DNA from: a bacterium
Lineage (GTDB): Bacteria > Patescibacteriota > Minisyncoccia > Phycocordibacterales > VMGT01
Length of the DNA stretch: 64,000 bases
NCBI GenBank assembly: GCA_030697645.1
Contig: JAUYPI010000004.1
Coordinates: forward strand, 1,141 to 65,140
Direction of reading: 5' to 3'
Positions 1-64,000 of the stretch are shown one piece after another. The number at the start of each line of letters is the position of its first letter. Positions within the stretch are counted from its first letter, which is position 1. A model generated the notes under the pieces. The model had not been told where the DNA came from and searched no databases. It worked only from the letters and a program-made list of their open reading frames with translations. Made by a program: the position numbers and the translations under genes.

Positions 1-30
1 AATGCGCCAAACGCGTAAGTCCTAAGAAAT

Positions 31-741
31 ATGGTCTTCGATCTTGAGTCACATCATGCCTATATTCTTGAAGGCGTGTTTGAAGCTCTACGCGAGCCGC
101 TGGTGCGGCGTCTTGAAGAGGCGTTTGGTTTGAGCGCGGCGGGGAACCCCGATTTTTTTATTCTCGAGCATGCAGTGTTCGGCATTGACGAGGCACGGGA
201 ACTTGCCGAGCGCGCGTCGCGTCGGCCGGTCGCGGGCGGGCGGCAGGTATTTGTGATCGGCGTCTCGGGGCTCACGCGCGAGGCGCAGAACGCGCTCCTC
301 AAACTTTTTGAAGAGCCTGGCGTTGGAACACATTTTTTCTTGGTTGTTCCGACGGCAGAGGTGCTCTTGCCGACGCTCCGCTCCCGCGCCGCCCTGTTTG
401 ACGCGCGCGAGATCGGCGCGGCAGCTTCCGATGCGTACGCCGATGAAATCCCGCCCGAGGCGTTCCTTGAGTCCTTGCCCGGGCGACGTCTCGAGATACT
501 GAAATCACTCATTACCGCAAAAGACGCACCCTGTGCCGCCCGATTTCTCGCGAGTATCGAGCGTGCGCTTCACGCGCGCTCCGGCGAGATGATCACCCAC
601 GAAAACGTCTTTTATTTTGAAACCCTTGCGCGCTGCCGTAGCTACCTCCGCGACCGCTCGCCGTCGGTGAAAATGATTCTCGAGTACATCGTAGCCGTGC
701 TGCCGCGTTATGAAACGCATGCTGTGGATAACTCGCTCTAG
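31..741 (+). CDS. holB: DNA polymerase III delta-prime subunit (clamp-loader AAA+ subunit)
   Basis: 236-aa ORF; clamp-loader motif AQNALLKLFEEP (cf. NALLKTLEEPP) and degenerate P-loop region VFVIGVSG typical of delta-prime. Confidence 0.6.
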   Translation: MVFDLESHHAYILEGVFEALREPLVRRLEEAFGLSAAGNPDFFILEHAVFGIDEARELAERASRRPVAGGRQVFVIGVSGLTREAQNALLKLFEEPGVGTHFFLVVPTAEVLLPTLRSRAALFDAREIGAAASDAYADEIPPEAFLESLPGRRLEILKSLITAKDAPCAARFLASIERALHARSGEMITHENVFYFETLARCRSYLRDRSPSVKMILEYIVAVLPRYETHAVDNSL

Positions 742-774
742 CAAGCGTACCTTCGTACGTTCTATACTATACAC

Positions 775-1059
775 ATGGAACAAGCAGCGTTGAAAAATTT
801 TTTGGTGCTTACTGGTATTGGGGTCGGCGCATTAGTCATTGGCACCGTCGGCGGCTATCTTCTGGGCGTCGGGCAGGGGAGGCAGGTGCTGCTTGCGGAG
901 CAAGCAGCAGAGCGTGAGAAGGCCGCAGCAGAGGCTGAAGCAGCGCTCGTCGAGGCGGCGAACCCCTTTGCGGCCGAGAACCAGGCTGCGGCAAATCCCT
1001 TTGAGGGAGCGTATCAGAATCCTTTTGAGGCCGGGACAGTGAATCCGTTTGCACAGTAG
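775..1059 (+). CDS. hypothetical N-terminally membrane-anchored protein with NPF repeats
   Basis: 94-aa ORF; one N-terminal TM helix, Ala/Glu-rich, repeated NPF motifs; no recognisable family. Confidence 0.35.
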   Translation: MEQAALKNFLVLTGIGVGALVIGTVGGYLLGVGQGRQVLLAEQAAEREKAAAEAEAALVEAANPFAAENQAAANPFEGAYQNPFEAGTVNPFAQ

Positions 1060-1061
1060 CA

Positions 1062-1180
1062 GTTACGAAATCCGAACTGGACATTTGACCATTGACATTT
1101 GACTTCGAACGACTGTCGCAGTCGTCAAAGGTCAAATGTTACATGTCAAATGTCATGATTCTGATTTCGAGCTTCGTACT
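1062..1180. repeat. modular long palindromic intergenic element (ACATTTGACC...GGTCAAATGT core)
   Basis: Inverted arms acatttgaccattgacatttgac / gtcaaaggtcaaatgttacatgtcaaatgtcatg; related copies at 10278-10330 and 26655-26830. Confidence 0.6.
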
Positions 1181-1202
1181 TGTGTTGCATCGGATATTGA
1201 AC

Positions 1203-3701
1203 ATGATGAACCACAGAACGCGTATTTTTTTGCGTGCGGGGTCACCCGTATTCCTCCTCTTTTTTGCGTTGTCCGTTGGCGCGCAGAATCCCTTTGACGC
1301 GCTGCAATTTCCGATCGCCGGGCTTGGCGACTGCGCCTCGGTTGAGGGATGCAAGCTCTATTGTGATGAGCCGGAGAACGCTCGCGCCTGCAGTGAGTGG
1401 GCGCGGGCGAATGGTTTTGGATCTGGCGGTCGTCGGGAGGACGGTGATCAAGAGCGCAGTGGCGAGGCAGGAGGGGATGAAGAACGTATCGAACACGCAC
1501 GAGAGACGCTCGAGCGGACGACTGGTCCCGGCGGCTGCAGCAGCCCCGAGGAGTGCGATGTGTATTGTTCAGAAGAGGCGCACCACGATGAGTGCCGTGC
1601 ATTTGCGCGCGAGCACGGTTTTGATACGCACGAGGAGGAACGGATCGGGCCTGGCGGCTGCCATTCCGAAGATGAGTGTCAGTCGTACTGTCGTAACCCT
1701 GAACACACGAGAGAGTGCGTTGCATTTGGCCTTAAAAACGGCAACTTGAGCCCGGAGGAGGCGGCGCGAATACTTTCACAGATTGAACGCGCGCATACGA
1801 TTGGTGCTGAAGCGCGAAATCGCGCTCGAGAGGCAGGCGAGCGCGTGCAAGGCGAAGTGGGCGAGCGTATCCGCGGCAAGATTGAGCGGTTTGATGAGAG
1901 ACGTGGGCGCGGCCCGCGCGGCCCTCGGATCGAGGTGCGCGAGCCGAAGATTGACGAGGAGAAGGCGCGGCAAATCCTCGAGACCGAAGGGGGACCCGGC
2001 GGCTGCAGCACGTTTGATGCGTGCGAGCAATTTTGTAATGCTCCCGAGAACGGCGAGACGTGCATGCAATTTGCGCTCGAGCATGATCTCATCGCGGGCG
2101 ACGAGGCCGCGCGGATGCGGCGGCTCATGGATTCAACAGGCCCCGGGGGATGTCGCGGAAGGGCATGCGAGCAGTATTGTGAAGCGCCAGGCCACGAGCT
2201 TGAGTGTATTGAGCACGCGGAGGGACTCGGTTTGATTGATCCCACGGAGGCAGAGCGCGTTCGTGGCTTCATGCGCCGCGGCGAAGAGCGCGGGCTCGGC
2301 TGCCGCGGCCGCGAGTGCGAGCGCTATTGCGAAGACCCGGCGCATCGCGACCAGTGCTTCGAGGCGTTTAAGGATCTCATCCCCGAGGAGGAGCGGGCGC
2401 ACATTGAAAAGTTCAAAGCAATTGAAGCACGCGTCGAGTCAGCGGGTGGACCCGGCGGGTGCAGAGCAGAGGAAGAATGCCATCAGTATTGCTCCGACTC
2501 CGCGCATTTTGACGAGTGTGCCGCGTTTGCCGTCGAGGCGGGGCTCTTCTCTCCCGAGGATGCGGAAAAGATGCTGAAGCAATTTATTAATGTCGAGAAT
2601 TTTCGAGGTGGTGGGCCGGAGGGTGTCACGGCCCCGCCGGGATTTGAGGGTTTCGGCGAGCTCGGCGAGCCACCGCCGTTTGAGCATTTTGAAGATTTTG
2701 AACTGCCGGAGGGCGTGCCCCCGGAAGCACGGGAGCAGTTCAAGGCGCAGTTTGAGCAGGGGTTTCAAGGTGAATACCGGCAGCGGTTTGAAGAAGAGTT
2801 CCGGGCGCGTGCCGGACGCTTTGGGGAGTTTCGGCAACAGTTTGGCGGGGAAGGCGGCGAGCACGGGCAGTTTCCCGGTGGATTCGGAGCACCGCAGGGT
2901 GGAATGCCTCCGGGTGGTTTCGGCGGGGGTTCTGGCGAGGGCGGTTTTCAAGGATTTCCGCAGCAGGGAGGTGAGACGAGCGTGCAACGGACAAGCGGCG
3001 GCATCTCGCACATCAGTCTGAAGACAAACGACTCCGGTCTCTTCACGCTTCGCATCGAGGACTCGGACGGTATCGCGAGCTTTGCGCTCGATCCCGCCGA
3101 GGGCTCACGCTACGGCGGGGATGTGCCGAACTGCCCGCGTCGGCATGAATCAACCACCGTGCGCCTCAGCGGCTCGTTCCCGTACACGCTTACTTACACC
3201 GACTGCGCGGGGAACACCACTGAACGCACGCTCTCGCAGAACGAAGCGTACGGCACTCCAACTGCGCCGCCCCAGGGATCGTTGCCGGGAGCGGGCACTG
3301 TACCAGTCCAGCCCCCGGGAGTTGGGGGAATTCCGCAAGGGTTTGACCCGCGTTCGGTCGGCCTCCCCGAAGGCTTCCAGTTCGACGGGAGCAACATCCC
3401 GCCGGAGTTCCTCACAGACGAACTCCGCGCGCAGATTGAAGAGATGCGACGCCGTGAGACCGAGAACCAATACCACGAGCAGTACCAACAACAATCTGAT
3501 CAACAGTATCAGCAGCAGTATAATCAGCAGTACCAACAACAATACGACCAGCAGCAACAAAATTTCACACCGCCGGAATATCAGTACCCCCCACCCGAGG
3601 GCACCGAGCAGCACATAGACTCCACAGCCCCAACCGGCTTTTTCCTCTCCCGCATGATCGCGAACGCCGCGCGGGCGTTCCTGGAGTTGTTGGGAAGGTA
3701 G
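1203..3701 (+). CDS. secreted cysteine-rich repeat protein (7 tandem 4-Cys modules) with Gly/Phe-rich and Gln/Tyr-rich low-complexity tail
   Basis: Start moved to internal ATG 1203 after the palindromic element; signal-peptide-like N-terminus; repeats GPGGC-x5-C-x3-C-x8-C...; C-terminal QYQQQYNQQYQQQY. Confidence 0.6.
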   Translation: MMNHRTRIFLRAGSPVFLLFFALSVGAQNPFDALQFPIAGLGDCASVEGCKLYCDEPENARACSEWARANGFGSGGRREDGDQERSGEAGGDEERIEHARETLERTTGPGGCSSPEECDVYCSEEAHHDECRAFAREHGFDTHEEERIGPGGCHSEDECQSYCRNPEHTRECVAFGLKNGNLSPEEAARILSQIERAHTIGAEARNRAREAGERVQGEVGERIRGKIERFDERRGRGPRGPRIEVREPKIDEEKARQILETEGGPGGCSTFDACEQFCNAPENGETCMQFALEHDLIAGDEAARMRRLMDSTGPGGCRGRACEQYCEAPGHELECIEHAEGLGLIDPTEAERVRGFMRRGEERGLGCRGRECERYCEDPAHRDQCFEAFKDLIPEEERAHIEKFKAIEARVESAGGPGGCRAEEECHQYCSDSAHFDECAAFAVEAGLFSPEDAEKMLKQFINVENFRGGGPEGVTAPPGFEGFGELGEPPPFEHFEDFELPEGVPPEAREQFKAQFEQGFQGEYRQRFEEEFRARAGRFGEFRQQFGGEGGEHGQFPGGFGAPQGGMPPGGFGGGSGEGGFQGFPQQGGETSVQRTSGGISHISLKTNDSGLFTLRIEDSDGIASFALDPAEGSRYGGDVPNCPRRHESTTVRLSGSFPYTLTYTDCAGNTTERTLSQNEAYGTPTAPPQGSLPGAGTVPVQPPGVGGIPQGFDPRSVGLPEGFQFDGSNIPPEFLTDELRAQIEEMRRRETENQYHEQYQQQSDQQYQQQYNQQYQQQYDQQQQNFTPPEYQYPPPEGTEQHIDSTAPTGFFLSRMIANAARAFLELLGR

Positions 3702-3724
3702 AGGGTAGAGAGTAGAAACATTGT

Positions 3725-3762
3725 CCCGCCGCAGAGACCAAGTCTCTGCGGCGGGGGTTTGC
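3725..3762 (+). terminator. intrinsic terminator hairpin (cccgccgcagagac...gtctctgcggcggg + T-rich)
   Basis: Perfect GC-rich inverted repeat directly after the 1203-3701 stop. Confidence 0.5.
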
Positions 3763-4126
3763 GTTTGGCGCTATGCCGTCATAATAACAATGCGGCCGCA
3801 TTGTTATTATGACGATGAGTTTTGCGGCGAGTGAGGGTGCTAAGGCCCCATCCATAAATAAGTTCCTCTAATTCGTGCTGAATAGCATGGCCTGATGCAG
3901 CTTGGCGCGGAATGAGCGAATCCAAGCCGTATCGAGATACGGTGAGGATTTCGCGATTGAGCACGAGCCGCATAAGGGCGTGCAGTGAGTGCGAGATGGG
4001 GAAATTATTTATGGATGGGGGCCTAAGTTGGCAGTTGTTGCGGTTCGTAGTTGCCGTGGGAGTAGTGGCGATTTTCTTTTGCAGTTGTGTCTGCGTTTTT
4101 ATTTGGTATGATGGTGGCACTGGAGT

Positions 4127-4678
4127 ATGTCGTACGATTTCAAAGAACTTAAAGATAGTCTTCGCGAGGCGGAGGAGTGGCTGGTGCGCGAGTTTGGGGG
4201 GATACGCACGGGGCGGGCGGCGCCGGCGCTGCTTGACTCGGTGATTGTCGAGGCCTATGGTGCAAAAATGTCGCTTCGCGACCTTGCGAGCACGACCACC
4301 GAGGACGCACGGACGCTCTGCGTTGCGCCGTATGATGTTTCTACCGTGAGAGCGATCGAGCGTGCTATTAGAGCAGCAAACCTTGGCGTCTCGGTGATCG
4401 CGGACGAGCGCGGCGTGCGCGTTGCGTTTCCGGAGCTCACCGCGGAGCGCCGCACGCTCCTCATGAAACTCTCGCGCGGGAAGCTTGAGGAGGCGCGCAT
4501 TCGTTCTCGCAGTGCGCGCGACAGCGCCTGGAGCGACATACAGAAGCGGGAGCGAGACGGCGAGATGGGCGAGGACGATAAGTTCCGCGCGAAGGAGGAG
4601 ATGGAGAAGCTGGTGCAAGAGGGCAACCGCGCGCTGGAGGCGTGTTTCGGGAAGAAGGAGAGGGAAATCGGCACGTGA
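4127..4678 (+). CDS. frr: ribosome recycling factor
   Basis: 183 aa; full-length similarity to RRF (VEAYGAKMSLRDLASTTTEDARTL..., C-terminal KEEMEKLVQEGNRALE). Confidence 0.9.
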   Translation: MSYDFKELKDSLREAEEWLVREFGGIRTGRAAPALLDSVIVEAYGAKMSLRDLASTTTEDARTLCVAPYDVSTVRAIERAIRAANLGVSVIADERGVRVAFPELTAERRTLLMKLSRGKLEEARIRSRSARDSAWSDIQKRERDGEMGEDDKFRAKEEMEKLVQEGNRALEACFGKKEREIGT

Positions 4679-4734
4679 GACAAGAGCCACGTGTTAGAAC
4701 CCAAAGCGCAAAGTTGACTCGAAAATGTCACATG

Positions 4735-4868
4735 CAAAAATTTACAATTTTCAATTTTGCAATTTTCAAATAATTTTCAATGTGTCAATGACTCAATGAC
4801 GACGACGTCGTTCGTGTTTGAAAATTGCTTCATTGAAAAATTGATTGAAAATTGAAAATTTTGTTGGC
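4735..4868. repeat. modular palindromic element: (CAATTTT)n - core caatgacgacgacgtcgttcgtgtttg - (AAAATTG)n
   Basis: 7-mer tandem arrays in inverted orientation around an AAACACGACG-type core; sits immediately upstream of rseP. Confidence 0.6.
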
Positions 4869-4906
4869 ATCTGGCATTCACTTGGAAGTTTTCTTTTTCA
4901 GTCTCC

Positions 4907-6025
4907 ATGAGTATTGTTATTTTTTTAGTTATTCTCGCCGTCCTGATCCTCGTCCACGAGTTCGGGCATTTTTTGCTTGCGAAGCAAGCGGGGATTCGTG
5001 TGGATGAGTTTGGCCTCGGCTTTCCGCCGCGTCTCTTTGGTCGAAGGAAGGGCGAGACCATGTACTCGATCAATGCGATTCCGTTTGGCGGTTTTGTGAA
5101 AATTTTTGGCGAGGACCCTTCTGAGGAGGCGCGGAACGGCCCGGATGCCGCGCGAAGTTTTATTAACCGCCCGAGGGCGACGCAGGCGGCGGTGCTCGGT
5201 GCCGGTGTCGTGTTCAATCTCCTTTTCGCGTGGCTTCTCCTCACGGCGGCATTTACTTCCGGAATGCCTGCATCAGTCGGGTTCGCTGAGGGATTGCCGG
5301 TCACGAACGAGCGCGTCATAATTACGAGCGTGCTCCCTGGCTCGAGCGCGGAGCGCGCGGGACTCGAGAGCGGCGACATCATTCGTGCGGTTGACGCCAA
5401 GGACGGCGTCGTTGGCGCGGTGAGCGTCGAGGCCATACAGCAGTTTATTGCCGCGCGTGGCGGGGAGCCACTTCTTCTTACCTACGAGCGCGACGGAGCA
5501 GTCGAGCAGGCGTCGGTGACACCGGCAGTTTTAGCGTTTGAGACGCTCGAGGCGAGTGGAGCTGCCGCTCGACCAGTTATCGGCATCACGATGGACATGA
5601 TCGGCGAGGTGGCGCTGCCGCTCCACCTCGCAGCAGTTGCGAGCGGCCGTCTTTCCTTTGAGCTTCCGGGGCGCATCGCGGTCGGCCTCGGCGAGCTTAT
5701 CGCCGGGGCAATTCGCGGCACCGCGGACTTCTCCGAAGTCGCCGGGCCGGTCGGGATCGTGGGGCTCGTTGGCGAGGCGGCTCAGTTTGGGTTCGTCTCG
5801 CTCCTCTCATTCACCGCTTTCATATCGCTCAATCTCGCGGTGATCAACCTTCTGCCGTTCCCGGCGCTCGACGGCGGGCGGCTGCTTTTTGTCGGGATCG
5901 AGGCGCTGAAGCGCAGCCCCATCAGCCCGCGGATCGCGAACACTGCGAACACCGTGGGCTTCGTCCTTCTTATCCTCCTCATGCTCGCGGTGACGTACAA
6001 CGACGTCGTGCGCTTGCTACACTGA
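4907..6025 (+). CDS. rseP: RIP zinc metalloprotease RseP (site-2 protease, M50 with PDZ)
   Basis: 372 aa; HEFGH zinc motif at N-terminus, PDZ-like middle (VLPGSSAERAGLESGDIIRAVD), C-terminal LDGG motif, multiple TM helices. Confidence 0.85.
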   Translation: MSIVIFLVILAVLILVHEFGHFLLAKQAGIRVDEFGLGFPPRLFGRRKGETMYSINAIPFGGFVKIFGEDPSEEARNGPDAARSFINRPRATQAAVLGAGVVFNLLFAWLLLTAAFTSGMPASVGFAEGLPVTNERVIITSVLPGSSAERAGLESGDIIRAVDAKDGVVGAVSVEAIQQFIAARGGEPLLLTYERDGAVEQASVTPAVLAFETLEASGAAARPVIGITMDMIGEVALPLHLAAVASGRLSFELPGRIAVGLGELIAGAIRGTADFSEVAGPVGIVGLVGEAAQFGFVSLLSFTAFISLNLAVINLLPFPALDGGRLLFVGIEALKRSPISPRIANTANTVGFVLLILLMLAVTYNDVVRLLH

Positions 6026-6085
6026 CGCAAACGTGCTATTTTTGAGCGCGGTTTGAACATCCACATATACTTAAGGGGTACGGGA

Positions 6086-6922
6086 ATGGGACTCACCGTT
6101 CTTTCGCTCAATGTTTGGAACGGCAGACGACACGATGAGCTTCTGGAGTATCTCTCTCGGCAGAGCGCCGAAGTGGACATCTTTTGTTTGCAGGAGATGT
6201 CTAGTACCGATACGGTCATTGCCGCAGACCGGACCGATCAAAGTGTGAATCTCTTGCAAGATTTTCGGGCTGCACTTGCAAACTTTGAAGGTTATTTTGC
6301 ACCAGTCTGTCAGCTCCTCGGCGTCGCCGCCGACGGGATCCACGTCGAGTTTGCATTTCAGGTTGGTCTTGCGATGTTTATCCGGCGCACGCTCCCACTA
6401 CTCTCGCCACCCGAGAATGTATTTGTATTTGGCGAGTATAACAAGCCGGTGCGGATGGAGAACAAATACCGGACACAGCTTCGGCCGCACCCGTTTATAC
6501 TCGCTCCGCCACGTACCCTGCAATATGTGGCGGTCGAGTACGGCGGCGAGCCGTATCTCGTGTATAACTTTCACGGTCTGTGGAACGGGGGGCCGAAAGT
6601 CGACACGGACGAGCGGCTCAAGCAGAGTCAGCGCATACGCGAACTACTCGAGCACCACCGGTCCTATAAAAAAATTTTCGTCGGCGATTTTAATCTCAAT
6701 CTGGAGACCGTGAGCCTTGAGATGATCGAGGAGGCGGGAGGGTTCCGCAATCTCGTGTTCGAGTATGGCATTGGGACGACGAGGAGTGTATTGTACCTGG
6801 AGCGCGATCGAAGTCCCTTTGCGGATTATGCGCTTGTAAGCGAAGACGTGCGTGTCACGTCGTTTGAAGTGCCGAAGGTTGCCGTATCCGACCACCTTCC
6901 GCTCATCGTTCATATCGAGTGA
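6086..6922 (+). CDS. endonuclease/exonuclease/phosphatase (EEP) family protein
   Basis: N-terminal LNVWNG and C-terminal SDHLPLIVHIE motifs characteristic of the EEP fold; start chosen at ATG 6086. Confidence 0.65.
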   Translation: MGLTVLSLNVWNGRRHDELLEYLSRQSAEVDIFCLQEMSSTDTVIAADRTDQSVNLLQDFRAALANFEGYFAPVCQLLGVAADGIHVEFAFQVGLAMFIRRTLPLLSPPENVFVFGEYNKPVRMENKYRTQLRPHPFILAPPRTLQYVAVEYGGEPYLVYNFHGLWNGGPKVDTDERLKQSQRIRELLEHHRSYKKIFVGDFNLNLETVSLEMIEEAGGFRNLVFEYGIGTTRSVLYLERDRSPFADYALVSEDVRVTSFEVPKVAVSDHLPLIVHIE

Positions 6923-7009
6923 ACGACGGTAGCCTGACCTTGAGTACCCCGCCATTGCTATGGCGGGGTACAAGTTTTTTCGCGCACGTGGACATGGTAT
7001 AGTTGCTGT

Positions 7010-7186
7010 ATGAGTGAGTCACCCGAAGGGACGGCAGCGCAGCGTGTCGAATCGCCACGCGAGCAACTGGAACGTGAAGCGGCGCGAACTCTCGGAGAAG
7101 AATATCGCGCGCTCATCGCGCGCGCGGACGAGCGCGTGCGCGCGGAGCCAGTGTTTCGGCGTGTCGAGGCGCGAGAGCCGGTATAA
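7010..7186 (+). CDS. hypothetical small protein (58 aa)
   Basis: ATG-initiated ORF below the 60-aa track cutoff (MSESPEGTAAQRVESPREQLEREAARTLGEEYRALIARADERVRAEPVFRRVEAREPV); codon usage matches neighbours; no homology recognised. Confidence 0.25.
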   Translation: MSESPEGTAAQRVESPREQLEREAARTLGEEYRALIARADERVRAEPVFRRVEAREPV

Positions 7187-7235
7187 TTCCTCGTCCCACT
7201 CTCCACTTTCTACCCTCCACTCTCTATCGTACCAA

Positions 7236-7414
7236 TAGACCTCTTGCATAACCCGCTCCTGCTACAATTTCTGATTTTTGGCTGCGACTTCGTCGAGTTT
7301 CGCAAAATGATTCTCGTCGTACAACAAGTACGCCGTCGAATCATTTTGCTCACTCTCCTCGTCTCGCTCAAAAATTAGAAATCTCGCGACGAAGCGGGTT
7401 ATGCAAGAAGTCTA
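7236..7414. repeat. ~180-bp TIR-bounded palindromic element (family TAGACCTCTTGCATAACCCG...CGGGTTATGCAAGAGGTCTA), copy 1
   Basis: One of 6 near-identical copies; internal nested inverted repeats (gcaaaatggttc/gaaccattttgc etc.); ends at the nucleotide before the ATG of the 7415 gene. Confidence 0.85.
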
Positions 7415-7723
7415 ATGAAATCCTACCCGATCAAAAACGAACTCGACTTTCTTATCGCGCGCGCAGAGAGCGAGCGTTCGGAGATGCAGACGCTGCTCGA
7501 TACTTCTCGCCGCGATGGCGATTATTGGAGAGAGAAGGCTACAGCGAAGCTCGCGACGTTTCTCGGCCTTGAGGTGCAATTTCTCTCGCGCCTTGCCGAG
7601 CTCGAGAGCGATTATCCCGAACTGGCCGCCGCCATCGAGGAGCGTAAGCGCTACCTCGCGGCTCTCGTAAGCGAGGCGCGGGCGATGTACGCCGCCTGGC
7701 AGGGTGCCGCGGAACAGACATGA
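7415..7723 (+). CDS. hypothetical protein
   Basis: 102-aa charged/helical ORF; ATG abuts the repeat element; 4-nt overlap with the downstream gene. Confidence 0.45.
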   Translation: MKSYPIKNELDFLIARAESERSEMQTLLDTSRRDGDYWREKATAKLATFLGLEVQFLSRLAELESDYPELAAAIEERKRYLAALVSEARAMYAAWQGAAEQT

Positions 7724-8790
7724 GTGAGATCACCGATACCACACATACCAAAACAGAGATCGCCGCGCATCTCGGTATTCTCCGCTCCCTCGAGACGCCG
7801 AGCGGGCTGTTTTTCGCCTCGGCAAAAGGGGTCTCGACTGGCTACGACAAGGCGTGGCTTCGCGACAACTTTTACACCTCGCTTGCGTTTGAGGCAGCCG
7901 AGGAATGGGAGACCGTCGCGCGATGCTCTCGCGCGGTGCTCGATATTTTCCTCAAACACGAAGAGAAGATCAGCTGGGCGGCTCGTGAGCGGCCGCACGC
8001 AAGCTACCAGTACATCCATGCGCGCTACCACCCCGAGACATTCGAGGAATTTTGGGATGAATGGGGGAATAAGCAAAATGACGCGGTTGGAGCCGTGCTT
8101 TTTAAGCTCGGCGACCTCAAGCGGCAGGGAAGAGGTGTCGTCGCGACTGCAGATGACCGGCGCATCGTACAGAAGCTCGTAGACTACCTTGTATCGATCG
8201 AGTATTGGCACGATCCGGACAACGGTATGTGGGAGGAGCAGGAGGAGGTGCATGCGTCCTCAATCGGCGCTTGCGTCGCGGGACTCCGCAAAGTGCGCGA
8301 GGCGTTTCCGTTCATCACGGTGCCACAGGGTACGATCGAGCGCGGCGGGGAGGCGCTGCGCGCGCTTCTTCCGCGCGAATCCGCGAGTAAGTTTTGCGAT
8401 CTTGCGCTACTCTCGCTTTTCTACCCGTATAATCTCCTTGAAGGCGCTGTGGCGGACGAAATCCTCAACAACCTCGAGTACCACCTTTCGCGCGAGCGCG
8501 GCGTGGTTCGTTACAAGACCGACCGCTACTATAATAAGAATGCCGATGGATGGAGCGAGGAGGCGGAGTGGACGATGGGTTTTCCGTGGCTTGCGATTGT
8601 ACACGCGCGTCGCGGCGCGCGAGAGCGCGCCGCCGAGTATCTCGACCGTGCGCGAGCCGTCCTCACGACGAACGGCATGCTCCCGGAGCTCTACCACTCA
8701 AACGCAACGACACCAAATGAAAACATTCCCCTTGCATGGGCAGAGAGCCTTTTCGTGGCCGCGCTCATCGAATGTGCACGCCTGCGATAA
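7720..8790 (+). CDS. glycoside hydrolase family 15-like protein (glucoamylase/trehalase-type (alpha/alpha)6 barrel)
   Basis: GH15 signatures AWLRDN (W-x-RD) and MWEEQEE (WEE general-acid motif); 356 aa. Confidence 0.55.
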   Translation: MSEITDTTHTKTEIAAHLGILRSLETPSGLFFASAKGVSTGYDKAWLRDNFYTSLAFEAAEEWETVARCSRAVLDIFLKHEEKISWAARERPHASYQYIHARYHPETFEEFWDEWGNKQNDAVGAVLFKLGDLKRQGRGVVATADDRRIVQKLVDYLVSIEYWHDPDNGMWEEQEEVHASSIGACVAGLRKVREAFPFITVPQGTIERGGEALRALLPRESASKFCDLALLSLFYPYNLLEGAVADEILNNLEYHLSRERGVVRYKTDRYYNKNADGWSEEAEWTMGFPWLAIVHARRGARERAAEYLDRARAVLTTNGMLPELYHSNATTPNENIPLAWAESLFVAALIECARLR

Positions 8791-8847
8791 AATCGGATTT
8801 TTAGGTAACTCACGGGCGCTTAGAATCCGGTTCGCCCGCTTTAGATC

Positions 8848-10161
8848 TTACGCCGATTCCTTTGATGCCGTTTCTATGAGCGCCTGCGTGTAGGAGAGTG
8901 CCATGCGCTGCTCGGAAGGATCGAAGTGTGTGATCAGGAAGGGGTACGATTTCCCCAACTCAAGCGTGGCGTGCAGCTCCGATTCCGATCCGCCGAATTC
9001 GGAGATGTGCACGAGCCCCGCGATGCCCTCCTCGATGCTTGCGAGCGCGCCGTGGCGGTTGTACTTAATGATGACGCCCTGAACCCGCTCGCCGCGGTGG
9101 TAGCGCGTGCCAGCCTCTTTCCACGGATTGGGCTTCAGCGCTTTCATGGAGAGCGAGATTTTGTCATCCTTTATGTCGATGATTTTTACGCGCACCCGAT
9201 CGCCCGTCGATACAAACGCCCGTGGGTTGTCGACGAGTCCCCAGTCGATCTCGGAGAGATGGACGAGCCCTTCGAGGCTGTCTTCGAGCTTCACAAATGC
9301 GCCGAAGTCAACCGTGCCAGTTACCTCGCCGTCGAGCTCATCGCCGACGTTATATTTGTCGACGAGCGCTTGCTTCTCTCGGTGGACGCCATACTTCTCG
9401 GTAAAGATAAGTTTGCCTTCCTTTGGCAGTACCGAGAGGACGGAGACTAAGATGTGCTCGCCGACGAGCGCGCGGAGCGCCTCGAGAATCTGGTCCTTGT
9501 CGCCGCCTGCAACGTGTGGATAATGCTCGGCCGTGAGCTGCGAGGCGGGAAGAAATCCTGAAACCCCCTGCCACTCGAGAATGAGGCCGCCCTTATTTGC
9601 GTCTTTGACCACAAGCTCGATTGTTGTACGTGCGCGCGCGAGACGTTCCGCCTCGCTCCAGACGAGCGCTTGTCGTGCTTCCTTCAGGGAGAGTTCGATA
9701 TAACCGTCCTCGTTTTCCGATGCCACGACCTTGGCGGCAATCTCATCGCCGATATTGACTTTGCGCAGAAGGTCGCGCGCGCTCTGATATTCGCGGCCGT
9801 AGATCGTGCCGGTGCCGAACGGCGAGAGATCGACGTAGACTGCCATGCGACCGATCGCAACTACGTTGCCGTGGACGAGGTCTCCACCGACGGGCGGTGT
9901 CCCGGCGCGCAGAATGAGGGCCGCCATCGGGCTTTCGTGTTTTTTCGGGAGGCGTTTCGCGCTCCGCTCTGGCCGTACGCGTTCGGTGGCCTCTTCCGTC
10001 GACGACTCGTCTGTCCCGCCGAGGGAGGCGTCGGGCGCTTCGAGAACGTGTGGCCGATACCCCTGTTCACCCGCTTCGGTGCTCTCGTCGTGCGGCAGAA
10101 GAGTGAAGTCAGCTCTCGTATCGCGCTGGGGTTCGGTACCCCCAGTAGGTTTCTGATCCAT
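8848..10161 (-). CDS. rpsA: 30S ribosomal protein S1 (4 S1 domains)
   Basis: Repeated S1 OB-fold signatures (GEVTGTVDFGAFVKLEDSLEGLVHLSEI..., GERVQGVIIKYNRHGALASI...); start set at internal ATG (MDQKPTGG). Confidence 0.8.
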   Translation of the reverse strand: MDQKPTGGTEPQRDTRADFTLLPHDESTEAGEQGYRPHVLEAPDASLGGTDESSTEEATERVRPERSAKRLPKKHESPMAALILRAGTPPVGGDLVHGNVVAIGRMAVYVDLSPFGTGTIYGREYQSARDLLRKVNIGDEIAAKVVASENEDGYIELSLKEARQALVWSEAERLARARTTIELVVKDANKGGLILEWQGVSGFLPASQLTAEHYPHVAGGDKDQILEALRALVGEHILVSVLSVLPKEGKLIFTEKYGVHREKQALVDKYNVGDELDGEVTGTVDFGAFVKLEDSLEGLVHLSEIDWGLVDNPRAFVSTGDRVRVKIIDIKDDKISLSMKALKPNPWKEAGTRYHRGERVQGVIIKYNRHGALASIEEGIAGLVHISEFGGSESELHATLELGKSYPFLITHFDPSEQRMALSYTQALIETASKESA

Positions 10162-10954
10162 GATAAACACTTTGGCTAATAATGTGCCTTTTTGGACCCC
10201 GGCCTTGAGTTGCGTTGAGGCGGGGAGGCTTTCTAAAACAATATCGATGAGTATACCGGAATGTTCGTTGAGGCGCAAACATAAGCGCTACGACATTTGA
10301 CCTGTAACATTTGACCATTGACCGTCAATAAGAATGTCCGTGCCCCCATTTCGTATTTGAAATGGTCGTGAAAAAAGAAATCCTGCCGTTCGGCTTATGT
10401 GCCTACTTGGCAGGATGCGAGGATGAGGATTACCCTCCGTAACGTCCGCGTCCGCTATACAAAAAATTTAATCAAACGCCTAATATATAGCGAAAATATA
10501 GCCAATAATGGGAAGTATATAAAAAGCAGCGCCGGTACCGGGTCTGACCATGGTCGGCGACTGATCTCTTCCCAGAAATTTGGCGAGTTCGGACACGTAA
10601 GCTTAAGCACCTCAGGCAGGATCGCATTAATCGGGTCTAACCATGTACACATAGTAACCTCCTCAAGAACCTATCTCACCTTGCTTTACTGTTCTTACGT
10701 TTATATACTACATAGTGAGATTAAAATCAAAGTAGATACATGTAGTGCGTCGAGTATGAAGAAAGTATTTTTTATCGCTTTCCTCGGCAGCCGCTCTCGT
10801 GTAGCCGCCGAAGCCTAAGCAATGTACGCGGGTCTTGCCGAGTATTTTACCTCGCAGAGCGGCGGAGGGGGATGCTCACCCGGGGCCGAGAAGCAAGGGA
10901 AGTGTTGAGCTTTGGGCGCGCTCCACACATAGCGCGCGGAGCGTAGGAGAGACC

Positions 10955-12571
10955 TCACTTTTTTTGTGGCATATACTGGCGCACTTGCTCGTATAGCGTC
11001 TGAACTCCTGTGTCCTGCGGTATCCGCTCGCGCAGAGCCGCAACGATTTTTAGTGCGCCGGCCGTGTCACCATGCGAGAGCAGCAGCGCTGCCAGGTTGC
11101 GGTACGCGTAATGAAACAACGGGTCCACGGAAATGGCCTGTCTGTATAGGCCAGCCGCTTCTTGGTCGCGCCCGCGATCGCGAATGAGATTTCCCAGGTT
11201 GTGGTATGGTGCCGGTTGAGACGGATCGGCTTCCATTGCCCGTCGTAGATAGTATTCGGTTGCTTTTTCGTCGCCGCGCGCGGCGTAGATGTTGGCGAGG
11301 TTATTCAGTACGCGGGCATTGTCAGGTACGTATGAGATGATCTGAAGATAGAACTGCTCAGGGCTCCCCCAGAGGATCGTGCGCCTCACGGTTTGCACAT
11401 TAAAGAATCCGACGTAGGCCACGCCGAGCGCACACACAAGGTACGCGAGGGCGCGCCTGCGGACGTATAGCCAGTCATAGAGACGGATGCCGTACACGGC
11501 GACGATCGCAGCGAAACCGAGGAGTGACAGGTAGAGCCAGTGTTCGTATATGAGCGCATTGATGGGCGCGATGATGCCAGACGATGGCACGAGAGGCAGA
11601 AGGAACATCGCCGCCCCGAAGAACCACAGCCGCCTGCCACGGAGCGAGTCCCGCCAGATCAACGCGGCGAGTGAGAGGAGCAGCGCCGAGCCGCCTGCCA
11701 CCGACCAGTACCACGGCGTAGTCAGCACCGGGATAGTTCGTTCCATGTGCAGATCAAGCGGGACGATTGTTAATCGTAGATAGGTCCAGAGCGCCTGGAG
11801 GAACGTCCACGTGCGAACCGTTATATGCTCGGTGTATACGTTGGCGTACTGATACCAATTGAGCGTGTTTTGGAAATCGAGGATGGTGAGCCGCAGGAGC
11901 GTGTAGGTCGCGGCAATGGCGACGAACGGCCACGTCGCCTTAAGTGCTTTCCCGAAAGCTCGCGAGAGAGGTTCAGCCCGGTACAGAGAGGCTAGCAACA
12001 CGACGACCATATAGCCCGGCAATAACACCGCTGTCTCGCGCGAGAGCGTGGCGAGCACGGCACAGGGCAGTGCCCAGTAGCGAAAACGATCGGTACGCAG
12101 CCACAGGAGAATGGCAGACAGCATAAAGAAAACCGAGAGCGGGTCGCCTCTGCCAGCAATGTAGGCGATGGCCTCGGTTTGGAGTGGGTGCACGAGCCAC
12201 AGGAGAGCGGCGAGGGCGGCTTGCCGTCTGTTTTTCAAGAGGGCGTCGAGTAGCAGGAAGATCAGGACGGCATTGGCGATGTGCAGGCCGTTTGAGACAA
12301 GGTGGTACCCCCAGGGTGTTCGGCCGCCGAGCGCCCAGTTGATCGCAAAGGAGAGCATGAGCACCGGACGGTAGTAGTTCGACCGTGCGCCGACTCCAGC
12401 AAGCACATCGTGGCTGAATAGGAACTTCGCATGAGACCAGGAAAGTTCATGTACGGCCGGATTGTTCACGATCCAGTCGTCATCATCCCAGAATAGCGGG
12501 TTGTTCATGGTGGGCGCGTACAGTGCTGTCCCAACGAGGATGAGAATGAGGATGATGTGCCAGCGCTGCAT
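10955..12571 (-). CDS. PMT/TMTC-like membrane glycosyltransferase (GT39-like) with C-terminal TPR repeats
   Basis: Multi-TM N-terminal domain with DDDDW loop motif and YYRPV, followed by TPR-like repeats (LANIYAARGD..., YHNLGNLIRDRGRDQEA...); start at MQRWHII. Confidence 0.6.
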   Translation of the reverse strand: MQRWHIILILILVGTALYAPTMNNPLFWDDDDWIVNNPAVHELSWSHAKFLFSHDVLAGVGARSNYYRPVLMLSFAINWALGGRTPWGYHLVSNGLHIANAVLIFLLLDALLKNRRQAALAALLWLVHPLQTEAIAYIAGRGDPLSVFFMLSAILLWLRTDRFRYWALPCAVLATLSRETAVLLPGYMVVVLLASLYRAEPLSRAFGKALKATWPFVAIAATYTLLRLTILDFQNTLNWYQYANVYTEHITVRTWTFLQALWTYLRLTIVPLDLHMERTIPVLTTPWYWSVAGGSALLLSLAALIWRDSLRGRRLWFFGAAMFLLPLVPSSGIIAPINALIYEHWLYLSLLGFAAIVAVYGIRLYDWLYVRRRALAYLVCALGVAYVGFFNVQTVRRTILWGSPEQFYLQIISYVPDNARVLNNLANIYAARGDEKATEYYLRRAMEADPSQPAPYHNLGNLIRDRGRDQEAAGLYRQAISVDPLFHYAYRNLAALLLSHGDTAGALKIVAALRERIPQDTGVQTLYEQVRQYMPQKK

Positions 12572-12703
12572 ATTGATACCAGTGTACGTTCTCCTACGCC
12601 GCAAGAAAACTCCCCCTCGTAGCGTAGGAGTTTTCTTGCGGGTAGTTTGCAAATATGGCCTTCCGCGCTCCCGTTTCGCGTTTGCGCGTGATAGTATTAT
12701 TGC

Positions 12704-13099
12704 ATGAGCGAATTGCTTCTTGTGCTCCCTTCATATCTTACCTGGCACTATTCGCGCTCTCCTCGGGAGTATGCTTACCTGTGGGCGCGGATGCTCTGGT
12801 TTGTCGTGCATGTATTCTCGATGCCGTTTCTTCTCGCGACGCTCTTTTCGCCGTGGCGGCGGCTCGATGAAAAGTATCCGCGACAGCTCGATCTTGGCGC
12901 GTGGGGCGAAGTGCTGGTCGTGAATCTTCTCATGCGCCTCGTCGGCTTTGTGGTGCGTATGGCCGTCTTTACGTTCGGCGTGCTCGCGCTCGTTTTTGTT
13001 TTGCTCGGCGGCGCCGTCGGTTTTATCGTCTGGCTCGCTGCGCCAGCCTTGGTGCCGGTGTTTGCTGTTATCGGGACATGGATGCTTGTTGTGGGATAA
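12704..13099 (+). CDS. hypothetical membrane protein
   Basis: 131 aa, 3-4 predicted TM helices; no family recognised. Confidence 0.4.
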   Translation: MSELLLVLPSYLTWHYSRSPREYAYLWARMLWFVVHVFSMPFLLATLFSPWRRLDEKYPRQLDLGAWGEVLVVNLLMRLVGFVVRMAVFTFGVLALVFVLLGGAVGFIVWLAAPALVPVFAVIGTWMLVVG

Positions 13100-13147
13100 T
13101 CCATTAGAGTTCGACATCCTGAAGCTTTCCATCATCTGCGTGCGACG

Positions 13148-13215
13148 AATTTCCAATTTCCAAGCAAGTTCCAATTTCCAAATTTTCAAATCTAAAACAC
13201 GACAGACCGCGGCGT
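13148..13215. repeat. partial modular palindromic element (ttccaatttccaa arrays + aaaacacgac core)
   Basis: Half-element of the 7-mer-array family immediately upstream of the Clp-like gene. Confidence 0.45.
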
Positions 13216-13241
13216 TACTTTTTAATCCGCGTTCGACTTTC

Positions 13242-15818
13242 ATGCTCCCTACACATCTCGCCCTCGCCATTCGTTCTTTAGTCCCGGTGCTCCGCACTGA
13301 GCGTGTGATTTCGCACGCGCGGCGAAGAGCAGTACGTCATTTTTCTGTTGCGATTTTTTGCGTTGCGCTGGTGCTTGTCGGTGTCGGAATCCTGCTCGCG
13401 ACACTTCGGGTGCGGTTTCCTTCCATGGTTCCTGCGCTTGGAGCACGTCAGGTGTTTTTTTTAGTTTATGCCGGAGCGCTGCCTCGTCTTATCGGCCTTG
13501 GCCTCATCGCGGCCGCGCTCTCGCTCACGCTTGTGATGCTCGAGGCGTTTTACTACTCCCATTATTTTCGCGCGCGCGGAGCACTCGGCGCTACAAGCGA
13601 CGCCAAGGGCGCAGGTGATGAGGTGACGGCAGAACCACGGATCACGTTCGAGGCCGCCGAGTCGCTTTATGATGTGTACGCGCGCGGAGAGCTCCTCGCG
13701 CGCTCGTTCCTCGCCTCGCGCCACGGCACCGAGGTATTAAGGCGCCTTGAGCTCGCGAGCGAAAATATCGCTGCGCTCGCCGCGGCGGCTGGCACGAAAG
13801 ACGCTGCTCTATCGTCTGAGAGCACGCCCGAGGAGGATACGAGCGCTGTGCCGCAAGAATTCACGCTGCGCTCCGTTGCCGAACAGTTTGTCTGGGCTGA
13901 CGAGGGCGTTCGCATCGGGCTCCTCTCGCACGAAATTACGAACGAGCTTTTTCTCGGCGCTGCGGCGTGGGTCGCGGAGCGCCGAGAGCGAGCGCACGAG
14001 CGGGAGCGGTGGTGGTCGCTTGAGCGGCTCAAGGCGGTGGGCGTTGTCGGTGACGTATGGTCTTATGGCGGCGCGTACCGTCTGCGCCGGTTTGCAAAGT
14101 CGATTTCGCACGCAGTAATTAGTGACCTCACGTCGTATGGCACGGCGGAAGCGCACGCGCTCGAGAGCGTCCTCTCAAGGACGAGTGAGGCGAATGCGCT
14201 TCTCGTCGGCGACGATACAATCGGGATCGATGTGATCCTCTCCCGCCTTGCTGCGCGTATCGCCTCAGGCGAGGTGGCGGAGGCGCTGCGGCATAGCGAA
14301 TTCTTTTCACTTGATCTTGCAGCGCTCCTTGCCGCGACGGGATCAAAGGCGGCCTTTGAAGGCGAGTGCGTGCGCGTTTTTGAGGATGCTGTCGCTGCAG
14401 GTAACATTACACTTGTCATCCCCTCGCTCCCACAGGCGCTCGTGAGCATGCAGAAGCTCGGTGTGGATTTTCTTGAGCTTATTGATCCGTATCTTCGCGG
14501 GAGCAGCATTCATGTCGTCGCGACCGCGCATCGCGGCGCGTTCCACAAAAGCATGGGAGCGGAGCAGCGTCTCGCCGAGCGTTTTGAGGAGGTTGAGATT
14601 GAGCCTGCGGACTCGAGCGTACTCGCGTCGCTCTTGCTTGCCCGCGCCGAGGAGCTTGAGCGGCGTCGTGGCGTCTTCTTCTCATTTCCGACGATTTTTG
14701 CCACTGCGGAGAGTGCGCGGCAGTATTTCCCCTATGGCTCGCCTCTCGACAACGCGTTTGACCTCCTCGATGAGCTTGCGGCACGCCCCGTTAGAAGCAT
14801 CGAGGGTGCTTCTAACGGGGCACGCGCGGCAGGCGAGCGCGAGAGCCGCCTCATCCGCCGCGCCGACCTCGACGCGCTCGTTAAAGAGAAGACCGGCATT
14901 CCTGTGGGCGAGATGGGAGCTCGCGAGCGGGAGCGGCTCCTCTCGCTCGAGAAGCTGCTCGGCCGCCGCGTTCTGGGACAGCCTGAGGCTCTGCGCGCCG
15001 TTGCCGAGGCTCTGCGTCGCGCACGAGCAGGGCTTACGAAGGGCGAGAAGCCCATGGGGTCATTCCTCTTCCTTGGCCCCACCGGAGTCGGGAAGACCGA
15101 GACATCGAAGGCGCTCGCGGCTGCACTCTTTGAAGACGAAAAGCGCCTCTCGCGCCTCGACATGTCCGAGTTTAATACCGCAGATGCGGTGGAACGTCTG
15201 ATCGGCTCACCCGACGGCGCAGAGTCAGGGGCCCTCGCGACGATCCTCCGCGATCAGCCCTATGGGGTGCTTCTCCTCGATGAGTTTGAGAAAATGCATC
15301 CGAACGCGCTCAATATTTTTCTCTCAGTGCTCGACGAGGGCTTTTTTACCGACGGCGCGGGGAGGAAGGTTTCGGCGCAAAACGTGATCATAATCGCGAC
15401 ATCGAACGCAGGGAGTGATTTTATTTTTGAGGCAGTCGAACGTGGAGAGGATCCATCCACACGCACGGATGAGCTCGTAAGTAAACTCATTGAGCAGAGG
15501 ATCTTCAAACCCGAACTTCTGAACCGCTTCGACGGCGTCATCGTCTTCCGCCCGCTCGGCCCCGAGGAGCTCCGCGGCATCGCGCGGATTCTTCTTGCGG
15601 GTCTCGCGCGCGAGCTTACCGAGAAAGGCGTGACTCTTGAGATCACAGAAGAAATCGTCGCGTTCCTCGCAGAGAAAGGTTTTGACCCTAAATTCGGTGC
15701 CCGCCCCATGCGCCGCGCGCTTCAAGAGCACATTGAGGAACCCATCGCCCGCAAGCTAATCGCCGGAGAGCTCCGTCCAGGCACCACGCTTCTTCTGACA
15801 CCGGAGACGCTCCGGTGA
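13242..15818 (+). CDS. membrane-anchored ClpC/ClpB-family AAA+ ATPase with degenerate first nucleotide-binding domain
   Basis: N-terminal ~100 aa hydrophobic (3 TM) instead of a Clp N-domain; D1 aligns to ClpB NBD1 (SGEVAEAL vs NGEVPEGL) but Walker A is GDDTIGID and Walker B is VIPSL; D2 intact (GPTGVGKTE, LLLDEFEKMHP, GARPMRRAL); no IGF/LGF ClpP loop seen. Confidence 0.75.
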   Translation: MLPTHLALAIRSLVPVLRTERVISHARRRAVRHFSVAIFCVALVLVGVGILLATLRVRFPSMVPALGARQVFFLVYAGALPRLIGLGLIAAALSLTLVMLEAFYYSHYFRARGALGATSDAKGAGDEVTAEPRITFEAAESLYDVYARGELLARSFLASRHGTEVLRRLELASENIAALAAAAGTKDAALSSESTPEEDTSAVPQEFTLRSVAEQFVWADEGVRIGLLSHEITNELFLGAAAWVAERRERAHERERWWSLERLKAVGVVGDVWSYGGAYRLRRFAKSISHAVISDLTSYGTAEAHALESVLSRTSEANALLVGDDTIGIDVILSRLAARIASGEVAEALRHSEFFSLDLAALLAATGSKAAFEGECVRVFEDAVAAGNITLVIPSLPQALVSMQKLGVDFLELIDPYLRGSSIHVVATAHRGAFHKSMGAEQRLAERFEEVEIEPADSSVLASLLLARAEELERRRGVFFSFPTIFATAESARQYFPYGSPLDNAFDLLDELAARPVRSIEGASNGARAAGERESRLIRRADLDALVKEKTGIPVGEMGARERERLLSLEKLLGRRVLGQPEALRAVAEALRRARAGLTKGEKPMGSFLFLGPTGVGKTETSKALAAALFEDEKRLSRLDMSEFNTADAVERLIGSPDGAESGALATILRDQPYGVLLLDEFEKMHPNALNIFLSVLDEGFFTDGAGRKVSAQNVIIIATSNAGSDFIFEAVERGEDPSTRTDELVSKLIEQRIFKPELLNRFDGVIVFRPLGPEELRGIARILLAGLARELTEKGVTLEITEEIVAFLAEKGFDPKFGARPMRRALQEHIEEPIARKLIAGELRPGTTLLLTPETLR

Positions 15819-15919
15819 CAGTAAATTTTGAAGCAACAGCTTTTTTTTAGCACGCATCCACCCCTCGCGGGGTGGGCGCTCACATTTTTTCAATGGCTTA
15901 TGACGCCTACAGCGAGAGA

Positions 15920-16342
15920 TTAGACTCTAAGCGGCTTATCGGAGAAATGCGTGCGGTGCTTTGAAGAGAAGTACGTCTCAAGTGTCTCCATAAACAAGTG
16001 TCTACCCAAGAGAGGCGGCACTTCATTGCGATCAATGAATCCAACAGGGACCGTCCTCTCGAAGTCGCCGAGCTGCGCATCTATCTTCGGCAAGAAGTAC
16101 ACTTTTTCAGTGCCGCCAATGCCCGACGTGTAGAAAATTTTACAGTCATGCTCAACGTTTACTCCCAGATGTTCCGCCATATACCGCGGGAGCAGCGTAT
16201 AGTCTGCTCCGGAATCTACGATCATCCACACCTCACGCCACAGATCGGCATTTCGTGCTCGAAAAAAGACCTGCGCAACAGGTCTCCATACGTCGCCGAG
16301 AACAGGCGAGTGCGATTTCTCAAACGGAAACTCTACAGTCAT
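15920..16342 (-). CDS. retropepsin-like aspartic protease domain protein
   Basis: 140 aa; hallmark VDSGAD (D-S/T-G-A) active-site motif plus downstream GIGG flap-like motif. Confidence 0.6.
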   Translation of the reverse strand: MTVEFPFEKSHSPVLGDVWRPVAQVFFRARNADLWREVWMIVDSGADYTLLPRYMAEHLGVNVEHDCKIFYTSGIGGTEKVYFLPKIDAQLGDFERTVPVGFIDRNEVPPLLGRHLFMETLETYFSSKHRTHFSDKPLRV

Positions 16343-16560
16343 AAGATGAGCGTGTCGGCATCGGGAATATACGTTACCGCTGCAGTTTCATGTGGATATT
16401 TTTTGTCAGCATCGCGCAGAATCTTTGCAGCACCGTCCCCCGTTTTCGCGGTCAGTATCTTGTTCGCCACGACGATAACGTGCTTGCCTCTGTAGCGCGG
16501 ACTACTCAAGACTTTGTGCATTATTCGGGCATGTGCGCTTTTTGTATTTTTTCTTCTCAT
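16339..16560 (-). CDS. hypothetical small protein (translationally coupled to the aspartic protease gene)
   Basis: 73-aa ORF overlapping the downstream gene by 4 nt (ATGA). Confidence 0.35.
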   Translation of the reverse strand: MRRKNTKSAHARIMHKVLSSPRYRGKHVIVVANKILTAKTGDGAAKILRDADKKYPHETAAVTYIPDADTLIL

Positions 16561-16773
16561 GCTCGCAGCGTATACTTCGTGGCATGCGAAGTCAACACAC
16601 CATAAACTGACTTCAAGGTTTTGAGGCGGAGCTGTGGATAACTTTGTTTGCCTTTTTTACGCGCGTGCCGTATCTTTACTTCAATTTGTGTATCGTATGG
16701 TCGATGAAAACACAACAAGAGTAGAGTGGAGGCGCAGTCGTCTCGACGAAGACGTAGTGCTCGCTGTTTTCTA

Positions 16774-16799
16774 AACCCCCTTTTCGGGGGTCTTTTTTT
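16774..16799 (+). terminator. orphan intrinsic terminator (aaaccccc ttttc gggggtcttttttt)
   Basis: Perfect GC stem followed by T7 on the + strand; no annotated + strand gene upstream. Confidence 0.45.
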
Positions 16800-16825
16800 A
16801 TCAACAATAAAGTTTCTATTACACC

Positions 16826-17662
16826 ATGATCAATAACTACATCGCGACGAAAGACATCGTTCTCTATAGCAGCGCGGTTAGGTCGCTGCGGCGCTTCTTT
16901 CTTAACAAAAATTTTGTTGAAGTGCACACACAGGATCGTTTGAGCATCCTTGCCGCGTGCGAGGATCCGACTACGGTCGCCACCTTTGAGTATGCAGGCG
17001 AGCGCTGGCCACTGCCGCAAACAGGCCAGATGTGGCTCGAGTATGAGCTTTTGAAAAACCCGGCGCTGCCAGGCGTTTTTTGTGTGAGTACGAGCTATCG
17101 AGCCGAGAAGAACCCCGTGCCGGGCAGGCACGAGATCATCTTCCCTATGTTTGAGTTTGAATCTCGAGGTGGTATTGACGATCTCCGAGAGCTTGAGGTT
17201 GAGCTCTGCGAGCACCTCGGGTTCGGCTTGCGAGAGAGCTTCGTTCATCAATCATACGAGGCCGCTACAGCGCACTACGGCACGGACGATATCACGAGCA
17301 GGGAAGAGCTTCGCATTGCGGACGATTTCGGGCCGGTGTTTTTCCTTGGGCAGTTTCCGGTCCGTACCTCGCCGTTCTGGAACATGCGTAAAGACGGCGA
17401 CTACGCCCGCAAGATAGACGTTATTCTTCACGGTATGGAGACGATAGGTTCGGCAGAGCGGAGTTCTGATTCAGCGGAGATGCGTGAGCAGTTTTACGCC
17501 ATAAGCGGCGGGCGGTACGCGGGGTTGCTTCATGAAAAATTCGGCCGCGAGCGCGTGGAGCGCGAATTTGATGGCTTTCTGTCATTTAATTTCTTCCCTC
17601 GCTTCGGCGGCGGCATCGGCATGACCCGGCTTATTCGTGCACTGAAGATGCAAGAGCGCTAA
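16826..17662 (+). CDS. class II aminoacyl-tRNA synthetase-like catalytic-core protein (AsnA/AsnRS-paralog type)
   Basis: 278 aa, no anticodon-binding domain; class II motifs FVEVHTQ (motif 1-like), SYRAE (motif 2-like), GGGIGMTRL (motif 3, cf. AsnA GGGIGQSRL). Confidence 0.5.
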   Translation: MINNYIATKDIVLYSSAVRSLRRFFLNKNFVEVHTQDRLSILAACEDPTTVATFEYAGERWPLPQTGQMWLEYELLKNPALPGVFCVSTSYRAEKNPVPGRHEIIFPMFEFESRGGIDDLRELEVELCEHLGFGLRESFVHQSYEAATAHYGTDDITSREELRIADDFGPVFFLGQFPVRTSPFWNMRKDGDYARKIDVILHGMETIGSAERSSDSAEMREQFYAISGGRYAGLLHEKFGRERVEREFDGFLSFNFFPRFGGGIGMTRLIRALKMQER

Positions 17663-17806
17663 AGAAAACATCCTCAGGCGCTTGAGCATGCACGATACTT
17701 TTGTTACCCTTATTTACACAAAGGTGGGCAAAAGCCAGACGGTTATGTTTGGCACAGAGGTCGGCCCTTTGCAACAATAATTAAAAATCAAAAAAATCGT
17801 GATCCT

Positions 17807-18136
17807 ATGACTATAAATTGGAAAATCTGGGCGCCGCTCGGTATCATCGTGTTGGTAGCGCTTGTCGCAATCGGCTTCTCGAAGTCCGAAGTGCCTCAAG
17901 CGCCCGTTACTGGAGAACCGCGGCAAGCGCCGGTTGTGAGAGAAGAAAGCCAAGCACAACCGGCTGCGATCGCACCAGCTACCGGCAATGTTGATGACGC
18001 GGTGAACGCAATCCTTGCGAGCATTTCCGACGATCAGTCCCTCTTTGCGGAGGCGGAAAAAGACGCCGCATTGATTGACGCTGATAGTCAAGCGATCAGT
18101 GATTTTGGTCAATCCTATAATGAAAAAGACATCTAA
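17807..18136 (+). CDS. hypothetical membrane-anchored protein
   Basis: 109 aa, single N-terminal TM helix, acidic C-terminus. Confidence 0.3.
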   Translation: MTINWKIWAPLGIIVLVALVAIGFSKSEVPQAPVTGEPRQAPVVREESQAQPAAIAPATGNVDDAVNAILASISDDQSLFAEAEKDAALIDADSQAISDFGQSYNEKDI

Positions 18137-18872
18137 GAAATTCTTTATTGGTGCTCTTGCAGCGGCAACGGTGATAAATCTTTTTTCGCCTATCCCGCTA
18201 TTTGCTCAAACAACTCCGACTGCTGCAGGATTTTGTACAAGAATTGCTGAAGTCGCTTCGCGGCTTGACCAACGAATCGCTGATCGGGAAGGACAAATTT
18301 CAGCACGGCGCCAAGAACGATCAGACAACCTTGCGAAGCGAAGGAGTGAGAGAGATGCGCGGATGTCGGAAAATCGCGCTCGGCGGGATGTAAACCGCGA
18401 GGAGCACTACGCTCAATTAGAAGCGCGAGCAACCACCGATGCGCAAAAGCAGGCGGTTGCGGCGTTTAAGAGTGCAGTTGAAGCGGCGATAAGCGCGCGC
18501 AAAACCGCCGTTGACGCGGCAATAAGTTCATTTAAGCAGGGTGTTGATTCAGCGATTGCATCGCGGAAATTAGGGATGGACGCGGCAATAAGCGCATTCA
18601 AGAGCGCACGAATTGTGGCCGCTGATAAGGCAAAAGCGGATTGTGCGGCTGGTGTTGCCCCCCGAACAGCACGCGAGACATTCCGAATGAGCATGCGGGC
18701 GGCACGGGATAAATTTAAGAGCGACGTACAGGCAACCGAGAAGTTAAGAGATTCTGTTGAATCGCTTCACGTCAGCCGAAGACAGGCGGTGGAGAAAGCG
18801 TTTGACGACTTCAAGGCGGCAATGGAAAAAGCGCGCACCGATCTAAAAGCTGCGCTTCAAACCGCCCCGTGA
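18120..18872 (+). CDS. secreted helical repeat protein
   Basis: Signal peptide (MKKTSKKFFIGALAAATVINLF); tandem ~22-aa repeats AVAAFKSAVEAAISARKTAVDAAISSFKQGVDSAIASRK. Confidence 0.45.
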   Translation: MKKTSKKFFIGALAAATVINLFSPIPLFAQTTPTAAGFCTRIAEVASRLDQRIADREGQISARRQERSDNLAKRRSERDARMSENRARRDVNREEHYAQLEARATTDAQKQAVAAFKSAVEAAISARKTAVDAAISSFKQGVDSAIASRKLGMDAAISAFKSARIVAADKAKADCAAGVAPRTARETFRMSMRAARDKFKSDVQATEKLRDSVESLHVSRRQAVEKAFDDFKAAMEKARTDLKAALQTAP

Positions 18873-18921
18873 GGTCTCTGGGTCTCATATGTAAGAGGTC
18901 TATTAGATCGAAAACGTACAA

Positions 18922-18951
18922 ATCATGACTCGGCGCAAGCCGAGTCATGAT
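18922..18951. terminator. bidirectional terminator hairpin between convergent genes
   Basis: atcatgactcgg cgcaag ccgagtcatgat, perfect 12-bp stem. Confidence 0.4.
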
Positions 18952-18972
18952 TGTATGTGTTACGCCGGGTAC

Positions 18973-19917
18973 TTACTCGTGCTCAATCCGGATTCGATCT
19001 GTCCTTGTCGTTTTTTGATGCACGAATCTGTCCACAGTTTGCTCTATGTTTGACCGTTCCACAACGGGGAGCCAAAGGATGTTTTGGTTTCGTTTGAACC
19101 AGGTTTTTTGGCGGCGGGCGTATTGCCAGATTTTTTGTTCGAGTATGCGCTCGAGTTCGTTGCGTGTGAGCATGCCACGTATGAATCGAGAGACATAGCG
19201 GTACTCGAGCCCGAATGAGTCGAGCCGCTGCCATGAGAGCTTGTCTTTCTCGTGCAAGCGCGCGACCTCGGCGATGAGGCCGCGCCGCAGGCGCACTTTG
19301 AGGCGCACGGCAATGCGCCCGCGAAGCTCATTGTCGGGGAGTGCGAGGCCGATATAGAGCACGTCGTACTTTTCGCGCGATTGAATCTTCGGGACGCTCC
19401 CGAGCGCGCGCGCGATCTCAATCGCGCGGATGAGGCGACGTTGATTGTGCGGCTCGATTGTTTTTGCGCGTCGGGGGTCGAGCCGCACGAGCTCCTCGAG
19501 GAGCTCGTGCGGCGAGCGTTTCCCGAGCTCTCGTCGCAGCGCCGGGTCCGCGGGTACGTCGGGGAGGAGTGTGTCTCCGAGAAGCGCATCAATGTAGAAC
19601 CCGGTGCCGCCGACGATAACAGGGAGCTTGCCGCGGCGGATGATACCCTGAATCGCGCGCTCCGCGTGCCGCGCGTACTGCGCCGCGCTCCACTGCCTCC
19701 TCGGCGAGGCGACGTCGAGCAGGTGGTGTGGGATGCCCCGCATCTCGCGCGCCGTTACCTTTCCCGTGCCAATATCGAGCCCGCGGTAAATCTGCCGTGA
19801 GTCCGCAGATACAACCTCGCCGCGAAAGAGCCGCGCGAGCTCGACCGCAAGCGCGCTCTTGCCCACCGCCGTCGGGCCGACAATGACCACAATTTTGTGC
19901 TTTTGCTTTGTAATCAT
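18973..19917 (-). CDS. miaA: tRNA dimethylallyltransferase
   Basis: P-loop VIVGPTAVGKS, SADSRQIYRGLDIGTGK, and HHLLD motifs; 314 aa. Confidence 0.85.
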   Translation of the reverse strand: MITKQKHKIVVIVGPTAVGKSALAVELARLFRGEVVSADSRQIYRGLDIGTGKVTAREMRGIPHHLLDVASPRRQWSAAQYARHAERAIQGIIRRGKLPVIVGGTGFYIDALLGDTLLPDVPADPALRRELGKRSPHELLEELVRLDPRRAKTIEPHNQRRLIRAIEIARALGSVPKIQSREKYDVLYIGLALPDNELRGRIAVRLKVRLRRGLIAEVARLHEKDKLSWQRLDSFGLEYRYVSRFIRGMLTRNELERILEQKIWQYARRQKTWFKRNQNILWLPVVERSNIEQTVDRFVHQKTTRTDRIRIEHE

Positions 19918-19943
19918 GGACGAGGTATAGTGTATAAAATCTT

Positions 19944-20103
19944 AAATTTCCAAATTCCAAAAAACAAGCTCCAAACAAATCACAATACTCAAAATCCAAT
20001 CTCCAAACACGACGTGCGTGTTTGAGATTTGGTGCATTGGAATTTGAAATTTGTTTGGAACTTGTTGGTTGGAAATTGGAGCTTATTTGGAACTTGGAAA
20101 TTC
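19944..20103. repeat. modular palindromic element (ttccaaa/tttggaa arrays around ccaaacacgacgtgcgtgtttgag)
   Basis: Large inverted structure ending 5 nt before the start codon of the next gene. Confidence 0.6.
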
Positions 20104-20107
20104 GATT

Positions 20108-22315
20108 ATGCTACTCAACAAAACCCTCCGTTTGATAGCGCTCGCCGGAATTTTCCTCCTGCCGCTCATTCCGATCTACGTTGCGCGGAGTATGTTTTTT
20201 CCGTTCATCACCGGGAAAAATTTTGCGTTTCGTATCATCGTCGAAATTGTGTTTGCCGCATGGCTCCTGCTCTGCGTCCGCGACCGCGCGTATCGTCCAC
20301 GACGCTCGACCATTCTCTCTGTGCTCGCGGTTCTCCTCGGTATCATTCTCATTACCGACTTTACCGGCGTCAATCTCTTCCAGAGCCTCTGGAGCAACTT
20401 TGAGCGCATGGAGGGTCTTTTTACGCTCCTCCACCTCGGCGCCTACTTTCTCGTCGCGGGATCGCTCCTCACAACGGAAAAACTTTGGAAACGCTTCTGG
20501 CACGTCTCGCTTTTCGTCAGCGCCTATCTCGGGTTCTACGGTCTGCTCCAGCTTGCAGGCGTGAAGGAGATCAATCAGGGCGGCGCGCGGCTTGACGCGA
20601 CACTCGGCAACGCCACCTATTTTGCAATCTACATGGTCTTTCACGCATTTATCGCCGCCTTCTATTCTCTGCGTCAGAGCAGCGGCAAACTTCTGAAAGG
20701 GCTCTACGGGCTCTTAATCGCGCTCCAGCTCTATACGCTCTATCATACGGCCACTCGTGGCGCACTTCTCGGGTTCCTCGGCGGTGCGCTCCTCGCGACA
20801 GTGTTAATCGCGATTTTTGGGCGGGAGCACCGCGTGCTGCGGCGCGCTTCGCTCGGTGTACTCGCTGGCCTGCTCATTCTCATCGGCGCGTTTTTTGCCC
20901 TGCGGAATAGCGACTTCGTGCGCCAGAGCGAAGTGCTCGGGCGTTTCGCCTCGCTCTCGCTCTCCGAGGGCCGGGTGCGCTTCTATGTGTGGAACATGGG
21001 ACTTCAGGGCTTCAAGGAACGGCCGCTCCTCGGCTGGGGGCAGGGCAATTTCGATGTGGTGTTCAATAAATACTACGATCCGCGGATGTATACGCAGGAG
21101 CCGTGGTTCGACCGCGCGCATGACATCGTCTTTGACTGGCTGATCACCGCCGGCGTCTTCGGCCTCCTTGGCTACTTTGCCCTTTTTGCCGCAACGCTCA
21201 CGCTCCTCTGGAGAGACCGGGCCGGTGTATTCTCCGTCGTGGATAAATCACTCCTCACCGGCCTCCTCGCCGCCTATCTGTTCCACAACATTTTCGTCTT
21301 CGATAATATCACGAGCTACCTGCTTTTCTTTAGCGTGCTTGCGTTCATCCACTCGCGGGAGAGTAGCAATGCTCGCCCGCTGTTTGCCGAGCGCGATCAA
21401 GCGCGGCTCGCTCCGCGCGGTGGCAGCGCCGGAGTTCTTCCTGCGGACCGTATCGCGATCCCCCTCGTTCTGATTGGACTCGTTGTTGTGCTCTATGCGC
21501 TGAATATCAAGGGCATCAACGCCTCACGTCTTCTCATACAGGCGATTTCTCCGCAGGAGAAGGGCGTCACCGAGAATCTCGCGCTCTTCCGCCGCGCGAT
21601 CGCCGCAAGCCCGATCGGCCGGATGGAAGCGCGCGAGCAGCTCGTCCAATTCGCGCTCGAGGCAGCAGGGGCGGAGAAGATACCGCCGGAGCTTAAGGAG
21701 GAGATCGCACGCACCGCAGAGCAAGAGATGCTCGCGATGCTCGAGACGATACCGCGCTCCGCGCGCCACCGCTTTTTCCTCGGCGTGTTTTACCGCCGCT
21801 TGGGCCGTCACGAGGATGCCGTGAAGATGCTTACCGAGGCGCTCGAACTCTCGGAGCACAAGCAGCAGCTCCGGTTCGAGCTCGGCCTCACGCACCTCGA
21901 TGCAAGCGAGTTTGACAAGGCGCTTGCGGTGCTGAAGACCGCCTACGAGGATGCGCCGGAGTACTCGGAGGCGCTTATGCTCTACGGGCTCACGGCAATC
22001 TATAGCGGAGAGCTCGAGCTCGCCGACGAGGTTTTCACTAAACGGTTCGGTTCGCCGATCCTCGATGACAATCGCGTGCTCAAGGCCTATTTTGACACGG
22101 GCAATCACGATCGAGTCGTCGCGATCTGGCAGAAGCGCGTCGAGCAGGATCCGGAGAACGCGCAGCTCCACGCCTCGCTTGGCGTATCATACGCCCAAAT
22201 CGGCGACCGTCAGGCTGCAATCGCCGAGATCGAGCATGCGATCAAGCTGCGGCCGGATCAAAAAGACAGGGGTGAGGAGCTCATCCGCCAAATCCGCTCC
22301 GGCAAGGTGCCGTAA
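20108..22315 (+). CDS. O-antigen ligase (Wzy_C)-like polytopic membrane protein with C-terminal TPR domain
   Basis: ~12 TM helices with a conserved loop (HTATRGALLGF), then TPR-like repeats (RFFLGVFYRRLGRHEDAVKM..., ASLGVSYAQIGDRQAAI...). Confidence 0.6.
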   Translation: MLLNKTLRLIALAGIFLLPLIPIYVARSMFFPFITGKNFAFRIIVEIVFAAWLLLCVRDRAYRPRRSTILSVLAVLLGIILITDFTGVNLFQSLWSNFERMEGLFTLLHLGAYFLVAGSLLTTEKLWKRFWHVSLFVSAYLGFYGLLQLAGVKEINQGGARLDATLGNATYFAIYMVFHAFIAAFYSLRQSSGKLLKGLYGLLIALQLYTLYHTATRGALLGFLGGALLATVLIAIFGREHRVLRRASLGVLAGLLILIGAFFALRNSDFVRQSEVLGRFASLSLSEGRVRFYVWNMGLQGFKERPLLGWGQGNFDVVFNKYYDPRMYTQEPWFDRAHDIVFDWLITAGVFGLLGYFALFAATLTLLWRDRAGVFSVVDKSLLTGLLAAYLFHNIFVFDNITSYLLFFSVLAFIHSRESSNARPLFAERDQARLAPRGGSAGVLPADRIAIPLVLIGLVVVLYALNIKGINASRLLIQAISPQEKGVTENLALFRRAIAASPIGRMEAREQLVQFALEAAGAEKIPPELKEEIARTAEQEMLAMLETIPRSARHRFFLGVFYRRLGRHEDAVKMLTEALELSEHKQQLRFELGLTHLDASEFDKALAVLKTAYEDAPEYSEALMLYGLTAIYSGELELADEVFTKRFGSPILDDNRVLKAYFDTGNHDRVVAIWQKRVEQDPENAQLHASLGVSYAQIGDRQAAIAEIEHAIKLRPDQKDRGEELIRQIRSGKVP

Positions 22316-22330
22316 AAAAATAGAGGGAAT

Positions 22331-22508
22331 CGCCCACGTCTTACAATTTCACGCTCGAGCTTCGGTGTTTGGAAATGGTGTCGCCTCGCTTACGAAAAAT
22401 GCAGAACTCGGCCTCCCTGCTGGTCGGCCTCAGACAGCTGCATTTTTCTACTCGGCTCGCCATTTCCTAAACACCTCTCGCTATGCGTGAAATTGTAAGG
22501 CGTGAGCG
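22331..22508. repeat. ~180-bp nested long palindrome
   Basis: Arms cgcccacgtcttacaatttcacgc / gcgtgaaattgtaaggcgtgagcg; inner tcggtgtttggaaatggtg / ccatttcctaaacacc; centre aaaaatgcag...ctgcattttt. Confidence 0.6.
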
Positions 22509-22693
22509 ATTTTGTGAGAGGCAGACGACGCACACTCTGTCCGATCGGATATTCTGCGCGTCGTTTCTGTAGTGGGTGTTTTTTGTTTTTTCAATGTTGC
22601 GCGGTCAGCAGACGCATATTATAGTGTCGGTTAGACAGTTCGGATTTGTGTTTCGACATGCGCTACATCCTAACGGAGTAAGGTGGTAGAACG

Positions 22694-23044
22694 ATGACTG
22701 AAGTGGCATTCCTGATAGAACTCGTTGCAGATGCCGACGTCGCGATGTGGGAGCATGTACTTTGCGAACTTGAAGTGCTCCTGCCGGGGACCGAGCCCAT
22801 ACCGTGTAAATTTCGGGCCTCACGGGGAATGTTTATTACGGGACATTGCAGCAAGGAGGCGTACGAGCAGGCCTTCGGTGCTCAGGTTGAGGATCGGACG
22901 AAAACGAGTGACCATCTGAACAGCAGCTCGCAGACAACCGAAGGCTGGGCTGAGGTCATCCCCGCACGAATTCCTGACAATCTTGCGGCGCATGTGCAGT
23001 CTATCACACTCGACGATCGGGCCTTTCGGACCTTAGCCCAGTGA
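22694..23044 (+). CDS. hypothetical protein
   Basis: 116-aa ORF in an otherwise gene-free interval; no motif recognised. Confidence 0.2.
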   Translation: MTEVAFLIELVADADVAMWEHVLCELEVLLPGTEPIPCKFRASRGMFITGHCSKEAYEQAFGAQVEDRTKTSDHLNSSSQTTEGWAEVIPARIPDNLAAHVQSITLDDRAFRTLAQ

Positions 23045-23103
23045 AGGCAGACACAAAAACGGGTGACACACGTGCGTGTCACCCGTTCCATTTTTTCTAA
23101 TGC

Positions 23104-23808
23104 CTAGCGCCTCTTTGCCTCGCTGCAGATTTCGTACACCACATCCTTTCGCTCCACGACGACTCTCCAGCCGCGGCTTCGGGCGATGCGGTAGAGGCGG
23201 TGGTTCGGATTGAAGCAGATCGGTTCCTCGACGAGGTCGAGGAATGCCGCGTCGTCCTCGGTGTCCCCAACGCCGATCGAGTGTGCGAGCGTGAGCCCCT
23301 CTTTCTCGAGCGCGCGGCGGAGGACCGCGCCTTTGTTTGCGATCACGTGGAGTTCCTCCACCTCGCCGGTGAAGCGACCTGTGGGACCGAGCGCGTAGAT
23401 TCTCCCGTAGACTTTGTCAAAGCCGAGCCGCTTACAGAAGGGATCAAGTACGGCCTTTGGCGATTGCGAGACCGCAAGGAGAAAGTAGCGGCGGCGTTTT
23501 AGGTCGCGGATAAGATCGCGCGTGAAGCGGTAGAGATGCTGTTCTTGTTCGCGGATTACCTTCTTGCCGACCTCTTTCAGGTCGCCGTAGTAGACACCTT
23601 TGATATGCCGATAAAAGATCGCGACCATCGCCGTGATGTACGTTTCGTAATCGCCCCGACGATTGAGCCATGCGTGGTATTCGCGCTCATACCCCCGCCG
23701 TGCGCGCTCGGGGAACACGCCCTCGCGAATCAACGCTTCCACGAGTTCAACAAATATGCTCGAGCGAAATACGGTGCCGTCAATGTCGAAAATGGCGACT
23801 TTGCGCAT
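23104..23808 (-). CDS. HAD-superfamily hydrolase (subfamily IB-like)
   Basis: N-terminal motif I FDIDGT, C-terminal GVGDTEDD (motif IV-like); start set at MRKVAIFDIDGT. Confidence 0.65.
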   Translation of the reverse strand: MRKVAIFDIDGTVFRSSIFVELVEALIREGVFPERARRGYEREYHAWLNRRGDYETYITAMVAIFYRHIKGVYYGDLKEVGKKVIREQEQHLYRFTRDLIRDLKRRRYFLLAVSQSPKAVLDPFCKRLGFDKVYGRIYALGPTGRFTGEVEELHVIANKGAVLRRALEKEGLTLAHSIGVGDTEDDAAFLDLVEEPICFNPNHRLYRIARSRGWRVVVERKDVVYEICSEAKRR

Positions 23809-23825
23809 GCTTGATATTGGTGGGC

Positions 23826-23858
23826 GGTTTTTCGTATCCATGGGCAAGGAGGGAGTCG
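23826..23858. repeat. 33-bp direct repeat duplicating the 3' end of tRNA-Leu (second copy 24035-24067)
   Basis: ggtttttcgtatccatgggcaaggagggagtcg occurs twice ~210 bp apart, with an inverted partial copy (23994-24017) between them. Confidence 0.7.
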
Positions 23859-24049
23859 GTCACGAATAAATTTCCTGACGGAAATTTTTCGCGACCCCGC
23901 CTCGCGGTGCTCGCCTTGTCCTCGCTCCGCTCAGACAAACTCGCACATCGCTGCGGCCTTCGACTCCCTCACGCACGGTGCGCAGGCACCGTGCTCTTGC
24001 CCATGGACGAAAAACGTCCCGTTTTGGTCGGCACGGTTTTTCGTATCCA

Positions 24050-24131
24050 TGGGCAAGGAGGGAGTCGAACCCTCAACCCTTGCGGGACAGCGTCCTAAGC
24101 GCTGCGCGTATGCCATTTCCGCCACTTGCCC
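24050..24131 (-). tRNA. tRNA-Leu (anticodon UAG) with long variable arm
   Basis: Manual fold: acceptor GGGCAAG/CTTGCCC, anticodon stem CAGCG/CGCTG with loop CTTAGGA, variable hairpin CCCGCAAGGG, T-arm GAGGGTTCGACTCCCTC. Confidence 0.7.
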
Positions 24132-24192
24132 TCGGATGCACTCTAGCATAGGTGTGATATACTGGACACATTAGCAACGTGTTAATTATTTT

Positions 24193-24453
24193 GTGAGTAT
24201 GCCAAAAGTTTCTATTTACACGACGCCGACGTGCGTGTATTGTCGGGCGGCGAAGGATTTTTTTAAGGAGCACAATGTCTCCTATGAGGAGTATAACGTC
24301 GCGACCGACCTTGCGCACCGCGAGGAGATGATCGCAAAGAGCGGCCAGATGGGAGTCCCAGTGATTCTCATCACGAAAGACGGCGCAACAGAGCCCGAAG
24401 TAGTCGTCGGCTTCGATGAAGCGCGGCTCTCGGAGCTCCTCGGCGTCTCCTAG
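24193..24453 (+). CDS. glutaredoxin-family protein (NrdH/Grx-like, CVYC active site)
   Basis: 86 aa; TPTCVYCRAAK CxxC motif and thioredoxin-fold length. Confidence 0.8.
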   Translation: MSMPKVSIYTTPTCVYCRAAKDFFKEHNVSYEEYNVATDLAHREEMIAKSGQMGVPVILITKDGATEPEVVVGFDEARLSELLGVS

Positions 24454-24466
24454 CTACGTCCCGGGC

Positions 24467-24538
24467 GCCCCCGTAGTTCAATGGATAGAACTGGCCCGTC
24501 CTAAGGGCTCGATGTGGGTTCGATTCCTGCCGGGGGCA
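24467..24538 (+). tRNA. tRNA-Arg (anticodon CCU)
   Basis: Manual fold: acceptor GCCCCCG/CGGGGGC, D-arm GTTC/GAAC, anticodon stem GGCCC/GGGCT with loop GTCCTAA, T-loop TTCGATT. Confidence 0.75.
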
Positions 24539-24666
24539 TACAAGCGAAGCGAATATGCACCCGGCAGGAATCGAACGCGGCGTGTCTGCCTGCCCCTGCT
24601 TGACGGCAGGCAGGGGCACGGAACCCTGCTGGCCTGATTGTCTCATTCGAGCGACTTTGCTACACT

Positions 24667-24930
24667 TTGCTCATGGACCCAAATGACCGGCAGTTGCTCA
24701 AGCACGTCGCTCTGCTTGTCGAAGAGAACACGGTGATTCTCCGCAAGCTCCTCCGGGCTGAGAAGATGCGCCGTCTCGTCTCCGCGCTCTACTGGCTCGC
24801 GGTGCTTGCGATTTCGCTTGGCGCTTACTACTTCATCCAACCATACCTCGACAAGCTGCTTTCGATCTACGGAAACGTCCGCGGCGGCGTCGAGAACGTA
24901 GGAGGCACGATTCTCAAGGGCGGCGGGTGA
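24667..24930 (+). CDS. hypothetical small membrane protein
   Basis: 87 aa, one TM helix, Gly-rich C-terminus. Confidence 0.3.
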   Translation: MLMDPNDRQLLKHVALLVEENTVILRKLLRAEKMRRLVSALYWLAVLAISLGAYYFIQPYLDKLLSIYGNVRGGVENVGGTILKGGG

Positions 24931-25685
24931 GGTTATCCACAGGTTGCGTGCTAAAATTGAACTCTCTGTGCTATGCTATATGCATGCGGTCAGATCAAGA
25001 ACGCGCACGTAAGATGCGTATCGGCGGTTACAGTTATCAAGAAATTCACCAGACTCTTGGAGTCCCAAAGTCGACCCTTTCGTCTTGGTTTTCTGGGCTG
25101 CTACTCTCACGGTCAGCACAAAGAAGGATAAATCAGAGAGTGAATCAAGGGCTTGTAAATGGATTAGTGAGACGCAATAAACTTCAGACGCATTTGGCGC
25201 GACGGCGAGCGAGAGAAACCCGCGAGCTTTCTGCGGGTGAGGTGGGCAAACTTTCAGAGCGCGAGTTGCTGCTCATAGGAGTTGCATTATATTGGGCAGA
25301 GGGTTATAAGAAATCTGTTATCAAAAATGGTAAAGAGCGTACATTCCATGCGATTAGTTTTACTAACACAGACCCGGCGATGGTTCGGCTCTTTGTTCGT
25401 TTTTTGACGGAAATTATCCATCTGCCTCAATCAAAAATACGTTTCCACGTGCGACTGTTCCCACATATCAATGAGGATGACGCATTACGATACTGGCTGG
25501 AAGCGTCCGGACTCCCAGAAGAGAGCGCCCTTAAACCTACGGTTGTCACTAGCGTGTCGAGTCTTCGGAAGCGACCCTTTAATCGGTTGCCTTACGGTGT
25601 TGTTCAGATTAGGGCATGCGATACCAAAAATTTTTATCGGATTATGGGATGGATCGACGGAATAAAACAGTTCGTTACAGTTTAA
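24927..25685 (+). CDS. HTH-domain protein with weak LAGLIDADG-like segments (candidate free-standing homing-endonuclease-like gene)
   Basis: N-terminal HTH (GYSYQEIHQTLGVPKSTLSSWF); LLLIGVALYWAEGYK and ISFTNTD weakly resemble LAGLIDADG blocks; ends 8 nt before the intron-containing tRNA; start uncertain (24927 or 24984). Confidence 0.4.
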   Translation: MRLSTGCVLKLNSLCYAICMRSDQERARKMRIGGYSYQEIHQTLGVPKSTLSSWFSGLLLSRSAQRRINQRVNQGLVNGLVRRNKLQTHLARRRARETRELSAGEVGKLSERELLLIGVALYWAEGYKKSVIKNGKERTFHAISFTNTDPAMVRLFVRFLTEIIHLPQSKIRFHVRLFPHINEDDALRYWLEASGLPEESALKPTVVTSVSSLRKRPFNRLPYGVVQIRACDTKNFYRIMGWIDGIKQFVTV

Positions 25686-25692
25686 TACTAAT

Positions 25693-26055
25693 GCCGCGGT
25701 AGCTCAGTGGTAGAGCGCTTGCCTGAAATCTTCGGGCCGTTTCGCAGTAATGCGGAAATGAAAATCGGGCGAAATGCTGGAAACCCTAACGTCGCAGTCG
25801 AGGGCAATCAGCACCCCGCCGTAAAGTCCCATAAGGAAACTTTACGGCAAGGTCAGAGACTATCCTTTTTTGGAGTACTGGATGTATGACGTCACGGGCG
25901 AATCTTAGGAAGTTCGTCGTTACGATATATCTCGGAAGCACCCGATCTCCCCTGATCAGCAATGGCGGGGAGAGTGATATAGTCCAATCCTCAAGGTGAC
26001 TTGAGTTCCATTTTGGAAGAGCAAGGCGTCGGGTGTTCGATTCACCCCCGCGGCA
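25693..26055 (+). tRNA. tRNA-Phe (anticodon GAA) interrupted by a group I intron in the anticodon loop
   Basis: Exon 1 GCCGCGGTAGCTCAGTGGTAGAGCGCTTGCCT; exon 2 GAAGAGCAAGGCGTCGGGTGTTCGATTCACCCCCGCGGCA; spliced loop CTGAAGA; all stems complementary. Confidence 0.7.
25725..26015 (+). ncRNA. group I self-splicing intron (~291 nt, no ORF)
   Basis: P1 GCCU|GAAAUCUUC-GGGC with the U.G pair at the 5' splice site; R element GGUCAGAGACUAUCC (cf. GUUCAGAGACUACA); S element GAUAUAGUCC exact; ends in G before exon 2. Confidence 0.65.
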
Positions 26056-26060
26056 CACAA

Positions 26061-26239
26061 TAGACCTCTTGCATAACCCGCTCCTGCTGCGATTTTTGAT
26101 TTTTGGCTGCGACTTCGTCAGCCGTCGCAAAATGGTTCTCGCCGTACAACAAGTACGCCGTCGAACCATTTTGCTTGTCTTCCTCGTCTCGCTCAAAAAT
26201 CAAAAATCTCGCCACGAAACGGGTTATGCAAGAGGTCTA
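26061..26239. repeat. ~180-bp TIR-bounded palindromic element, copy 2
   Basis: Starts 5 nt after the tRNA-Phe 3' end; TIRs tagacctcttgcataacccg / cgggttatgcaagaggtcta. Confidence 0.85.
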
Positions 26240-26255
26240 ATTTTTTCGCAGTCTT

Positions 26256-26654
26256 ATGCAGCGCGCGGCGTTTGAGAAATTGATTGATGAGAGCTTTGCG
26301 CTGCTGCCGGAGCGTATCCGGGAGCGGATTTCAAACGTCGCGATTCTCGTTGAAGATGAGCCGAATGCTGAAGTGCGAGGGAAGGAGGAGCTTGCGGAGG
26401 ACGAGACACTTTTGGGCTATTACCACGGCATTCCACTTGCGGAGCGCGGGAGCGACTACGGCGTCGGCATGACCCTGCCGGACACGATCACGCTCTACCA
26501 GCTTCCGATCGAGGATGAGGCGGACGAGAGTCCCGAGGAAGTGCGACGCGTGATCGCCGAGACCCTCTGGCACGAAGTCGCGCACCATTTCGGGATGGAC
26601 GAAGGAGAAGTGCGGTCGAAGGAAAGGGCGCGAGGGCGGAGGCGAGGCAGATGA
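26256..26654 (+). CDS. minimal zinc metalloprotease-like protein (COG3824-type, HExxH near C-terminus)
   Basis: 132 aa; TLWHEVAHHFGMDE HExxH motif, acidic N-terminal half. Confidence 0.55.
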   Translation: MQRAAFEKLIDESFALLPERIRERISNVAILVEDEPNAEVRGKEELAEDETLLGYYHGIPLAERGSDYGVGMTLPDTITLYQLPIEDEADESPEEVRRVIAETLWHEVAHHFGMDEGEVRSKERARGRRRGR

Positions 26655-26830
26655 TGGTGGTATTAAGGTTTGAAATTCGAAGCACGAATATCGAAATCCG
26701 AACCGAACATTTGACCAGTGACATTTGACGCCTGGCTTCGAACCCGCTGTCGCCGTGTCAAAGGTCAAATGTCACATGTTAAATGTCGTGATTCGAATTT
26801 CGTGCTTCTATATTCGGATTTTGGCGGTAC
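26655..26830. repeat. composite modular palindromic element (cgaaatccgaa arms + acatttgacc/ggtcaaatgt core)
   Basis: Combines the arm module of the 30367/40893 elements with the core of the 1062 element. Confidence 0.6.
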
Positions 26831-26840
26831 GCTTTATGTC

Positions 26841-27284
26841 ATGAACGTGTTGTTTGTTTCTGTTACGGCATTCGTATTGCACCTCGTCTGGGAGATGCTT
26901 CACCTCCCGCTCTACCGCGGTTACGAGGAGTTGAACACGCTGTTGCCTTTACCGCTCTGGGCCGCGCTCGGCGACGTGTTCTACACGCTCCTTGCGTTCG
27001 CTCTCGTGAGTCTTTTTAAAAGAAGCGGCCTGCGCTGGATAGCGCAGGCGAGGATGTCTGACTTTGTCGGCCTTGCGGTGCTCGGCTTTTTGATCGCCGC
27101 GCTCGTCGAGTACAAAGCGCTCGCGCTCGGCCGCTGGGAGTATGCAGCCGCGATGCCGATCGTGCCGCTGCTTCGCGTCGGCCTGAGTCCAATTGCGCAG
27201 ATGACGGCGCTTTTGCCGTTTTCAGTCTATCTCGGAGCGCTCTTGTTGTGCGTTACGCAAGCAATGCGTCGACGACTCCTTTGA
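26841..27284 (+). CDS. hypothetical membrane protein
   Basis: Start moved past the repeat to MNVLFVSV; 4 predicted TM helices. Confidence 0.4.
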   Translation: MNVLFVSVTAFVLHLVWEMLHLPLYRGYEELNTLLPLPLWAALGDVFYTLLAFALVSLFKRSGLRWIAQARMSDFVGLAVLGFLIAALVEYKALALGRWEYAAAMPIVPLLRVGLSPIAQMTALLPFSVYLGALLLCVTQAMRRRLL

Positions 27285-27705
27285 CGACTGCGCCGTCGGC
27301 GCGGCCTTTGAGCTCGGCCATGAGCGCTTTCATGAGGGTGCCGGCGTTTTCTTTCGTCGCGATGTTGAGTCCAGCCATTTTCTCGCGCGTGATGCGCTCA
27401 ATTTCCTCGCGCGGCATTTGCTGCGGGAGATAGGTCTCGAGTACGCGAAGCTCGGCCTCTTCTATCGTAACGAGGTCCTCGCGTCCTCCGGCACGAAATT
27501 GCTCGATTGAATCTTTGCGTTGCCGCGCGAGGCGTGCTATCACCGCAAGCGCCTCCTCGTCGGTGAGTTCGCCCTGCGGCGTGCGCTTCGTTGCGACGAG
27601 CTCGTTTACGAACGCGGCGAGCATACTACGCAGCACCGAGAGCCGCAGCGCCTCGCGCGCTCTCAAAGCCGTCTTGATCTCGTCTTTGATGCGGGAGTGG
27701 AGCAT
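27253..27705 (-). CDS. GatB/YqeY domain protein
   Basis: Full-length similarity to YqeY (MLHSRIKDEIKTALRAREALRLSVLRSMLAAF...TYLPQQM...AGTLMKALMAELKGRADGAVVKGVV). Confidence 0.75.
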   Translation of the reverse strand: MLHSRIKDEIKTALRAREALRLSVLRSMLAAFVNELVATKRTPQGELTDEEALAVIARLARQRKDSIEQFRAGGREDLVTIEEAELRVLETYLPQQMPREEIERITREKMAGLNIATKENAGTLMKALMAELKGRADGAVVKGVVDALLA

Positions 27706-27788
27706 GAGGTCACTATACTCGAGCGAGAGCAGAAATGCACCTGCCCATGAGAAGCTGCCCAAAGAGCCTTTTTAGCCACACGTAAACA

Positions 27789-27936
27789 GTAACTGCTCAC
27801 GCTGATCACAATACTACGTAACAGAGCCGTCTTTGCGAGGAGCGGAGCGACGAAGCAATCCAGAGCGAGTAACACAAACCTCCTGGATTGCTTCGCTCCT
27901 TTCGGTCGCTCGCAAAGACGGGTGTGAGCAGTGACC
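27789..27936. repeat. nested palindromic element, family GTCTTTGCGAGGAGCG...CTGGATTGCTTCGCTCC (GIY-YIG-associated family)
   Basis: Outer arms gtaactgctcacgc / gtgtgagcagtgac; inner ctttgcgaggagcgg / tcgctcgcaaag; related to 54838, 58443, 61716, 63293 and the arms flanking the GIY-YIG gene. Confidence 0.7.
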
Positions 27937-27954
27937 GCAAACAAACTGGAGAAT

Positions 27955-28052
27955 TTGCAATAATGATGCGGTCGCATAATTATTGCAAATCCCCCAACAA
28001 TGCAGGATCGGGAAATTTACAATAATTTACGATCGTGAATTATTGTAAATTT
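27955..28052. promoter_or_regulatory. two tandem AT-rich hairpins upstream of the M50 protease gene
   Basis: ttgcaataat-gatgcggtcgcat-aattattgcaa and aatttacaataat-ttacgatcgtga-attattgtaaatt. Confidence 0.3.
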
Positions 28053-28154
28053 TATATGGTATCAGCGCAGGTGGTTCATGTGGGCCACGTTGGGGGAGCG
28101 AGCGTTTTCGTATTTTGAACAAGCGCTTTCACATGGTAGCATGCGAGGTACCCT

Positions 28155-28811
28155 ATGCACGCGGTAGACACCATTTTTTTTGTCGTGGTACTCATTATGT
28201 CTGTTGTCGTGCACGAGGTGGCGCACGGCCATGCGGCGAACATGCTCGGCGATCCCACAGCACGGCTCTCGGGGCGTCTCACGCTAAACCCGCTCTTGCA
28301 CATCGACCCCATGGGTTCGATCATTATCCCGCTGCTCCTCATCACGACGAACGCGGGTTTCCTCTTCGGCTGGGCGAAACCGGTGCCGTACAATCCATAC
28401 AACCTCCGTAACCAGCGGTGGGGGACGCTTCTCGTCGGCGGCGCGGGCGTTCTCGCGAATTTTTTCCTCGCGCTCGTATTCGGGCTCCTCGTGCGTTTCT
28501 CTGGCCTCGGCCCGGAGCAGCTGCTTGCTTCAACATTTTTCCGCGCTGCAATCATAATCACTGGTCTCAACATGGTGCTCGGCGTCTTCAACCTGATCCC
28601 CGTGCCGCCGCTTGACGGCTCGAAAGTGCTTTTTTCGCTCTTGCCGTATCATTTGTCGCACATTGAGCGTCTGCTCGAGCAGTACTGGTACCTCTTCCTC
28701 ATCCCCGTTTTTTTATTCGCTGGCTTTATCATCGTGCCGGCGGTGAACGCCGTGTTTTCCCTCATCACGGGTTACTCGCTCGGCCTCTACGTGCTGGCGT
28801 TGCCATTCTAA
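28155..28811 (+). CDS. site-2 protease family zinc metalloprotease (M50B, SpoIVFB-like)
   Basis: HEVAH zinc motif in TM1, polytopic, LDG-containing motif (PLDGSKVL). Confidence 0.75.
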   Translation: MHAVDTIFFVVVLIMSVVVHEVAHGHAANMLGDPTARLSGRLTLNPLLHIDPMGSIIIPLLLITTNAGFLFGWAKPVPYNPYNLRNQRWGTLLVGGAGVLANFFLALVFGLLVRFSGLGPEQLLASTFFRAAIIITGLNMVLGVFNLIPVPPLDGSKVLFSLLPYHLSHIERLLEQYWYLFLIPVFLFAGFIIVPAVNAVFSLITGYSLGLYVLALPF

Positions 28812-29078
28812 CGGGCAGTACGCAACATGCGACAAGCAGACGCTCCCGACATACGGTGTCATACGCAGCAAAAAATTTGACAGAATAAAAACTTGTGCAT
28901 ACTATACTGGAACGCAGTTGAAAATTCTGGTTTTCTTTGAGTTCAGCTGTGCGGCGAGGTGGTGGTCATAGTCAAAAGGTGCCGCGCGTCGACACTTTCT
29001 GGCTATGACTACTATAGTCAGGCCCCTCAACTCACGGGCAGTGAGAAATTTTTTGGCTAGAAGCCAAGAAAGGATCGC

Positions 29079-29705
29079 GTGATGGCCAAATATCCAAAAA
29101 CTCTTGGACGGATTGAAGCGGTGTGGAATAAGCTCGGTGGCGAAGAAGGCGTGGATCGCTTCCTCCGTGGCGAACTCTCGGTTTCCGAACCGGCGCGTCG
29201 TTGGCGAGAGGAGAACGGCGTCATATCCTTCACAGTGATGAGCGACGGCACGACCGGTCCCCGGTGGATTCCACGCCTGGAAAAAAATGGTTTCCATATT
29301 GGAGATCACGCCAAGAATGTGCTCCGCTCTCTGGATTTCAAGCCGACCTCCGGCGTGACGACCGAGATCGAGGTTCTCAAGGGTATCCTCTTTGATTCCC
29401 CGAGTCGGATCACTTCGAAGATTCGCGCCGAGGCCAGAAGGAGGAATCTCGAGAAGCCGAACGCCGAAGTGGCCTGCCTGATCCGCGAGATGTTCCCGGA
29501 CAAAGAGATTGAAGCCATGGGCCTTTGTTTGATCATGGCTATGCACGAACCCATTAAGGATTCCGATGATGATTTGTTGAGACTCCTTATCTCGAGCAGT
29601 CTCGGCCACGGTGGTCGGTGGCTCGGTGCCCTCGAGGACTGGCCCGACGCCGGGCGGTCTCGTGATAGCGGGCTCGCGTTCGCCAAGTCGTCCACCTCCG
29701 CTTAA
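29079..29705 (+). CDS. hypothetical protein (atypical lower-GC codon usage)
   Basis: 208-aa ORF followed by a clean intrinsic terminator; preferred over the antisense ORF 28902-29723. Confidence 0.4.
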   Translation: MMAKYPKTLGRIEAVWNKLGGEEGVDRFLRGELSVSEPARRWREENGVISFTVMSDGTTGPRWIPRLEKNGFHIGDHAKNVLRSLDFKPTSGVTTEIEVLKGILFDSPSRITSKIRAEARRRNLEKPNAEVACLIREMFPDKEIEAMGLCLIMAMHEPIKDSDDDLLRLLISSSLGHGGRWLGALEDWPDAGRSRDSGLAFAKSSTSA

Positions 29706-29786
29706 GCTATGGTGGGCGAGCACATTGGTTCACAAAACTGAGGCTCTCTCAGCTGCAGTTTTTTCTGTTGGTTTGTGATGAGCACT

Positions 29787-29824
29787 TAGCCCTGTCCCGA
29801 TCCGTCGTGACAGGGCTAAATTTT
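29787..29824 (+). terminator. intrinsic terminator (agccctgtc...gacagggct + T5)
   Basis: 9-bp GC stem followed by a T-run downstream of the 29079-29705 gene. Confidence 0.5.
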
Positions 29825-29955
29825 TGCATGGAAATGTAGAAAATGATTGTCTGGCGTGGCATCGGACGTTAAACAGGCCCGGCTGCTTGCGCCGTTTCGG
29901 TTCGTATAGTAGAGTAAATGCCACGCGGACACGCGTGTTTTTTTCTTGCATCGCT

Positions 29956-30363
29956 ATGGCAACGCTCAATCAGCTCGTGCGGCACGGAAGGTCGCGCCCG
30001 ATTAGGAAGGTAAAGACTCCGGCGCTCGGCCGTGGGTTTAATACGCTTAAGAATCGCCCTACATTTTACTCGGCACCATTCAAGCGCGGGGTGTGCGTCA
30101 AGGTGACGACGACGAATCCGCGCAAGCCGAACTCGGCGGTTAGGAAGATCGCGCGCGTGCGGCTCACGAACGGCCAGGAGATTACCGCCTATATCCCCGG
30201 CATCGGGCACAAGCTCCAGGAGCACTCGGTGGTGGTGGTGCGCGGCGGACGCGTGAAAGACATCAACGTGCGCTATACGATCGTGCGCGGCGTGCTTGAT
30301 AGCGAGGCGGTCGAGACCCGCAGGCAGGGGAGGAGCAGGTATGGGGCGAAAAGACCGAAATAA
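29956..30363 (+). CDS. rpsL: 30S ribosomal protein S12
   Basis: [12 protein letters not shown]...[17 protein letters not shown]...VRGGRVKD; start at internal ATG 29956. Confidence 0.9.
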
Positions 30364-30366
30364 GTT

Positions 30367-30535
30367 AAATTCGAATATCGAAGCACGAACGTGACGAAAT
30401 CCGAAATTCGAATATCGAAATTCGAAACAATATCGAAATCTAAATGTTCCAATGTTCAAAACACGGTCGTCGTGTTTTCTGGCATTTGGATTTTGGTCAT
30501 TCGAATTTGTTTCGGATTTCGATCTTCTGGTTTCT
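30367..30535. repeat. modular palindromic element (cgaaat/atttcg arrays around caaaacacggtcgtcgtgttttc)
   Basis: Fills the rpsL-rpsG spacer; right arm ends 10 nt before the rpsG ATG. Confidence 0.6.
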
Positions 30536-30545
30536 GATTTAAAAT

Positions 30546-31016
30546 ATGAGACGCAAACTCAAAAAGAAACATGCGCTGGTGCCCGACCTTGAGTATAAAT
30601 CGGAGAAGGTAGCGAAGCTCATCAACGTGGTGATGGAGTGCGGGAAGAAAAATACCGCGCGGCGGGTTGTCTATGACGCCTTCGCGCGCATGAAAGAGCG
30701 CGGCAAGGCTGAGAACCCCCTGGAGGCATTTGAGACTGCGGTGCGCAATGTGGGACCGACGGTTGAGGTGCGCTCGCGCCGTGTCGGCGGCGCGAACTAT
30801 CAGGTACCGCGCGAGGTGCGGCCGAATCGTCGGCTGCAGCTCGCGCTCCGCTGGATTGTGCAGGCAGCGCGTTCCGGTAAAGGCCGCCCCATGTCGGAGA
30901 AGCTCGCGGATGAACTCCTCGCTGCCTCGCGCAATGAAGGCGAGGCCGCAAAGAAGCGCGAGAACGTGCACCGAATGGCCGAGGCGAACAAGGCATTTGC
31001 GCATTTCTCGTGGTAG
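30546..31016 (+). CDS. rpsG: 30S ribosomal protein S7
   Basis: 156 aa with canonical S7 sequence (LINVVMECGKKNTARRVVYDAF...GANYQVP...). Confidence 0.9.
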   Translation: MRRKLKKKHALVPDLEYKSEKVAKLINVVMECGKKNTARRVVYDAFARMKERGKAENPLEAFETAVRNVGPTVEVRSRRVGGANYQVPREVRPNRRLQLALRWIVQAARSGKGRPMSEKLADELLAASRNEGEAAKKRENVHRMAEANKAFAHFSW

Positions 31017-31261
31017 CATGAGCCCATGCTCTTCAACCGCACCGCGCTCGGCTTTATCGTGGGTTTTAGCGCTGTCATCGCGCTGAGTTTCGCTTTGATG
31101 GTGTTTGCCGGAAGACAGGCAGCAGATAAAGAAACGGCCGCACGTGCCGCATCCGAACTCGAAAGCAGACGTTGACATTTATTCGCGGCTCGTGTAGGGT
31201 CTTTATCATAAGATAGAGGCCGAAGAAGCAGATAGGCCGCAGCGCGCCGTGCTCGGCGCGA

Positions 31262-31400
31262 AATTTTCAATTTTCAATTTTCAATTTTCAATCAATGGCC
31301 AATGTTCCAATTTCCAAACACGACGTCGCCGTCCGTCGTTTGAAAATTGCCTCATTGAAAATGTATTGAAAATTGAAAATTGGAAATTGAAAATTCCCGC
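31262..31400. repeat. modular palindromic element ((ttttcaa)n - ccaaacacgacgtcgccgtccgtcgtttg - (ttgaaaa)n)
   Basis: Replaces the expected fusA/tuf position after rpsG. Confidence 0.6.
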
Positions 31401-31522
31401 TGTGTCGAGCTCAGCGAGATGCAGTCATAAATTCTGCGGAGGCACAGGCATCGCGGATTTTTTGCGTGCCCGTACCGATCGGCCCGTGCGGTCGATTTAT
31501 TTTTTGTCTTGTAGCGTTTGAT

Positions 31523-32011
31523 ATGGTTTTGACGCGAGAAAAGAAACAGCGCATTGTAAGCGAGCTTGATGGGATACTCACAAGCGCCACGGCGCTCGTG
31601 TTCGTGAGGTTCCATGGTCTCTCGCTCGCAGATACGACTTCAATGCGGCGGACGCTGCGTGAGAAGGGTGTCGGCTTTCACGTTGCGAAAAAGACGCTGA
31701 TGCACCGCGCACTTCGCGGACGTGAAGTTCACGGCGTATCCCCCGAGCTTCCCGGGGAGGTTGCCATCGCGTATGCCGAGGACGCACTGGCATCCGCGCG
31801 GGAGGTGCACGCTTTCTCTAGGAAGTTCAAGGACGCGCTTACGATCCTCGGCGGCGTGTTCGAAGGGCGATACATCGATCGTGCGGCGGCGCTTGAACTT
31901 GCGACAATTCCATCTCGAGAAACGCTGATCGCGCAGGTCGTACAGCTCATCAATTCACCGCTCTCGCGGCTTGCGGTCGTGGTTGATCAGATAGCAAAGA
32001 GTAGAGAATAA
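31523..32011 (+). CDS. rplJ: 50S ribosomal protein L10
   Basis: MVLTREKKQRIVSELDGILTSATALVFVRFHGLSLADTTSMRRTLREKGV... typical L10; start at ATG 31523. Confidence 0.85.
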   Translation: MVLTREKKQRIVSELDGILTSATALVFVRFHGLSLADTTSMRRTLREKGVGFHVAKKTLMHRALRGREVHGVSPELPGEVAIAYAEDALASAREVHAFSRKFKDALTILGGVFEGRYIDRAAALELATIPSRETLIAQVVQLINSPLSRLAVVVDQIAKSRE

Positions 32012-32079
32012 ATTTATCAGCAGTACTTTTTACCGCTCTATAAAATTTATTAGAGATCAGTACATAAACAGGCGTAAGA

Positions 32080-32198
32080 ATTTTCAATTTTCAATCAATG
32101 ACCAATGTTCTAATTTCAAACACGACCACGACGTCCGTCGTTTGAAAATTGTCTCATTGAAAATGTATTGAAAATTGAAAATTGAAAATTGAAAATTT
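32080..32198. repeat. modular palindromic element (copy nearly identical to 31262-31400)
   Basis: ttttcaa arrays + caaacacgaccacgacgtccgtcgtttg core; between rplJ and rplL. Confidence 0.6.
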
Positions 32199-32213
32199 GA
32201 ATGCTGCATTATT

Positions 32214-32618
32214 ATGCCAGAAGAACAAAATACAACAGAAGTCCCTGTGAAATTCCAGGGGTTCGTCGATCAAATAAAAGGCCTGTCCGTCCTCGAGCTT
32301 CACGAACTCGTGAAGACGCTCGAAGGGGTTTTCGGCGTCTCCGCTGCGGCAGTAGCTGTCGCGGCTTCGGGTGCCGGATCTCTCGAGGGCGAGGCAGTCG
32401 AACAAAAGAGCATCTTTACGGTTGAGCTCACGGAGGCGGGTGGCCAGAAGATCGCTGTGATCAAAGCGGTGAAGGAGGCACTCGGCCTTGGTCTCAAGGA
32501 GGCGAAAGACTTGGTGGAGGGAGCGCCTTCCGAGCTTAAGAAAGACGTGAAGAAAGAAGATGCGGAGAAACTGAAGGCAAAGATTGAAGCTGCGGGGGCG
32601 AAAGTAACTTTAAAGTAG
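32214..32618 (+). CDS. rplL: 50S ribosomal protein L7/L12
   Basis: 134 aa; Ala-rich hinge and conserved C-terminal domain ([34 protein letters not shown]). Confidence 0.9.
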
Positions 32619-32750
32619 TGCCGTGTCTTGTTTGTTGGCGACGATAATAGTTCATGGATAGTCTTAAGTGTTGTCGGATATCAGGTGACACGAGACGTAC
32701 TGCGCGTGCTCGGCCTTGAGCAAACACACGATTGGGGCTACAATTGTCCG

Positions 32751-33377
32751 ATGGATGTATTTGCAAAACTTTTCGGCAGCGCGGCGAAGGTGCGCATACT
32801 GCGCCTTTTTCTTCTCAACCCTTCGGGAGTGTTCGATATGGCGGCAATTGCGGAGCGCACGAAAGTGCCGCCTTTGACCGCGCGCCGTGAGATTAGTACC
32901 CTCGAGAGTATTGGTTTTCTGCGGAGCCGAACGTATGCTGAAGCGCGCCGGGCCGAGAGTCGCGGCTCCCACGCGAGACGCCGCATGCGTGGCTGGATAC
33001 TCGATGAGCGCTTCCCGCACCGCCCGGCGCTTGAGGCGCTTTTCCTCGGCATGGTGCCGCTCGCGCGGGAGGAAATCGTCCGCCGATTGAGCCGCGCCGG
33101 ACGGCTTAAGCTCATCGTCACGGCGGGCGTGTTTCTCCAGGACCACGACAGCAGGCTCGATCTCCTCGTCGTGGGGGATGGACTCAGGGGCGGGATGCTC
33201 GAGAGCGCCATACATTTTCTTGAGGCGGATATCGGACGCGAGCTTCGGTACGCGTCGTTTAATACGTCGCAATTCAAGTATCGGCTCGGAATGTACGATC
33301 GTCTCGTGCGCGACCTCTTGGACTACCCGCATGAAATAGTGCTCGACCGTCTTGGGCTTGCCGACAAGCGTAGTTGA
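32751..33377 (+). CDS. hypothetical winged-HTH domain protein
   Basis: ArsR-like wHTH segment (AKVRILRLFLLNP...AAIAERTKVPPLTARREISTLESIGFL); start chosen at MDVFAKL; an antisense ORF 32664-33425 also exists. Confidence 0.4.
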   Translation: MDVFAKLFGSAAKVRILRLFLLNPSGVFDMAAIAERTKVPPLTARREISTLESIGFLRSRTYAEARRAESRGSHARRRMRGWILDERFPHRPALEALFLGMVPLAREEIVRRLSRAGRLKLIVTAGVFLQDHDSRLDLLVVGDGLRGGMLESAIHFLEADIGRELRYASFNTSQFKYRLGMYDRLVRDLLDYPHEIVLDRLGLADKRS

Positions 33378-33560
33378 TGCAAGCTGGCGCAATTCCGAAT
33401 TTCTAATCTCTAATTTCGGATTCATGGAAATCGGAAATCAGGAGTTAGCCGCTCGAAATTGCGCTCGCTTTATCCACAGGGAGGATTCGCTATTTGACAT
33501 ACCCCTTATGGTATTATGAATCTGATTAATCAATAGGTCACATTATTCATCTTTATTTAT

Positions 33561-33739
33561 TAGACCTCTTCGGAAATTCCTTTCTGCTGCAATTTCTGAT
33601 TTCTGGCTGCGACTTCGGAAAGTATCGCAAAATGATTCTCGTCGTACAACAAGTACGCCGTCGAATCATTTCGCTCACTTTCCTCGTCTCGCTCAAAAAT
33701 CAGAAATTTCGCCACGAAAGGAATTTCCGAAGAGGTCTA
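33561..33739. repeat. ~180-bp TIR-bounded palindromic element, copy 3 (variant TIR tagacctcttcggaaattcc...ggaatttccgaagaggtcta)
   Basis: TIR stem differs from copies 1/2/6 but stays self-complementary (compensatory). Confidence 0.85.
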
Positions 33740-33753
33740 TTCCAATCAAATTT

Positions 33754-34455
33754 ATGATACTCGAATCGTGGAGTACGGTACTGACCCGCTCTTTTCAGGA
33801 TCTCTCGAGCGGGGTTATTAAGTTCTTGCCGGTGCTCGTTGTGGCGCTGGTTGTCTTTATCGTCGGCTGGGTGGTCGGTGTTGTTTTGGGCAAGGCCGTT
33901 GCCCAGCTCGTTCGGGCGCTGAAGGTTGATAATGCGCTTCGGAGCGCGGGGGTCGAGGAGGGTCTGCGGCGCGCCGGGTTTGCGCTTGATTCAGGCGCGT
34001 TCGTTGGCGGACTCGTCAAGTGGTTTTTGATTATCGTCTTTTTGGTCGCCGCGCTTGATGTTTTGGGGCTTACCCAGGTGAACGCGTTTCTCCAGCAGGT
34101 CGTGCTGCTCTATCTGCCGCAGGTGATTATCGCGGTGCTGATCCTTCTCGTCGCAGCGGTGATAGCTGAGGCCATGCAGAACGTGGTCGTTGGTGCGGCG
34201 AAGGCTGCGAGCGTGACCCACGCACATTTTCTCGGGAGCGTCACGCGCTGGGCAATCTGGGTGTTTGCGATCCTCACCGCGCTCTTTCAGCTCGGCGTCG
34301 CGCAGCCGTTCGTGCAGACGCTCTTTACCGGAGTGGTGATCGCGCTCTCACTTGCGGTCGGACTCTCTTTCGGCCTCGGCGGCCAGCAAGCGGCGTCAGA
34401 GTATATCGACAAACTCCGCAAAGATTTTTCGCACAAGCGAATGGATGGAGAGTAG
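33754..34455 (+). CDS. hypothetical polytopic membrane protein (conserved TM-helix repeat type)
   Basis: 233 aa, 5-6 TM helices; flanked on both sides by inverted copies of the 180-bp element. Confidence 0.5.
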   Translation: MILESWSTVLTRSFQDLSSGVIKFLPVLVVALVVFIVGWVVGVVLGKAVAQLVRALKVDNALRSAGVEEGLRRAGFALDSGAFVGGLVKWFLIIVFLVAALDVLGLTQVNAFLQQVVLLYLPQVIIAVLILLVAAVIAEAMQNVVVGAAKAASVTHAHFLGSVTRWAIWVFAILTALFQLGVAQPFVQTLFTGVVIALSLAVGLSFGLGGQQAASEYIDKLRKDFSHKRMDGE

Positions 34456-34533
34456 AAGGTGAAGAGTGGAAAGCAGAAGACTCCCCTTGCGTTCGGCATA
34501 CGCATGGTGTATTTTGATGTGTACATTTTGCAT

Positions 34534-34714
34534 TAGACTTCTTGCATAACCCGTTTCGTGGCGAGATTTTTGATTTTTGAGCGAGACGAGGAAGACAAGC
34601 AAAATGGTTCGACGGCGTTACTCGGTTGTACGGCGAGAACCATTTTGTGAAGTCTGACGAAGTCGCAGCCAAAAATCAAAAATCGCAGCAGGAGCGGGTT
34701 ATGCAAGATGTCTA
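34534..34714. repeat. ~180-bp TIR-bounded palindromic element, copy 4 (inverted orientation)
   Basis: Reverse complement of copies 1/2; its terminal gcaagATGtcta supplies the first in-frame ATG of the secY ORF. Confidence 0.85.
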
Positions 34715-34725
34715 TACGTTCGATC

Positions 34726-35997
34726 ATGCAAACATTCCTCGCAAAACTCAAACTCATCATTAACGACGCGACGCTCCGGCGCCGGATCATCTTCACGCTC
34801 GCGATGCTCGCGTTGTTCCGACTGTTCGCAATCATCCCGATCCCGGGCATTGACTCGATCGCGCTCGAGCGTTTCTTCTCGCAGAATCAGTTTTTTGGCC
34901 TCATCAACATCTTCACCGGCGGCGGTCTCGACAACCTCTCGATCGTGATGCTCGGCGTCGGCCCCTACATCACCGCCTCGATCATCATGCAGCTTCTCAC
35001 CATGATGTCGCCGCGCTTGAAGGCCCTCTACCACGAGGAGGGTGAGGCCGGGAGGCGGCGCTTCAGCCAGTACTCGCGGCTCATCACGGTGCCGCTCGCG
35101 CTCCTCCAGGGCTTCGGCTTCCTCATCCTCCTTGAGCGCCAGGGCGTTGTCACAGCGCTCGGCACGTTCGAGCTCATCTCAAACGTGATCCTGATTGCCG
35201 CGGGCTCGATGCTCCTCATGTGGATCGGAGAGCTTATTACCGAGTTCGGGATCGGAAACGGCGTCTCGCTTATCATCTTTGCCGGTATCATCTCGCGGAT
35301 CCCCGCAGTCGGCTCACAGCTGATCTTCACCTTCGAGCCATCACAGCTGCCGCTCTATGCGGGGTCGCTCGTTGCGGCGCTCGCGATCATCGCAGGCATC
35401 ATCGCGGTGACCGAGGCTGAGCGGCCGGTGCCGATTACCTATGCGAAAAGAGTGCGCGGCGCGAAAATCTACGGGGGTGTTTCGACGTATCTTCCTCTGC
35501 GGCTCAATCAGGCCGGGGTTATCCCGATCATCTTCGCGCTCTCGATCCTCCTCTTCCCGCAGATGATTGCAAACTTCCTCTCGCAGGTGGATCAGCCGCT
35601 CGTACAGACGATCTCGCGGTTTATCGTCGATGCGCTTGCGCAGCCGGTGCTCTACGGGGTGATGTACTTCATTCTCGTCTTTCTCTTTACCTTCTTCTAC
35701 ACCGCGATTACCTTCGAGCCGGAGGCGATCGCACAGAACTTACAGAAAGGCGGCGCGTTCATACCGGGGGTGCGGCCCGGGCCGCCGACTGCAGCGCACC
35801 TCGGCAAGGTCGTAACGCGGATTACTCTCGTCGGCGCGCTTTTTCTCGGCGTCGTTGCGGTGCTCCCTCTTCTGATGCGGGCTATAACGGGCATCGCTTC
35901 TCTTGCGATCGGCGGGACCGCCGTCATCATCGTCGTGCAGGTCGTCCTCGACCTCGCCCGAAAACTCGACGCGCAGATCGCGATGCGGGAGTACTAA
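34726..35997 (+). CDS. secY: preprotein translocase subunit SecY
   Basis: 10-TM SecY sequence (GIDSIALERFF...GGGLDNLSIVMLGVGPYITASIIMQLL...); start at second ATG outside the repeat; isolated from any r-protein cluster. Confidence 0.9.
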   Translation: MQTFLAKLKLIINDATLRRRIIFTLAMLALFRLFAIIPIPGIDSIALERFFSQNQFFGLINIFTGGGLDNLSIVMLGVGPYITASIIMQLLTMMSPRLKALYHEEGEAGRRRFSQYSRLITVPLALLQGFGFLILLERQGVVTALGTFELISNVILIAAGSMLLMWIGELITEFGIGNGVSLIIFAGIISRIPAVGSQLIFTFEPSQLPLYAGSLVAALAIIAGIIAVTEAERPVPITYAKRVRGAKIYGGVSTYLPLRLNQAGVIPIIFALSILLFPQMIANFLSQVDQPLVQTISRFIVDALAQPVLYGVMYFILVFLFTFFYTAITFEPEAIAQNLQKGGAFIPGVRPGPPTAAHLGKVVTRITLVGALFLGVVAVLPLLMRAITGIASLAIGGTAVIIVVQVVLDLARKLDAQIAMREY

Positions 35998-36012
35998 TGC
36001 TCGGTGCTAAAA

Positions 36013-36087
36013 AAGTGGACATCGAAAGTGGACAAAAAGTGGACATCCGATGTCCCACATGACGATGTCCCACATGAGTCCCACATG
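36013..36087. repeat. iteron-like array: 3x AAGTGGACA then 3x (A)TGTCCCACATGA (inverted), followed by hairpin terminator 36093-36116
   Basis: Direct and inverted 9-12-bp repeats immediately downstream of secY; centre includes GGACATCCGATGTCC palindrome. Confidence 0.5.
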
Positions 36088-36142
36088 AAAAACAGCCCAA
36101 CGCGGTGGTTGGGCTGTTGACTTTTGTGGAAGGGAAAGAACA

Positions 36143-36400
36143 TCAGGGGCAGGGTGCGGTTTCGCTCAACTGTGTAAGGAACTCGCGGGCTTGTTGAACA
36201 CGGCTTTGGTTTGTGGATTTACCGACCATTTCTGGAGCGTGTGTTGACTTTCTCGGGTCGTCTACCTCATCCGCGACCTGTAGAAGCAGCGCCACTAAGT
36301 ATACTTCAGGCTCTTCTTTTGCTTTTTGCCTGAATTTCGCTGAGTGGCGGGCATGAACTCTCTCCATCAAATCCTGCAATACCTCTCGAGATATTTCCAT
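36143..36400 (-). CDS. hypothetical small protein (lower-GC island)
   Basis: 85-aa ORF adjacent to 36412-37233 on the same strand. Confidence 0.3.
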   Translation of the reverse strand: MEISREVLQDLMERVHARHSAKFRQKAKEEPEVYLVALLLQVADEVDDPRKSTHAPEMVGKSTNQSRVQQAREFLTQLSETAPCP

Positions 36401-36411
36401 TGCATTTCCCT

Positions 36412-37233
36412 TTATGCGCTCTCCGTAGTTTCTGATCGCGTCTCTTTAACAATGTTGAGGTTCATGTTAAAGAAGTTTGCTGTCCAAATTTCAACCTCTC
36501 TGCTTTTCGTCGCGATCACATTCTCCCAGAATTTCCGTATGAGGAAACAAAAGACGAACATGCCGGTGTCGTCAACCCATTTCTCCACCTCCTTGGTGAT
36601 GAATTCGTAATGATTGTCAACGAACGCTTTTTTGTGCCTCGGCCATGAGCCATGTACTCTCAAAAACCGCTGCAGCTCTCCCCGCCGCCATGGATACACA
36701 TGATCGAGCCGTCCGTGTTCCGCCATGACCCAGCGAATGATCGCCTGCAACACATCATAACATCCAGACGCTTTCGCTTCTGTCTCGCGTGCGCTTTCCA
36801 TGCGGAAGATGAGCTTCAGGATCTGTGTCCGCTCGTCATCTATTCGTTCAAGGATAGGTAGGTGCTTTTTTTCGGGCGTCTCGTTCAAATATACCCCATC
36901 TACTTCGTACATAGACCACCCCTTGAAGTGTGACTCGTACACGTCAATCCGCTGCCTGGCCTCTTCCACCGAAAAAGTCACTCGTCTCGGCGGTCGTGTG
37001 CGTTCATAGTGCCTCGGGTCAAAAAGCTGCGGGTATTCGCGCATCTCCTCCATGATGGCTTCGGTCCTATCCGGATGGCTTATATATGCCTTTACAAGAT
37101 CCTCATCCAACCCTTCCTTCAGCGCAGCATAAATTTCGCTCTGGTATATGACCCGTTTCGGCAAATGCAGCTCTGCCAGAATTGCCCGGCGGCTGCGAGT
37201 GAATACATACGGCGATATGATGACTTCTGCCAT
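36412..37233 (-). CDS. hypothetical protein (lower-GC island cargo)
   Basis: 273-aa ORF with distinctly lower GC and codon usage than the flanks; no motif recognised. Confidence 0.45.
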   Translation of the reverse strand: MAEVIISPYVFTRSRRAILAELHLPKRVIYQSEIYAALKEGLDEDLVKAYISHPDRTEAIMEEMREYPQLFDPRHYERTRPPRRVTFSVEEARQRIDVYESHFKGWSMYEVDGVYLNETPEKKHLPILERIDDERTQILKLIFRMESARETEAKASGCYDVLQAIIRWVMAEHGRLDHVYPWRRGELQRFLRVHGSWPRHKKAFVDNHYEFITKEVEKWVDDTGMFVFCFLIRKFWENVIATKSREVEIWTANFFNMNLNIVKETRSETTESA

Positions 37234-37432
37234 TCGCTACCTCCCCTGATTTTTAACAACGAACATCTTCCTCGGACTCATCCCACGCTGCTTTATATCT
37301 ATGGAAATGTCAAGCTCCGCGGGACTGGCCGATGTGTTGGTCATAAGGATGTCTAACATTATAGCTGGCCGTGTCAGTCATCCGATGTCACACACAGCAG
37401 TTGTGTGTCATCGGACGTCGGACATTGCAGCG

Positions 37433-37640
37433 TTGACAACCACGGCGCGAGCCGTAGACTGAAAACATAAAAAAGTTCTACATCTCTCTCGCCACCCTCT
37501 GTATTTTGTCGGCGGTGTTTGGTATTTGGACAGCGAGCCGCGCGGGTAGCGAAGAGATCAGTGCATGCGTCGGCACCTCTGGCCTCATGCGCTCTCTCGC
37601 GAGCGGCGAGTGCCGTCGCGGAGAAACGGGATTTAAATAG
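37433..37640 (+). pseudogene. duplicated 5' fragment (upstream region + first ~55 codons) of the secreted-protein gene at 40165; start codon mutated (ATG to ATA)
   Basis: ~90% identity to 40133-40330 (ttgacaaccacggcgcga...aaaaagttctacatctctctcgcca...), reading KKFYISLATLCILSAVFGIWT... then premature stop. Confidence 0.6.
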
Positions 37641-37654
37641 CCGAGGAGGTAGCC

Positions 37655-38485
37655 GAGGAGGGTCAGACCCTCCTCGGTTTGCAGAGCCATCGGTTTACAT
37701 ACTATGTGGTAGGATAATGCTAATGCCGCGACAGACGAGACAGTTTGAAGAGGGCGGGATTTACCATGTCCTCAATAGAGGAGTTGAAAAGAGAAAAATA
37801 TTTTCCAAGACGCAAGATTACCACCGCTTTATACTTGGACTTGAATTTTTCAACTCATCCGATACTACCGACCTGTGGCATCTTCTTGCCCGAGGAGGGT
37901 CTGACCCTCCTCGGGCAAGAGTACAGTCGGTGGGCGAGAGGCTTGCGTCGCAGCGCACGAAGCAAAAATGGCATCTCGTCGATCTCCTTGCTTTTGTGCT
38001 TATGCCAAACCACTTTCATCTTATACTGCGCGAGATTCACGAAGGGGGTATTTCTGCGTTTATGAAAAAGCTGGGTGGATACGCCATGTATTTTAATAAA
38101 CAATATCATCGCGTCGGTCCGCTTTTTCAGTCGCGCTATAAGGCGGTACCGATAAAAAGTGACGCACAACTTTCAGTGATTTATACCTACGTGCATACTA
38201 ATCCGGTAGAGATCATTGAGCCGCTGTGGAAGAAGGAGAACAAGGTGTTTCATCTCGACAAAGCGCTCGCGTACCTCAATGAATATCCTTGGACGAGTTA
38301 TCATGACTATGTGGGGAGGCCACAGTTTCCTTTTGTTACCCAGCGTGATTATTTGTCCGATTACTTTGGGAGCGCACAGGCGTGTCAGAGGGAAGTAGAG
38401 GAGTGGGTAGAGCACAAAGCGGCGATGGCTGACTTTGATCGGCGCGAGTTTGAGTAAGGCAGCAGAGGAGGGTCAGACCCTCCTC
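37655..38485 (+). mobile_element. REP-RAYT unit: RAYT gene bracketed by REP hairpins GAGGAGGGTCAGACCCTCCTC
   Basis: REP copies at 37655-37675 (upstream), 37892-37912 (inside the CDS, inverted centre) and 38465-38485 (8 nt after the stop). Confidence 0.7.
37717..38457 (+). CDS. REP-associated tyrosine transposase (RAYT; IS200/IS605-family Y1 HuH transposase-like)
   Basis: IYHVLNRGVEKRKIF (N-terminal strand, cf. YHVVxRTKYR), HuH motif MPNHFHLIL, catalytic Tyr region FQSRYKAV; 11 codons (LLARGGSDPPRA) are encoded by an in-frame REP copy. Confidence 0.75.
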   Translation: MLMPRQTRQFEEGGIYHVLNRGVEKRKIFSKTQDYHRFILGLEFFNSSDTTDLWHLLARGGSDPPRARVQSVGERLASQRTKQKWHLVDLLAFVLMPNHFHLILREIHEGGISAFMKKLGGYAMYFNKQYHRVGPLFQSRYKAVPIKSDAQLSVIYTYVHTNPVEIIEPLWKKENKVFHLDKALAYLNEYPWTSYHDYVGRPQFPFVTQRDYLSDYFGSAQACQREVEEWVEHKAAMADFDRREFE

Positions 38486-38815
38486 GCGCCATATTGTTAG
38501 TGGGTTTGCTGCATAATCACGCCATGCGGAAAAAAATGTTTGTCAGCGTTGCGTGCGGCGATGTTCTTCGGCAGAGTGGTAGTATAAAAAAATGAAAAGG
38601 CCCCATCTTATTTTTCTCGGCGCGCTCGCGATAGTGTTCGCGGCAGCGAATATGTAGACGTTCATTTTTCTCCATTTCCCTTGCGAGTTTGTGTATTCTG
38701 GCGGCAGTGTTTGAAGGTGTCATCGAGATGGGAACAAACTGAAGACGTTGATGAGGTGGATAAGTGAAAAGCCCGCACAGCATCGTGCCGTGCGGGCATG
38801 TAATTCCTTACGGGA

Positions 38816-39496
38816 TCACCTTCGTATGTGTCGCCACAATCTCTCAATGAATGATGGCGAGGGAAGGCGTATCAGCATCGCCTCAGAAGTCGGGATTAAT
38901 TCGTATTCATCGTGTATTCGATCCTGTCGTTCTCGGGAGGAGCGGATGACGCGCCAGTCGTATTCGTATCTCCGTTGTTCGCCTACAAGATATCGGCTCA
39001 GTCGGGTAAAAGCAGCCATTTGAGCGATACCAAGCAGTATCACGGGTATCATCGCATCTCGAATCTCGACCGACGATTTTTGAAACGAATACATGAGAAA
39101 TCCGACTACAAAAAGAGTTAAAACGGCATAGGTGAGTTGCGCCGCAAAAGCAAGTACGCCTCCTCGCGCACCTCGTCGGTTGAAGCGGTGCCATTTAAGA
39201 CGCCTGTCGGGATCGCGGGATTCCCAAAACACCGCGATGTACCCACCGATACGAAGTGCTTGGCTTAGACTGTTGAGGTAAACCAAGCTGGACACTGCGA
39301 GGACCGCAAAGAGAAACAGAGCGAACACAGCGTGACTGACTTGAGGAGATTCTGATCCGCCTTGATACCACGCAAGCGCTACAAAAATGAACACGCTTGT
39401 TACGTACAGTATATATCTCCCGTGCGCAAGGAGTTCCCGTAATTCGTCACGCAAGGAAATAAACTCTTCAAACCTGTTCGAATCAACTTGTCGCAT
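38816..39496 (-). CDS. hypothetical membrane protein
   Basis: 226 aa, 4 TM helices. Confidence 0.45.
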   Translation of the reverse strand: MRQVDSNRFEEFISLRDELRELLAHGRYILYVTSVFIFVALAWYQGGSESPQVSHAVFALFLFAVLAVSSLVYLNSLSQALRIGGYIAVFWESRDPDRRLKWHRFNRRGARGGVLAFAAQLTYAVLTLFVVGFLMYSFQKSSVEIRDAMIPVILLGIAQMAAFTRLSRYLVGEQRRYEYDWRVIRSSRERQDRIHDEYELIPTSEAMLIRLPSPSFIERLWRHIRR

Positions 39497-39563
39497 ACGC
39501 CCTTCTCCATGGTATGATGAGAAATGAATTGAGGGTGGTTTTTTTAACCACCCTCCAATTTCT

Positions 39564-39779
39564 CTACTCGTAATCTCCGCGCATCACTCGGTGCACTAGC
39601 CGAAGTAAGCATCCGTGTATGGCACCCAAGAGCCAAACCATCCACACGCCAGCTGTATCGTTGGGAACATAGATGAGGTAATACCCCACCATACCGAGGG
39701 ACACAAGGATCAATGCAGGAATCCCAAACAGGAGTACTTTGTCCATAATCTGATGGCGCACTTCGGGAGATAAACGCAC
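39564..39779 (-). CDS. hypothetical small membrane protein
   Basis: 71 aa, 2 TM helices. Confidence 0.35.
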   Translation of the reverse strand: MRLSPEVRHQIMDKVLLFGIPALILVSLGMVGYYLIYVPNDTAGVWMVWLLGAIHGCLLRLVHRVMRGDYE

Positions 39780-39947
39780 ATTTTTCTCCTTCTCATTCTA
39801 AATGCGTTCGACAACGTAAATGTACTACCAAGCCCGGCTTTACAGTGCATGTTTATAGGCAAAAAGTCAAGTTTCCCGTTTTTTATGCGGGCTTGAACGA
39901 TGTTCGAACTACCGGGAAAGCGGGGGAGGGGGGGGTCTTATAGAGAT

Positions 39948-40126
39948 TAGACTTCTTCGGAAACCCCTTTCGTGGCGAAATTTTTGATTTTTGAGCGAGA
40001 CGAGGAAAGCGAGCAAAGTGACTCGACGGCGTACTTGTTGTACGATGAGAGTCATTTTGCGAAGCTTGACAAAGTCGCAGCCAAAAATCAAAAATTGCAG
40101 CAGAAGGGAGTTTCCGAAGAAGTCTA
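39948..40126. repeat. ~180-bp TIR-bounded palindromic element, copy 5 (inverted orientation, variant TIR)
   Basis: tagacttcttcggaaacccc...ggagtttccgaagaagtcta; left boundary of the surface-protein island. Confidence 0.85.
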
Positions 40127-40164
40127 TTGGTTGACAACCACGGCGCGACCCGTAGGATGAAATC

Positions 40165-40833
40165 ATGAAAAAGTTCTACATCTCTCTCGCCACGCTCTGT
40201 ATTTTGTCTGCGGTGTTTGGCATTTGGACACTCAGCCGCGCAGGGGGCGAAGAGATCAGTGCATGCGTCGGCCCCTCCGGCCTCATGCGCTGGCTCGCGA
40301 GCGGCGAGTGCCGCCGCGGCGAGACCGAGCTCAATTGGAACGTGCAGGGGCCGCAAGGTTTACAAGGCGAGCGTGGACCGGCAGGGTCACAACTCCATTT
40401 GTTTGACGCAAGCGGGCAAGATCTCGGGGTACTTCTCGATATAGATAACGACATTCGCGAAAATGGGACTGGTTTTCGTACTGATTTTCCGTCTTTAGAC
40501 GCCGTGTTCGATTTTCAGTCATCTGTAAACCCGCCTTCATTTATTGTCTCTTCGAACTTATTGCCTCGCGGTTTGGTTTTTAGTGAATCAGATTGCTCAG
40601 GGATGCCATTTGTCGTTGAGCGACCGCTCCATGACTACACGGTAACCGAGTTTGACGGCTCGTATTATATGACCGGAGGCGTAGACAGCGATCCGGGCAC
40701 CGCAATGTCATACTTTGACAACACTGGCCGCGTTTGCATGAACATTCTACCGGAAGCGACCTCGACCTTTCCGCTTGTAAAAATAGTCCTTCCTTTTACT
40801 CTGCCCCTTGCGTACCCTCCTATGATTGATTAA
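40165..40833 (+). CDS. secreted protein with short collagen-like (G-X-Y) segment
   Basis: Signal peptide MKKFYISLATLCILSAVFGIW; GPQGLQGERGPAG triple-helix-type repeat. Confidence 0.55.
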   Translation: MKKFYISLATLCILSAVFGIWTLSRAGGEEISACVGPSGLMRWLASGECRRGETELNWNVQGPQGLQGERGPAGSQLHLFDASGQDLGVLLDIDNDIRENGTGFRTDFPSLDAVFDFQSSVNPPSFIVSSNLLPRGLVFSESDCSGMPFVVERPLHDYTVTEFDGSYYMTGGVDSDPGTAMSYFDNTGRVCMNILPEATSTFPLVKIVLPFTLPLAYPPMID

Positions 40834-40892
40834 AAATAGGTAAGGACACCGTCTGAAAAAATTTGTTCACTTGCCCGCGAATGTTAGACATC

Positions 40893-41068
40893 GGATGTCT
40901 AACATTTCACGAAATTCGAAATCCGAAGCACGAAATACGAAACAAATCAGAATGACCAAAATATAAATACTCGAAACACGACGGCCGTATTTTGAACATT
41001 AGGACATTTGGATTTTGATATTGTTTCGGATTTCGATATTCGTGCTTCGGATTTAGGTTTTCTTTATG
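40893..41068. repeat. modular palindromic element (cgaaat arrays around cgaaacacgacggccgtattttg)
   Basis: Same architecture as the 30367-30535 element; abuts the 41066 start. Confidence 0.6.
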
Positions 41069-41953
41069 CTTTCTTTTCTCCGCAGACATTTGATTCTTTC
41101 GCTCGGCGCGCTCGCGCTGTTTGCTTTTATTTTTAGCGAAGCTGTGTTTGCGCTTCCGGTGCGGCTCCTCACCTGGGAGCCGGAGCGGCTTGCGCCGAGC
41201 TCGATTGCGCCGGGGGAGGAGGTGACTTACACAGCAATTTTTACGCCGACGCTTCCGGTGCCGAAAGTGGAGAGTCTCACCGCCTCGCTCACGGGTCCGG
41301 CGGCGGACTTCCTAACCTCGCTCACGGTTGATTTGCCGACGGAGACAGGGAACACGCTTCGCGGCGGGACGAGTGTTCCGGTGCGGCTCGCGGTGCGCGT
41401 TCCTCTCGGCGCTGTCGTTGGGAGCTACCCGGGTACACTCACCCTGCGCTACGGCGAGGATGGTCTGCCGCTCCTTTTTGCGCCCGACCTTGCGGTGGAG
41501 CTCACGGTGTCGACCGTTCCCGTCCCGCCTGACCCGGGTAAAGCAGGGAAGGAGACGATCGCGGGGATTGACGTGAACACAAACGGCGTCCGCGACGATG
41601 TCGAGCGCTTCATCGTCTTCTCCTATAACGACATCACTCCAGAGCACGAGAATACAAGGAACGCGCTGTTCCAATATGCAGGGGCGGCGCAGGAGGGGCT
41701 GATGAACGCCGCAGACAAAGTGCAGGCGAGAGCGGAAGGGGAAGAGTTGGATCAAGCGCAGAATTGTCTTTGGGCAGTACGCGGCACCGAGGAGGGCAAC
41801 ACCGCTAGTTCGATACTGACAGCACAAATGTTCAACACAGTTGCTCGGACACGACAGTGGAGCATGTTTAATCAACAACTGAGCGGTCTCGTTTCTGTGT
41901 TAGAAACGAATGAAGAAATTTTACGAGGCGACTGCTCCTTTGAGATTCAGTAG
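41066..41953 (+). CDS. secreted hypothetical protein
   Basis: Signal peptide; Pro/Thr-rich beta-type N-terminal half. Confidence 0.5.
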   Translation: MLSFLRRHLILSLGALALFAFIFSEAVFALPVRLLTWEPERLAPSSIAPGEEVTYTAIFTPTLPVPKVESLTASLTGPAADFLTSLTVDLPTETGNTLRGGTSVPVRLAVRVPLGAVVGSYPGTLTLRYGEDGLPLLFAPDLAVELTVSTVPVPPDPGKAGKETIAGIDVNTNGVRDDVERFIVFSYNDITPEHENTRNALFQYAGAAQEGLMNAADKVQARAEGEELDQAQNCLWAVRGTEEGNTASSILTAQMFNTVARTRQWSMFNQQLSGLVSVLETNEEILRGDCSFEIQ

Positions 41954-41963
41954 TTTTGGCTTT

Positions 41964-43109
41964 ATGACGGCGAAATTGTTTCCCATCGTCGTTGCGCTGC
42001 TTCTTGTTTTCGGCTATGCACAGTCAGCGCACGCTTCCGCGTGCGCTGAACCGACAATGTCAATCTTTTTCGTAAACGGGATTGGCAACACTCGTGAGGA
42101 AGCGCGGCAATCTACGAAGGTTCTGGCAGACCATCTTTACACACATGCCGAAGTCACGCCGGAGTGCGTTCAAGTGGGTCTCGCCTACAATCACAACGAA
42201 CCCCTTTTTCTCGACTGGGTTGAGGCGTGGGAGCAGAAGATGGCGGAGGTGGACGACTTTATGGTCACGTTTTGGCTCTTCCTCGGTAGAGTCGCTGGCG
42301 CATCGGACGTGTTCCTCGCGACACTCTATAACGCCGTCACCCTTATTGACCCGCCAGCATACCTCATCGACGCCGATCTTGATGAGCACCTCGCCGCCTA
42401 TCGCAGCGAAATCACCGTAGGCCGCAAAGTGATCGCTGTCCCACACTCTCAAGGAAACTTTTATGCGAACGAAGCATGGGAAAAGCTTACCCCAGAAGAG
42501 CGCGCGTCTTTCCACATCGTCGCTGCCGCAACTCCGTCGGTGAGCGTGGCAGATGGCGGCCCCTACACGACGCTCGATGAAGACAAGCTGATCGCCGCCA
42601 TTCCGCTCTCACTTCCCTCAAACCTCACGAACGGCTCCGACTTCTCCTGCGAGGACGACTGGAAGTGCCATGGGTTCAAGGAGACGTATCTCAAGGCGAG
42701 TGCGGCGAGCGAAGACAAAATCGTCGAGGACATTCTCGCTTTGCTCATCGTCCCCCCTCCGCCTTCGCCCGAGGAGTTCGCGGAGCTTCGCGGCACCGTG
42801 ACCTACCAAATCAGACCTGATGATCCGATTATCCCCGCAGTCGGCGCGTCGTCCACCCTGCTTGCGGCGCCGGTCGGCGTTCGTGTTTACCAATACGCGA
42901 CGACCAGCGTTGATGCGGACGGCCACTATAGCTACCAGAATCTTCCTCTGGGACGCTACGTCCTTCGTTTAGAGCATCCCACGATCAGCCTGAACTTTAT
43001 TTTTTTCCTCGGTATGATTATTGATCAGCCGAAGACCTACATTCAGGATATACACTGGGGGCCGCTGCCGCCAGAGGCATGGGATTGTCTACCGCTGTGT
43101 GCGGAGTGA
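41964..43109 (+). CDS. secreted alpha/beta-hydrolase-like (lipase/esterase-type) protein with C-terminal carboxypeptidase-regulatory-like beta domain
   Basis: Signal peptide; nucleophile-elbow-like AVPHSQGNFY; C-terminal DGHYSYQNLPLGRYVLRLE. Confidence 0.45.
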   Translation: MTAKLFPIVVALLLVFGYAQSAHASACAEPTMSIFFVNGIGNTREEARQSTKVLADHLYTHAEVTPECVQVGLAYNHNEPLFLDWVEAWEQKMAEVDDFMVTFWLFLGRVAGASDVFLATLYNAVTLIDPPAYLIDADLDEHLAAYRSEITVGRKVIAVPHSQGNFYANEAWEKLTPEERASFHIVAAATPSVSVADGGPYTTLDEDKLIAAIPLSLPSNLTNGSDFSCEDDWKCHGFKETYLKASAASEDKIVEDILALLIVPPPPSPEEFAELRGTVTYQIRPDDPIIPAVGASSTLLAAPVGVRVYQYATTSVDADGHYSYQNLPLGRYVLRLEHPTISLNFIFFLGMIIDQPKTYIQDIHWGPLPPEAWDCLPLCAE

Positions 43110-43348
43110 CAAAACATTAACGACGCTTTACAGCGAGTACGCTTTGTTTCGTAACTGTATTTTTGATGAGTTATGCGTTGACAGAGAAGAGCGCACGTCC
43201 GTAGTATGAACATTACGAGTGACGAGGTAACAGTTACCTGTTACTAAAATTGCATCTCGCGGGGGAAACCGGGGTGCATAGCAGACGAATGCTATGCAGA
43301 CCAGTTTTTCTCGCGATTTTCTTTTGGGCGCACAGGGAGTGGAGGTGA

Positions 43349-43396
43349 AAAACAAACCCGTCACGCGGTTCTTTGCCGCGTGACGGGTTTGTTTTT
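43349..43396 (+). terminator. long perfect hairpin + T-run (aaacaaacccgtcacgcgg...ccgcgtgacgggtttgtttttt); first of three consecutive hairpins (to 43502)
   Basis: 21-bp perfect stem; followed by a 23-bp-stem hairpin 43398-43462 and a 11-bp-stem hairpin 43466-43502. Confidence 0.5.
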
Positions 43397-43607
43397 TGAG
43401 CCCACACGTTGGCGCGTCTCGGTATTCATAAAATGTAAGCGAGACGCGCCAACGTGTGGGCTCCGGGAGACAACATGGAGTTTTGCGACGTCATGTTGTC
43501 TCTGCCGAGGAGCTCACACAGGTCGATACCGGAGGTTTCTTCCGTTTACCATATGGGACGGAGGAAATAGATGTTCCGGCTTTATTGTTTTAACACGTAA
43601 TTTCTCT

Positions 43608-44663
43608 ATGATCAAGAAATTTGGAGTATTCCTTCTCGCACTCGCGGTCGTAGCGGTCGCAGCGCCGGTTCCCGGCGCGGATGCCGCAACCCTCTCGAGG
43701 CAGATCCACGTCACGAACGTGAACTCTGCCTGGGTGGGTACCGGACTCTACGTCTCTGCCAACAGTGGCTCTAATTCAGCCATGGGCGGTGACGGCGGTG
43801 AGGCAGGTGACAGCGGGGAGAGCGGCAACTACGGCGGTGATGCAGGTAACGGCGGTGAGGGCGGCGACGCAGGCAGTGGCGGCACAGGCGGCGATGCGAA
43901 CGGCGATGGTGATGGTGACTGGGGTGGCGACGGTGGCATGGGCGGCACAGGCGGCGACGGCGCCGAAGGCGGTGACGGTGGCGATACCGGGGACACCGGC
44001 AATGGTGGGATGGGCGGCATGGGCGGTGACGGCGGTTCGGTGACGACAGGAGACGCTTCAGCCGATGTGACCGTGCTCAACGATGTGAACTTCAACGACA
44101 CCGACATCACCGACGAGTGCGGTTGCGATGACCCATCGTTCGAGGAGGACGCGAGCTCTTCATGGGAGATGCGCGAAGATGACGACCGTCACTGGGAGGC
44201 GGCATCCGAGAGTTATTCCACACACGCCGTTGAGGAAGAAAACATTATTGACGTTACGAACGTCAACGGTGCAGAGGTGGGGACTGAGGGTGCTGTGTAT
44301 GCCGATACCGGTTACAACGACGTTGATGGCGGTGAAGGTGGAGAAGGCGGGGAGACGGGTAACAGCGGCGACTCAGCAGGCGAGGGTGGTAACGGTGGCG
44401 AGGGTGGCGAGGCAGGCAGCGGTGGCGATGGCGGCGATGCGAATGACGTAGGCGCTGAGGACACCGGCGGCAATGGCGGTGATGCCGGCCAGGGTGGCAT
44501 GGGTGCCGAGGGTGGCAATGGTGGCGACACTGGAGACTCGGGCGCTGGCGGCGCCGGTGGCAATGGCGCCATGGGCGGCTCTGTCACCACGGGCAACTCG
44601 GGCATTTTCGCAGCAGTCGTTAATCTCGTGAACCAGAACATCACCCGCATCACACGCAAATAG
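43608..44663 (+). CDS. secreted Gly/Asp/Glu-rich repeat protein (GGDGG-type repeats)
   Basis: Signal peptide MIKKFGVFLLALAVVAVAAPVPGADA; long GG(D/E)(A/G)G arrays; modules VTTG-x-A/S...VN-x-VN-x-N shared with the giant protein. Confidence 0.55.
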   Translation: MIKKFGVFLLALAVVAVAAPVPGADAATLSRQIHVTNVNSAWVGTGLYVSANSGSNSAMGGDGGEAGDSGESGNYGGDAGNGGEGGDAGSGGTGGDANGDGDGDWGGDGGMGGTGGDGAEGGDGGDTGDTGNGGMGGMGGDGGSVTTGDASADVTVLNDVNFNDTDITDECGCDDPSFEEDASSSWEMREDDDRHWEAASESYSTHAVEEENIIDVTNVNGAEVGTEGAVYADTGYNDVDGGEGGEGGETGNSGDSAGEGGNGGEGGEAGSGGDGGDANDVGAEDTGGNGGDAGQGGMGAEGGNGGDTGDSGAGGAGGNGAMGGSVTTGNSGIFAAVVNLVNQNITRITRK

Positions 44664-44777
44664 TGTTGACGCAAGGGTGAAGTTTAAAGTCCTCGACTCG
44701 ACGACTCTCGTCGGCTCGTAGGCGAAGGCGCGGAGCTTGTGACTCCCGCCTTCCACAGCCCTTTTTGAAAAAGGGCT

Positions 44778-45428
44778 GTGGAAGGCGAATGCAAAATGGA
44801 AAAATCAAAAATTAAAATGCCAATGCAAAATACAAAATTGTCTCTGACGATTCTCGGTATTTTTGGATTGGCGTTCGTGTCAGATGTTGCCGATGCGAAA
44901 AGTGTATCCGTTCAAAACATAATCTCGGTTTTTTCTTCAAGCGGCGGGAATGTGGCACGGGAGGGCGAGATCGTGGAGGGAAAAGCGGAGAGCGAGGTCT
45001 TTGTCGAGACACGGGTCAACGGCGCGGTTGTCGAGAGCTACGATTCGAGAAAAGTCGTTGAGGAGAGTGCGGTGGTAGCAGACCTACACACGCAGCAGTT
45101 TAACGATTCGTTCGAGAGTGAGGATGGCTCGGTAGAGACGCATGTGTCGCTAGAAAATAGTGTTGGATATCCGAAAAGTGCGGGGCATCGGATGTCCCGC
45201 AGTACCGTGGAACAGCCGATGTCCACTGTTTCGAGCTCGACGAATGCCACCGCGACGGCAGAAGCGCAGATTGCCGCAACGAGAACCGCGGCAGCCACAT
45301 CGTCCGCAGCAACCACCTCGCTCTTTGCCGCCGGAGCGAGTAATGAGGAATCAGCGGCGCAGAGGTCATTATTCAAAAGAGCGTTCAAGTTTATAGCGTA
45401 TGTCTTTTCTTTCAAGTGGATTTTTTAA
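44778..45428 (+). CDS. secreted hypothetical protein
   Basis: Signal peptide (LSLTILGIFGLAFVSDVADA), Ser/Thr/Ala-rich C-terminus; start ambiguous (44778/44817). Confidence 0.4.
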   Translation: MEGECKMEKSKIKMPMQNTKLSLTILGIFGLAFVSDVADAKSVSVQNIISVFSSSGGNVAREGEIVEGKAESEVFVETRVNGAVVESYDSRKVVEESAVVADLHTQQFNDSFESEDGSVETHVSLENSVGYPKSAGHRMSRSTVEQPMSTVSSSTNATATAEAQIAATRTAAATSSAATTSLFAAGASNEESAAQRSLFKRAFKFIAYVFSFKWIF

Positions 45429-48400
45429 TACGGCGTTCGTGCGGCGCGTGCTCGCGGGCGTGATGGTTGTCGCTCTCCTTATGGTGAGCGCGGTACCGCT
45501 CTCAGTGATTGCCGAGGACGGAGGCGGGGATGTTGTCGCGACCGAGGCCACTCTAGGTGAGAGAGGGACTGACGGGACAGATGGCACCGACGGCGCGGAC
45601 GGTCGCGATCGCGGCGAGCGTGGGACGCGAGATGGTAGCGATGGAGAAGACGGCGGCACGGGCGAGGGCGGCGAGGATGGGAGCGGGGATGAGAGTGGCA
45701 CGGAAGGCACATCCCCTGGAGACGGGACGAGCGGCGAGGATGGCACGGGTACCGAGGAGACTCCAGACGGCGCGGACGGGACTTCTTCAAGCGACACGGG
45801 CAACCAGAGCACGAGCGGCGAAGGGGACACGAGCATCACGACTGGTGCTGCCACGGCCGTGACTGACGTAACGACCAAAGGGAACGTGAATAGCACCGAC
45901 ACAGAGGCTCTAAGCGAGGACGGAAGCGGCAACATTGATGGGAGCGGGAGCGCAAACGGTGGCGGTGGAGGCACCACAGATTCCGGGTCCGAGACCCCAC
46001 CTGCTGCTGATGATGCTGCTGATGATGCTGATGCGCACACGCGCGACGACCGCCGCGACAGCAAAGTGCTCGATAAACGGCCACGTGACAGTGCGACAAC
46101 GACATCGCTTGAGACCATCATCGAGTCTGAAAACGATATCACCGTTGCAAACGAGAATGAGACTCTGGCGTCGAGCGGCTTAAACAGCGCGGGTGGAAGC
46201 GGCTCGGTCAGCGTCACGACCGGCACGTCAACCGCATTTGCAAATATACTCAACGCGGTGAACGTGAACCTGGTGAACTCAAGCGGCCTCATGCTTTTCT
46301 TCAACAGTCTTTTCGGCTCGCTCGGCACGCTTGATCTCCGGACCGCGCTCGGAGGAGATGATGCGCTTATCGGGGGCGGCATTTTTGGCGAGCGAGAACC
46401 CTCGATCGGCACGTGCACCTTCAGTGGCTGCGCGGGCGATGTTTCGACGCGGATATACGCCTCGAGCACCGCGCGGATCTTAAACGACATCATCGTACGC
46501 TCGATCGCGGGGCAGAATGTGGCAACGACGAGTGGCGAGCTCGCACGCATTGATTCCGGCGATGCGCTCGCCGGAGCGAACGTCGTCAATGTTGCGAACA
46601 CGAATATCGTCAATTCAAACTATCTCCTGCTTGCCCTCAACGCCTTCGGCGACTGGGCGGGGGACCTCGTATTCCCGAATGGTGATTTTTTCAAACAAAT
46701 TTTTGGCGGCGGGGCTCGCGGGTCTGGCGACATCGAGGAGGACGAAGAAGGCAGCGAAGCGCACTCACTCGTCGCGAGTACAACGATCGCAAGTACGAAC
46801 ACCGCGGGAGTAGAGAATGAACTCGACGTTGACGCTCGATCGGGCGGGAACGCCGCGACATCGACTCTCGGGAGCGCCGAAATCGAGACCGGCTCCTCGG
46901 CCGCGCTGTCTCAGGTGGTGAACCGGCTCAATCAGAACATCATCGGCGGGAATTCGATGCTTGTACTCCTTCAGATACATGGCGACTGGGCGGGTAATCT
47001 CTTCAACGTCCCCGAGGGGATTCTCTGGGAGAGGACGCCCGGGGGAGTCGCGATTTGGAATGATCCGAATTATGCGGGAGGAGCGGTGGGAGCGGGTACC
47101 AGCGGCTCCAGCGAGGGAGAGGAGGGCAGTCTCGGAGTAATCGAAGACGCTCTCGTGCCGCTCTCGGAGCTCACCGTTTCGCGCGGTGACCGCGAGGCGC
47201 GCCGCGCAGCGCGCGACGCCTCGGACGAGGAGCGTCGCGGTACCACGACGACCGAGATTCTTCACCAAAACGTCGCGGAAATCGCCAACAACGTGAAAGT
47301 CCTCGCGCTCACCGGAGAGAACCGAGCGCAAAGTGTTGGCGATTCACTCATCACGAGCGGGAACGCGCTTGCCGCGGCGAACATCCTCAACATCGCAAAC
47401 ACGAACGTGATCGGTGCGAACTGGATGCTCGCGCTCGTCAATATCTTCGGCGACTGGAGCGGCAACCTCTCGTTCGGCGAGCCGGACCTCTGGATAGGCA
47501 CGACTGTTGACGCGCCGCGGAGTCCCCTAGAGGCCGGCGACGAGCTCACGTATCACTTTACGGTCGCAAACCGTGGCGACGCGCGCGCAAGCAACGTGTG
47601 GCTCAATGCGCGAGCCACCGGCGATCTCATTGCGTTTGATCGGAGCTTTACCGATTCGCTCGGCGACGCGCATTTCTATCTGGGTACGCTCGCGCCCGGC
47701 GATGTGCGGGAGCTCTCGCTCACGGGGCATCTCGATACGCCGCTTCCGTTCGGGAGGCACACGATTGACCATACGTTCGCGATCGCAAGCTACGAGCCGG
47801 AGACGAACCGCGCCGACAACACGGAGACACTCTCGCTCTTTGCATTTGGCGGCGAGGCGCCGGCGACGGGTAGCAGTACCGGCAGCGGCGAGAGCGGCAG
47901 CGGCGCGGGTTCCGGTTCCGGGGAGAGTGGAAGTGGTGCGGGCAGTGGCGGTTCGGACGTTAGTGCAGGCGGGGGCTCGTCAGACGAGAGTGCAGGCGGC
48001 GGTTCAGGCAGTGGCGGTAGTGACGGTGGTATTGGCACAGGCGATACAAACTCCGGCGGGAATACTGGCAGCACAGGGGGCAGCAGCGGCGGCAGTCAAA
48101 GCGGCAGCGGGGGCGCCTCTTCAGGTGGTTCTGGAGGAGGGGGTGGCGGCATTTACTATACGCCGCCAGCGGACTTAGAGATAGAAAAGCGCAACGGCGC
48201 GACCTCACCGGTTCCCGCCGGAAGCTCGGTGGACTACACCGTAGTGATTCAGAATGACGGCCTCGGCGAGGCGTACCACGCCGTGCTGGTCGATGTTCTG
48301 AAAGACAAAGACGGCACGGTGATTCACGAGGAGAGTTGGTCACTTGAGACGATTTATCCAAGCGAGGAGGTGACGGTGAAGTATACGATCGAGTTCAGCC

Positions 48401-49146
48401 TGAATACCGCTCCCGGAACCTACACGAACAGCGCCTACGTGAAGGCCTACGACGGCCATCCCTCGCTTGATCCATTTTACGGTTCTGCCGCGGATTCTCC
48501 GACGGTGACAAGCACGGTTGAGATCAGCAGCGCTTCGGTTTCGTCTGGCTCCTCTGGTACGGGAGGTGGAGGCGCGAACACGACGACGACAAATACAACA
48601 AACACGAATTCGACGGGCACAACACCGCCACCCGCGGCACCCGTGCCGCTATCCCAGAACGAGACCGCGAGCTCGACTAGCGCGACCACAAGCAGCACGC
48701 CCACCACCACTCCGCGAGCGACCTCCTTCAGAGCGACGGCTATCGCAGCAGCGCCAGCGCCGACGAATCCCATTGCCGCGGCGCTCTCGCCTTTCTCGCC
48801 CGCCTTGCTCGGGGCCACCCTCCCTGCGCCAAGTGGCACTCCGGCGTTTGAAGATTTTGAAGATTCAGGTGCCGCCCGCGCGGCGGTGCGAGAGAGCGGT
48901 ATCGCCCGGGAGCGGATTCTTCCTACACTGTCCTCTACGGGCGCGGAACCAGCAAGCGAGACATCGGGAGCACTCACCTCGCGAGACGAGGGGTCGCTTA
49001 CACCCCTCTCTGGCCTCGCGCACGCGGCAGCGGCATTTCTCGCGAGTCTCCCCATTCCGGCATCCATATTTTTGCCGATATTTCTCTTGGTCCTTGTGCT
49101 TGTTGGCATGCTGCTCTTCACTCGTCCTTCTGGCGCCCGGGCATAG
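45400..49146 (+). CDS. giant (1248 aa) cell-surface repeat protein with collagen-like G-X-Y tract, repeated beta modules and C-terminal TM anchor
   Basis: Signal peptide; GERGTDGTDGTDGADGRDRGERGTRDGSDGEDGG; >=4 copies of module ...TSGNALAAANILNIANTNVIGANWMLALVNIFGDWSGNL...; DUF11/CARDB-like segment; C-terminal hydrophobic anchor LPIFLLVLVLVGMLLF. Confidence 0.65.
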   Translation: MSFLSSGFFNTAFVRRVLAGVMVVALLMVSAVPLSVIAEDGGGDVVATEATLGERGTDGTDGTDGADGRDRGERGTRDGSDGEDGGTGEGGEDGSGDESGTEGTSPGDGTSGEDGTGTEETPDGADGTSSSDTGNQSTSGEGDTSITTGAATAVTDVTTKGNVNSTDTEALSEDGSGNIDGSGSANGGGGGTTDSGSETPPAADDAADDADAHTRDDRRDSKVLDKRPRDSATTTSLETIIESENDITVANENETLASSGLNSAGGSGSVSVTTGTSTAFANILNAVNVNLVNSSGLMLFFNSLFGSLGTLDLRTALGGDDALIGGGIFGEREPSIGTCTFSGCAGDVSTRIYASSTARILNDIIVRSIAGQNVATTSGELARIDSGDALAGANVVNVANTNIVNSNYLLLALNAFGDWAGDLVFPNGDFFKQIFGGGARGSGDIEEDEEGSEAHSLVASTTIASTNTAGVENELDVDARSGGNAATSTLGSAEIETGSSAALSQVVNRLNQNIIGGNSMLVLLQIHGDWAGNLFNVPEGILWERTPGGVAIWNDPNYAGGAVGAGTSGSSEGEEGSLGVIEDALVPLSELTVSRGDREARRAARDASDEERRGTTTTEILHQNVAEIANNVKVLALTGENRAQSVGDSLITSGNALAAANILNIANTNVIGANWMLALVNIFGDWSGNLSFGEPDLWIGTTVDAPRSPLEAGDELTYHFTVANRGDARASNVWLNARATGDLIAFDRSFTDSLGDAHFYLGTLAPGDVRELSLTGHLDTPLPFGRHTIDHTFAIASYEPETNRADNTETLSLFAFGGEAPATGSSTGSGESGSGAGSGSGESGSGAGSGGSDVSAGGGSSDESAGGGSGSGGSDGGIGTGDTNSGGNTGSTGGSSGGSQSGSGGASSGGSGGGGGGIYYTPPADLEIEKRNGATSPVPAGSSVDYTVVIQNDGLGEAYHAVLVDVLKDKDGTVIHEESWSLETIYPSEEVTVKYTIEFSLNTAPGTYTNSAYVKAYDGHPSLDPFYGSAADSPTVTSTVEISSASVSSGSSGTGGGGANTTTTNTTNTNSTGTTPPPAAPVPLSQNETASSTSATTSSTPTTTPRATSFRATAIAAAPAPTNPIAAALSPFSPALLGATLPAPSGTPAFEDFEDSGAARAAVRESGIARERILPTLSSTGAEPASETSGALTSRDEGSLTPLSGLAHAAAAFLASLPIPASIFLPIFLLVLVLVGMLLFTRPSGARA

Positions 49147-49176
49147 GCCCATGGCTCGTCATGGCGCACGGCGTAT

Positions 49177-49355
49177 TAGACCTCTTGCATAACCCGCTCC
49201 TGCTGCGATTTTTGATTTTTGGCTGCGACTTCGTCGGACTTCGCAAAATGGTTCTCGCCGTACAACAAGTACGCCGTCGAACCATTTTGCTTGTCTTCCT
49301 CGTCTCGCTCAAAAATCAAAAATCTCGCCACGAAACGGGTTATGTAAGAGGTCTA
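49177..49355. repeat. ~180-bp TIR-bounded palindromic element, copy 6
   Basis: Right boundary of the surface-protein island; forward orientation. Confidence 0.85.
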
Positions 49356-49392
49356 TTGACAGCGCGTTTTGTATTGCTACACTATGGTTATT

Positions 49393-50082
49393 ATGGCAGA
49401 CGAAAGGGACAAGCGGAATTTTGAAAGACGAGAGGGCGCAGTGCGGCCGCCGTTTGAGAGTGGGCCGCGAAACATCTCCTACCAACCATCATCGAATCAG
49501 TCTATGCCCATGGAACCAAAAAATAATCCGACGACAAAAGTAATCGTTATTTTCGTGCTAGGATTTGTGGCAGGTTTTGCCGTCTCGCAAACTTTCCTTA
49601 CCGAGCCACCGGGCGGCAGCGCGACGAACGATCGTACCCGCGAGCTAACTTCAGGAGTTGACAAGAGTCCGCTCGAGAGCGACACGCGTGGCTTGCCGGC
49701 GCCGGACGGCGTCGCCACAGAAGAGAATGATACAGTAGAGCCGAGCGGCGAGATCGTCTCTGGTCCGAGCGCGATCACGATTGAGAGTCAGCCAGCAGGT
49801 GAAACGGTCGCAATCAAGCGATTGGTGCTCGGCGAGCGGGGTTGGGTCGTGATCCACGAAGACGAGCGGGGGAGACCGGGACGGATTCTCGGTGCGGGCC
49901 GCTTTCTGGCTGGCGTACACGCAGATGTACCCGTCGAGCTCTTGCGGAGCACGGAATCCGGCGGCGTTTACTATGGCATGATTCACACTGACGATGGTGA
50001 TGATTTGTTCGACGCAAAGCTGGACGCGCATCTCCCCGACGAGACCGGCAGTCCGATCATGGTGCGGTTCAGCGCGTTGTAA
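49393..50082 (+). CDS. hypothetical membrane-anchored protein
   Basis: Single TM helix then Thr/Glu-rich linker and a globular C-terminal domain. Confidence 0.45.
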   Translation: MADERDKRNFERREGAVRPPFESGPRNISYQPSSNQSMPMEPKNNPTTKVIVIFVLGFVAGFAVSQTFLTEPPGGSATNDRTRELTSGVDKSPLESDTRGLPAPDGVATEENDTVEPSGEIVSGPSAITIESQPAGETVAIKRLVLGERGWVVIHEDERGRPGRILGAGRFLAGVHADVPVELLRSTESGGVYYGMIHTDDGDDLFDAKLDAHLPDETGSPIMVRFSAL

Positions 50083-50181
50083 GGAGCGTGTATTTTGTAG
50101 CGTGTATTTTGTATTGCGAAAATGCGAGATACAACATACACCATACAGATGTAAACCCCCGAGATGACTCGGGATTTTTTT

Positions 50182-51453
50182 ATGAAAAATCACCGGAATA
50201 AAAACTCACGCCGCGCATCGTTCGTATACCTTGACTACGCGGCCACGACGCCAGTTGACACAGAGGTCTTAAAAAAGATGGCACCCTATTTTGCGGCACG
50301 GTTCGCAAACCCCGCGTCACTCCACGCGCCCGGACGCGAGGCGAAAGTTGCGCTCGAGCAGGCGCGCAGCTCGCTTGCGCTGATCCTCGGCGCCGAACCG
50401 CACGAGATTGTGTTTACGAGCTCTGCCACCGAGAGCAACAATCTTGCGCTGAAGGGGGTCGCCCGTGCGTACCGCGAGCACGGCAAGCACATCGTCGTCT
50501 CGGCGATTGAGCATGCATGCGTGCTCGAAGCTGCCCGCGCGCTTGAGCGTGAAGGGTTTGCGCTCACCGTTGTACCTGTGGACCGGAGCGGGCGCGTGAG
50601 CGCGGAAGCAGTTGCTGCTGTGGTTCGCTCCGATACTATTCTCGTCTCAGTGATGCACGCGAACAACGAAATCGGCACCATGCAGCCGATTAAAGAGATA
50701 GCGAGACTGGTGCAAAAGGAGAGAGCGAGGCGAGAGCCAGCTGCACTGGATAGACAGTCACGAACGACGAGGGATCGGTCACTCGTAACTCGTAACTGGC
50801 TTACGCCGCCGTTTTTTCATTCTGACGCGGTGCAGACTTTCGGACGGTTACCGGTTCGCGTGCGCGAGCTCGGTGTTGATCTTCTCACCTGCTCCTCGCA
50901 CAAAATTTACGGGCCAAAAGGCGCGGCACTCCTCTATGTGCGGGGTGGTATTAAGATCGAGCCGCTCCTCCACGGAGGGGGACACGAAGACGGTAGGCGC
51001 TCGTCAACAGTAAATGTTCCCGCTATCGTTGGCTTTGCCGAGGCGGCCGCTATCGCCGAGCGCGCACGGGAGCGGGAGAGTCGTCGAGTTCTCGAGCTCT
51101 CGAACCGGCTCATCCAGCTGATGCGGCAGGTAGTTCCCGATGTGGTGTTCAACGGCGAGATGGAGATGCGCGTGCCGCATATCCTCAACGCGCGGATCCC
51201 TGGAGTCTCTGGCGAAGCGCTCCTCTTTGCGCTCGAGGAACGCGGGTTTGCAGTCTCCGTCGCTTCAGGATGCAGTGCACTGAAGCTCACGCCCTCGCAC
51301 GTGCTCCTCGCGTGCGGCCTTTCAAAGGAGCAGACATTTGAGTCCATCCGCATCTCGCTCGGTCGGGGAACGCGCGCGAGTGACATTCAAAAGTTTGTAA
51401 AAGCGTTTGCGGCGTCGGTGGAGAAGGCGCGAGCACTGAGCAGTAGGCAGTAG
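50182..51453 (+). CDS. cysteine desulfurase (class V aminotransferase, NifS/IscS family) with a ~35-aa insertion
   Basis: YLDYAATTP, PLP-lysine motif SSHKIYGPKG, active-site SGCSA; unusual insert KERARREPAALDRQSRTTRDRSLVTRNWLTPP. Confidence 0.85.
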   Translation: MKNHRNKNSRRASFVYLDYAATTPVDTEVLKKMAPYFAARFANPASLHAPGREAKVALEQARSSLALILGAEPHEIVFTSSATESNNLALKGVARAYREHGKHIVVSAIEHACVLEAARALEREGFALTVVPVDRSGRVSAEAVAAVVRSDTILVSVMHANNEIGTMQPIKEIARLVQKERARREPAALDRQSRTTRDRSLVTRNWLTPPFFHSDAVQTFGRLPVRVRELGVDLLTCSSHKIYGPKGAALLYVRGGIKIEPLLHGGGHEDGRRSSTVNVPAIVGFAEAAAIAERARERESRRVLELSNRLIQLMRQVVPDVVFNGEMEMRVPHILNARIPGVSGEALLFALEERGFAVSVASGCSALKLTPSHVLLACGLSKEQTFESIRISLGRGTRASDIQKFVKAFAASVEKARALSSRQ

Positions 51454-51496
51454 GCAGCAAGCGTACGACACGGTGCTTGTCGCTTGATGCGTGCTG

Positions 51497-53233
51497 CTAC
51501 AAAAACAGCCGTGCAACCCGTAACTCCTCGTACGAATACTTTTCCTCGAGCGCCTCGCGAGCAGGTGCGAGCCGCATACCATCTGATTGAGACAGCACTG
51601 CGGTCATCGCGGCAAGATCGAGGGCAGGCGGCGCGAGGTGCGTGATATCCGGCAGTACGTCTCCTGTCTTCATGCGCTCGAGATGGGCGAGAATGGTCGA
51701 GACGGCAAGGCCGCGCTCTGTGGCGATCCTTTTGATCGAAAATTTTTTCTCGAGCAGTCTGCGCGTTTCAACGAGTGTGGACCCCGGGCTCTGCGTTTTG
51801 CGTCCATGCCCGCCATGCGTGTGCCGCAGGTCTGCGCGGGCGCGGACATCTCCCGTGTCTCGCGCAGTGCGTTTCTTTCCGCCGAGCACGTCAACGAGAA
51901 TTCGCTCTTGCTCCGCGCGTTTACTTTCTTCGCTATATTCCGCAATCGCTCGACGAGCCTCATCGGAGAGTGAGCGAAGCGTCGTGTCGTAGGTGAGCAC
52001 GTCGGGGGCGATCATGAGCGCGACTTCGTTGAGACCCATGAGCTTCAGACCGGAGAGCGAACGCACGCGCGAGAGCGCAACATAGCCCATGCCCGGCGTG
52101 AACGCCCGAGAGAGGTCAATCTCGGCGCTGTCCAGCGTCATGCCTTGGCTCTTGTGTACCGTGATCGCCCACGCAAGTCGCAGGGGAATTTGCTCGAGCT
52201 TTGCCAAGACGCGGCCGTCTTCCTCGAGTCGCCATTCTTCTTCGAGGACGAGTATGCTCCGTCCATCGCTTGTGCGCACGAGCGGCAGCGCTGTTTTTTG
52301 CTCAAAGCTCTCGACGCGGCCGAGCGTGCCGTTCACATAGCCCGCCTCGGGATTATTTTTTACAAACATCACCGCGGCGCCGCGCTTGAGCTCAAGCTCC
52401 TCCGGAGCAAGGCAGCCTGCCTTGAGGCTTTCGACGAGCCGCTTGCGGCCCGCTGTGCTCATGGTGTAGCGCTCGCTTTTTCCCTCGATTTTCGCGAGCT
52501 CGTGGGCATTCAGAGCGTCAACGTCTACATTATGCGTGTAGAGTTTCGTCGGTACCGCGCCAGTGTGCGGCTCTCGCCTGTAGCGTGTGCGGAGCGGTAC
52601 TTTGGTGTGCTCGCCTGCTGTGCCGCTCCGAATATCGTTCAAGACAGAAAGGAGCGGGTCATTGCCCTGGCGATGCTGCTCGGTCAAATAGCAAACGAGG
52701 AAGTTGCCCCTCTGCCACGCTTCTCCCGAAAAGACATAGCGCGCCGGTGCAGAGTCACGCGTCACCGGCGGCAGTTGGAAGAAGTCGCCACAGAGCACGG
52801 TCTGGAGGCCCCCGAATGGAAGTGCTGTCCGGCGCACATGACGAGAGAGGCGGTCAACGAGATCGAGCTGGTGCGCATGGAGCATCGAGATCTCATCTAT
52901 GATCAAGACGCGCGCATCGCGGATTCGTGGCCCCGCCCTGCTGCGCTCAGCGATGCGCTCGAGCTCGTCTTCGGCGAGCACATCGCTGACGCCGATGCCG
53001 GACCAACTATGAATAGTCATCCCGCCGAGATGCGTTGCGGCGATGCCGGTCGAGGCGCTGACGCCAAGTGCGACGTCGTGCTCCTTGAGATAGGAGATGT
53101 AGGCATTGAGCACATACGTCTTGCCGCTCCCGGCCGCGCCGGTGAGGAAGACATTGTGTCCCAACTTCAGAATGTCGAGTGCCTCGCTCTGTCGCATAAC
53201 GCCCATCCTATCGCGCTGCTTACGGAGCGGCAA
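51497..53233 (-). CDS. PIF1/RecD-like SF1B DNA helicase with C-terminal HTH domain
   Basis: Walker A GAAGSGKT, Walker B LIIDEISM, QLPPV motif, AAA_30/UvrD_C_2-like layout; C-terminal HTH-like tail. Confidence 0.7.
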   Translation of the reverse strand: MPLRKQRDRMGVMRQSEALDILKLGHNVFLTGAAGSGKTYVLNAYISYLKEHDVALGVSASTGIAATHLGGMTIHSWSGIGVSDVLAEDELERIAERSRAGPRIRDARVLIIDEISMLHAHQLDLVDRLSRHVRRTALPFGGLQTVLCGDFFQLPPVTRDSAPARYVFSGEAWQRGNFLVCYLTEQHRQGNDPLLSVLNDIRSGTAGEHTKVPLRTRYRREPHTGAVPTKLYTHNVDVDALNAHELAKIEGKSERYTMSTAGRKRLVESLKAGCLAPEELELKRGAAVMFVKNNPEAGYVNGTLGRVESFEQKTALPLVRTSDGRSILVLEEEWRLEEDGRVLAKLEQIPLRLAWAITVHKSQGMTLDSAEIDLSRAFTPGMGYVALSRVRSLSGLKLMGLNEVALMIAPDVLTYDTTLRSLSDEARRAIAEYSEESKRAEQERILVDVLGGKKRTARDTGDVRARADLRHTHGGHGRKTQSPGSTLVETRRLLEKKFSIKRIATERGLAVSTILAHLERMKTGDVLPDITHLAPPALDLAAMTAVLSQSDGMRLAPAREALEEKYSYEELRVARLFL

Positions 53234-53340
53234 ATGCCCGTCATTCTATTGAAGTCCATTGAAGCCTCCTAATTTTTCGTCATTATGTAACTACTCAGGT
53301 ACAGTCGTCGTTGTGTGCAACACCGAGTGTTCAATAGTGT

Positions 53341-53832
53341 TCAGCATTTTTGTTTACGCGGGGACTGTGATACGACTGCCATCCACCGCAGCGAGATGTC
53401 TGAGAGCGTGCGGGGGTAGTAGATGTTGTCGTAGTCGAACCAGAGACGCATGAACGTGTGCTTCGGCAGACGGCGCACGCTGCTCACTTCAGGGTCTGCG
53501 ATGTAGATGTGCTCGGCGGTGGCGCGGTCGAGCACACTGAAGTGCCCGCGATGCCCTTCGAGCATCCATGCAAGGATGATGAGCCGCCGCTCGGTGTTCA
53601 GCCGTCGGAGGTCTTGCCAGGAGGCGCGTTTTCGCGTCTTCACCGAGAGCCCGAGGCGGCGGAGCGTGCGGAGGAGCTCATCGTTCGTGAGCCCGCCGCG
53701 CTCCCGTGCGCGCGTGAGGCGGTCAATATATGAGAGTGAATAAGGCAGGCCGAAGTAATCGGCCGCCATTTTGATGCAGATGGGGCCGCAGCTCCTGGCG
53801 TGGGGCGGGTTGAGGGGGAGGACCTTGGGCAT
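53341..53832 (-). CDS. peptidase C39-like domain protein
   Basis: Start set at MPKVLPL; Cys-containing N-terminal motif (CGPICIKMAADYFGLPYS) and downstream His (GHFSVLD) consistent with the papain-like C39 fold. Confidence 0.45.
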   Translation of the reverse strand: MPKVLPLNPPHARSCGPICIKMAADYFGLPYSLSYIDRLTRARERGGLTNDELLRTLRRLGLSVKTRKRASWQDLRRLNTERRLIILAWMLEGHRGHFSVLDRATAEHIYIADPEVSSVRRLPKHTFMRLWFDYDNIYYPRTLSDISLRWMAVVSQSPRKQKC

Positions 53833-53924
53833 CGCAGCACCATTGTGCTCGAGAGTGCCGAGAGCGGCAAGACTTGACAGGAGGCAGGCCACTTGGGGAA
53901 CAGGTCTGTCAAACGCCGGAGGGT

Positions 53925-54010
53925 TCGGTTTGGGCGTGCCCCAAAATCCCAAACACGCACGTCGTGTTTGGAGATTGAATTTTGAGTATTGTGATTTGTT
54001 TGGAGACGGG
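53925..54010. repeat. modular palindromic element fragment (cccaaacacgcacgtcgtgtttgg core + tttgg arrays)
   Basis: Same core family as 19944-20103; upstream of the C39-like gene. Confidence 0.5.
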
Positions 54011-54154
54011 TTTTTTGGAGCTTGGGGTTTTCTCACGGCGGGGGACATCCGATGTCCCGCAGTTGATGTTCCGCATTCGATTCCTGACAGTTTTTTGCCC
54101 CGGAAGCGGTAAACTTCCGGGGCGTTAGGGGCATGTGCAAGTGGTGGAGAAACG

Positions 54155-54730
54155 CTATGCGCCCGATCTGTAGATTTCGTGGAATCGCTCCGCGGTGAGG
54201 CGCATTTCGAACTCGTCAACGTAGTTCGTGCCGTCCCATGACCACTCGGGGCGACGGCCGTACTCTTCAAATCCGAACTTAGAAAAAAGCTTCCGGCCAT
54301 GTACGTTCGTCTCGAAGACGTAGCAGTAGAGAAAACGCAGACGGAGATGCCTAAAGGCAAAGCGCGAGAGCGACCGGAGCGCCTCCTGCGCGATGCCCTT
54401 ACCTCGCTCGCTGGGTGCGATGATTAAGCGGCTTACCTTTGCGCGGTGGTGGTAGCCGGCATCAATGCTGGTGAGCATGACCGAGCCGACATGGGTGTGG
54501 TCACTTTCCCGCACGATGGTATAGATCATCGTGTGTAGATCGTCTGCCGAGCGGTGGAGGAATTGGAGTTCCTCGACCACACTATTGTGACTGTGCACCG
54601 GATCAAGAAAACGCCGCGTCTCGGGCGGCTTGGTCAGTGCGAGATAGTGGTCAAAGTCTGTTTTTTCGCTATAGCGGTAGAGCGCTATCGTTCCTTCGCC
54701 TGGGAGGCGATCTTGCATATTGTAGTGCAT
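54155..54730 (-). CDS. GNAT family N-acetyltransferase (RimJ/RimL-like)
   Basis: Acetyl-CoA motif A region (IAPSERGKGIAQEAL) and GNAT length; start at MHYNMQ. Confidence 0.65.
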   Translation of the reverse strand: MHYNMQDRLPGEGTIALYRYSEKTDFDHYLALTKPPETRRFLDPVHSHNSVVEELQFLHRSADDLHTMIYTIVRESDHTHVGSVMLTSIDAGYHHRAKVSRLIIAPSERGKGIAQEALRSLSRFAFRHLRLRFLYCYVFETNVHGRKLFSKFGFEEYGRRPEWSWDGTNYVDEFEMRLTAERFHEIYRSGA

Positions 54731-54837
54731 CGCGAAACTCCTTGTGTGTGAGAGTGAGACATTGGTCCTCTGTCGGGGATCTTCAGTCCGTCGAAAGTAA
54801 AGCACGCAATATTCTCGAGCGCAAGGGTTCGTTGAGT

Positions 54838-55005
54838 AAGTGCTCACACCCCCTCACAAGGCATCGTAACAGAGCCGTCTTTGCGAGGAGCGGAGCGATC
54901 CCACGCTATGCTCTGGACAGGCTCCGCAATCCAGAGCGAGTAACGTAAAACCCCTGGATTGCTTCGCTCCTTTCAGTCGCTCGCAAAGACGAGTGTGAGC
55001 ACTTA
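54838..55005. repeat. nested palindromic element, GIY-YIG-associated family
   Basis: gtcgtaacagagccgtctttgcgaggagcg...ctggattgcttcgctcc...cgcaaagacgagtgtgagcact. Confidence 0.7.
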
Positions 55006-55172
55006 CTTCGTTTGCAGGAAATTTATGCCATTTCGTCACCAATTTAGAGCGATCGCATAAAATTGGTGACGATGAGAAACGGAAAGCGTGCAAAGCGTGC
55101 AGTGGCCCTCGGCGCCGTACCTGTCTCTGATTTGCAAATGCAAATTTTATTCGTGCCTGCTACTATCGGTCT

Positions 55173-58100
55173 ATGGGAGAGCCACGCACATCGGCAGTGT
55201 TTGAAAAGTTCTACCGTGCCCTCAATCCGGAGCAGCGTAGGGCGGTGGAAGCGATTGAGGGCCCGGTGATGGTGGTCGCCGGTCCGGGGACAGGGAAGAC
55301 CCATCTGCTCACGATGCGCATCGCGAACATCCTCCGCCTCACAGACACGCCGCCCGAGAGCATCCTTGCGCTCACCTTTACCGACTCCGCCGCGCACGCA
55401 ATGCGCGAGCGGCTCCTTGAGATCATCGGCACGGCCGCGTACCGTGTCCACATCTCGACTTTCCACGGCTTTTGCAACGATGTTATCCGCCGCTTCCCAG
55501 GCGAGTTCGCGCGCATCGTCGGCAGCACGCCCGCGAGCGAGGCGGACCAGCTGCGGATCATGGAGAATGTTATCGCGGATGAGACCCTCACTCTCGAGCA
55601 TCTTCGGCCCTACGGCAACCCTTTTTACTACGTCCGCGCGGCTCTCAGCGCCATCCACGAGCTGAAGCGTGACAGCGTGAGGCCTGAGGAGGCGCGCGCA
55701 GCGCTCGAACGCGAGGAGCGCACCCTTGCCGAGTCGCCCGATCGTCTCTACGAGAGCGGCCGGTACCAAGGGCTTGTACGTGCGTCTTTCCGCGCTCGGG
55801 AGAAACAGCTTGCGCGGCACCGTGAGCTGCTCTTGCTCTATGAGGGATACGAGCGTTCGCTTCGCGCCGAAGCGCGCTTCGATTACGAAGATATGGTGAT
55901 GGAGGCCGCTCGCGCACTCGAGCGAAGCGAGGACCTCCTGCTTGAGCTTGAGGAGCGCTACCTCTACATCCTCGCCGACGAGCATCAAGACGCGAACCTC
56001 GCCCAGGAGAAGCTCCTCACCTTGCTCTCAAGCTTCCATGAGCGGCCGAACCTCTTTGTCGTCGGTGATGATAAGCAGGCGATCTTCCGCTTCCAGGGGG
56101 CTTCAGCGGCAAACTTCGCCTCCTTTAGTGAGCGCTACCCCGACGCGCTTGTGATTGATCTTCGCGAGAATTACCGCTCACGGCAGCGCATTCTTGACGC
56201 GGCGGCGAGCGCAATCATGCACTCGCCGGAGAGCGTTTTGCGCCCTCGCGCGGCGCTTCGCGCCGCGCGAGGCGAGGGGGAGCCGGTCAAGGTTGCCGTA
56301 CTTGCAAGCCCCGCACATGAGGCGCTCTTTGTCGCGCAGGAGGTACGGAGGCTCCTTACTGCGCTCGTCGCTCCCGAGGAGATTGCCGTTATCTATCGCG
56401 ACAACCGTGACGCGGAGGCGTTTGTCTCGCTCTTTGAGAGGCTCGGCATACCCTACACGAGGTACTCGGATCAAAATGCGCTCACTGATCCGCTGCTGCG
56501 CCAGCTCGTGATGCTCCTCCGCGCCGTGAGTACGCCGCAGAGCGACGAGTATCTTTCGCGCTCACTCTTTCTCGAGTTTTTAGGGATTGATCATCTCGAG
56601 GTCTACGCGCTCTTTGAGCGCTACGAGGCGCTGCGCCGGACGCGGCGCGAGGCCTCTCTCAGACGCTCCGACGAGCGGCTGATCCACCTCCTGCGCCGGA
56701 CGCCGGGCGCAGCGCCGCTCGAGCCGATCTCGACCGACGGCGCACCGCGCAGTCTCACTTCCTTCGCCCAGCTCCTCAATTCTTGGGCATCATTTGCGAA
56801 GAGCCGCGGCCTGCTCGAGACGCTCGAGCTCATCGTGCGCGAGTCTGGCTTTCTTGTCTCACTCCTCGGCTCTCCTGAGGGCTATGAGCGCATCCGGAAG
56901 CTCGAGGGCCTTATAACCGAGCTTGCGCGCGCGGTGCCCGGGCACCGCGGTTACGGCCTCTCTGAGGCGCTCCGGCATCTCGACATACTCGAGCGCTACG
57001 GCGTTTCGCTCCGGAGCGGCGGCGAAGCGAAAGGCCCTCCGGGGGTCGTGCTCCTCACCGCACACAAGGCAAAGGGGCTTGAATTCTCGCACGTATTTAT
57101 CGTGCGCGCCGCAGAGGGACATTGGGGAGGGAGGCGGGTCGTCGAACATTTTCCGCCGATGAGAGCTGTGGCCGCGGAGCGCGGCGCGAGAGCGGCGAGC
57201 GAGAGTAGCGCGGAGAACGAGCTCTGCGATGAGCGGCGGCTCTTTTACGTCGCCCTCACGAGAGCGCGCGAGAGCGTTACCATTACGCACGCGAGAGCGG
57301 GTGATGATGGTCGAGCGCGCCTCCCGTCGCGTTTTCTCGAGGAGATTGACCCGGCACATCTCAGGCGCGTAGACACGGCGCTCCTTGAGGAGTCGCTTGA
57401 GCGGGAGCGGCGAGGGCTTTTTGGCGCGCGAGAGCTCTCGGGCCGTCTTCCGGCGCTCTCGGATAGGGCATTTCTCCGCGAGCGGTTTCGCACGCAGGGG
57501 CTCTCGGTGACGGCGATCAACAACTATCTCGCCTGCCCGTGGCGCTACTTTTTCGAGAATTTGATCCGTGTGCCGAGAGCGCCGAATCGTCATCAGCTCT
57601 ACGGCATCGCGGTTCACAGCGCGCTGCGGGAGATGTTTGACGCGCTCGGGCGGGAGACAAAAATGAGCGAGAAGGAATTCCTCGCGAGCTTCGAGCGCGC
57701 GCTGGCGCGGACTCCGCTCTCGGAGGGGGACTTTGCGGTCTCGAAAGAGAAGGGGAGACGCGCGCTCTCGGGGTACTACCGCGCGTACGAGGCTGTGATG
57801 ACAGCGCCGCTTCGCACCGAGATGCGCATCGGGGGCGTCGCTTTTGAGGGCGCCCAGTCTGATGAAAAAGATGACGCGCCGCCTCGGGTTATGCTCGTCG
57901 GCGTTCTCGACAAGGTAGAGCTTTTCGAGTCCGGATCAAACCGTCTCCTCGTCACGGACTACAAGACCGGAAGGCCCCGGAGCCGCAACGACATCGAAGG
58001 GAAGACGAAGACCTCGCAAGGCGAGTACAAACGCCAGCTTGTCTTCTATAAACTTCTGCTTGACCGCTTTGAGGAGGGGCGCTTTAAGATGCACGCCGGA

Positions 58101-58304
58101 GAGATTGATTTCGTCGAACCGGACGCTCGGGGCCGCTACCATCGCGAGCGGTTTGAAATAAGCGGCGAGGACGTCATGGCTCTTGCGGCGGAAATTGAGC
58201 GTGTCGTCCGCGACATCTGGTCGCTTTCGTTCTGGGAGCGGCGCTGCGAGGAGCGTGGATGTGAATACTGCGCGCTCCGTGAGCTGATGGGAGGAGCTCT
58301 CTGA
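55173..58304 (+). CDS. UvrD/PcrA-type SF1A DNA helicase fused to C-terminal PD-(D/E)XK (RecB/Cas4-like) nuclease with Cys cluster
   Basis: Walker A AGPGTGKT, DExx LADEHQD, helicase motifs through VLLTAHKAKGLEF; C-terminal DYKTG...QLVFYKLL and CEERGCEYC. Confidence 0.8.
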   Translation: MGEPRTSAVFEKFYRALNPEQRRAVEAIEGPVMVVAGPGTGKTHLLTMRIANILRLTDTPPESILALTFTDSAAHAMRERLLEIIGTAAYRVHISTFHGFCNDVIRRFPGEFARIVGSTPASEADQLRIMENVIADETLTLEHLRPYGNPFYYVRAALSAIHELKRDSVRPEEARAALEREERTLAESPDRLYESGRYQGLVRASFRAREKQLARHRELLLLYEGYERSLRAEARFDYEDMVMEAARALERSEDLLLELEERYLYILADEHQDANLAQEKLLTLLSSFHERPNLFVVGDDKQAIFRFQGASAANFASFSERYPDALVIDLRENYRSRQRILDAAASAIMHSPESVLRPRAALRAARGEGEPVKVAVLASPAHEALFVAQEVRRLLTALVAPEEIAVIYRDNRDAEAFVSLFERLGIPYTRYSDQNALTDPLLRQLVMLLRAVSTPQSDEYLSRSLFLEFLGIDHLEVYALFERYEALRRTRREASLRRSDERLIHLLRRTPGAAPLEPISTDGAPRSLTSFAQLLNSWASFAKSRGLLETLELIVRESGFLVSLLGSPEGYERIRKLEGLITELARAVPGHRGYGLSEALRHLDILERYGVSLRSGGEAKGPPGVVLLTAHKAKGLEFSHVFIVRAAEGHWGGRRVVEHFPPMRAVAAERGARAASESSAENELCDERRLFYVALTRARESVTITHARAGDDGRARLPSRFLEEIDPAHLRRVDTALLEESLERERRGLFGARELSGRLPALSDRAFLRERFRTQGLSVTAINNYLACPWRYFFENLIRVPRAPNRHQLYGIAVHSALREMFDALGRETKMSEKEFLASFERALARTPLSEGDFAVSKEKGRRALSGYYRAYEAVMTAPLRTEMRIGGVAFEGAQSDEKDDAPPRVMLVGVLDKVELFESGSNRLLVTDYKTGRPRSRNDIEGKTKTSQGEYKRQLVFYKLLLDRFEEGRFKMHAGEIDFVEPDARGRYHRERFEISGEDVMALAAEIERVVRDIWSLSFWERRCEERGCEYCALRELMGGAL

Positions 58305-58442
58305 GAGACGCCTCCGACGGTATCAGCTCACCGGGCTGAGTAACGGCTCAACGACCGTGTCGATTTTGAGATATTTTGTGATGATATCAAAAAACGAGTA
58401 GACAAGCTGCTCTTTAAATATACTTCCTTTGTGATGGCTCAG

Positions 58443-58815
58443 GTAACCGCTCACACCTACCACAAGACTGTCTAACAGGGCCGTCATTGCGAGGAGCGAA
58501 ACGGAGTGGAGCGATCCCACGCTATGCTCTGGACAGGCTCCGCAATCCAGAATTACGGCTCAGCAACTGGATTGTTTCCTGCCTACCGGCAGGCAGGCGC
58601 TCCGCTCGCAATGACGGGTGTGAGTGATTACGGCTAGAGGTAAGTGCTCACACCCGTCTTTGCGAGCGACTGAAAGGAGCGAAGCAATCCAGGGGTTTTA
58701 CGTTACTCGCTCTGGATTGCGGAGCCTGTCCAGAGCATAGCGTGGGATCGCTCCGCTCCTCGCAAAGACGGCTCTGTTACGAGGCCTTGCGAGGGGTGTG
58801 AGTGATTACGGCTAG
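58443..58815. repeat. two back-to-back inverted copies of the GIY-YIG-associated nested palindromic element
   Basis: Copy A 58443-58640 and copy B (reverse complement) 58625-58815 share gcgatcccacgctatgctctggacaggctccgcaatccag. Confidence 0.7.
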
Positions 58816-58897
58816 AGAGGTAGACATCAAATAAAAATAGTGGTATATATAAACAGGATAAGCGTCGGATAACTCTCTTACAAGAGGAGGAGCAAGG

Positions 58898-59380
58898 ATG
58901 GAACAGCAGAATAGTCGTACAGGGTTTCCGTTTTCATGGTGGGGTGTTATCTGTGGCACAGCGATGGTGGGGATATTTTTTGATTTGCATAAGTATGTCA
59001 CCGGGCCGCCATACAAGGCGTTGATCGCCCCGCTCCTCGGGACGCTCGTGCCACGCGATCCGTTGGTCACGATCGCCTGGCTCGTCATTATCACGCTGCC
59101 TCTCTCTTGGTTTTGGGTACGTGCACTGATGCGGCGGAACTATGAAAACGCATTCTGTTGTACATACTCGTTTGCGGTCACGCTGGTGCCGTGGACGTGG
59201 GGACTTTTGAGCATTCCGGTGAACTTTCTTCTGCCGAGCTCCGCTGGCATAGTGGTCAGCATCCTAGACGCCGTATTGCTCACCGTGTGGTTCGTGGTGA
59301 TTTCAGTTGTCACGGTTGTATCCTCTACGATAATTGAGCGGGTTCGTGTGCGGCTGGGGCATGACGGCTTACCTCAATAG
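58898..59380 (+). CDS. hypothetical membrane protein
   Basis: 160 aa, 4 TM helices. Confidence 0.4.
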   Translation: MEQQNSRTGFPFSWWGVICGTAMVGIFFDLHKYVTGPPYKALIAPLLGTLVPRDPLVTIAWLVIITLPLSWFWVRALMRRNYENAFCCTYSFAVTLVPWTWGLLSIPVNFLLPSSAGIVVSILDAVLLTVWFVVISVVTVVSSTIIERVRVRLGHDGLPQ

Positions 59381-59550
59381 TCGTGCATTGCCACCTTTTT
59401 CCAACAGGTATATATGTGCCGCGCCGAGCAACCTCAGCGCGGTATTTTTGTGCAAGCGGGAGAAGGTTGCGGAAAAAATAATTCCTGGTATATTCCGATA
59501 AGTCTCGGGAAGCTCCTTGATACTCTCTCCCTCCAAAGAAAGGGACGTTT

Positions 59551-60621
59551 ATGGCGGCAGATTTTCTCATGGCGTTGTCGCCCACGTTTTGCAAAAAAAC
59601 AAGGAAAACCGCTCCAAGAAAAATACTCATCGTAGCGCACCTGACAGATCACTATGAGCTCCCAGAAGGCGGGGCTGACAGAGTCGTGGCATCGCTCATG
59701 GAAGAAGGGTATGCGCACCCGCTGCCGTTAAACAGGTCAGCGGTTTATGAAGATCGGGATCATTATCGGACTGCATATCGCTATCTCAATGCCGATTCGG
59801 AGCTCCGAAGCCACATGGATGCCATGCTCTCCCAAGGGAAGGCTCTGGGAGATTATCTGGGTATCCGATCCCTGCTCTATGATCACCCAGAAATTCAAAC
59901 GTGGCAGGATGTGCAGGAGAAACTTTTTGCCCTGCCGGTGTCTCCTGCTCCACCACCAGCTCTGGCTCCGCCCGCCACAGAAGTTTCGGCGGATAAGATT
60001 CTCGCAGAGATTTTCCCTCCGCCGACGAAACTGGATGGCAAACTGGAGGGCATCAGAGCTTCGGTTGAACGCTTCCGTGAAAGTCTCGAGGGGTGGATGC
60101 ATACCCTGCAGACGGAAGCGAGAGAAACACAGGAGCAGATGCGTCACCTGGCACGGGAAAATGCTCTCCTGCGCGCACGGCTTATGGAGTACGCACAGTC
60201 CGGAGACAACGCGCGCGCGGCGGCCGACATCATAGAGAACGCGGTCTCTGATCTGACGAATTTCTTCTCGATTGCCAGTTGTGGCCTTCCTGGCCATACC
60301 AGTATATCGGCTAGTAAAGGCGGCTGGGCCGGAGAGTTTGCCCTCTCCTATGGCGAGGATTTTCAGGATCGATTCTTCGGGGGCTATCTCGCGGTACACG
60401 AGAGAACGCAGGTCGTAAAAGCGCTCAACAACTTTGCTGCGGAAGGACGCTTCTATCCCGGCCTCAACACGAAGAAGTTTGTGCGGCGACTGCCCGGAGT
60501 ACCGATGGGAATTCGCGGGTATCACTATTCGCGTGCAGCGGATGACATACGCTTTACGTGGAAGCAAATCAGTGGCGTGATTTACGTCTTTAACGTCCAC
60601 AAAAAAAATGAACTTGATTGA
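59551..60621 (+). CDS. hypothetical protein with C-terminal RelE/YoeB-toxin-like segment
   Basis: C-terminal YHYSRAADDIRFTWKQISGVIYVFNVHKKNE weakly resembles YoeB/RelE (YSRRI..RLVYRV...HY); rest unassigned. Confidence 0.35.
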   Translation: MAADFLMALSPTFCKKTRKTAPRKILIVAHLTDHYELPEGGADRVVASLMEEGYAHPLPLNRSAVYEDRDHYRTAYRYLNADSELRSHMDAMLSQGKALGDYLGIRSLLYDHPEIQTWQDVQEKLFALPVSPAPPPALAPPATEVSADKILAEIFPPPTKLDGKLEGIRASVERFRESLEGWMHTLQTEARETQEQMRHLARENALLRARLMEYAQSGDNARAAADIIENAVSDLTNFFSIASCGLPGHTSISASKGGWAGEFALSYGEDFQDRFFGGYLAVHERTQVVKALNNFAAEGRFYPGLNTKKFVRRLPGVPMGIRGYHYSRAADDIRFTWKQISGVIYVFNVHKKNELD

Positions 60622-60810
60622 GGGACACAACAGCGCCTCGCCGCTATGCGGCGAGGCGCGTACCAATTACGGACGAAGCCATGATCGCTTGGCTTTTTCT
60701 CTATCATGCTCCCCCTTTACGCATTTTTTGACAAATAATACCGGTTTGTATATAGTCTGGAGGTGGGCAGCTAATGTATTCGATCAGGAAATCCGAAAAA
60801 GGAGGATTCC

Positions 60811-61599
60811 GTGGACCGTTTTTTAAGTTTCCCAATAGTGGTTCTTTTGATACTGATGCCGTTCTCTTCTGTTTGGGCAGAGGGGGACGCACGCCTTCCG
60901 ACGCACGCAGAGCTCGTCGGGGCGCTCGTCGAGGCATGCAAAAAAGGAGTCAACAATGGCGCAATTTTCTCACCAGCCCAGATGTGGGCTGCGATAGTGG
61001 ATCGCTCTGGTCAGGTTGTCGCCGTCGCAAAGACGCCCGGCGCAGATCCCTGGCCCGGCAGTCGGCCGATTGCGATGCAGAAGGCAAACACGGCCAATGC
61101 GTTCAGCAATCGAAACCTGGCTCTCTCCACGGCCAATCTGTACAGCGCGGTGCAACCTGGCGGCAGCCTCTACGGGCTGCAACATAGCAACCCAGTCAAT
61201 GTCGCTATCGCGTATGGAGGGAAGGCAGATAAATACGGCACTACCCAGGATCCTGCGGTGGGGAAGCGTGTTGGTGGCATCAATGTCTTTGGTGGAGGAT
61301 TACCTCTCTACCATCAAAGGACTGGTGAGGTATTGGGCGCAATCGGGGTCAGCGGCGATTCTTCGTGTGCTGACCACGTCATTGCGTGGCGCGTCCGTCA
61401 TACTCTCGGCTTCCGCATGCTTCCGGGCGGTGTCAACAAGACATCGTACGGAGGAGCATCGGCGCCACAGGCCGGTGATGACAACATCATCTATGCAGAG
61501 AGTGGCTTTCGCCACCCTGCCTGCGGTTTTAAGGAAACGAGCGTAAACGATCTGCCTTCAGTACAGAACCTTACCAAGCCCGTTGCGAGCAAGAAGTAA
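60811..61599 (+). CDS. secreted GlcG/DUF336 (heme-binding, PduO-C-like) family protein
   Basis: Signal peptide; hallmark GAIGVSGDSSCADHVIAW (cf. GGIGVSG of GlcG/HbpS). Confidence 0.65.
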   Translation: MDRFLSFPIVVLLILMPFSSVWAEGDARLPTHAELVGALVEACKKGVNNGAIFSPAQMWAAIVDRSGQVVAVAKTPGADPWPGSRPIAMQKANTANAFSNRNLALSTANLYSAVQPGGSLYGLQHSNPVNVAIAYGGKADKYGTTQDPAVGKRVGGINVFGGGLPLYHQRTGEVLGAIGVSGDSSCADHVIAWRVRHTLGFRMLPGGVNKTSYGGASAPQAGDDNIIYAESGFRHPACGFKETSVNDLPSVQNLTKPVASKK

Positions 61600-62005
61600 C
61601 TATCGTTTGCTGCCCACCATGTTTGAGACGGCCGCTACACTACCTGTAGCGGCCGTATTCTGTGTCGCACTACTGGATCACAGGCAAAAGCACTGGCAAG
61701 GAGGCGGGCGGCGTACGTCTTTGCGAGCGGAGCGAAGCAATCCAGGGCGATGACCTACAATTCTCTCGACACGTCTCTCGCTTGGGCGCACACTACGGTG
61801 TTGTTTGACACCTCCCCGATGCTCTCGTCTACTCCGCTATCCACACCCCGCGCACAGTTTTTCCCCTTGACGCTTGAAGCGCAGAAGCTGATGATGTTGA
61901 TATAACGCATTGAATCACCGCGCGCGGCTCCTGCATGTATGTAGAGAGTGGGTTGTCCTGTATTAATAACAGCCGTGCCGTCGTTCATTCGTTTCCCATG
62001 GACGT

Positions 62006-62317
62006 ATGCTATTCAAGAGCACAACTGCACTGCTTGTTACCCTTGCGACTCTGGTTGCACTGCCGCTTATTTCCGCTCTCGAAGCCCACGTGCTCAACGT
62101 CACGGCGCAGATATGGAAATGCGCTCACCGTGCCGGTGAAAAGACAGGAATCCGAACTCGCGTTCTCGCAGGAGGGACGCGAGTTGTCGTTTTCAGTTGC
62201 GCGCTCGGGCTCTTTCCTCTGGTGGTATATAAAAAAACTCCAGCCGTTTTGACGCGGCTGGAGTTTTTTTATGTGCGCTCTGGCTTCGGTGCCTTAGGGT
62301 CGAACATTATTCGTTAA
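62006..62317 (+). CDS. truncated paralog (possibly pseudogene) sharing the N-terminal signal/anchor module of the next gene
   Basis: LISALEAHVLNVTAQI vs AFSAFEAHIINVTARIEN in the 62349 protein; a bidirectional terminator hairpin lies inside this ORF. Confidence 0.3.
   Translation: MLFKSTTALLVTLATLVALPLISALEAHVLNVTAQIWKCAHRAGEKTGIRTRVLAGGTRVVVFSCALGLFPLVVYKKTPAVLTRLEFFYVRSGFGALGSNIIR
62238..62264. terminator. bidirectional intrinsic terminator (A7-ctccagccg ttttgac gcggctggag-T7)
   Basis: Perfect 10-bp stem flanked by A-run and T-run. Confidence 0.5.
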
Positions 62318-62348
62318 TAACGTAAAAAAGAAAAGTCGCTATAAAAAT

Positions 62349-63278
62349 ATGAAGAAATTACTTTTTCGCGCGGCAGTCGGCATTGGCACGCTCGGCGTCA
62401 TTGTCGGCGGCGCAGCGGCATTCAGCGCGTTTGAGGCGCACATCATCAACGTGACGGCGAGGATTGAGAATGCCTTGAGTGTGAATGAAGGTCCGATTGA
62501 GTTCGGCACCGTGTTCCCGCAGGAACTTCTTGTCCACGACTTGCACGTAGTGATGTCTGACTCTTTCGACGGGGAAAATCGAGTTGATGACATTAACTAT
62601 GTGATCAAGCAAAAGCCGAAGGTGAAACGCTGCATTGAAACTCGAGGTGACCTCGACCCTGTGACCACGATCCTGCGTTGCCGGCAAGAGCTCGATGCGA
62701 CGCGCAAGCCAATTGACCCGAACGACGCGCCGGAGCCAGGCGATCCGCACGCAATGATTCATCCCACAGGCCACGATGCGGGCATTGTTGCCTGGAAGTA
62801 TTGCGAGGAAAACTTACCACTAGACGCGCCGTATGGTGCGAGCGTAGATCCAACTCACGAGTATTGGAGATATTGCTATTTGCCACTCGCAAATTATCTC
62901 TCCAAGCACGAAAGGACCGTCGATGGTACGCCAGATAACGATCCGAAACCGAATGTTCCCGCTTTCCACCAGGCGTATACATGGGATACAGGCAGCCCTG
63001 AGCTCGATCCTGCCTACATCGCCAAGGGCCGATTGGCTAAAAGCCAGAACGACAAAGCTGATCTGTGGAACATTGATTTGCGAGTTCCGTGTTTTGTTAA
63101 TCAGTGCGACCAGGATGCGGACAATCCACTCAACGATGACACCGACGAGTTCCCCGGTTTCTATGTTCCATTCGAATTCAGACTCCCGAGTCACCTTGAA
63201 CACAAGGTCTTTGGAACTGATCTGTGGGTAGAAGTGACCGAGATCAGTCGGTCAGCGGTAGCGGGGGGGGGGTCATAA
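62349..63278 (+). CDS. secreted hypothetical protein with SipW-cognate-like signal region
   Basis: Signal peptide followed by AFSAFEAHIINVTARIEN (cf. A(Y)FSDTE of TasA/camelysin-type signals); Asp/Pro-rich. Confidence 0.5.
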   Translation: MKKLLFRAAVGIGTLGVIVGGAAAFSAFEAHIINVTARIENALSVNEGPIEFGTVFPQELLVHDLHVVMSDSFDGENRVDDINYVIKQKPKVKRCIETRGDLDPVTTILRCRQELDATRKPIDPNDAPEPGDPHAMIHPTGHDAGIVAWKYCEENLPLDAPYGASVDPTHEYWRYCYLPLANYLSKHERTVDGTPDNDPKPNVPAFHQAYTWDTGSPELDPAYIAKGRLAKSQNDKADLWNIDLRVPCFVNQCDQDADNPLNDDTDEFPGFYVPFEFRLPSHLEHKVFGTDLWVEVTEISRSAVAGGGS

Positions 63279-63292
63279 TACTCGCCCGATAG

Positions 63293-63477
63293 GCGTTAAG
63301 TAACCGCTCACGCCTATCACCACACTGCTTAACAGAGCCGTCATTGCGAGGAGCGGAACGGAGGGAGCGATCCCACGCTATGCTCTGCTCTGGACAGGCT
63401 CCGCAATCCAGAATTATGCGCAAAAACTGGATTGCTTCGCTCCGCTCGCAATGACGAGCGTGAGCGCTTACGCCGTT
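63293..63477. repeat. nested palindromic element, GIY-YIG-associated family
   Basis: gtaaccgctcacgcc...gtcattgcgaggagcgg...gcaatccag...ctggattgcttcgctccgctcgcaatgac...gcgtgagcgcttac. Confidence 0.7.
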
Positions 63478-63663
63478 AATCCTTCACGAATCCGGCCTCT
63501 CTTTTTTGAGGGGCTGGGAGGTGAGGGATTGAGAGGAAATGTCTGTGAATGACGAAATTGCCGACGGAGACAGCCGAGTCGTACATTCGAAGCACGAAAT
63601 ACGAAACTAAACTTTGGCAAATTTCGTCATTGCGAGCGAAGCGAAGCAATCCAGGGGAATGTT

Positions 63664-63954
63664 CTACAATTCGTTCGACAAGTCTCGCCACGTCGGATTC
63701 ATCGCCTCGACAAGCGCAAGCTTCTTCTTCCGAGAACCACCTTTGATCTGTTTCTCACGGGATATGGCAGCATACATTGTCTCATGCACTTCGTAATATA
63801 CGAGAGTATGTACATGGTATTTTTTTGTAAATCCGTCCACTGCTTCCGACCGATGTTCCTGCAACCGTCTTTGCAGATGCGATGTTACCCCAGTGTACAA
63901 CGTGCCGTTTCGTCGGCTCGCAAGGATGTACACACATGGGATCATTCCTGACAT
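63664..63954 (-). CDS. GIY-YIG nuclease family protein (UPF0213/YhbQ-like), embedded between inverted arms of the nested-palindrome family
   Basis: CVYILASRRNGTLYTGVTSHLQRRLQEHRSE GIY-YIG motif; arm fragment gtcattgcgagcgaagcgaagcaatccagggg at 63626-63656 and its reverse complement ccctggattgcttcgctccgctcgcaa at 63974-64000. Confidence 0.7.
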   Translation of the reverse strand: MSGMIPCVYILASRRNGTLYTGVTSHLQRRLQEHRSEAVDGFTKKYHVHTLVYYEVHETMYAAISREKQIKGGSRKKKLALVEAMNPTWRDLSNEL

Positions 63955-64000
63955 ACGGTGATTATATACTAAACCCTGGATTGCTTCGCTCCGCTCGCAA

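What the first reader, a model, noticed from the sequence alone, without database searches (positions are those of the whole stretch)
13242..16560. Membrane-anchored ClpC/ClpB-family ATPase with a dead D1 ring, convergent with a retropepsin-like protease
The N-terminal ~100 aa form 3 TM helices in place of the Clp N-domain. D1 aligns residue-for-residue to ClpB NBD1 but has lost Walker A (GDDTIGID for GEPGVGKT) and Walker B (VIPSL for IDELH). D2 keeps Walker A/B and the arginine finger. I see no IGF/LGF ClpP-docking loop. A pseudo-ATPase D1 on a membrane tether is unusual for Clp/Hsp100 proteins. The convergent gene pair at 15920-16560 encodes a retropepsin-like aspartic protease (VDSGAD) plus a coupled small protein. 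One could speculate these act as a ClpP-independent membrane protein-quality-control or processing module, but they are not co-transcribed.
Basis: partly seen in the sequence, partly recalled or inferred. Interest (0 to 1): 0.7.

Follow-up and report, generated by a model that had tools for sequence, protein, structure and literature searches.

The report
Membrane-anchored Clp-like ATPase with small partner
This gene encodes a membrane-anchored relative of the ClpB/ClpC protein-unfolding machines whose first ATPase ring is dead. It belongs to a large, undescribed family found across the Patescibacteria (CPR bacteria), and its constant neighbour is a small membrane protein encoded just upstream, not the nearby retropepsin-like protease.

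Summary
The ORF at 13242-15818 (+) is real and encodes 858 aa. D1 has lost Walker A and B (GDDTIGID, VIPSL). D2 keeps every catalytic motif. There is no ClpP-docking loop. The N-terminus is hydrophobic and translated.

Three points were wrong or missed:
- There are two TM helices, not three.
- A diverged Clp N-domain fold is still present behind the anchor, so it was not replaced.
- Both pore-loop tyrosines and the M-domain are absent.

The protein is not a one-off. At least 169 50%-identity cluster representatives share the architecture, and all 25 genome hits are Patescibacteria. D1 is degenerate family-wide (canonical P-loop in 2 of 118) yet under strong purifying selection (dN/dS 0.10).

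The conserved partner is a ~130-aa membrane protein encoded directly upstream (window 12704-13099). It was present in every related locus with readable upstream DNA except L001. It often sits inside a SerS, FtsQ-like, small protein, ATPase, Dus gene order.

The retropepsin/DUF5678 pair accompanies the ATPase only in the window's closest relative and looks like an unrelated neighbour.

Published Tn-seq data for a probable Saccharibacteria ortholog pair show that both genes are dispensable, with a mild late fitness cost.

The likely role is a ClpP-independent, membrane-tethered remodelling ATPase. Its substrate is unknown.

The parts
12704..13099 (+). Small membrane protein (131 aa), the conserved partner gene. 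It has a conserved N-terminal region (WHY..., FS.P.LL.TLFSPWRRL.E.Y, VN.LMRLVG) followed by a C-terminal TM hairpin (aa ~85-131). It has no Pfam, NCBIfam or PADLOC hit.
   Evidence: It lies directly upstream on the same strand in 22 of 22 genome loci with upstream DNA and in L005, L006 and L007. It is 47% identical over 76 aa to the L005 neighbour. At least 227 clusters of 125-135 aa exist. Three of three loci chosen through the small protein have the ATPase 1-4 nt downstream.
13100..13241 (+). 142-nt spacer between the partner gene and the ATPase. It is unusually long for the family, where the two genes abut or overlap. It holds AATTTCCAATTTCCAA-type direct repeats at 13148-13189. A weak sigma-70-like site lies at 13073-13100.
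13242..15818 (+). Membrane-anchored Clp/Hsp100-like ATPase, 858 aa (identical to MDZ4284954.1, 'AAA family ATPase').
   Evidence: AlphaFold model with pLDDT 91 and pTM 0.88. Foldseek top hits are ClpC, ClpB and ClpA.
13242..13340 (+). N-terminal cytoplasmic segment (aa 1-33). It carries 7 Lys/Arg and a conserved P..L.LE....RR motif. It is not a TM helix.
13341..13550 (+). TM hairpin: TM1 aa 34-56, a short variable outer loop, and TM2 aa 80-103.
   Evidence: Hydropathy. AlphaFold helices 25-58 and 68-110. Family-wide, 107 of 115 and 114 of 118 sequences pass the hydropathy threshold.
13638..14006 (+). Diverged Clp N-domain fold (aa ~133-255), invisible to Pfam.
14001..14069 (+). Family-specific motif RERWWSLERLKAVGVVGDVWSYG (family consensus ERWWSRDxLxRIPGIGxxWSYG), located between the N-domain and D1.
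   Evidence: W258, L263 and G276 are nearly invariant.
14139..14786 (+). D1, a degenerate AAA+ module (aa ~300-515). P-loop remnant GDDTIGID (14208-14231). Walker B remnant TLVIPSL (14409-14429). The pore-loop Tyr is lost (GSKAAFEGE). There is no M-domain insertion.
   Evidence: dN/dS is 0.097 against L001.
14919..15791 (+). D2, a catalytically intact AAA_2 module plus the D2-small domain (aa 560-850). Walker A 15075-15098, Walker B 15270-15293, sensor 1 15396-15407, Arg finger 15516-15533, sensor 2 15696-15716. The pore loop is shortened by 4 residues and lacks any aromatic residue (GSPDGAESGAL, 15204-15236). There is no ClpP-docking loop.
15920..16342 (-). Retropepsin-like aspartic protease (140 aa, VDSGAD). 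It is a neighbour, not part of the conserved system.
   Evidence: Pfam Asp_protease_2. PADLOC candidate PDC-M08B at E 2e-7. Found only beside the window copy and L001. dS ~1.0 against L001, the same age as the ATPase.
16339..16560 (-). DUF5678 protein (73 aa by longest ORF; NCBI aa). It is translationally coupled (ATGA overlap) to the retropepsin gene. It is a neighbour, not part of the conserved system.

Best explanation
The gene encodes a member of a Patescibacteria-wide family of membrane-integral Clp/Hsp100 ATPases.

Shown:
- The architecture is a short basic cytoplasmic N-terminus, a two-helix TM hairpin, a flexible linker, a diverged Clp N-domain, a family-specific RWWS...WSYG motif, a D1 AAA+ module without working nucleotide-site motifs, and a fully equipped D2 (AAA_2 plus D2-small).
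- It has no M-domain and no ClpP-docking loop.
- It is encoded immediately downstream of a ~130-aa membrane protein that accompanies it throughout the phylum.

Inferred:
- With the N-terminus inside and two TM helices, the whole AAA+ body is cytoplasmic and hangs under the membrane, with its N-domain/D1 face towards the bilayer.
- D1 serves as a non-catalytic assembly or scaffold ring, as do the inactive rings of NSF and Pex1/Pex6. D2 is the only motor.
- The small membrane protein is an obligate partner, acting as a membrane adaptor or receptor.
- The machine works without ClpP and remodels or extracts membrane or envelope-assembly proteins. The frequent FtsQ-like, small protein, ATPase gene order hints at cell-division or envelope substrates.

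In the window's own clade the D2 pore loop has lost its aromatic residue. Canonical processive threading is therefore doubtful for this particular protein.

The retropepsin/DUF5678 pair downstream is an independent neighbour.
For: Architecture:
- Pfam, NCBIfam and PDB sequence matches.
- AlphaFold model with pLDDT 91. Foldseek gives ClpC/ClpB/ClpA at E 1e-40.
- Two TM helices and a positive N-terminus.

Family:
- 169 representatives at E<1e-30 have the same length and layout.
- All 25 genome hits are Patescibacteria, spanning Saccharibacteria and Paceibacterota.

D1 is dead family-wide but constrained:
- A canonical P-loop occurs in 2 of 118 sequences and Walker B DE in 2 of 118. The Arg finger is degenerate.
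- dN/dS is 0.097 for D1 against 0.075 for D2.
- D2 motifs are invariant.

Partner:
- The upstream small gene is present in 22 of 22 testable genome loci, in L005-L007 and in the window.
- The reverse test succeeded in 3 of 3 loci.

Synteny: an FtsQ-like gene lies upstream in 19 of 23 loci. An Amidase_3 gene lies there in close relatives.

Experiment from the literature (PMC10633639, Table S1/S2): in Southlakia epibionticum the pair SEML1_0701 (127 aa) and SEML1_0700 (860 aa; AAA_2 and D2-small, no Clp_N hit) share the same Tn-seq calls (NE, NE, GD). The same genome also has a canonical ClpC and ClpP.
Against: - No substrate, no oligomer and no physical contact with the small protein has been shown. 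All three are inferred from gene order and from analogy.
- The pore-loop aromatic residue, essential for threading in ClpB, is absent from D1 in every family member. In D2 it is absent from 47% of members, including this one. This argues against a universally conserved threading mechanism.
- The FtsQ link may be plain conserved gene order. Unrelated housekeeping genes (SerS, Dus, DnaX, DprA) are conserved in the same block, and the window itself lacks the FtsQ-like gene upstream.
- In the window the partner gene is separated by 142 nt and a possible promoter, so co-transcription here is not certain.
- Membership of SEML1_0700 in the family is inferred from its domain layout and its neighbour, not from its sequence.
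- L001 (the 70% relative) shows no small gene upstream, though that stretch contains a scaffold gap.
Confidence: 0.6

Rival explanations
1. Nucleotide-switch or scaffold rather than unfoldase. The D2 ring hydrolyses ATP to assemble, disassemble or gate a membrane complex built with the small protein, without threading polypeptides. Torsin, with its membrane cofactors LAP1/LULL1, is the analogy.
For: Both pore-1 loops lack aromatic residues in this protein. The D2 loop is shortened by 4 residues relative to ClpB. At the aromatic column the family shows F in 56, Y in 7, a gap in 23 and other residues in 32 of 118 sequences, so the residue is not under strict constraint. The partner is an obligate-looking small membrane protein. 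Tn-seq shows only a mild fitness cost.
Against: About half of the family keeps an aromatic residue at the D2 pore loop. The protein keeps its own arginine finger, unlike torsin. A Clp N-domain, which is normally a substrate or adaptor docking site, is retained.
Confidence: 0.25
2. The ATPase and the convergent retropepsin-like protease (with its DUF5678 partner) form a ClpP-independent membrane protein quality-control or processing unit.
For: The genes are adjacent in the window and in the 70%-identical relative L001. The ATPase lacks a ClpP-docking loop.
Against: The pair is absent next to the ATPase in the 27 other family loci examined at that point (L002, L005-L007, L008-L032), and no such gene is called in three further loci. 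Transcription is convergent. dS of the pair equals that of the ATPase (1.0-1.3), so adjacency in two close relatives is simple shared ancestry. The retropepsin matches a candidate defence-island gene, PDC-M08B. A second DUF5678 gene and toxin-antitoxin genes lie nearby in L001.
Confidence: 0.04
3. Export or insertion motor. The hexamer pushes unfolded proteins towards or through a membrane pore formed by the TM hairpins and the small protein, as HSP101 does in the Plasmodium PTEX translocon.
Against: The anchor is N-terminal, so the N-domain/D1 entry face, not the D2 exit face, is next to the membrane. The known Clp threading direction (D1 to D2) would move substrate away from the bilayer. The outer loop is short and variable (median 10 aa). 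The pore-loop aromatics are missing.
Confidence: 0.07
4. A decaying or mis-annotated gene. Either the hydrophobic N-terminus is not translated, or this divergent copy is losing function.
For: The window's clade is the most degenerate in the family: no P-loop Lys, no pore aromatic, and lost operon spacing. The 88% relative in L002 is split into two ORFs.
Against: dN/dS is 0.165 overall, 0.075 in D2, 0.097 in D1 and 0.45 in the TM region. The N-terminal motif and both TM helices are conserved family-wide. The ORF is intact in three independent assemblies.
Confidence: 0.03

Closest known systems
ClpB / Hsp104 disaggregases (TIGR03346; PDB 1qvr, 6qs6)
   Same: It has the Clp N-domain fold, two stacked AAA+ modules, and a D2 of the AAA_2 type with the D2-small domain. 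D2 is 45-48% identical to ClpB. It has no ClpP-docking loop.
   Different: It has an N-terminal TM hairpin and no coiled-coil M-domain, so no DnaK coupling site. D1 Walker A, Walker B and Arg finger are lost, as are both pore-loop tyrosines. It scores 416 bits against the 1232-bit family cut-off.
ClpA / ClpC unfoldases of the ClpP protease (TIGR02639; PDB 9a66, 7abr, 1ksf)
   Same: These are the best full-length structural matches, and the ClpA model aligns contiguously over aa 309-850. Like ClpA it has no long M-domain.
   Different: It has no IGF/IGL ClpP-binding loop, a dead D1 and a membrane anchor. A canonical ClpC plus ClpP coexist with the probable ortholog in Southlakia.
FtsH
   Same: FtsH is a bacterial AAA+ machine held under the membrane by two N-terminal TM helices. 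It is the obvious functional analogue for acting on membrane proteins (established knowledge; PMC7949044 for the anchor).
   Different: FtsH has a single classic-clade AAA module fused to a zinc protease, and a periplasmic domain between its TM helices. Here there is no protease domain, the layout is the Clp two-tier one, and the outer loop is short.
NSF, Pex1/Pex6 and other tandem AAA+ proteins with one inactive ring
   Same: One of two stacked rings has lost catalysis yet stays conserved, presumably as an oligomerisation scaffold. D1 dN/dS is 0.097. The comparison itself rests on established knowledge.
   Different: They belong to a different AAA+ clade. In NSF it is D2 that is inactive. None of them is membrane-integral.
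Torsin with LAP1/LULL1; Msp1/ATAD1; Skd3/CLPB; PfHSP101 in PTEX
   Same: Torsin is ClpB-D2-like, membrane-associated, has no aromatic pore loops and depends on membrane cofactors. Msp1 is an N-terminally anchored extractase. Skd3 runs on a single D2-type motor. HSP101 is an Hsp100 working at a membrane complex (established knowledge; PMC5425593, PMC7018516).
   Different: All are eukaryotic. Torsin lacks its own Arg finger, which is kept here. Msp1 and Skd3 have aromatic pore loops. HSP101 is not itself membrane-integral.
SEML1_0700 / SEML1_0701 of Southlakia epibionticum (PMC10633639, Tables S1/S2)
   Same: An 860-aa 'AAA family ATPase' with AAA_2 and D2-small and no Clp_N hit is preceded by an overlapping 127-aa hypothetical membrane protein. 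This is the same two-gene layout.
   Different: Only table entries are available. Both are called non-essential, with a growth defect at the last passage.

Membership tests
Clp/Hsp100 class I (ClpA/ClpB/ClpC) | Clp N-terminal domain | tested here: met
Clp/Hsp100 class I (ClpA/ClpB/ClpC) | D1 AAA+ module with functional Walker A, Walker B and Arg finger | tested here: not met
   The fold is present. The motifs are lost: GDDTIGID, VIPSL and a single R in ERF. Family-wide, 2 of 118 have a canonical P-loop and 2 of 118 have DE.
Clp/Hsp100 class I (ClpA/ClpB/ClpC) | D2 AAA_2 module with Walker A/B, sensor 1, Arg finger and sensor 2, plus the D2-small domain | tested here: met
   Pfam AAA_2 at 1.5e-40 and ClpB_D2-small at 4.7e-25. 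The motifs are invariant.
Clp/Hsp100 class I (ClpA/ClpB/ClpC) | Aromatic pore-1 loops (KYR in D1, GYVG in D2) | tested here: not met
   D1 reads SKAAFE. D2 reads GSPDGAESG, with a 4-residue deletion relative to ClpB.
ClpB (TIGR03346 equivalog) | Coiled-coil M-domain inserted in D1, and a score above the curated cut-off | tested here: not met
   416 bits against a cut-off of 1232. Only ~40 partly disordered residues lie between D1 and D2, and the model shows no coiled coil.
ClpA/ClpC/ClpX (ClpP partners) | IGF/IGL/LGF ClpP-docking loop in the last AAA+ module | tested here: not met
   The only [ILVM]G[FL] matches are at aa 84 (TM2) and aa 225 (N-domain). D2 aligns to ClpB without an insertion.
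Unnamed Patescibacteria family (TM-anchored Clp-like ATPase plus small membrane protein) | N-terminal two-helix TM hairpin preceded by a basic segment | tested here: met
Unnamed Patescibacteria family (TM-anchored Clp-like ATPase plus small membrane protein) | RWWS...WSYG motif between the N-domain and D1, with a degenerate D1 and an intact D2 | tested here: met
   The window has RERWWSLERLKAVGVVGDVWSYG. W258, L263 and G276 are nearly invariant.
Unnamed Patescibacteria family (TM-anchored Clp-like ATPase plus small membrane protein) | ~130-aa membrane protein gene directly upstream on the same strand | tested here: met
   Window 12704-13099, hmmsearch E 3e-54. The gap here is 142 nt, against 1-4 nt or an overlap elsewhere.
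Retropepsin-like aspartic proteases (Pfam Asp_protease_2, clan AA), for the neighbour gene 15920-16342 | Pfam score above the gathering threshold and a D-[ST]-G-A active-site motif | tested here: met
   32.0 bits against 24.3. The motif VDSGAD lies at aa 42-47. Dimerisation and activity were not tested.
FtsH | M41 zinc-protease domain after a single AAA module | tested here: not met
   There is no Peptidase_M41 hit, and the layout is the two-tier Clp one.

The most novel reading that the evidence does not exclude
The ATPase hexamer and the small membrane protein together form the first membrane-integral Hsp100 machine. It would be a Patescibacteria-specific device that pulls or remodels membrane or divisome/envelope proteins, as hinted by the FtsQ-like and amidase neighbours. 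It would use a single D2 motor on a dead D1 scaffold, independently of ClpP and DnaK.
Probability: 0.3. Interest if true: 0.8.

Novelty: new variant of a known kind. Interest (0 to 1): 0.6.

Why it matters
Hsp100/Clp machines are textbook soluble unfoldases. In bacteria, membrane-anchored AAA+ work has been assigned to FtsH. This family has a different combination of features:
- a Clp two-tier body welded to a TM hairpin;
- a family-wide dead but strongly conserved D1;
- no ClpP or DnaK coupling elements;
- a dedicated small membrane partner;
- conservation across a radiation that holds a large share of bacterial diversity.

It gives AAA+ specialists a natural 'single-motor on a scaffold ring' Hsp100 to study. 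It also gives CPR biologists a conserved two-gene module of unknown role. That module can already be manipulated genetically in Southlakia, where Tn-seq suggests a shared mild fitness phenotype.

It also shows that annotations such as 'ClpC' or 'AAA family ATPase' in CPR genomes hide a distinct family.

Tried and rejected
1. A word-indexed homolog search with the full protein and with an N-terminal family alignment returned almost only canonical ClpB. The family was found only by the exhaustive representative search with aa 1-545.
I replaced it with a hand-built degenerate DNA pattern for the RWWSRD...W.YG motif. That pattern samples only ~15% of the family.
4. A three-TM topology (N-terminus outside) was considered because P0002's first 19 residues are hydrophobic. 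I rejected it because that segment is polar in 115 of 116 relatives.
5. Recent horizontal transfer of the retropepsin pair was considered, because the pair is 89% identical to its L001 counterpart while the ATPase is only 70% identical. I rejected it because dS is the same for both, ~1.0-1.3.
6. The retropepsin has no tblastn match in the plasmid or phage collections.
7. PADLOC hits of the ATPase (DolB, PDC-M37B) cover D2 only and are generic.
8. The AFDB Foldseek library was not available.
9. Nine literature searches found no description of the family.
10. There is no correlation between keeping the D1 P-loop lysine and keeping the D2 pore aromatic (Fisher P 0.44).

Full report
**1. What is in the sequence**

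The + strand carries an open frame from 12948 to 15818. The first ATG, at 13242, gives an 858-aa protein. The upstream gene ends at 13099, so 13242 is the sensible start.

The protein is identical to GenBank MDZ4284954.1, 'MAG: AAA family ATPase [bacterium]'. It was assembled independently in an NCBI MAG and in a Logan assembly.

- Pfam sees only AAA_2 (aa 603-764, E 1.5e-40) and ClpB_D2-small (772-850, E 4.7e-25). It finds no Clp_N and no D1 AAA hit.
- The NCBIfam ClpB and ClpA equivalogs match far below their cut-offs: 416 bits against 1232, and 345 against 993. The ClpA model aligns contiguously over aa 309-850.

**2. D1 and D2**

Against solved ClpB (1qvr), aa 308-594 align colinearly to NBD1 (E ~1e-14). 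'vGDDTIGIDvi' lies on 'iGEPGVGKTai', and 'lvIPSLpq' lies on 'lfIDELht'. D2 aligns at E ~1e-90 with GPTGVGKT and LLLDEFEK intact.

Sensor 1 (ATSN), the arginine finger (LLNRFD) and sensor 2 (GARPMRR) are present. They are invariant or nearly invariant in 118 relatives.

Two further losses were not noticed:
- The D1 pore loop KYRGEFE reads SKAAFEGE.
- The D2 pore loop GAPPGYVGYEEGG is shortened by four residues to GSPDGAESG. It has no aromatic residue.

There is no [ILVM]G[FL] ClpP-docking loop in D2. The ~125-residue M-domain of ClpB has no counterpart. Only ~40 partly disordered residues join D1 to D2.

**3. The N-terminal third**

Hydropathy shows two hydrophobic segments, not three: aa 34-56 and 80-103. 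They are preceded by a segment with seven Lys/Arg.

In 118 relatives the first ~30 residues are polar. Only 1 of 116 reaches the TM threshold. TM1 passes in 107 of 115 and TM2 in 114 of 118. The outer loop is short and variable (median 10 residues).

An AlphaFold model built on a 118-sequence alignment is confident (pLDDT 91, pTM 0.88). It gives helices 25-58 and 68-110.

With the basic N-terminus inside and two spans, the AAA+ body is cytoplasmic. That is the only topology compatible with ATP use.

Between this domain and D1 lies a family-specific motif, RERWWSLERLKAVGVVGDVWSYG.

Translation of the N-terminus is supported by protein-level conservation in the 70% and 88% relatives and by dN/dS of 0.45.

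**4. It is a large family**

An exhaustive search of 1.84 billion cluster representatives with aa 1-545 found 169 proteins at E<1e-30. Nearly all are 780-860 aa and aligned from the N-terminus. Names, where present, point to Patescibacteria.

A degenerate DNA pattern for the RWWSRD...W.YG motif hit 25 species-representative genomes. All are Patescibacteria: Saccharibacteria, Paceibacterota/Parcubacteria, Taylorbacteria, Kaiserbacteria, Sungiibacteriota and Minisyncoccia.

| Feature, across 118 full-length members | Count |
|---|---|
| Canonical D1 P-loop | 2 |
| D1 P-loop lysine kept | 42 |
| D1 Walker B 'DE' | 2 |
| D1 pore tyrosine | 0 |
| D2 pore-loop aromatic (F or Y) | 63 |

The D1 arginine finger is also degenerate.

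The window's clade (window, P0002, P0003) is the most degenerate. It is nevertheless under purifying selection against L001:

| Region | dN/dS |
|---|---|
| Whole gene | 0.165 |
| D1 | 0.097 |
| D2 | 0.075 |

A dead ring that is as constrained as the live one argues for a structural role.

**5. The real partner**

A 131-aa membrane protein is encoded at 12704-13099. A homologous ~127-132-aa gene lies directly upstream of the ATPase, with gaps of 1-4 nt or an overlap, in the following:
- loci of relatives only 31-36% identical;
- 22 of 22 genome loci that include upstream DNA; the other three are cut at the locus edge;
- three of three long contigs chosen through the small protein instead.

The small-protein family has at least 227 clusters of uniform size and no Pfam model. 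It has a strongly conserved N-terminal part (WHYGRA, FFSIP.LL.TLFSPW.RL.E.Y, VN.LMRLVG) and a C-terminal TM hairpin.

In 19 of 23 loci with enough upstream sequence, the order is SerS, an FtsQ-like POTRA protein, the small protein, the ATPase, Dus and DnaX. This holds in both Saccharibacteria and Paceibacterota. Close relatives of the window organism have an Amidase_3 gene between the FtsQ-like gene and the small gene.

This hints at cell-division or envelope work. Unrelated housekeeping genes are conserved in the same block, however, so the hint is weak.

In the window the block is rearranged, and the two genes are 142 nt apart. The spacer carries AATTTCCAATTTCCAA repeats and is preceded by a weak promoter-like site.

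**6. The retropepsin pair**

The 140-aa ORF passes the Pfam Asp_protease_2 threshold and has VDSGAD. The 73-aa ORF passes DUF5678. Their start and stop overlap as ATGA.

BLAST of both proteins against all ORFs of the 32 loci held at that point finds them only in the window's duplicates (L003, L004) and in L001. In the three loci added later, no Asp_protease_2 or DUF5678 gene is called.

Their higher identity to L001 (89-95%, against 70% for the ATPase) reflects stronger constraint, not recent transfer. dS is 1.0-1.3 for all three genes.

The retropepsin matches the PADLOC candidate gene PDC-M08B (E 2e-7). L001 carries a second DUF5678 gene and Phd/ParE and HicA modules nearby. There is no match in the plasmid or phage collections.

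I read the pair as an independent accessory module that happens to sit next to the ATPase in this lineage.

**7. Experimental data from the literature**

Tables S1 and S2 of the Patescibacteria genetics paper (PMC10633639) list SEML1_0700 in Southlakia epibionticum. It is an 'AAA family ATPase' of 2583 nt with AAA_2 at 544-706, D2-small at 713-792, only weak AAA hits at 276-381 and no Clp_N.

SEML1_0701, a 384-nt hypothetical, overlaps its start.

| Gene | TRANSIT calls | Normalised reads over three time points |
|---|---|---|
| SEML1_0700 | NE, NE, GD | 4124 → 2517 → 1638 |
| SEML1_0701 | NE, NE, GD | 258 → 157 → 51 |

The same genome has a canonical ClpC (Clp_N x2, UVR) and ClpP, both called non-essential.

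I could not check the sequence, so membership is inferred from layout and neighbour. If correct, the pair is an extra, dispensable paralog system with a shared mild fitness cost. The paper does not discuss these genes. Nine literature searches found no description of the family.

**8. How it most likely works**

Shown: the architecture, the family, the partner linkage and the selection pattern.

Inferred:
- It forms a hexamer held under the membrane by twelve TM helices, with the N-domain/D1 face next to the bilayer.
- D1 is a non-catalytic assembly ring.
- D2 is the sole motor.
- The small protein is a membrane adaptor.
- There is no coupling to ClpP or DnaK.
- It acts on membrane or envelope-assembly proteins.

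The known D1-to-D2 direction of Clp threading would pull substrates out of the membrane. That favours extraction over export.

The poorly conserved D2 pore aromatic, and its absence here, keep a non-threading 'switch' mechanism open as a serious rival.

**9. Verdict**

The feature is a new variant of a known kind: a membrane-integral Hsp100 with a scaffold D1 and a dedicated small membrane partner, conserved across Patescibacteria and apparently undescribed.

Noticed in passing
window 13148-13189: Three overlapping direct repeats of AATTTCCAATTTCCAA type lie in the unusually long 142-nt spacer between the small-protein gene and the ATPase gene. A weak sigma-70-like site lies just upstream at 13073-13100. 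Contigs of close relatives (L033, L034) end within ~190 nt after the small gene, so this spacer may be hard to assemble.
   Followed up: partly
L002 209-2810: In the 88%-identical relative the ATPase gene is split into a 326-aa ORF and an overlapping 525-aa ORF. This is either a frameshift (assembly error) or a pseudogene.
   Followed up: partly
window 15795-15821: A 12-nt inverted repeat (CTGACACCGGAG / CTCCGGTGACAG, 3-nt loop) spans the ATPase stop codon. It could be a terminator hairpin shared by the convergent genes, but no T-run follows it.
   Followed up: no
window 16826-17662: A 278-aa protein consists only of a class II aminoacyl-tRNA synthetase catalytic core (Pfam tRNA-synt_2, E 7e-15). 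It has no anticodon-binding domain and falls far below all NCBIfam AspRS/AsnRS/LysRS/EpmA/AsnA cut-offs. It is probably an aaRS-like paralog of unknown role.
   Followed up: partly
window 1092-3701: An 869-aa ORF has no Pfam hit at E<=1e-5.
   Followed up: no
L001 4760-4945 and 9652-11635: The 70% relative's locus carries a second, solitary DUF5678 gene upstream of the ATPase, plus Phd/ParE and HicA toxin-antitoxin genes downstream of the retropepsin pair. It also has a run of N (a scaffold gap) in the ORF just upstream of the ATPase, where the small-protein gene would be expected.
   Followed up: partly
L033/L034 5232-5855: In close relatives of the window organism, an Amidase_3 (cell-wall amidase) gene sits between the FtsQ-like gene and the small-protein gene.
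   Followed up: no
window 10955-12652 (-) and 20051-22315 (+): Two large multi-pass membrane proteins have C-terminal TPR repeats. The second also has a Wzy_C/O-antigen-ligase domain. The first occupies the position where most relatives have the FtsQ-like gene.
   Followed up: no
window 15998-16495 (+): A 165-aa ORF lies antisense to the retropepsin and DUF5678 genes. It is almost certainly spurious, but it is the longest ORF a naive caller would pick there.
   Followed up: no

Follow-up and report, generated by a model that had tools for sequence, protein, structure and literature searches.

An ORF-less group I intron predicted to self-splice between U33 and G34 of tRNA-Phe(GAA) in a Patescibacteria/Parcubacteria-type bacterium

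The 64,000-nucleotide stretch of DNA analysed here, referred to as the window, is a segment of bacterial chromosome with approximately 56% G+C in which a tRNA-Phe gene is split within its anticodon loop by an intervening sequence of 291 nucleotides. The split gene and its upstream neighbour are organised as follows.

24927-25685, plus strand: conserved HTH-like gene just upstream of tRNA-Phe (weak HTH_23 match)
25693-25724, plus strand: tRNA-Phe exon 1, positions 1-33, ending in C32 U33 (ARAGORN with intron option; sequence)
25725-26015, plus strand: group I intron, 291 nt, ORF-less, last base omega-G26015 (RF00028, ARAGORN)
26016-26055, plus strand: tRNA-Phe exon 2, positions 34-73, with anticodon GAA, G37 and discriminator A73 (sequence, ARAGORN)

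The two exons, when joined, yield a 72-nt cloverleaf with the anticodon loop CUGAAGA; ARAGORN calls the spliced sequence tRNA-Phe(gaa), with a regular cloverleaf, a 7-bp acceptor stem and a 7-nt loop, and, run with its intron option on the genomic sequence, returns tRNA-Phe(gaa) i(34,291). The 3' end of the gene, as contained in exon 2 (26016-26055), does not encode CCA. The body of the tRNA has U20, G44, U59, U60 and A73, matching what we take to be the identity elements of E. coli tRNA-Phe, and a blastn comparison of the spliced tRNA with E. coli genomes did not discriminate, the top rows listed, ranked by coverage times identity, being those of a tRNA-Asn on a plasmid (78% identity, E = 0.04). 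Over the 64-kb window the split gene is missed both by ARAGORN in its default mode and by the Rfam tRNA model, the only tRNAs that these find being a tRNA-Leu (24050-24131, minus strand) and a tRNA-Arg(CCT) (24467-24538). A promoter scan around the gene found no sigma-70-like promoter upstream of tRNA-Phe.

The covariance model RF00028 (Intron_gpI) matches positions 25715-26006 over its full length (1-253) with 65.1 bits (E = 2.9e-14), the curated Rfam gathering score being 50 bits; the conserved core P3-P4-P5-P6-P7-P8 with its P3/P7 pseudoknot is present in the intron. In this alignment the consensus splice-site U corresponds to U25724 and its G partner to G25734; from this U.G wobble in P1 it follows that the insertion site is 33/34. 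The boundary between intron and exon 2 is placed by ARAGORN one base later, after G34, because a G opens both the intron and exon 2, and the sequence of the mature tRNA-Phe is not changed by this 1-nt shift. The longest ORF lying wholly within the intron has 37 aa, the ORFs overlapping the intron have no Pfam match at E values up to 0.1, and no homing endonuclease of the LAGLIDADG, GIY-YIG, HNH or PD-(D/E)XK type is encoded by the ORFs inside or overlapping the intron. The initial annotation had recovered the tRNA-Phe(GAA) cloverleaf by joining 25693-25724 with 26016-26055, had placed between them, after U33, an ORF-less group I intron of about 291 nt with a GCCU/GGGC P1 helix and a U.G pair, and had recognised R and S elements and a terminal G; the ARAGORN calls on spliced and genomic sequence, the Rfam alignment and the covariation among 87 homologues bear these assignments out, with R at 25851-25865, S at 25976-25985 and the terminal G at G26015. 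The parts of the intron are listed below, alignment A2 being the 87-row alignment of homologues described further on.

25721-25737, plus strand: P1, exon GCCU (25721-25724) with intron GGGC (25734-25737) (Rfam alignment; covariation)
25729-25737, plus strand: internal guide sequence 5'-UCUUCGGGC-3' (P10 helix fully paired throughout the 86 distinct rows)
25740-25757, plus strand: P2 hairpin (6/6 pairs change on both sides)
25764-25771, plus strand: P3 5' strand, partner 25939-25946 (Rfam alignment; 3 pairs compensatory)
25775-25813, plus strand: P4-P5 domain (helices scored in alignment A2)
25814-25852, plus strand: P6/P6a hairpin (Rfam alignment and MFE fold; MAFFT alignment poor here)
25851-25865, plus strand: R element GGTCAGAGACTATCC (sequence)
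25856-25862, plus strand: P7 5' strand, within the R element, partner 25980-25985 within S (invariant in 86 distinct rows)
25863-25935, plus strand: P7.1 (25863-25874) and long P7.2 (25878-25935), between P7 and P3' (MFE fold; covariation)
25939-25946, plus strand: P3 3' strand (Rfam alignment; alignment A2)
25947-25972, plus strand: P8 hairpin (6/6 pairs compensatory)
25976-25985, plus strand: S element GATATAGTCC (= GAUAUAGUCC), holding the P7 3' strand (sequence, Rfam alignment, alignment A2)
25990-26005, plus strand: P9 hairpin, found in only part of the family (6/6 pairs compensatory in the 17 rows having P9)

The U25724.G25734 wobble of P1 sits at the 5' splice site, and P1 can be extended by pairing of GAA (25725-27) with UUC (25731-33). 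This extension and P10, the 5-bp helix formed by the guide UCUUC with G34-A38 (GAAGA, 26016-26020) of exon 2, are mutually exclusive. The P7 pseudoknot is the location of the guanosine-binding site. Compared with its relatives, the window intron has three compensatory swaps in P4 (25776-25778/25810-25812; UGCUGG/UCAGCA vs UCGGGG/UCCCGA in the family), also present in the metagenome locus L084, and, in P3, a C25770.A25940 mismatch in place of the U.G of the family. Together with the UUCCAUUUUG that follows it, the P9 hairpin (25990-26015) scores as intrinsic-terminator-like within the intron; this P9 with its U-rich tail is probably coincidental, since such matches are no commoner than in shuffled sequence.

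Helices P7.1 and P7.2 between P7 and P3' are the hallmark of subgroup IA, seen for example in the introns of T4 td and Twort. In the window, the segment 25864-25938 (75 nt) folds, at minimum free energy, as one small and one long hairpin, and the corresponding two helices covary, so that on this folding model the window intron carries the IA feature and its periphery is IA-like. Assignment to subgroup IC3 was considered and rejected: instead of a compact P7-P3' core, 75 nt with two covarying helices intervene.

The relatives used for these comparisons came from a metagenome scan with a pattern consisting of the tRNA-Phe D-arm followed by CTGAA and then by the guide TCTTCGG, exon 2 being left unconstrained. 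At least 120 loci carry the pattern; in 102 of those listed ARAGORN calls tRNA-Phe(gaa) with an intron, and in 99 among the matches listed U-1, omega-G and the loop CUGAAGA are all present. Intron length among the matches listed ranges from 195 to 402 nt (median 226), and the RF00028 gathering score is passed by 11 of 15 sampled loci of the family. Three loci with aberrant ARAGORN boundaries (L075, L147, L184) were left out. The closest relative among the matches listed is L129, which is 82% identical across the whole intron. The pattern undercounts the family because some Phe introns carry the guide UCUUU, as does the sequence Mba55.Phe.2Ug of the seed alignment of Williams discussed below. 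Wolfebacteria-type tRNA-Phe introns with this guide (L193-L195, 2712-3018) open with A (CCU|AGAAUCUUUGGGCC).

Pairing of the guide with the 5' exon was scored straight from the sequences rather than from alignment A2, because MAFFT mis-registers the first exon columns. Exon nucleotides 30 and 31 are paired with the guide in all 87 distinct sequences, nucleotide 30 being C or G and its guide partner correspondingly G or C (U once), a covariation that supports the 5' splice site directly by comparison of sequences. Alignment A2 (87 rows, MAFFT, anchored on the window) served for scoring the hand-named structure: 80.6% of its cells are paired vs 70.4% after shuffling, and its covariation score is 0.243 vs 0.107 for shuffled alignments, with 0 of 500 reaching 0.243, and sliding the 3' partners yields no score above 0.133; the scored structure was drawn from the window sequence and is thus somewhat favourable to it, and kinship among the rows inflates the shuffle statistics. 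Changes on both sides of a pair are seen in A2 for 6/6 pairs of P2, 3 of P3, 4 of P4, 4/4 of P5, 2/3 of P7.1, 9/10 of P7.2, 6/6 of P8 and 6/6 of P9, while P7 and P10 are invariant in the 86 distinct rows. Besides the first exon columns, P6 is mis-registered by MAFFT in A2.

A second scan, of species-representative genomes, used the spacing of R, S and T-loop of the window intron and gave 65 loci, mostly from Patescibacteria, Saccharibacteria and Gammaproteobacteria MAGs. No Phe intron was found among these 65 loci. The P7-to-S spacing of most Phe introns is shorter, and the source genome seems not to be one of the species representatives. The R-to-S gap of these loci (L001-L065) is 98-128 nt, which leaves room for an insertion of the size of P7.1/P7.2; the split tRNAs are, by ARAGORN calls, Asn, Gln(CTG), Leu(CAA), Asp, Arg(CCT/TCT/CCG), Lys(TTT) and a nominal "Thr", and the hosts include Patescibacteria, Gammaproteobacteria MAGs, two cultured Vibrio species, Fulvivirga, Oligoflexus and Omnitrophota. 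The calls Thr(tgt) 33/34 among the 65 loci are probably Asn(GUU) 35/36, a misassignment by ARAGORN that has been warned of (PMC13011429).

The initial annotation had regarded a tRNA-Phe host with an insertion at 33/34 as unusual and had listed tRNA-Leu, -fMet, -Ile and -Arg as the known bacterial hosts. The list reflects the state of knowledge before 2020, and the claim of rarity does not hold. Williams (bioRxiv 2020, 10.1101/2020.01.27.920355) raised the number of classes of split bacterial tRNAs from the classical four to 21, and the seed alignment of that study includes Mba55.Phe.2Ug, in which tRNA-Phe is interrupted after loop nucleotide 2 (U33) and omega-G is present. Nakagawa et al. 2026 (mSystems, PMC13011429, Table 1/S3) reported, with its sequence, a Phe(GAA) intron at 33/34 in Doudnabacteria GCA_016699995.1, and 33/34 is the common, classical site of tRNA-fMet (PMC13011429). 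With its tRNA-Phe(GAA) host, U33/G34 site, U-1 and omega-G, the window intron belongs to Phe.2Ug as defined, and together with the metagenome loci counted above this makes it a member of a described class, common in groundwater metagenomes, rather than a new host or site.

The Doudnabacteria intron is the nearest described counterpart. Phylum, host tRNA, the 33/34 site and the exon-2 start GAAGA are those of the window, an ORF is absent from both introns, and the two are near-identical in P1 and guide (GCCU|GAA..UCUUCGGGCC), in J2/3-P3 (AAAUCGGG), in the R core (AGAGACUA) and in S (UGAUAUAGUCCAA). They differ in length (291 nt in the window vs 211 nt) and in that P7.1 and the long P7.2 of the window are replaced in GCA_016699995.1 by one hairpin whose loop is GUGAGCCCAACAAUAA; the P9 hairpin, the three P4 pair swaps and the P3 C.A are likewise features of the window intron. 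The tRNA introns of Patescibacteria are reported to be nearly all IA, and none IC (PMC13011429). Among them, the IA introns that split tRNA-Asn and tRNA-Asp at 35/36, retrieved by the pattern AGACTA..GATATAGTC..T-loop, share phylum and core architecture with the window intron and are mostly ORF-less like it, but they reside in another host tRNA and at 35/36 instead of 33/34, and their guide differs because host tRNA and insertion site differ.

The similarity to introns outside this phylum is more partial. The cyanobacterial tRNA-fMet intron occupies position 33/34, as does that of the window, and tRNA-fMet and the classical IC3 introns share with it the location in the anticodon loop, U-1 in a U.G wobble and omega-G. 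The IC3 hosts are tRNA-Leu(UAA), split at 34/35, and the Azoarcus tRNA-Ile and Agrobacterium tRNA-Arg, split at 36/37 (10.1101/2020.01.27.920355). In IC3 tRNA introns, however, P7 is joined straight to P3', where the window has P7.1/P7.2, and some fMet introns encode PD-(D/E)XK endonucleases (PMC13011429), whereas the window intron encodes none. A P7.1/P7.2 periphery like that of the window is found in phage IA introns (those of Twort-like phages and kayviruses of Staphylococcus, those of SPO1-like Bacillus phages and T4 td), which, unlike the window intron, interrupt genes for proteins and in many cases contain an endonuclease ORF; blastn gave, in genomes of phages of Staphylococcus, Bacillus, Enterococcus, Lactococcus and Alteromonas, matches of 46-75 nt at 76-85% identity to the P2-P5 region of the query, in candidate introns.

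The gene just upstream of tRNA-Phe encodes a protein of about 230-250 aa in which Pfam finds only a weak N-terminal match to HTH_23. It adjoins the split tRNA-Phe in dozens of metagenome loci among the matches listed, ending in several of them 2-10 nt before the tRNA, and the names given to its homologues are Parcubacteria, Wolfebacteria or Patescibacteria; it served as an anchor for locating orthologous sites that carry or lack the intron. Directly downstream of two homologues (P0144 and P0151), the contigs have an intron-less 76-nt tRNA-Phe(GAA), whose D-arm and anticodon loop are, by inspection, common to the tRNA-Phe of the window, and next to a third homologue (P0184, Wolfebacteria) the same site is occupied by an intron of 234 nt that uses the variant guide UCUUUGGGC. 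The intron-less orthologues read CCTGAAGAG, which is the exact ligation product predicted for the window gene. Finally, an independent assembly, the NCBI MAG GCA_034376905.1 (contig JAXMIX010000189.1), has the split gene without a single difference in its 363 nt and matches 3.6 kb of the window at 98.5% identity.

Bacterial tRNA-Phe typically has A37. G37 (26019 in the window) is present in all 87 intron-bearing genes and in two intron-less orthologue lineages (L187, 2699-2774, and L190, 2720-2795); a tRNA-Phe having G37 cannot be a substrate of MiaA (i6A37), the gene of which is encoded in the window at 18973-19917 (minus strand). The proteins most similar to this MiaA bear the name Patescibacteria or Parcubacteria group bacterium, among them a partial protein with 100% identity across the aligned region. 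The idea that G37 is imposed by the 5-bp P10 was rejected, the intron-less orthologues also having CUGAAGA, and the sequence comparison marks G37 as a trait of the tRNA-Phe of these lineages, not as one imposed by the intron.

The region downstream of the gene is marked by a palindromic, MITE-like repeat of about 180 bp, bounded by terminal inverted repeats of 20 nt that match perfectly (TAGACCTCTTGCATAACCCG) and containing further, nested inverted repeats, a copy of which begins 5 nt downstream of tRNA-Phe. The copies in the window are the following.

26061-26239: MITE-like repeat, the copy next to tRNA-Phe
7236-7414: MITE-like repeat
34534-34714: MITE-like repeat
49177-49355: MITE-like repeat
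39948-40126: MITE-like repeat, more divergent copy

Four copies have an average column identity of about 84%, the fifth being more divergent, and the number of matches expected by chance is 0; the flanks suggest a TA target duplication. The contig of GCA_034376905.1 (JAXMIX010000189.1; locus L186) follows the window through tRNA-Phe and then, in place of the Zincin_1 gene, continues with the inverted 47231-49358 region, which contains a 1248-aa ORF; the switch point lies at 3419-3605 of this contig, between window 26061-26241 and 49358-47231, and the junction reflects either a rearrangement brought about by the repeat or, in one of the two assemblies, a chimera. For the Zincin_1 protein downstream of tRNA-Phe in the window, no exact-protein match is on record.

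Taken together, these data let us conclude with high confidence that the window contains a bona fide ORF-less group I intron with IA-like periphery at U33/G34 of the tRNA-Phe(GAA) of a Patescibacteria/Parcubacteria-type host, most likely vertically inherited and predicted to be self-splicing. Vertical inheritance is the most likely course because the intron lacks a homing endonuclease. With 64 kb of genome in view, the tRNA-Phe gene of the window is probably the only one of its genome: a single tRNA-Phe gene is found, by ARAGORN and by tFind alike, in the complete intron-bearing Doudnabacteria genome (PMC13011429), and one genome rarely has, for a given anticodon, both a copy with an intron and a copy without (PMC13011429). 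The intron is thus most likely a self-splicing one, the removal of which would be needed for the tRNA-Phe of the cell.

The steps of splicing can be inferred from the anatomy of the intron and established group I chemistry. The exon sequence GCCU (the G tentatively numbered 30, followed by C31, C32 and U33) would pair with the guide GGGC to form P1 with its U33.G wobble, and an exogenous guanosine bound in P7 would attack after U33. The guide UCUUC would then hold G34-A38 (GAAGA) of exon 2 in P10, omega-G26015 would move into the G site, and the free 3'-OH of U33 would attack after omega-G26015, with the result that the exons would be ligated to give the loop CUGAAGA and the 291-nt intron would be released. 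The published in vitro assays, which showed self-splicing, covered Asn and Asp introns only (PMC13011429). As to its persistence, the intron would be kept because its imprecise loss would destroy an essential tRNA.

Presence and absence of the intron vary among Parcubacteria-type lineages at one and the same locus, the "homing site" CCU|GAAGA being identical in the two cases and an endonuclease being absent. We give a small chance to the view that the Phe intron is still mobile, through reverse splicing or an endonuclease acting in trans, or else works as an RNA-level valve on the only supply of tRNA-Phe. A regulatory role, in which the intron gates the maturation of the sole tRNA-Phe in response to guanosine, Mg2+ or folding and so controls translation at the RNA level in a genome poor in regulators, has been raised as a speculation by Nakagawa et al. 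(PMC13011429) and would be in keeping with the retention of the intron in many reduced genomes despite the lack of an endonuclease; its chance is slim, since the sequence indicates no sensor, close relatives have an intron-less gene at the same locus, and the retention is explained equally well if an intron in an anticodon loop is hard to delete precisely.

That the intron is instead a decayed, splicing-dead relic and the locus a tRNA pseudogene, tRNA-Phe being supplied by a gene outside the 64-kb window, is very improbable. The C.A mismatch in P3 could be taken as a sign of decay, but it is evidently tolerated, as the 82%-identical L129 has it too; all core helices are intact, P7, guide, U-1 and omega-G correspond to the family consensus, and the identical gene recurs in the second assembly, GCA_034376905.1. 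It is true that 64 kb of genome are in view, a stretch in which ARAGORN finds two other tRNAs (Leu and Arg), yet complete Patescibacteria genomes, the intron-bearing one included, have a single tRNA-Phe gene. An error in the boundaries or in the tRNA identity, with another site and anticodon as in the case of Asn(35/36) vs Thr(33/34), is scarcely credible in spite of the ARAGORN boundary lying 1 nt later, after G34, because U25724 is the sole U in the exon-1 loop, only omega-G26015 yields a 7-nt loop, the 1-nt shift leaves the mature sequence unchanged, P1 and P10 both indicate CU|GAAGA, and the intron-less orthologues at the same locus are the predicted ligation product.

A self-splicing, vertically inherited intron in what is probably the sole tRNA-Phe gene is therefore the reading that we retain, and it has a practical corollary: since default ARAGORN and the Rfam tRNA model miss the gene, a genome of this kind would be scored as being without tRNA-Phe and its completeness would be underestimated unless intron-aware tools are used. 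The questions that the locus raises have already been posed in the 2020 and 2026 papers. What is added is covariation support, through alignment A2, for the structure of the Phe intron, the documentation, for one orthologous locus, of alleles with the intron and alleles without it, and one more case, along with a large metagenome set, of IA-type introns residing in essential tRNAs of the reduced genomes of Patescibacteria; were the intron indeed mobile or a valve, it would be more than a frozen passenger in these genomes.

Follow-up and report, generated by a model that had tools for sequence, protein, structure and literature searches.

The described type to which the present locus is compared most closely goes under three names, TIRYT or TIRtron (Di Nocera et al., 2013, PMC3733652), TnpA-Y1 subclass 2.1 (PMC6006769), and Group 1 RAYT (Bertels et al., 2017, PMC5581495). 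TIRYT genes are low-copy, with GGGGWSAS-bearing repeats on either side at distances that are short and fixed (PMC3733652). Subclass 2.1 proteins have ~238 aa and the signature NH[YF]H, FQ or W[EQ], Y[IV]HLNP, and an SS tail motif (PMC6006769, Table 1); an HTH-like tail with similarity to Bac_DnaA_C, HTH_23, or HTH_28 has been reported for them (PMC6006769), and no REP-like sequences were reported for the subclass (Quentin et al., 2018, PMC6006769). In subclass 2.4 (Group 4; NH[IFV]H / WQ / YIxNNP, ~194 aa, Cyanobacteria and Bacteroidetes), tnpA-REP carries in-frame REPs, GT[AG]G-footed or "double-foot", within a variable region at its periphery (PMC6006769). E. coli has hundreds of REPs, which are imperfect and bulged and bear a GTAG foot (PMC8266576).

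The locus analyzed here consists of one intact Y1 HUH gene, a single copy arranged in the way that is standard for a large Patescibacteria clade, in a compact unit of ~0.8 kb. The gene, of RAYT/TIRYT type, occupies positions 37723–38457 of the forward strand (244 aa plus stop; Pfam PF01797, >1000 homologs) and is the only Y1 gene in the window, by which we mean the whole 64-kb stretch of DNA that was analyzed. Its start codon is the ATG at 37723, not 37717, which fits the homologs and an identical database protein of 244 aa (P0001). The Pfam Y1_Tnp match scores 31.9 bits against a gathering threshold of 23 bits, and only profile positions 36–120 align because a clade-specific expansion that holds a palindrome splits the N-terminal part. 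Alignment with homologs places the HuH motif, NHFH, at 38008–38019 and the codon of the putative catalytic Tyr, within a YVHTNP motif, at 38188–38190, both on the forward strand. The HuH motif and this Tyr are both invariant in 30 aligned homologs, and the putative catalytic Tyr, whose absence would have refuted the reading of an earlier note on this DNA, is present. The AlphaFold model of the protein has a mean pLDDT of 84.5 and a pTM of 0.84. Its best fold match in the PDB is the E. coli RAYT-REP complex, 4ER8 (Foldseek E = 1.7e-4; TM 0.60, normalized to target), followed among the top matches by 2A6O, 2XO6, and 2VJV; profile and single-sequence searches of the PDB gave no match even at E = 10, and 4ER8 was reached by fold comparison only. 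The model shows a helical tail, and neither Pfam nor NCBIfam gave any match, HTH or other, in the C-terminal 80 residues.

Compared by eye with Table 1 of PMC6006769, the protein shows the subclass 2.1 signature: 244 aa, NHFH, FQSRY, YVHTNP (T for L), and WTSY, which is WSSY in homologs, the family tail motif being S-S/T-S. The half-sites in the window, AGGGTCAG, agree with GGGGWSAS at 7/8 positions. Half-sites of the GGGGWSAS type also occur in homologous loci, as GGGGTCAG in L005, L010, and L004 and as GGGGACAG in L002 and L011, and have diverged to GAGGTT, GAAGTC, or GACATC in distant CPR subfamilies. A relative on a Rhodospirillum rubrum plasmid (30% identity) is flanked by AAAAGGGGTCAGACCCCTT and AAACGGGGTCTGACCCCTT, which belong to the same palindrome class; it lacks the segment of ~38 aa before the HuH strand by which the query protein is expanded. 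Judged from sequence, there is agreement with the published TIRYT / subclass 2.1 RAYT type both in protein signature and in the half-site GGGGTCAG. The earlier note had called the gene a RAYT transposase. This holds in so far as the gene encodes an intact RAYT-type Y1 HUH enzyme, with 4ER8 as its best fold match and with cognate palindromes 58 nt upstream of the start and 18 nt downstream of the stop, but not for the strict RAYT/REP label: on the RAYT equivalog NCBIfam NF047646 (cut-off 80 bits), the query scores 43.7 bits, the CPR homologs in L005 and L021 score 36 and 33 bits, and proteobacterial relatives score 75–79 bits, just under the cut-off. With this low score, an inconsistent GT[AG]G foot, and no high-copy dispersal seen in the window or in the flanking DNA of homologs, the strict-sense label does not appear to apply.

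Three exact copies of the palindrome GAGGAGGGTC[A/T]GACCCTCCTC were found, at 37655–37675 (center A), 37892–37912 (center T), and 38465–38485 (center A); a fourth was absent from the 64-kb window even with 3 mismatches allowed, and the chance expectation is 0. Copy 1 lies before the Y1 HUH gene, copy 2 in frame within it, and copy 3 past its stop, which bears out the earlier description of a gene bracketed by cognate palindromes with a third copy inside the coding sequence. As perfect odd palindromes, the copies span 37653–37677 (copy 1, CCGAGGAGGGTC-A-GACCCTCCTCGG, stem 12, centered 58 nt before ATG 37723), 37884–37920 (copy 2, stem 18, center T at 37902), and 38465–38485 (copy 3, stem 10, with its central A at 38475, 18 nt downstream of the stop). 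Folded as single-stranded DNA, copies 1, 2, and 3 gave −13.9, −22.2, and −14.4 kcal/mol, with z scores of −4.6, −8.6, and −6.0, respectively. No T-run follows copy 3. GTAG stands directly before copy 1 only (37649–37652), copies 2 and 3 being without it, and GTAG or GTGG occurs within the stem in some homologs, inconsistently. A partial half-site repeat, CCGAGGAGG, can be read directly before copy 1 at 37641–37649 (forward strand); half-site repeats similar to it adjoin upstream copies in other loci too.

The center of copy 2 is the third base of codon 60, and the peptide encoded by this copy is L55–R66, LLARGGSDPPRAR, 26 codons before the HuH motif. It falls inside the clade-specific expansion, a segment of ~38 aa that separates the first helix from the HuH strand. 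In the AlphaFold model, the palindrome-coded residues are predicted with low confidence as a loop (pLDDT <50 for model residues 61–64), and the encoded peptide models as part of a disordered surface loop. The earlier figure of exactly 11 added codons was not reproduced: the perfect palindrome amounts to 12 codons plus one base, the core common to the three copies to ~7 codons, and homologs without the hairpin are ~6–7 residues shorter at this position.

The layout was surveyed at 83 homologous genes whose loci were chosen by protein similarity; most of them come from MAGs of Patescibacteria (CPR). Matching upstream and downstream odd palindromes were present in 39/83 genes, and 38 of these 39 also had an internal copy, against a chance expectation of ~0.2 (≤2 mismatches in 14 positions). 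Internal centers fall at codons 55–74, before HuH (site A, 44 cases), or at codons 155–161, just after the Y motif (site B, 9 cases), and some genes (L020, L021, and L065) have both sites occupied. The median upstream center lies 39 nt before the ATG and the median downstream center 15 nt after the stop. Median stems are 11 upstream, 10 internal, and 11 downstream, and individual stems extend site-specifically to 18–29 bp; internal stems are as long as flanking ones, which indicates that the coding copy is not decaying. The palindrome sequence is alike within a locus and different between genomes, and paralogs within one MAG, which are only ~35–55% identical to the query, each have their own palindromes. 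On the sequence evidence, the internal copy belongs to the unit as an old component that has been maintained, rather than as a recent insertion. About 20–30 of the 83 homologs have no detectable palindromes and keep the catalytic motifs, so the triad is not indispensable; the idea that hairpins decay when the enzyme dies was likewise unsupported because palindrome-free genes still have these motifs. No rearranged gene with its N-terminal part inverted or missing was seen in the CPR loci surveyed; as the assemblies are consensus sequences, this is weak evidence against switching. A literature search of incomplete coverage returned no account of the three-copy layout in CPR, and an earlier description is possible.

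Nucleotide comparisons place the constraint at the DNA level and not on the encoded peptide. Among the 44 site-A hairpins, 90.9% of cells were paired versus 54% in shuffles, double-sided changes numbered 159 versus 47, and the covariation score was 0.90 versus 0.22, values that are somewhat inflated because hairpins were chosen by similarity to palindromic flanks and loci by protein similarity. One-sided (G-U type) changes affected only 2/440 cells, and Watson-Crick pairing with almost no G-U points to a constraint on DNA, not mRNA. The encoded peptides vary (among them GGSDPP, GGTVPP, AGTVPA, VGSDPT, EVEP, and EARP). Subfamilies also differ in how the reading frame lies over the palindrome center; within the closest subfamily, this frame stays constant even as the sequence of all three palindromes turns over. 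Base pairing between codons accounts for the covariation of the residue pairs G..P, A..A, and V..T. The center base is X or its complement in 39/39 loci, and both orientations are represented among the copies. Because the center base follows no consistent upstream/internal/downstream pattern, a simple left-end/right-end polarity was rejected. In locus L016, the internal copy has ~48 nt in common with an upstream copy, including non-palindromic flank, which indicates that DNA is copied between the sites. Half-site divergence tracks protein divergence (Spearman 0.47; 0/2000 permutations as high), which would also be expected from simple co-inheritance.

The surroundings of the gene were compared with the rest of the window. 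The start of gene 40165–40833, with its promoter region and 54 initial codons, recurs as a degenerate duplicate at 37432–37627 (forward strand); the intact counterpart of this duplicate lies, as the promoter and 5′ end of that gene (protein MDP3734982.1 in NCBI), at 40130–40325 (forward strand). The two are 89% identical over 196 nt, comprising 35 nt upstream of the start and the 54 codons (tblastn, residues 1–54, 91%), with ATG changed to ATA in the duplicate, in line with the duplicated gene start with a mutated ATG noted earlier. The duplicate ends 13 nt before the half-site repeat and 25 nt before palindrome 1, and it is also found in an independent assembly (L096); that the region was put together by duplication or recombination, as the earlier note suggested, is at most a possible reading of this arrangement. 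Within it, a sigma-70-like match, TTGACA-16-TAGACT (37433–37460, forward strand; 10/12 positions, consensus match only), is the sole promoter-like match in 37300–38700 and may drive transcription toward the Y1 gene. Weak candidate expression signals lie at 37711–37717 (forward strand), where AGGA (Shine-Dalgarno-like, 8 nt before the ATG) overlaps GATAAT (−10-like, 4 nt before the ATG); the promoter scan called no promoter there, and no sigma-70 promoter overlapping palindrome 1 was found in the window. Among homologs, TATAAT-like hexamers peak 6 nt before the ATG (13/80 genes versus a background of ~1–4), a Shine-Dalgarno-like core is found in only 3/80 genes, and the palindrome center lies 7–32 nt upstream of the TATAAT-like hexamer in most loci. 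The lower GC reported earlier for 36140–38500 was confirmed (0.503 versus a window mean of 0.561; lowest 4% of equal-size windows), and 36100–41100 is the lowest-GC 4-kb stretch of the window. Two separate assemblies reproduce 35523–39997 and 37543–39681 at 100% identity. The neighboring ORFs of 85, 273, 226, 71, and 222 aa had no match in Pfam, NCBIfam, or PHROGs.

We favor, with moderate confidence, the explanation that the locus is a standard unit in which a Y1 HUH gene carries three palindromes that are the likely DNA sites of its enzyme, kept alike by DNA-level copying, with the upstream copy as a possible operator. Palindromes such as GAGGAGGGTCAGACCCTCCTC would be putative recognition sites of the encoded enzyme, as single-stranded hairpins or extruded cruciforms, a role with precedents in RAYT-REP of E. 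coli and TnpA-hairpin of IS608; the link between enzyme and palindrome is inferred from this analogy and from linkage. Enzyme-mediated strand transfer or short-patch gene conversion could keep the copies alike. Through the upstream copy, whose overlap with the core promoter is seen in most homologs, the protein would repress its own gene, and the other two copies would serve as partner sites. This possible operator role of the upstream palindrome is weakest for the locus studied: its upstream center is farther from the start (58 nt) than in most homologs and has no convincing overlapping promoter, so the promoter-overlap argument rests on homologs. An identical internal site would also be harmful if the enzyme cleaves it, and this point, the lack of rearranged variants among the loci surveyed, and the homologs without palindromes count against the proposed explanation.

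The copies could instead have arisen by selfish recurrent insertion, with the enzyme pasting mobile REPs preferentially near its own gene and the only two loops that tolerate an in-frame copy accumulating functionless ones, as PMC6006769 interprets the in-frame REPs of subclass 2.4. The use of two internal sites, both filled in three genes, fits this account, as do the differing frames of the subfamilies, the flanking repeat sequence carried by the internal copy of L016, the absence or decay of the copy in close homologs (P0049, P0069, P0088, L003, and L012), and isolated intergenic copies at L081, L087, L079, and L058. A few isolated copies occur in a metagenome that has a related gene, and an exact-pattern metagenome scan returned 11 contigs, several of them from high-GC organisms in which the match is within long ORFs and may be chance; the scan gives only a hint of dispersal. 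However, extra copies number 15 in 524 kb of flanking DNA (2.9 per 100 kb; 0 in 32/39 loci), and occupancy of 38/39 genes against this background would require an extreme cis preference. Conversion at an old site fits better with the closest subfamily, where all three copies turn over in a fixed frame, and the length of the internal stems, equal to that of the flanking ones, also counts against recurrent insertion. We consider recurrent selfish insertion unlikely, although it keeps a real chance of being correct.

It is less probable still that the palindromes serve as duplex operators only, that is, as double-stranded sites for a dimer (of the C-terminal domain or a host regulator) that never form hairpins and repress by looping, as with lac O1/O2/O3. 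Perfect Watson-Crick symmetry, the iteron-like half-site repeats that adjoin upstream copies, the overlap of the upstream copy with the promoter in many loci, and the HTH-like tail reported for subclass 2.1 proteins (PMC6006769) are all consistent with such operators, but no HTH family was detected in the query protein and stems of 18–29 bp go far beyond a protein footprint. The flip/flop orientations and dispersed copies suggest mobility, and the catalytic motifs are conserved.

An RNA-level element, in which mRNA hairpins would control stability, processing, or translation, is very unlikely. The downstream copy does lie just after the stop, and REPs are known to stabilize mRNA 3′ ends (PMC3733652). 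G-U pairs are almost absent, though, both orientations occur, the upstream copy is 5′ of the likely transcription start of a leaderless mRNA in many homologs, and no relevant Rfam family was found over 35900–40600. A recent, private in-frame REP insertion into the studied gene, as the earlier note had read it, is hardly more than a nominal chance. Its internal core is identical to the flanking copies and the encoded loop is disordered, but an equivalent element occurs at the same loop in 44 homologs (35–62% identity, down to ~35%), each matching its own flanks. The note had held that residues shared by homologs at this position would speak against a REP insertion, and to the letter they do; because each homolog has a genome-specific palindrome that matches its own flanks, the "translated REP" survives and only a peculiar or recent insertion falls. 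A conserved protein motif, GGSDPP, with a coding sequence that is palindromic by coincidence is almost certainly wrong: GG[ST][DV]PP recurs in the closest homologs, but the covariation of G..P, A..A, and V..T is that predicted by base pairing, distant homologs use other frames and encode unrelated peptides, the nucleotides themselves are found again outside the gene, and the segment, a DNA-level copy of the flanking element, models as disordered.

Beyond the standard unit favored here, it is conceivable, if quite unlikely, that the locus is a self-acting DNA device, in which the Y1 enzyme would nick and rejoin cruciform copies in and around its own gene, homogenizing them (a homing REP) and perhaps reversibly excising or exchanging the segments between them or using an origin-like intragenic nick site, so that the gene edits or regulates itself at the DNA level. 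Such a device, if true, would for the first time give a RAYT-type enzyme a defined cis-substrate and a biological role. A matched copy inside nearly every palindrome-flanked unit points to an enzyme that acts on, or is controlled through, its own gene, and the units offer short, defined substrates (21–37 nt) for binding and cleavage tests. The REPtron/TIRtron idea is extended to Patescibacteria (CPR), and the TIRYT motif GGGGWSAS is linked to a full palindrome. The units also show cleanly how a constraint on DNA structure can dictate the sequence of a protein, with a consequence for annotation, in which motifs of the "GGSDPP" type in these proteins are best read as footprints of DNA palindromes and not as functional protein motifs.

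In-frame REPs within RAYT genes have already been reported for subclass 2.4, and the layout seen here is, across the loci surveyed, normal for a large gene family. Like subclass 2.4, the locus has cognate palindromes flanking the gene plus an in-frame copy (37884–37920), but whereas the subclass 2.4 insertion lies between HuH and Y, the internal copies here precede HuH at site A and directly follow the Y motif at site B, and FQ, YVHTNP, and a length of 244 aa do not fit the subclass 2.4 signature. In TIRYT units, each flank is one arm of a terminal inverted repeat, whereas here each flank is a full perfect palindrome and the coding sequence has a third copy in frame; the HTH-like tail of TIRYT / subclass 2.1 proteins has no counterpart among the families detected in the query. 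The E. coli RAYT (TnpA-REP, YafM; the REPtron) shares with the locus the HuH and Tyr motifs, cognate hairpins bracketing the gene, and the 4ER8 fold, at ~14% sequence identity and with an NCBIfam equivalog score for the query below cut-off. Unlike E. coli REPs, the palindromes here are perfect, without a foot, and nearly confined to the gene. Members of the IS200/IS605 group (IS608, ISDra2, and IS200) are likewise compact units of a Y1 gene with subterminal hairpins and a related fold. However, their Y motif is Y-x3-Q and here it is Y-x3-NP, the query does not match the IS200 equivalog NF033573, no identical multi-copy units were seen, and those insertion sequences are not known to carry a further copy of the end hairpin internally.

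Two further systems place nucleic-acid elements within coding sequence. Rickettsia palindromic elements (RPEs) of 100–150 bp lie in frame in many unrelated genes, without a cognate enzyme gene, and the rolling-circle Rep genes phiX174 gene A and pT181 repC contain their own origin hairpin or nicking site. The locus resembles RPEs as a nucleic-acid element tolerated in coding sequence, and it resembles the Rep genes as an HUH gene with what would be its enzyme's own nicking site; the Rep examples are replicons with a single origin, whereas the locus described here is a three-copy chromosomal unit.

There are exactly three copies of the palindrome GAGGAGGGTC[A/T]GACCCTCCTC in the 64-kb window (at 37655, 37892 and 38465), with zero occurrences expected by chance, and no further copies were found in the window with up to three mismatches allowed. 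All three are perfect odd palindromes: copy 1, upstream of the Y1 gene (37653–37677; stem 12, centre A); copy 2, internal (37884–37920; stem 18, centre T); and copy 3, downstream (38465–38485; stem 10, centre A). Folded as single-stranded DNA, each performed much better than shuffled controls. The Y1 ORF between the outer two is intact and scores over the Pfam Y1_Tnp threshold, and its start at ATG 37723 agrees with homologues and with an identical 244-aa database protein. The protein carries NHFH and YVHTNP, both invariant in the homologue alignment. Its AlphaFold model (pLDDT 84.5) is closest to 4ER8, the E. coli REP-associated tyrosine transposase with a bound REP hairpin; the IS608 and ISDra2 transposases rank next. 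Copy 2 is in frame with the gene, its centre being the third base of codon 60, and codes for LLARGGSDPPRAR, modeled as a loop with pLDDT <50. The earlier note's description of a Y1-type gene bracketed by palindromes, with a third copy in frame, is therefore confirmed.

More than 1000 homologues were found, nearly all in Patescibacteria (CPR) MAGs. At the position of the internal copy, homologues with 51–63% identity encode GGSDPP, GGTVPP, AGTVPA or VGSDPT, and the outer residues covary (G..P, A..A, V..T), which is the expected product of compensatory changes in the DNA stem GGAGGGTCnGACCCTCC. The earlier note took the internal copy for a REP insertion and named the same residues at this position in homologues as what would refute it; taken to the letter, the homologues do so. 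Only a recent insertion private to this gene is thereby contradicted. Reading the segment as the flanking element in translated form survives, as each locus's internal copy matches its own flanks, so the note's interpretation is partly supported.

We fetched 80 genomic loci and scanned the DNA of 83 homologous genes. Perfect odd palindromes formed a matching pair close upstream and downstream of 39 genes, the upstream centre at a median of 39 nt from the ATG and the downstream centre at a median of 15 nt past the stop codon, and 38 of these 39 also had an internal copy in the coding sequence (approximately 0.2 expected by chance). In total, 50 genes had an internal copy that agreed with one or both flanks. 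Median stem lengths were 10 for internal and 11 for flanking copies. Internal copies occupy two positions only: codons 55–74 (site A; 44 cases, including the window gene) and codons 155–161 (nine cases), directly after the catalytic Y motif and 4–6 residues past its NP. This second permissive in-frame site is used by a subset of the family, at loci L021 (5818), L027 (5592), L029 (4505), L033, L037, L056, L065, L070 and L079 (10452); in a few genes, both sites are occupied. Palindrome doublets with a conserved spacer of approximately 30–50 nt, resembling REPINs, were seen on both gene sides (L016:7190–7547, L017:9870–10800 and L079:9840–9920), and the in-frame copy of L016 contains part of the doublet spacer.

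The palindrome sequence is the same within a locus and genome specific, with half-sites such as GGAGGGAC, GCGGGGTC, GTGGGGTC, ACGAGGTC, GGAGGTT, GGAAGTC, TTGACATC and CCAAGGGC, and half-site divergence correlates with protein divergence (Spearman 0.47; 0 of 2000 permutations as high). The locus is a compact unit in which three matching DNA palindromes hold fixed places, alike in each genome and diverging along with the protein. The centre base is X or its complement in 39/39 loci; the element therefore occurs in either orientation. Approximately 48 nt, including at least 20 nt of non-palindromic flank, are common to the internal copy of L016 and an upstream extragenic copy, which shows copying between sites at the DNA level. 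The element is low-copy: 15 extra copies were found in 524 kb of flanking DNA, and 32 of 39 loci had none. An exact-pattern scan of metagenome contigs matched 11, one of which (L091) has a homologous gene with four copies, one internal; isolated copies lie between genes on two contigs of the same sample.

By analogy with RAYT–REP and IS608 TnpA–hairpin complexes, we infer a mechanism in which the encoded enzyme would recognise the palindromes, either as hairpins in single-stranded DNA or as extruded cruciforms, the copies could be homogenised through strand transfer or short gene conversion, and the upstream copy may have a second role as operator. The chief alternative is recurrent insertion without function, with a cis-acting selfish REP entering the only two loops that permit it. 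The use of two internal sites, the differing reading frames and the existence of homologues without a copy favour it, but occupancy of 38/39 genes and very low copy density elsewhere argue against it, as does the frame in the closest subfamily, which is constant while all three copies change in sequence. No rearranged gene variants were found, and palindrome-less homologous genes retain the catalytic motifs; these results therefore establish neither a role in switching nor a strict need for the triad.

Pairing was assessed in 44 site-A hairpins anchored on the centre, with shuffles and slid partners as controls. Paired cells made up 90.9% compared with 54% in shuffles, a percentage inflated by choosing hairpins for similarity to palindromic flanks; this choice does not affect the double-sided changes (159 compared with 47 in shuffles) or the absence of G-U changes. 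The covariation score was 0.90, compared with 0.22 for shuffles and 0.13–0.23 for slid partners. As judged from these alignments, the constraint acts on DNA. A duplex-only operator is a less likely alternative. So is mRNA structure: G-U pairs are tolerated in RNA, but one-sided changes of this type occurred in only 2/440 cells. The encoded peptide and its reading frame relative to the centre vary between subfamilies, and a true protein motif is also less likely. The three-palindrome unit offers defined substrates for probing the function of RAYT/TIRYT enzymes.

In the 45 nt upstream of starts at the 80 loci, TATAAT-like hexamers, often TGnTATAAT, peak sharply with their end 6 nt before the ATG (13/80 genes; background approximately 1–4), and only 3/80 genes have a Shine-Dalgarno-like core; together these suggest leaderless transcripts in many family members. 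The upstream palindrome is centred 7–32 nt before the hexamer in most loci, covering the −35/spacer region, and would there lie outside the mRNA in an operator-like position. The window locus is atypical, with the palindrome centre 58 nt before the ATG and an AGGA/GATAAT element before the start; its sole consensus promoter (37433–37460) is carried by a duplicated gene start.

That duplicate (37432–37627) spans the promoter of gene 40165 and its first 54 codons, has ATA in place of the ATG, and is 89% identical to its intact counterpart at 40130–40325. Both this mutated copy and the low GC around the Y1 gene, described in the earlier note, were verified: 36140–40130 is the GC minimum of the window (0.495 versus 0.561). 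This lowest-GC 4-kb stretch comes after a secY-like ORF (34708–35997, identified by eye only), and no family in Pfam, NCBIfam or PHROGs matched its ORFs of 85, 273, 226 and 71 aa. The stretch resembles an accessory island with palindromic repeats as borders and internal dividers. The region around the Y1 gene is exactly reproduced in two independent assemblies. An inverted repeat of approximately 180 nt (39948–40126), whose outer arms match at 92% over 24 nt and inner arms at 100% over 15 nt, directly precedes the intact gene start and may be a MITE-like element or large hairpin; one arm recurs at 33561–33587, and an independent contig (L096) terminates within the repeat.

A second palindrome family, GGACATC[C/G]GATGTCC, has five window matches at ≤2 mismatches (0.13 expected): 36010–36090, 37379–37394 (a half-site copy), 40881–40905, 45183–45224 and 54043–54057. 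Tandem half-site repeats flank both sides of the copy after the secY-like ORF, and the copies at 36041 and 37379 enclose two minus-strand ORFs (36143–37233). The Giovannonibacteria homologues L046, L047 and L049 are surrounded by palindromes with an identical core. The window contains no second Y1 gene, so a cognate one should lie elsewhere in the genome. A perfect palindrome at 44747–44787 (20-bp stem, CGCCTTCCACAGCCCTTTTT-G-AAAAAGGGCTGTGGAAGGCG), between two plus-strand ORFs, is related to neither family.

TnpA-Y1 proteins were classified by Quentin et al. 2018 (PMC6006769), whose subclass descriptions already record an in-frame cognate palindrome for subclass 2.4. The window family is at odds with the 2.4 signature and matches that given for 2.1 (~238 aa, NH[YF]H, FQ, Y[IV]HLNP, SS tail), which corresponds to the TIRYTs of Di Nocera et al. 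2013 (PMC3733652). The flanking repeats of TIRYTs share GGGGWSAS; the window's half-site is AGGGTCAG, and close homologues have GGGGTCAG or GGGGACAG. A strict RAYT label fails, with 43.7 bits against an NCBIfam equivalog cut-off of 80, an inconsistent GT[AG]G foot and no high-copy dispersal across the window or the homologue flanks. A distant proteobacterial relative, a Rhodospirillum rubrum plasmid "transposase" (L094, NC_007641.1; only 30% identical), has flanks AAAAGGGGTCAGACCCCTT and AAACGGGGTCTGACCCCTT (1448–1466 and 2208–2226); it carries no copy inside the gene, and the ~38-aa segment in which the window protein bears its copy is missing. The flanks share the GGGGTC-A/T-GACCCC palindrome with the window gene, with a flipped centre base; the half-site is therefore conserved across phyla. 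Legionella and Acetoanaerobium relatives have ordinary inverted repeats. A literature search of incomplete coverage turned up no account of such a three-copy arrangement in CPR. The window locus is a TIRYT/RAYT unit carrying an in-frame cognate palindrome; new here are the near-obligatory presence of this copy throughout a large CPR clade, its different protein sites and its clear concerted evolution.
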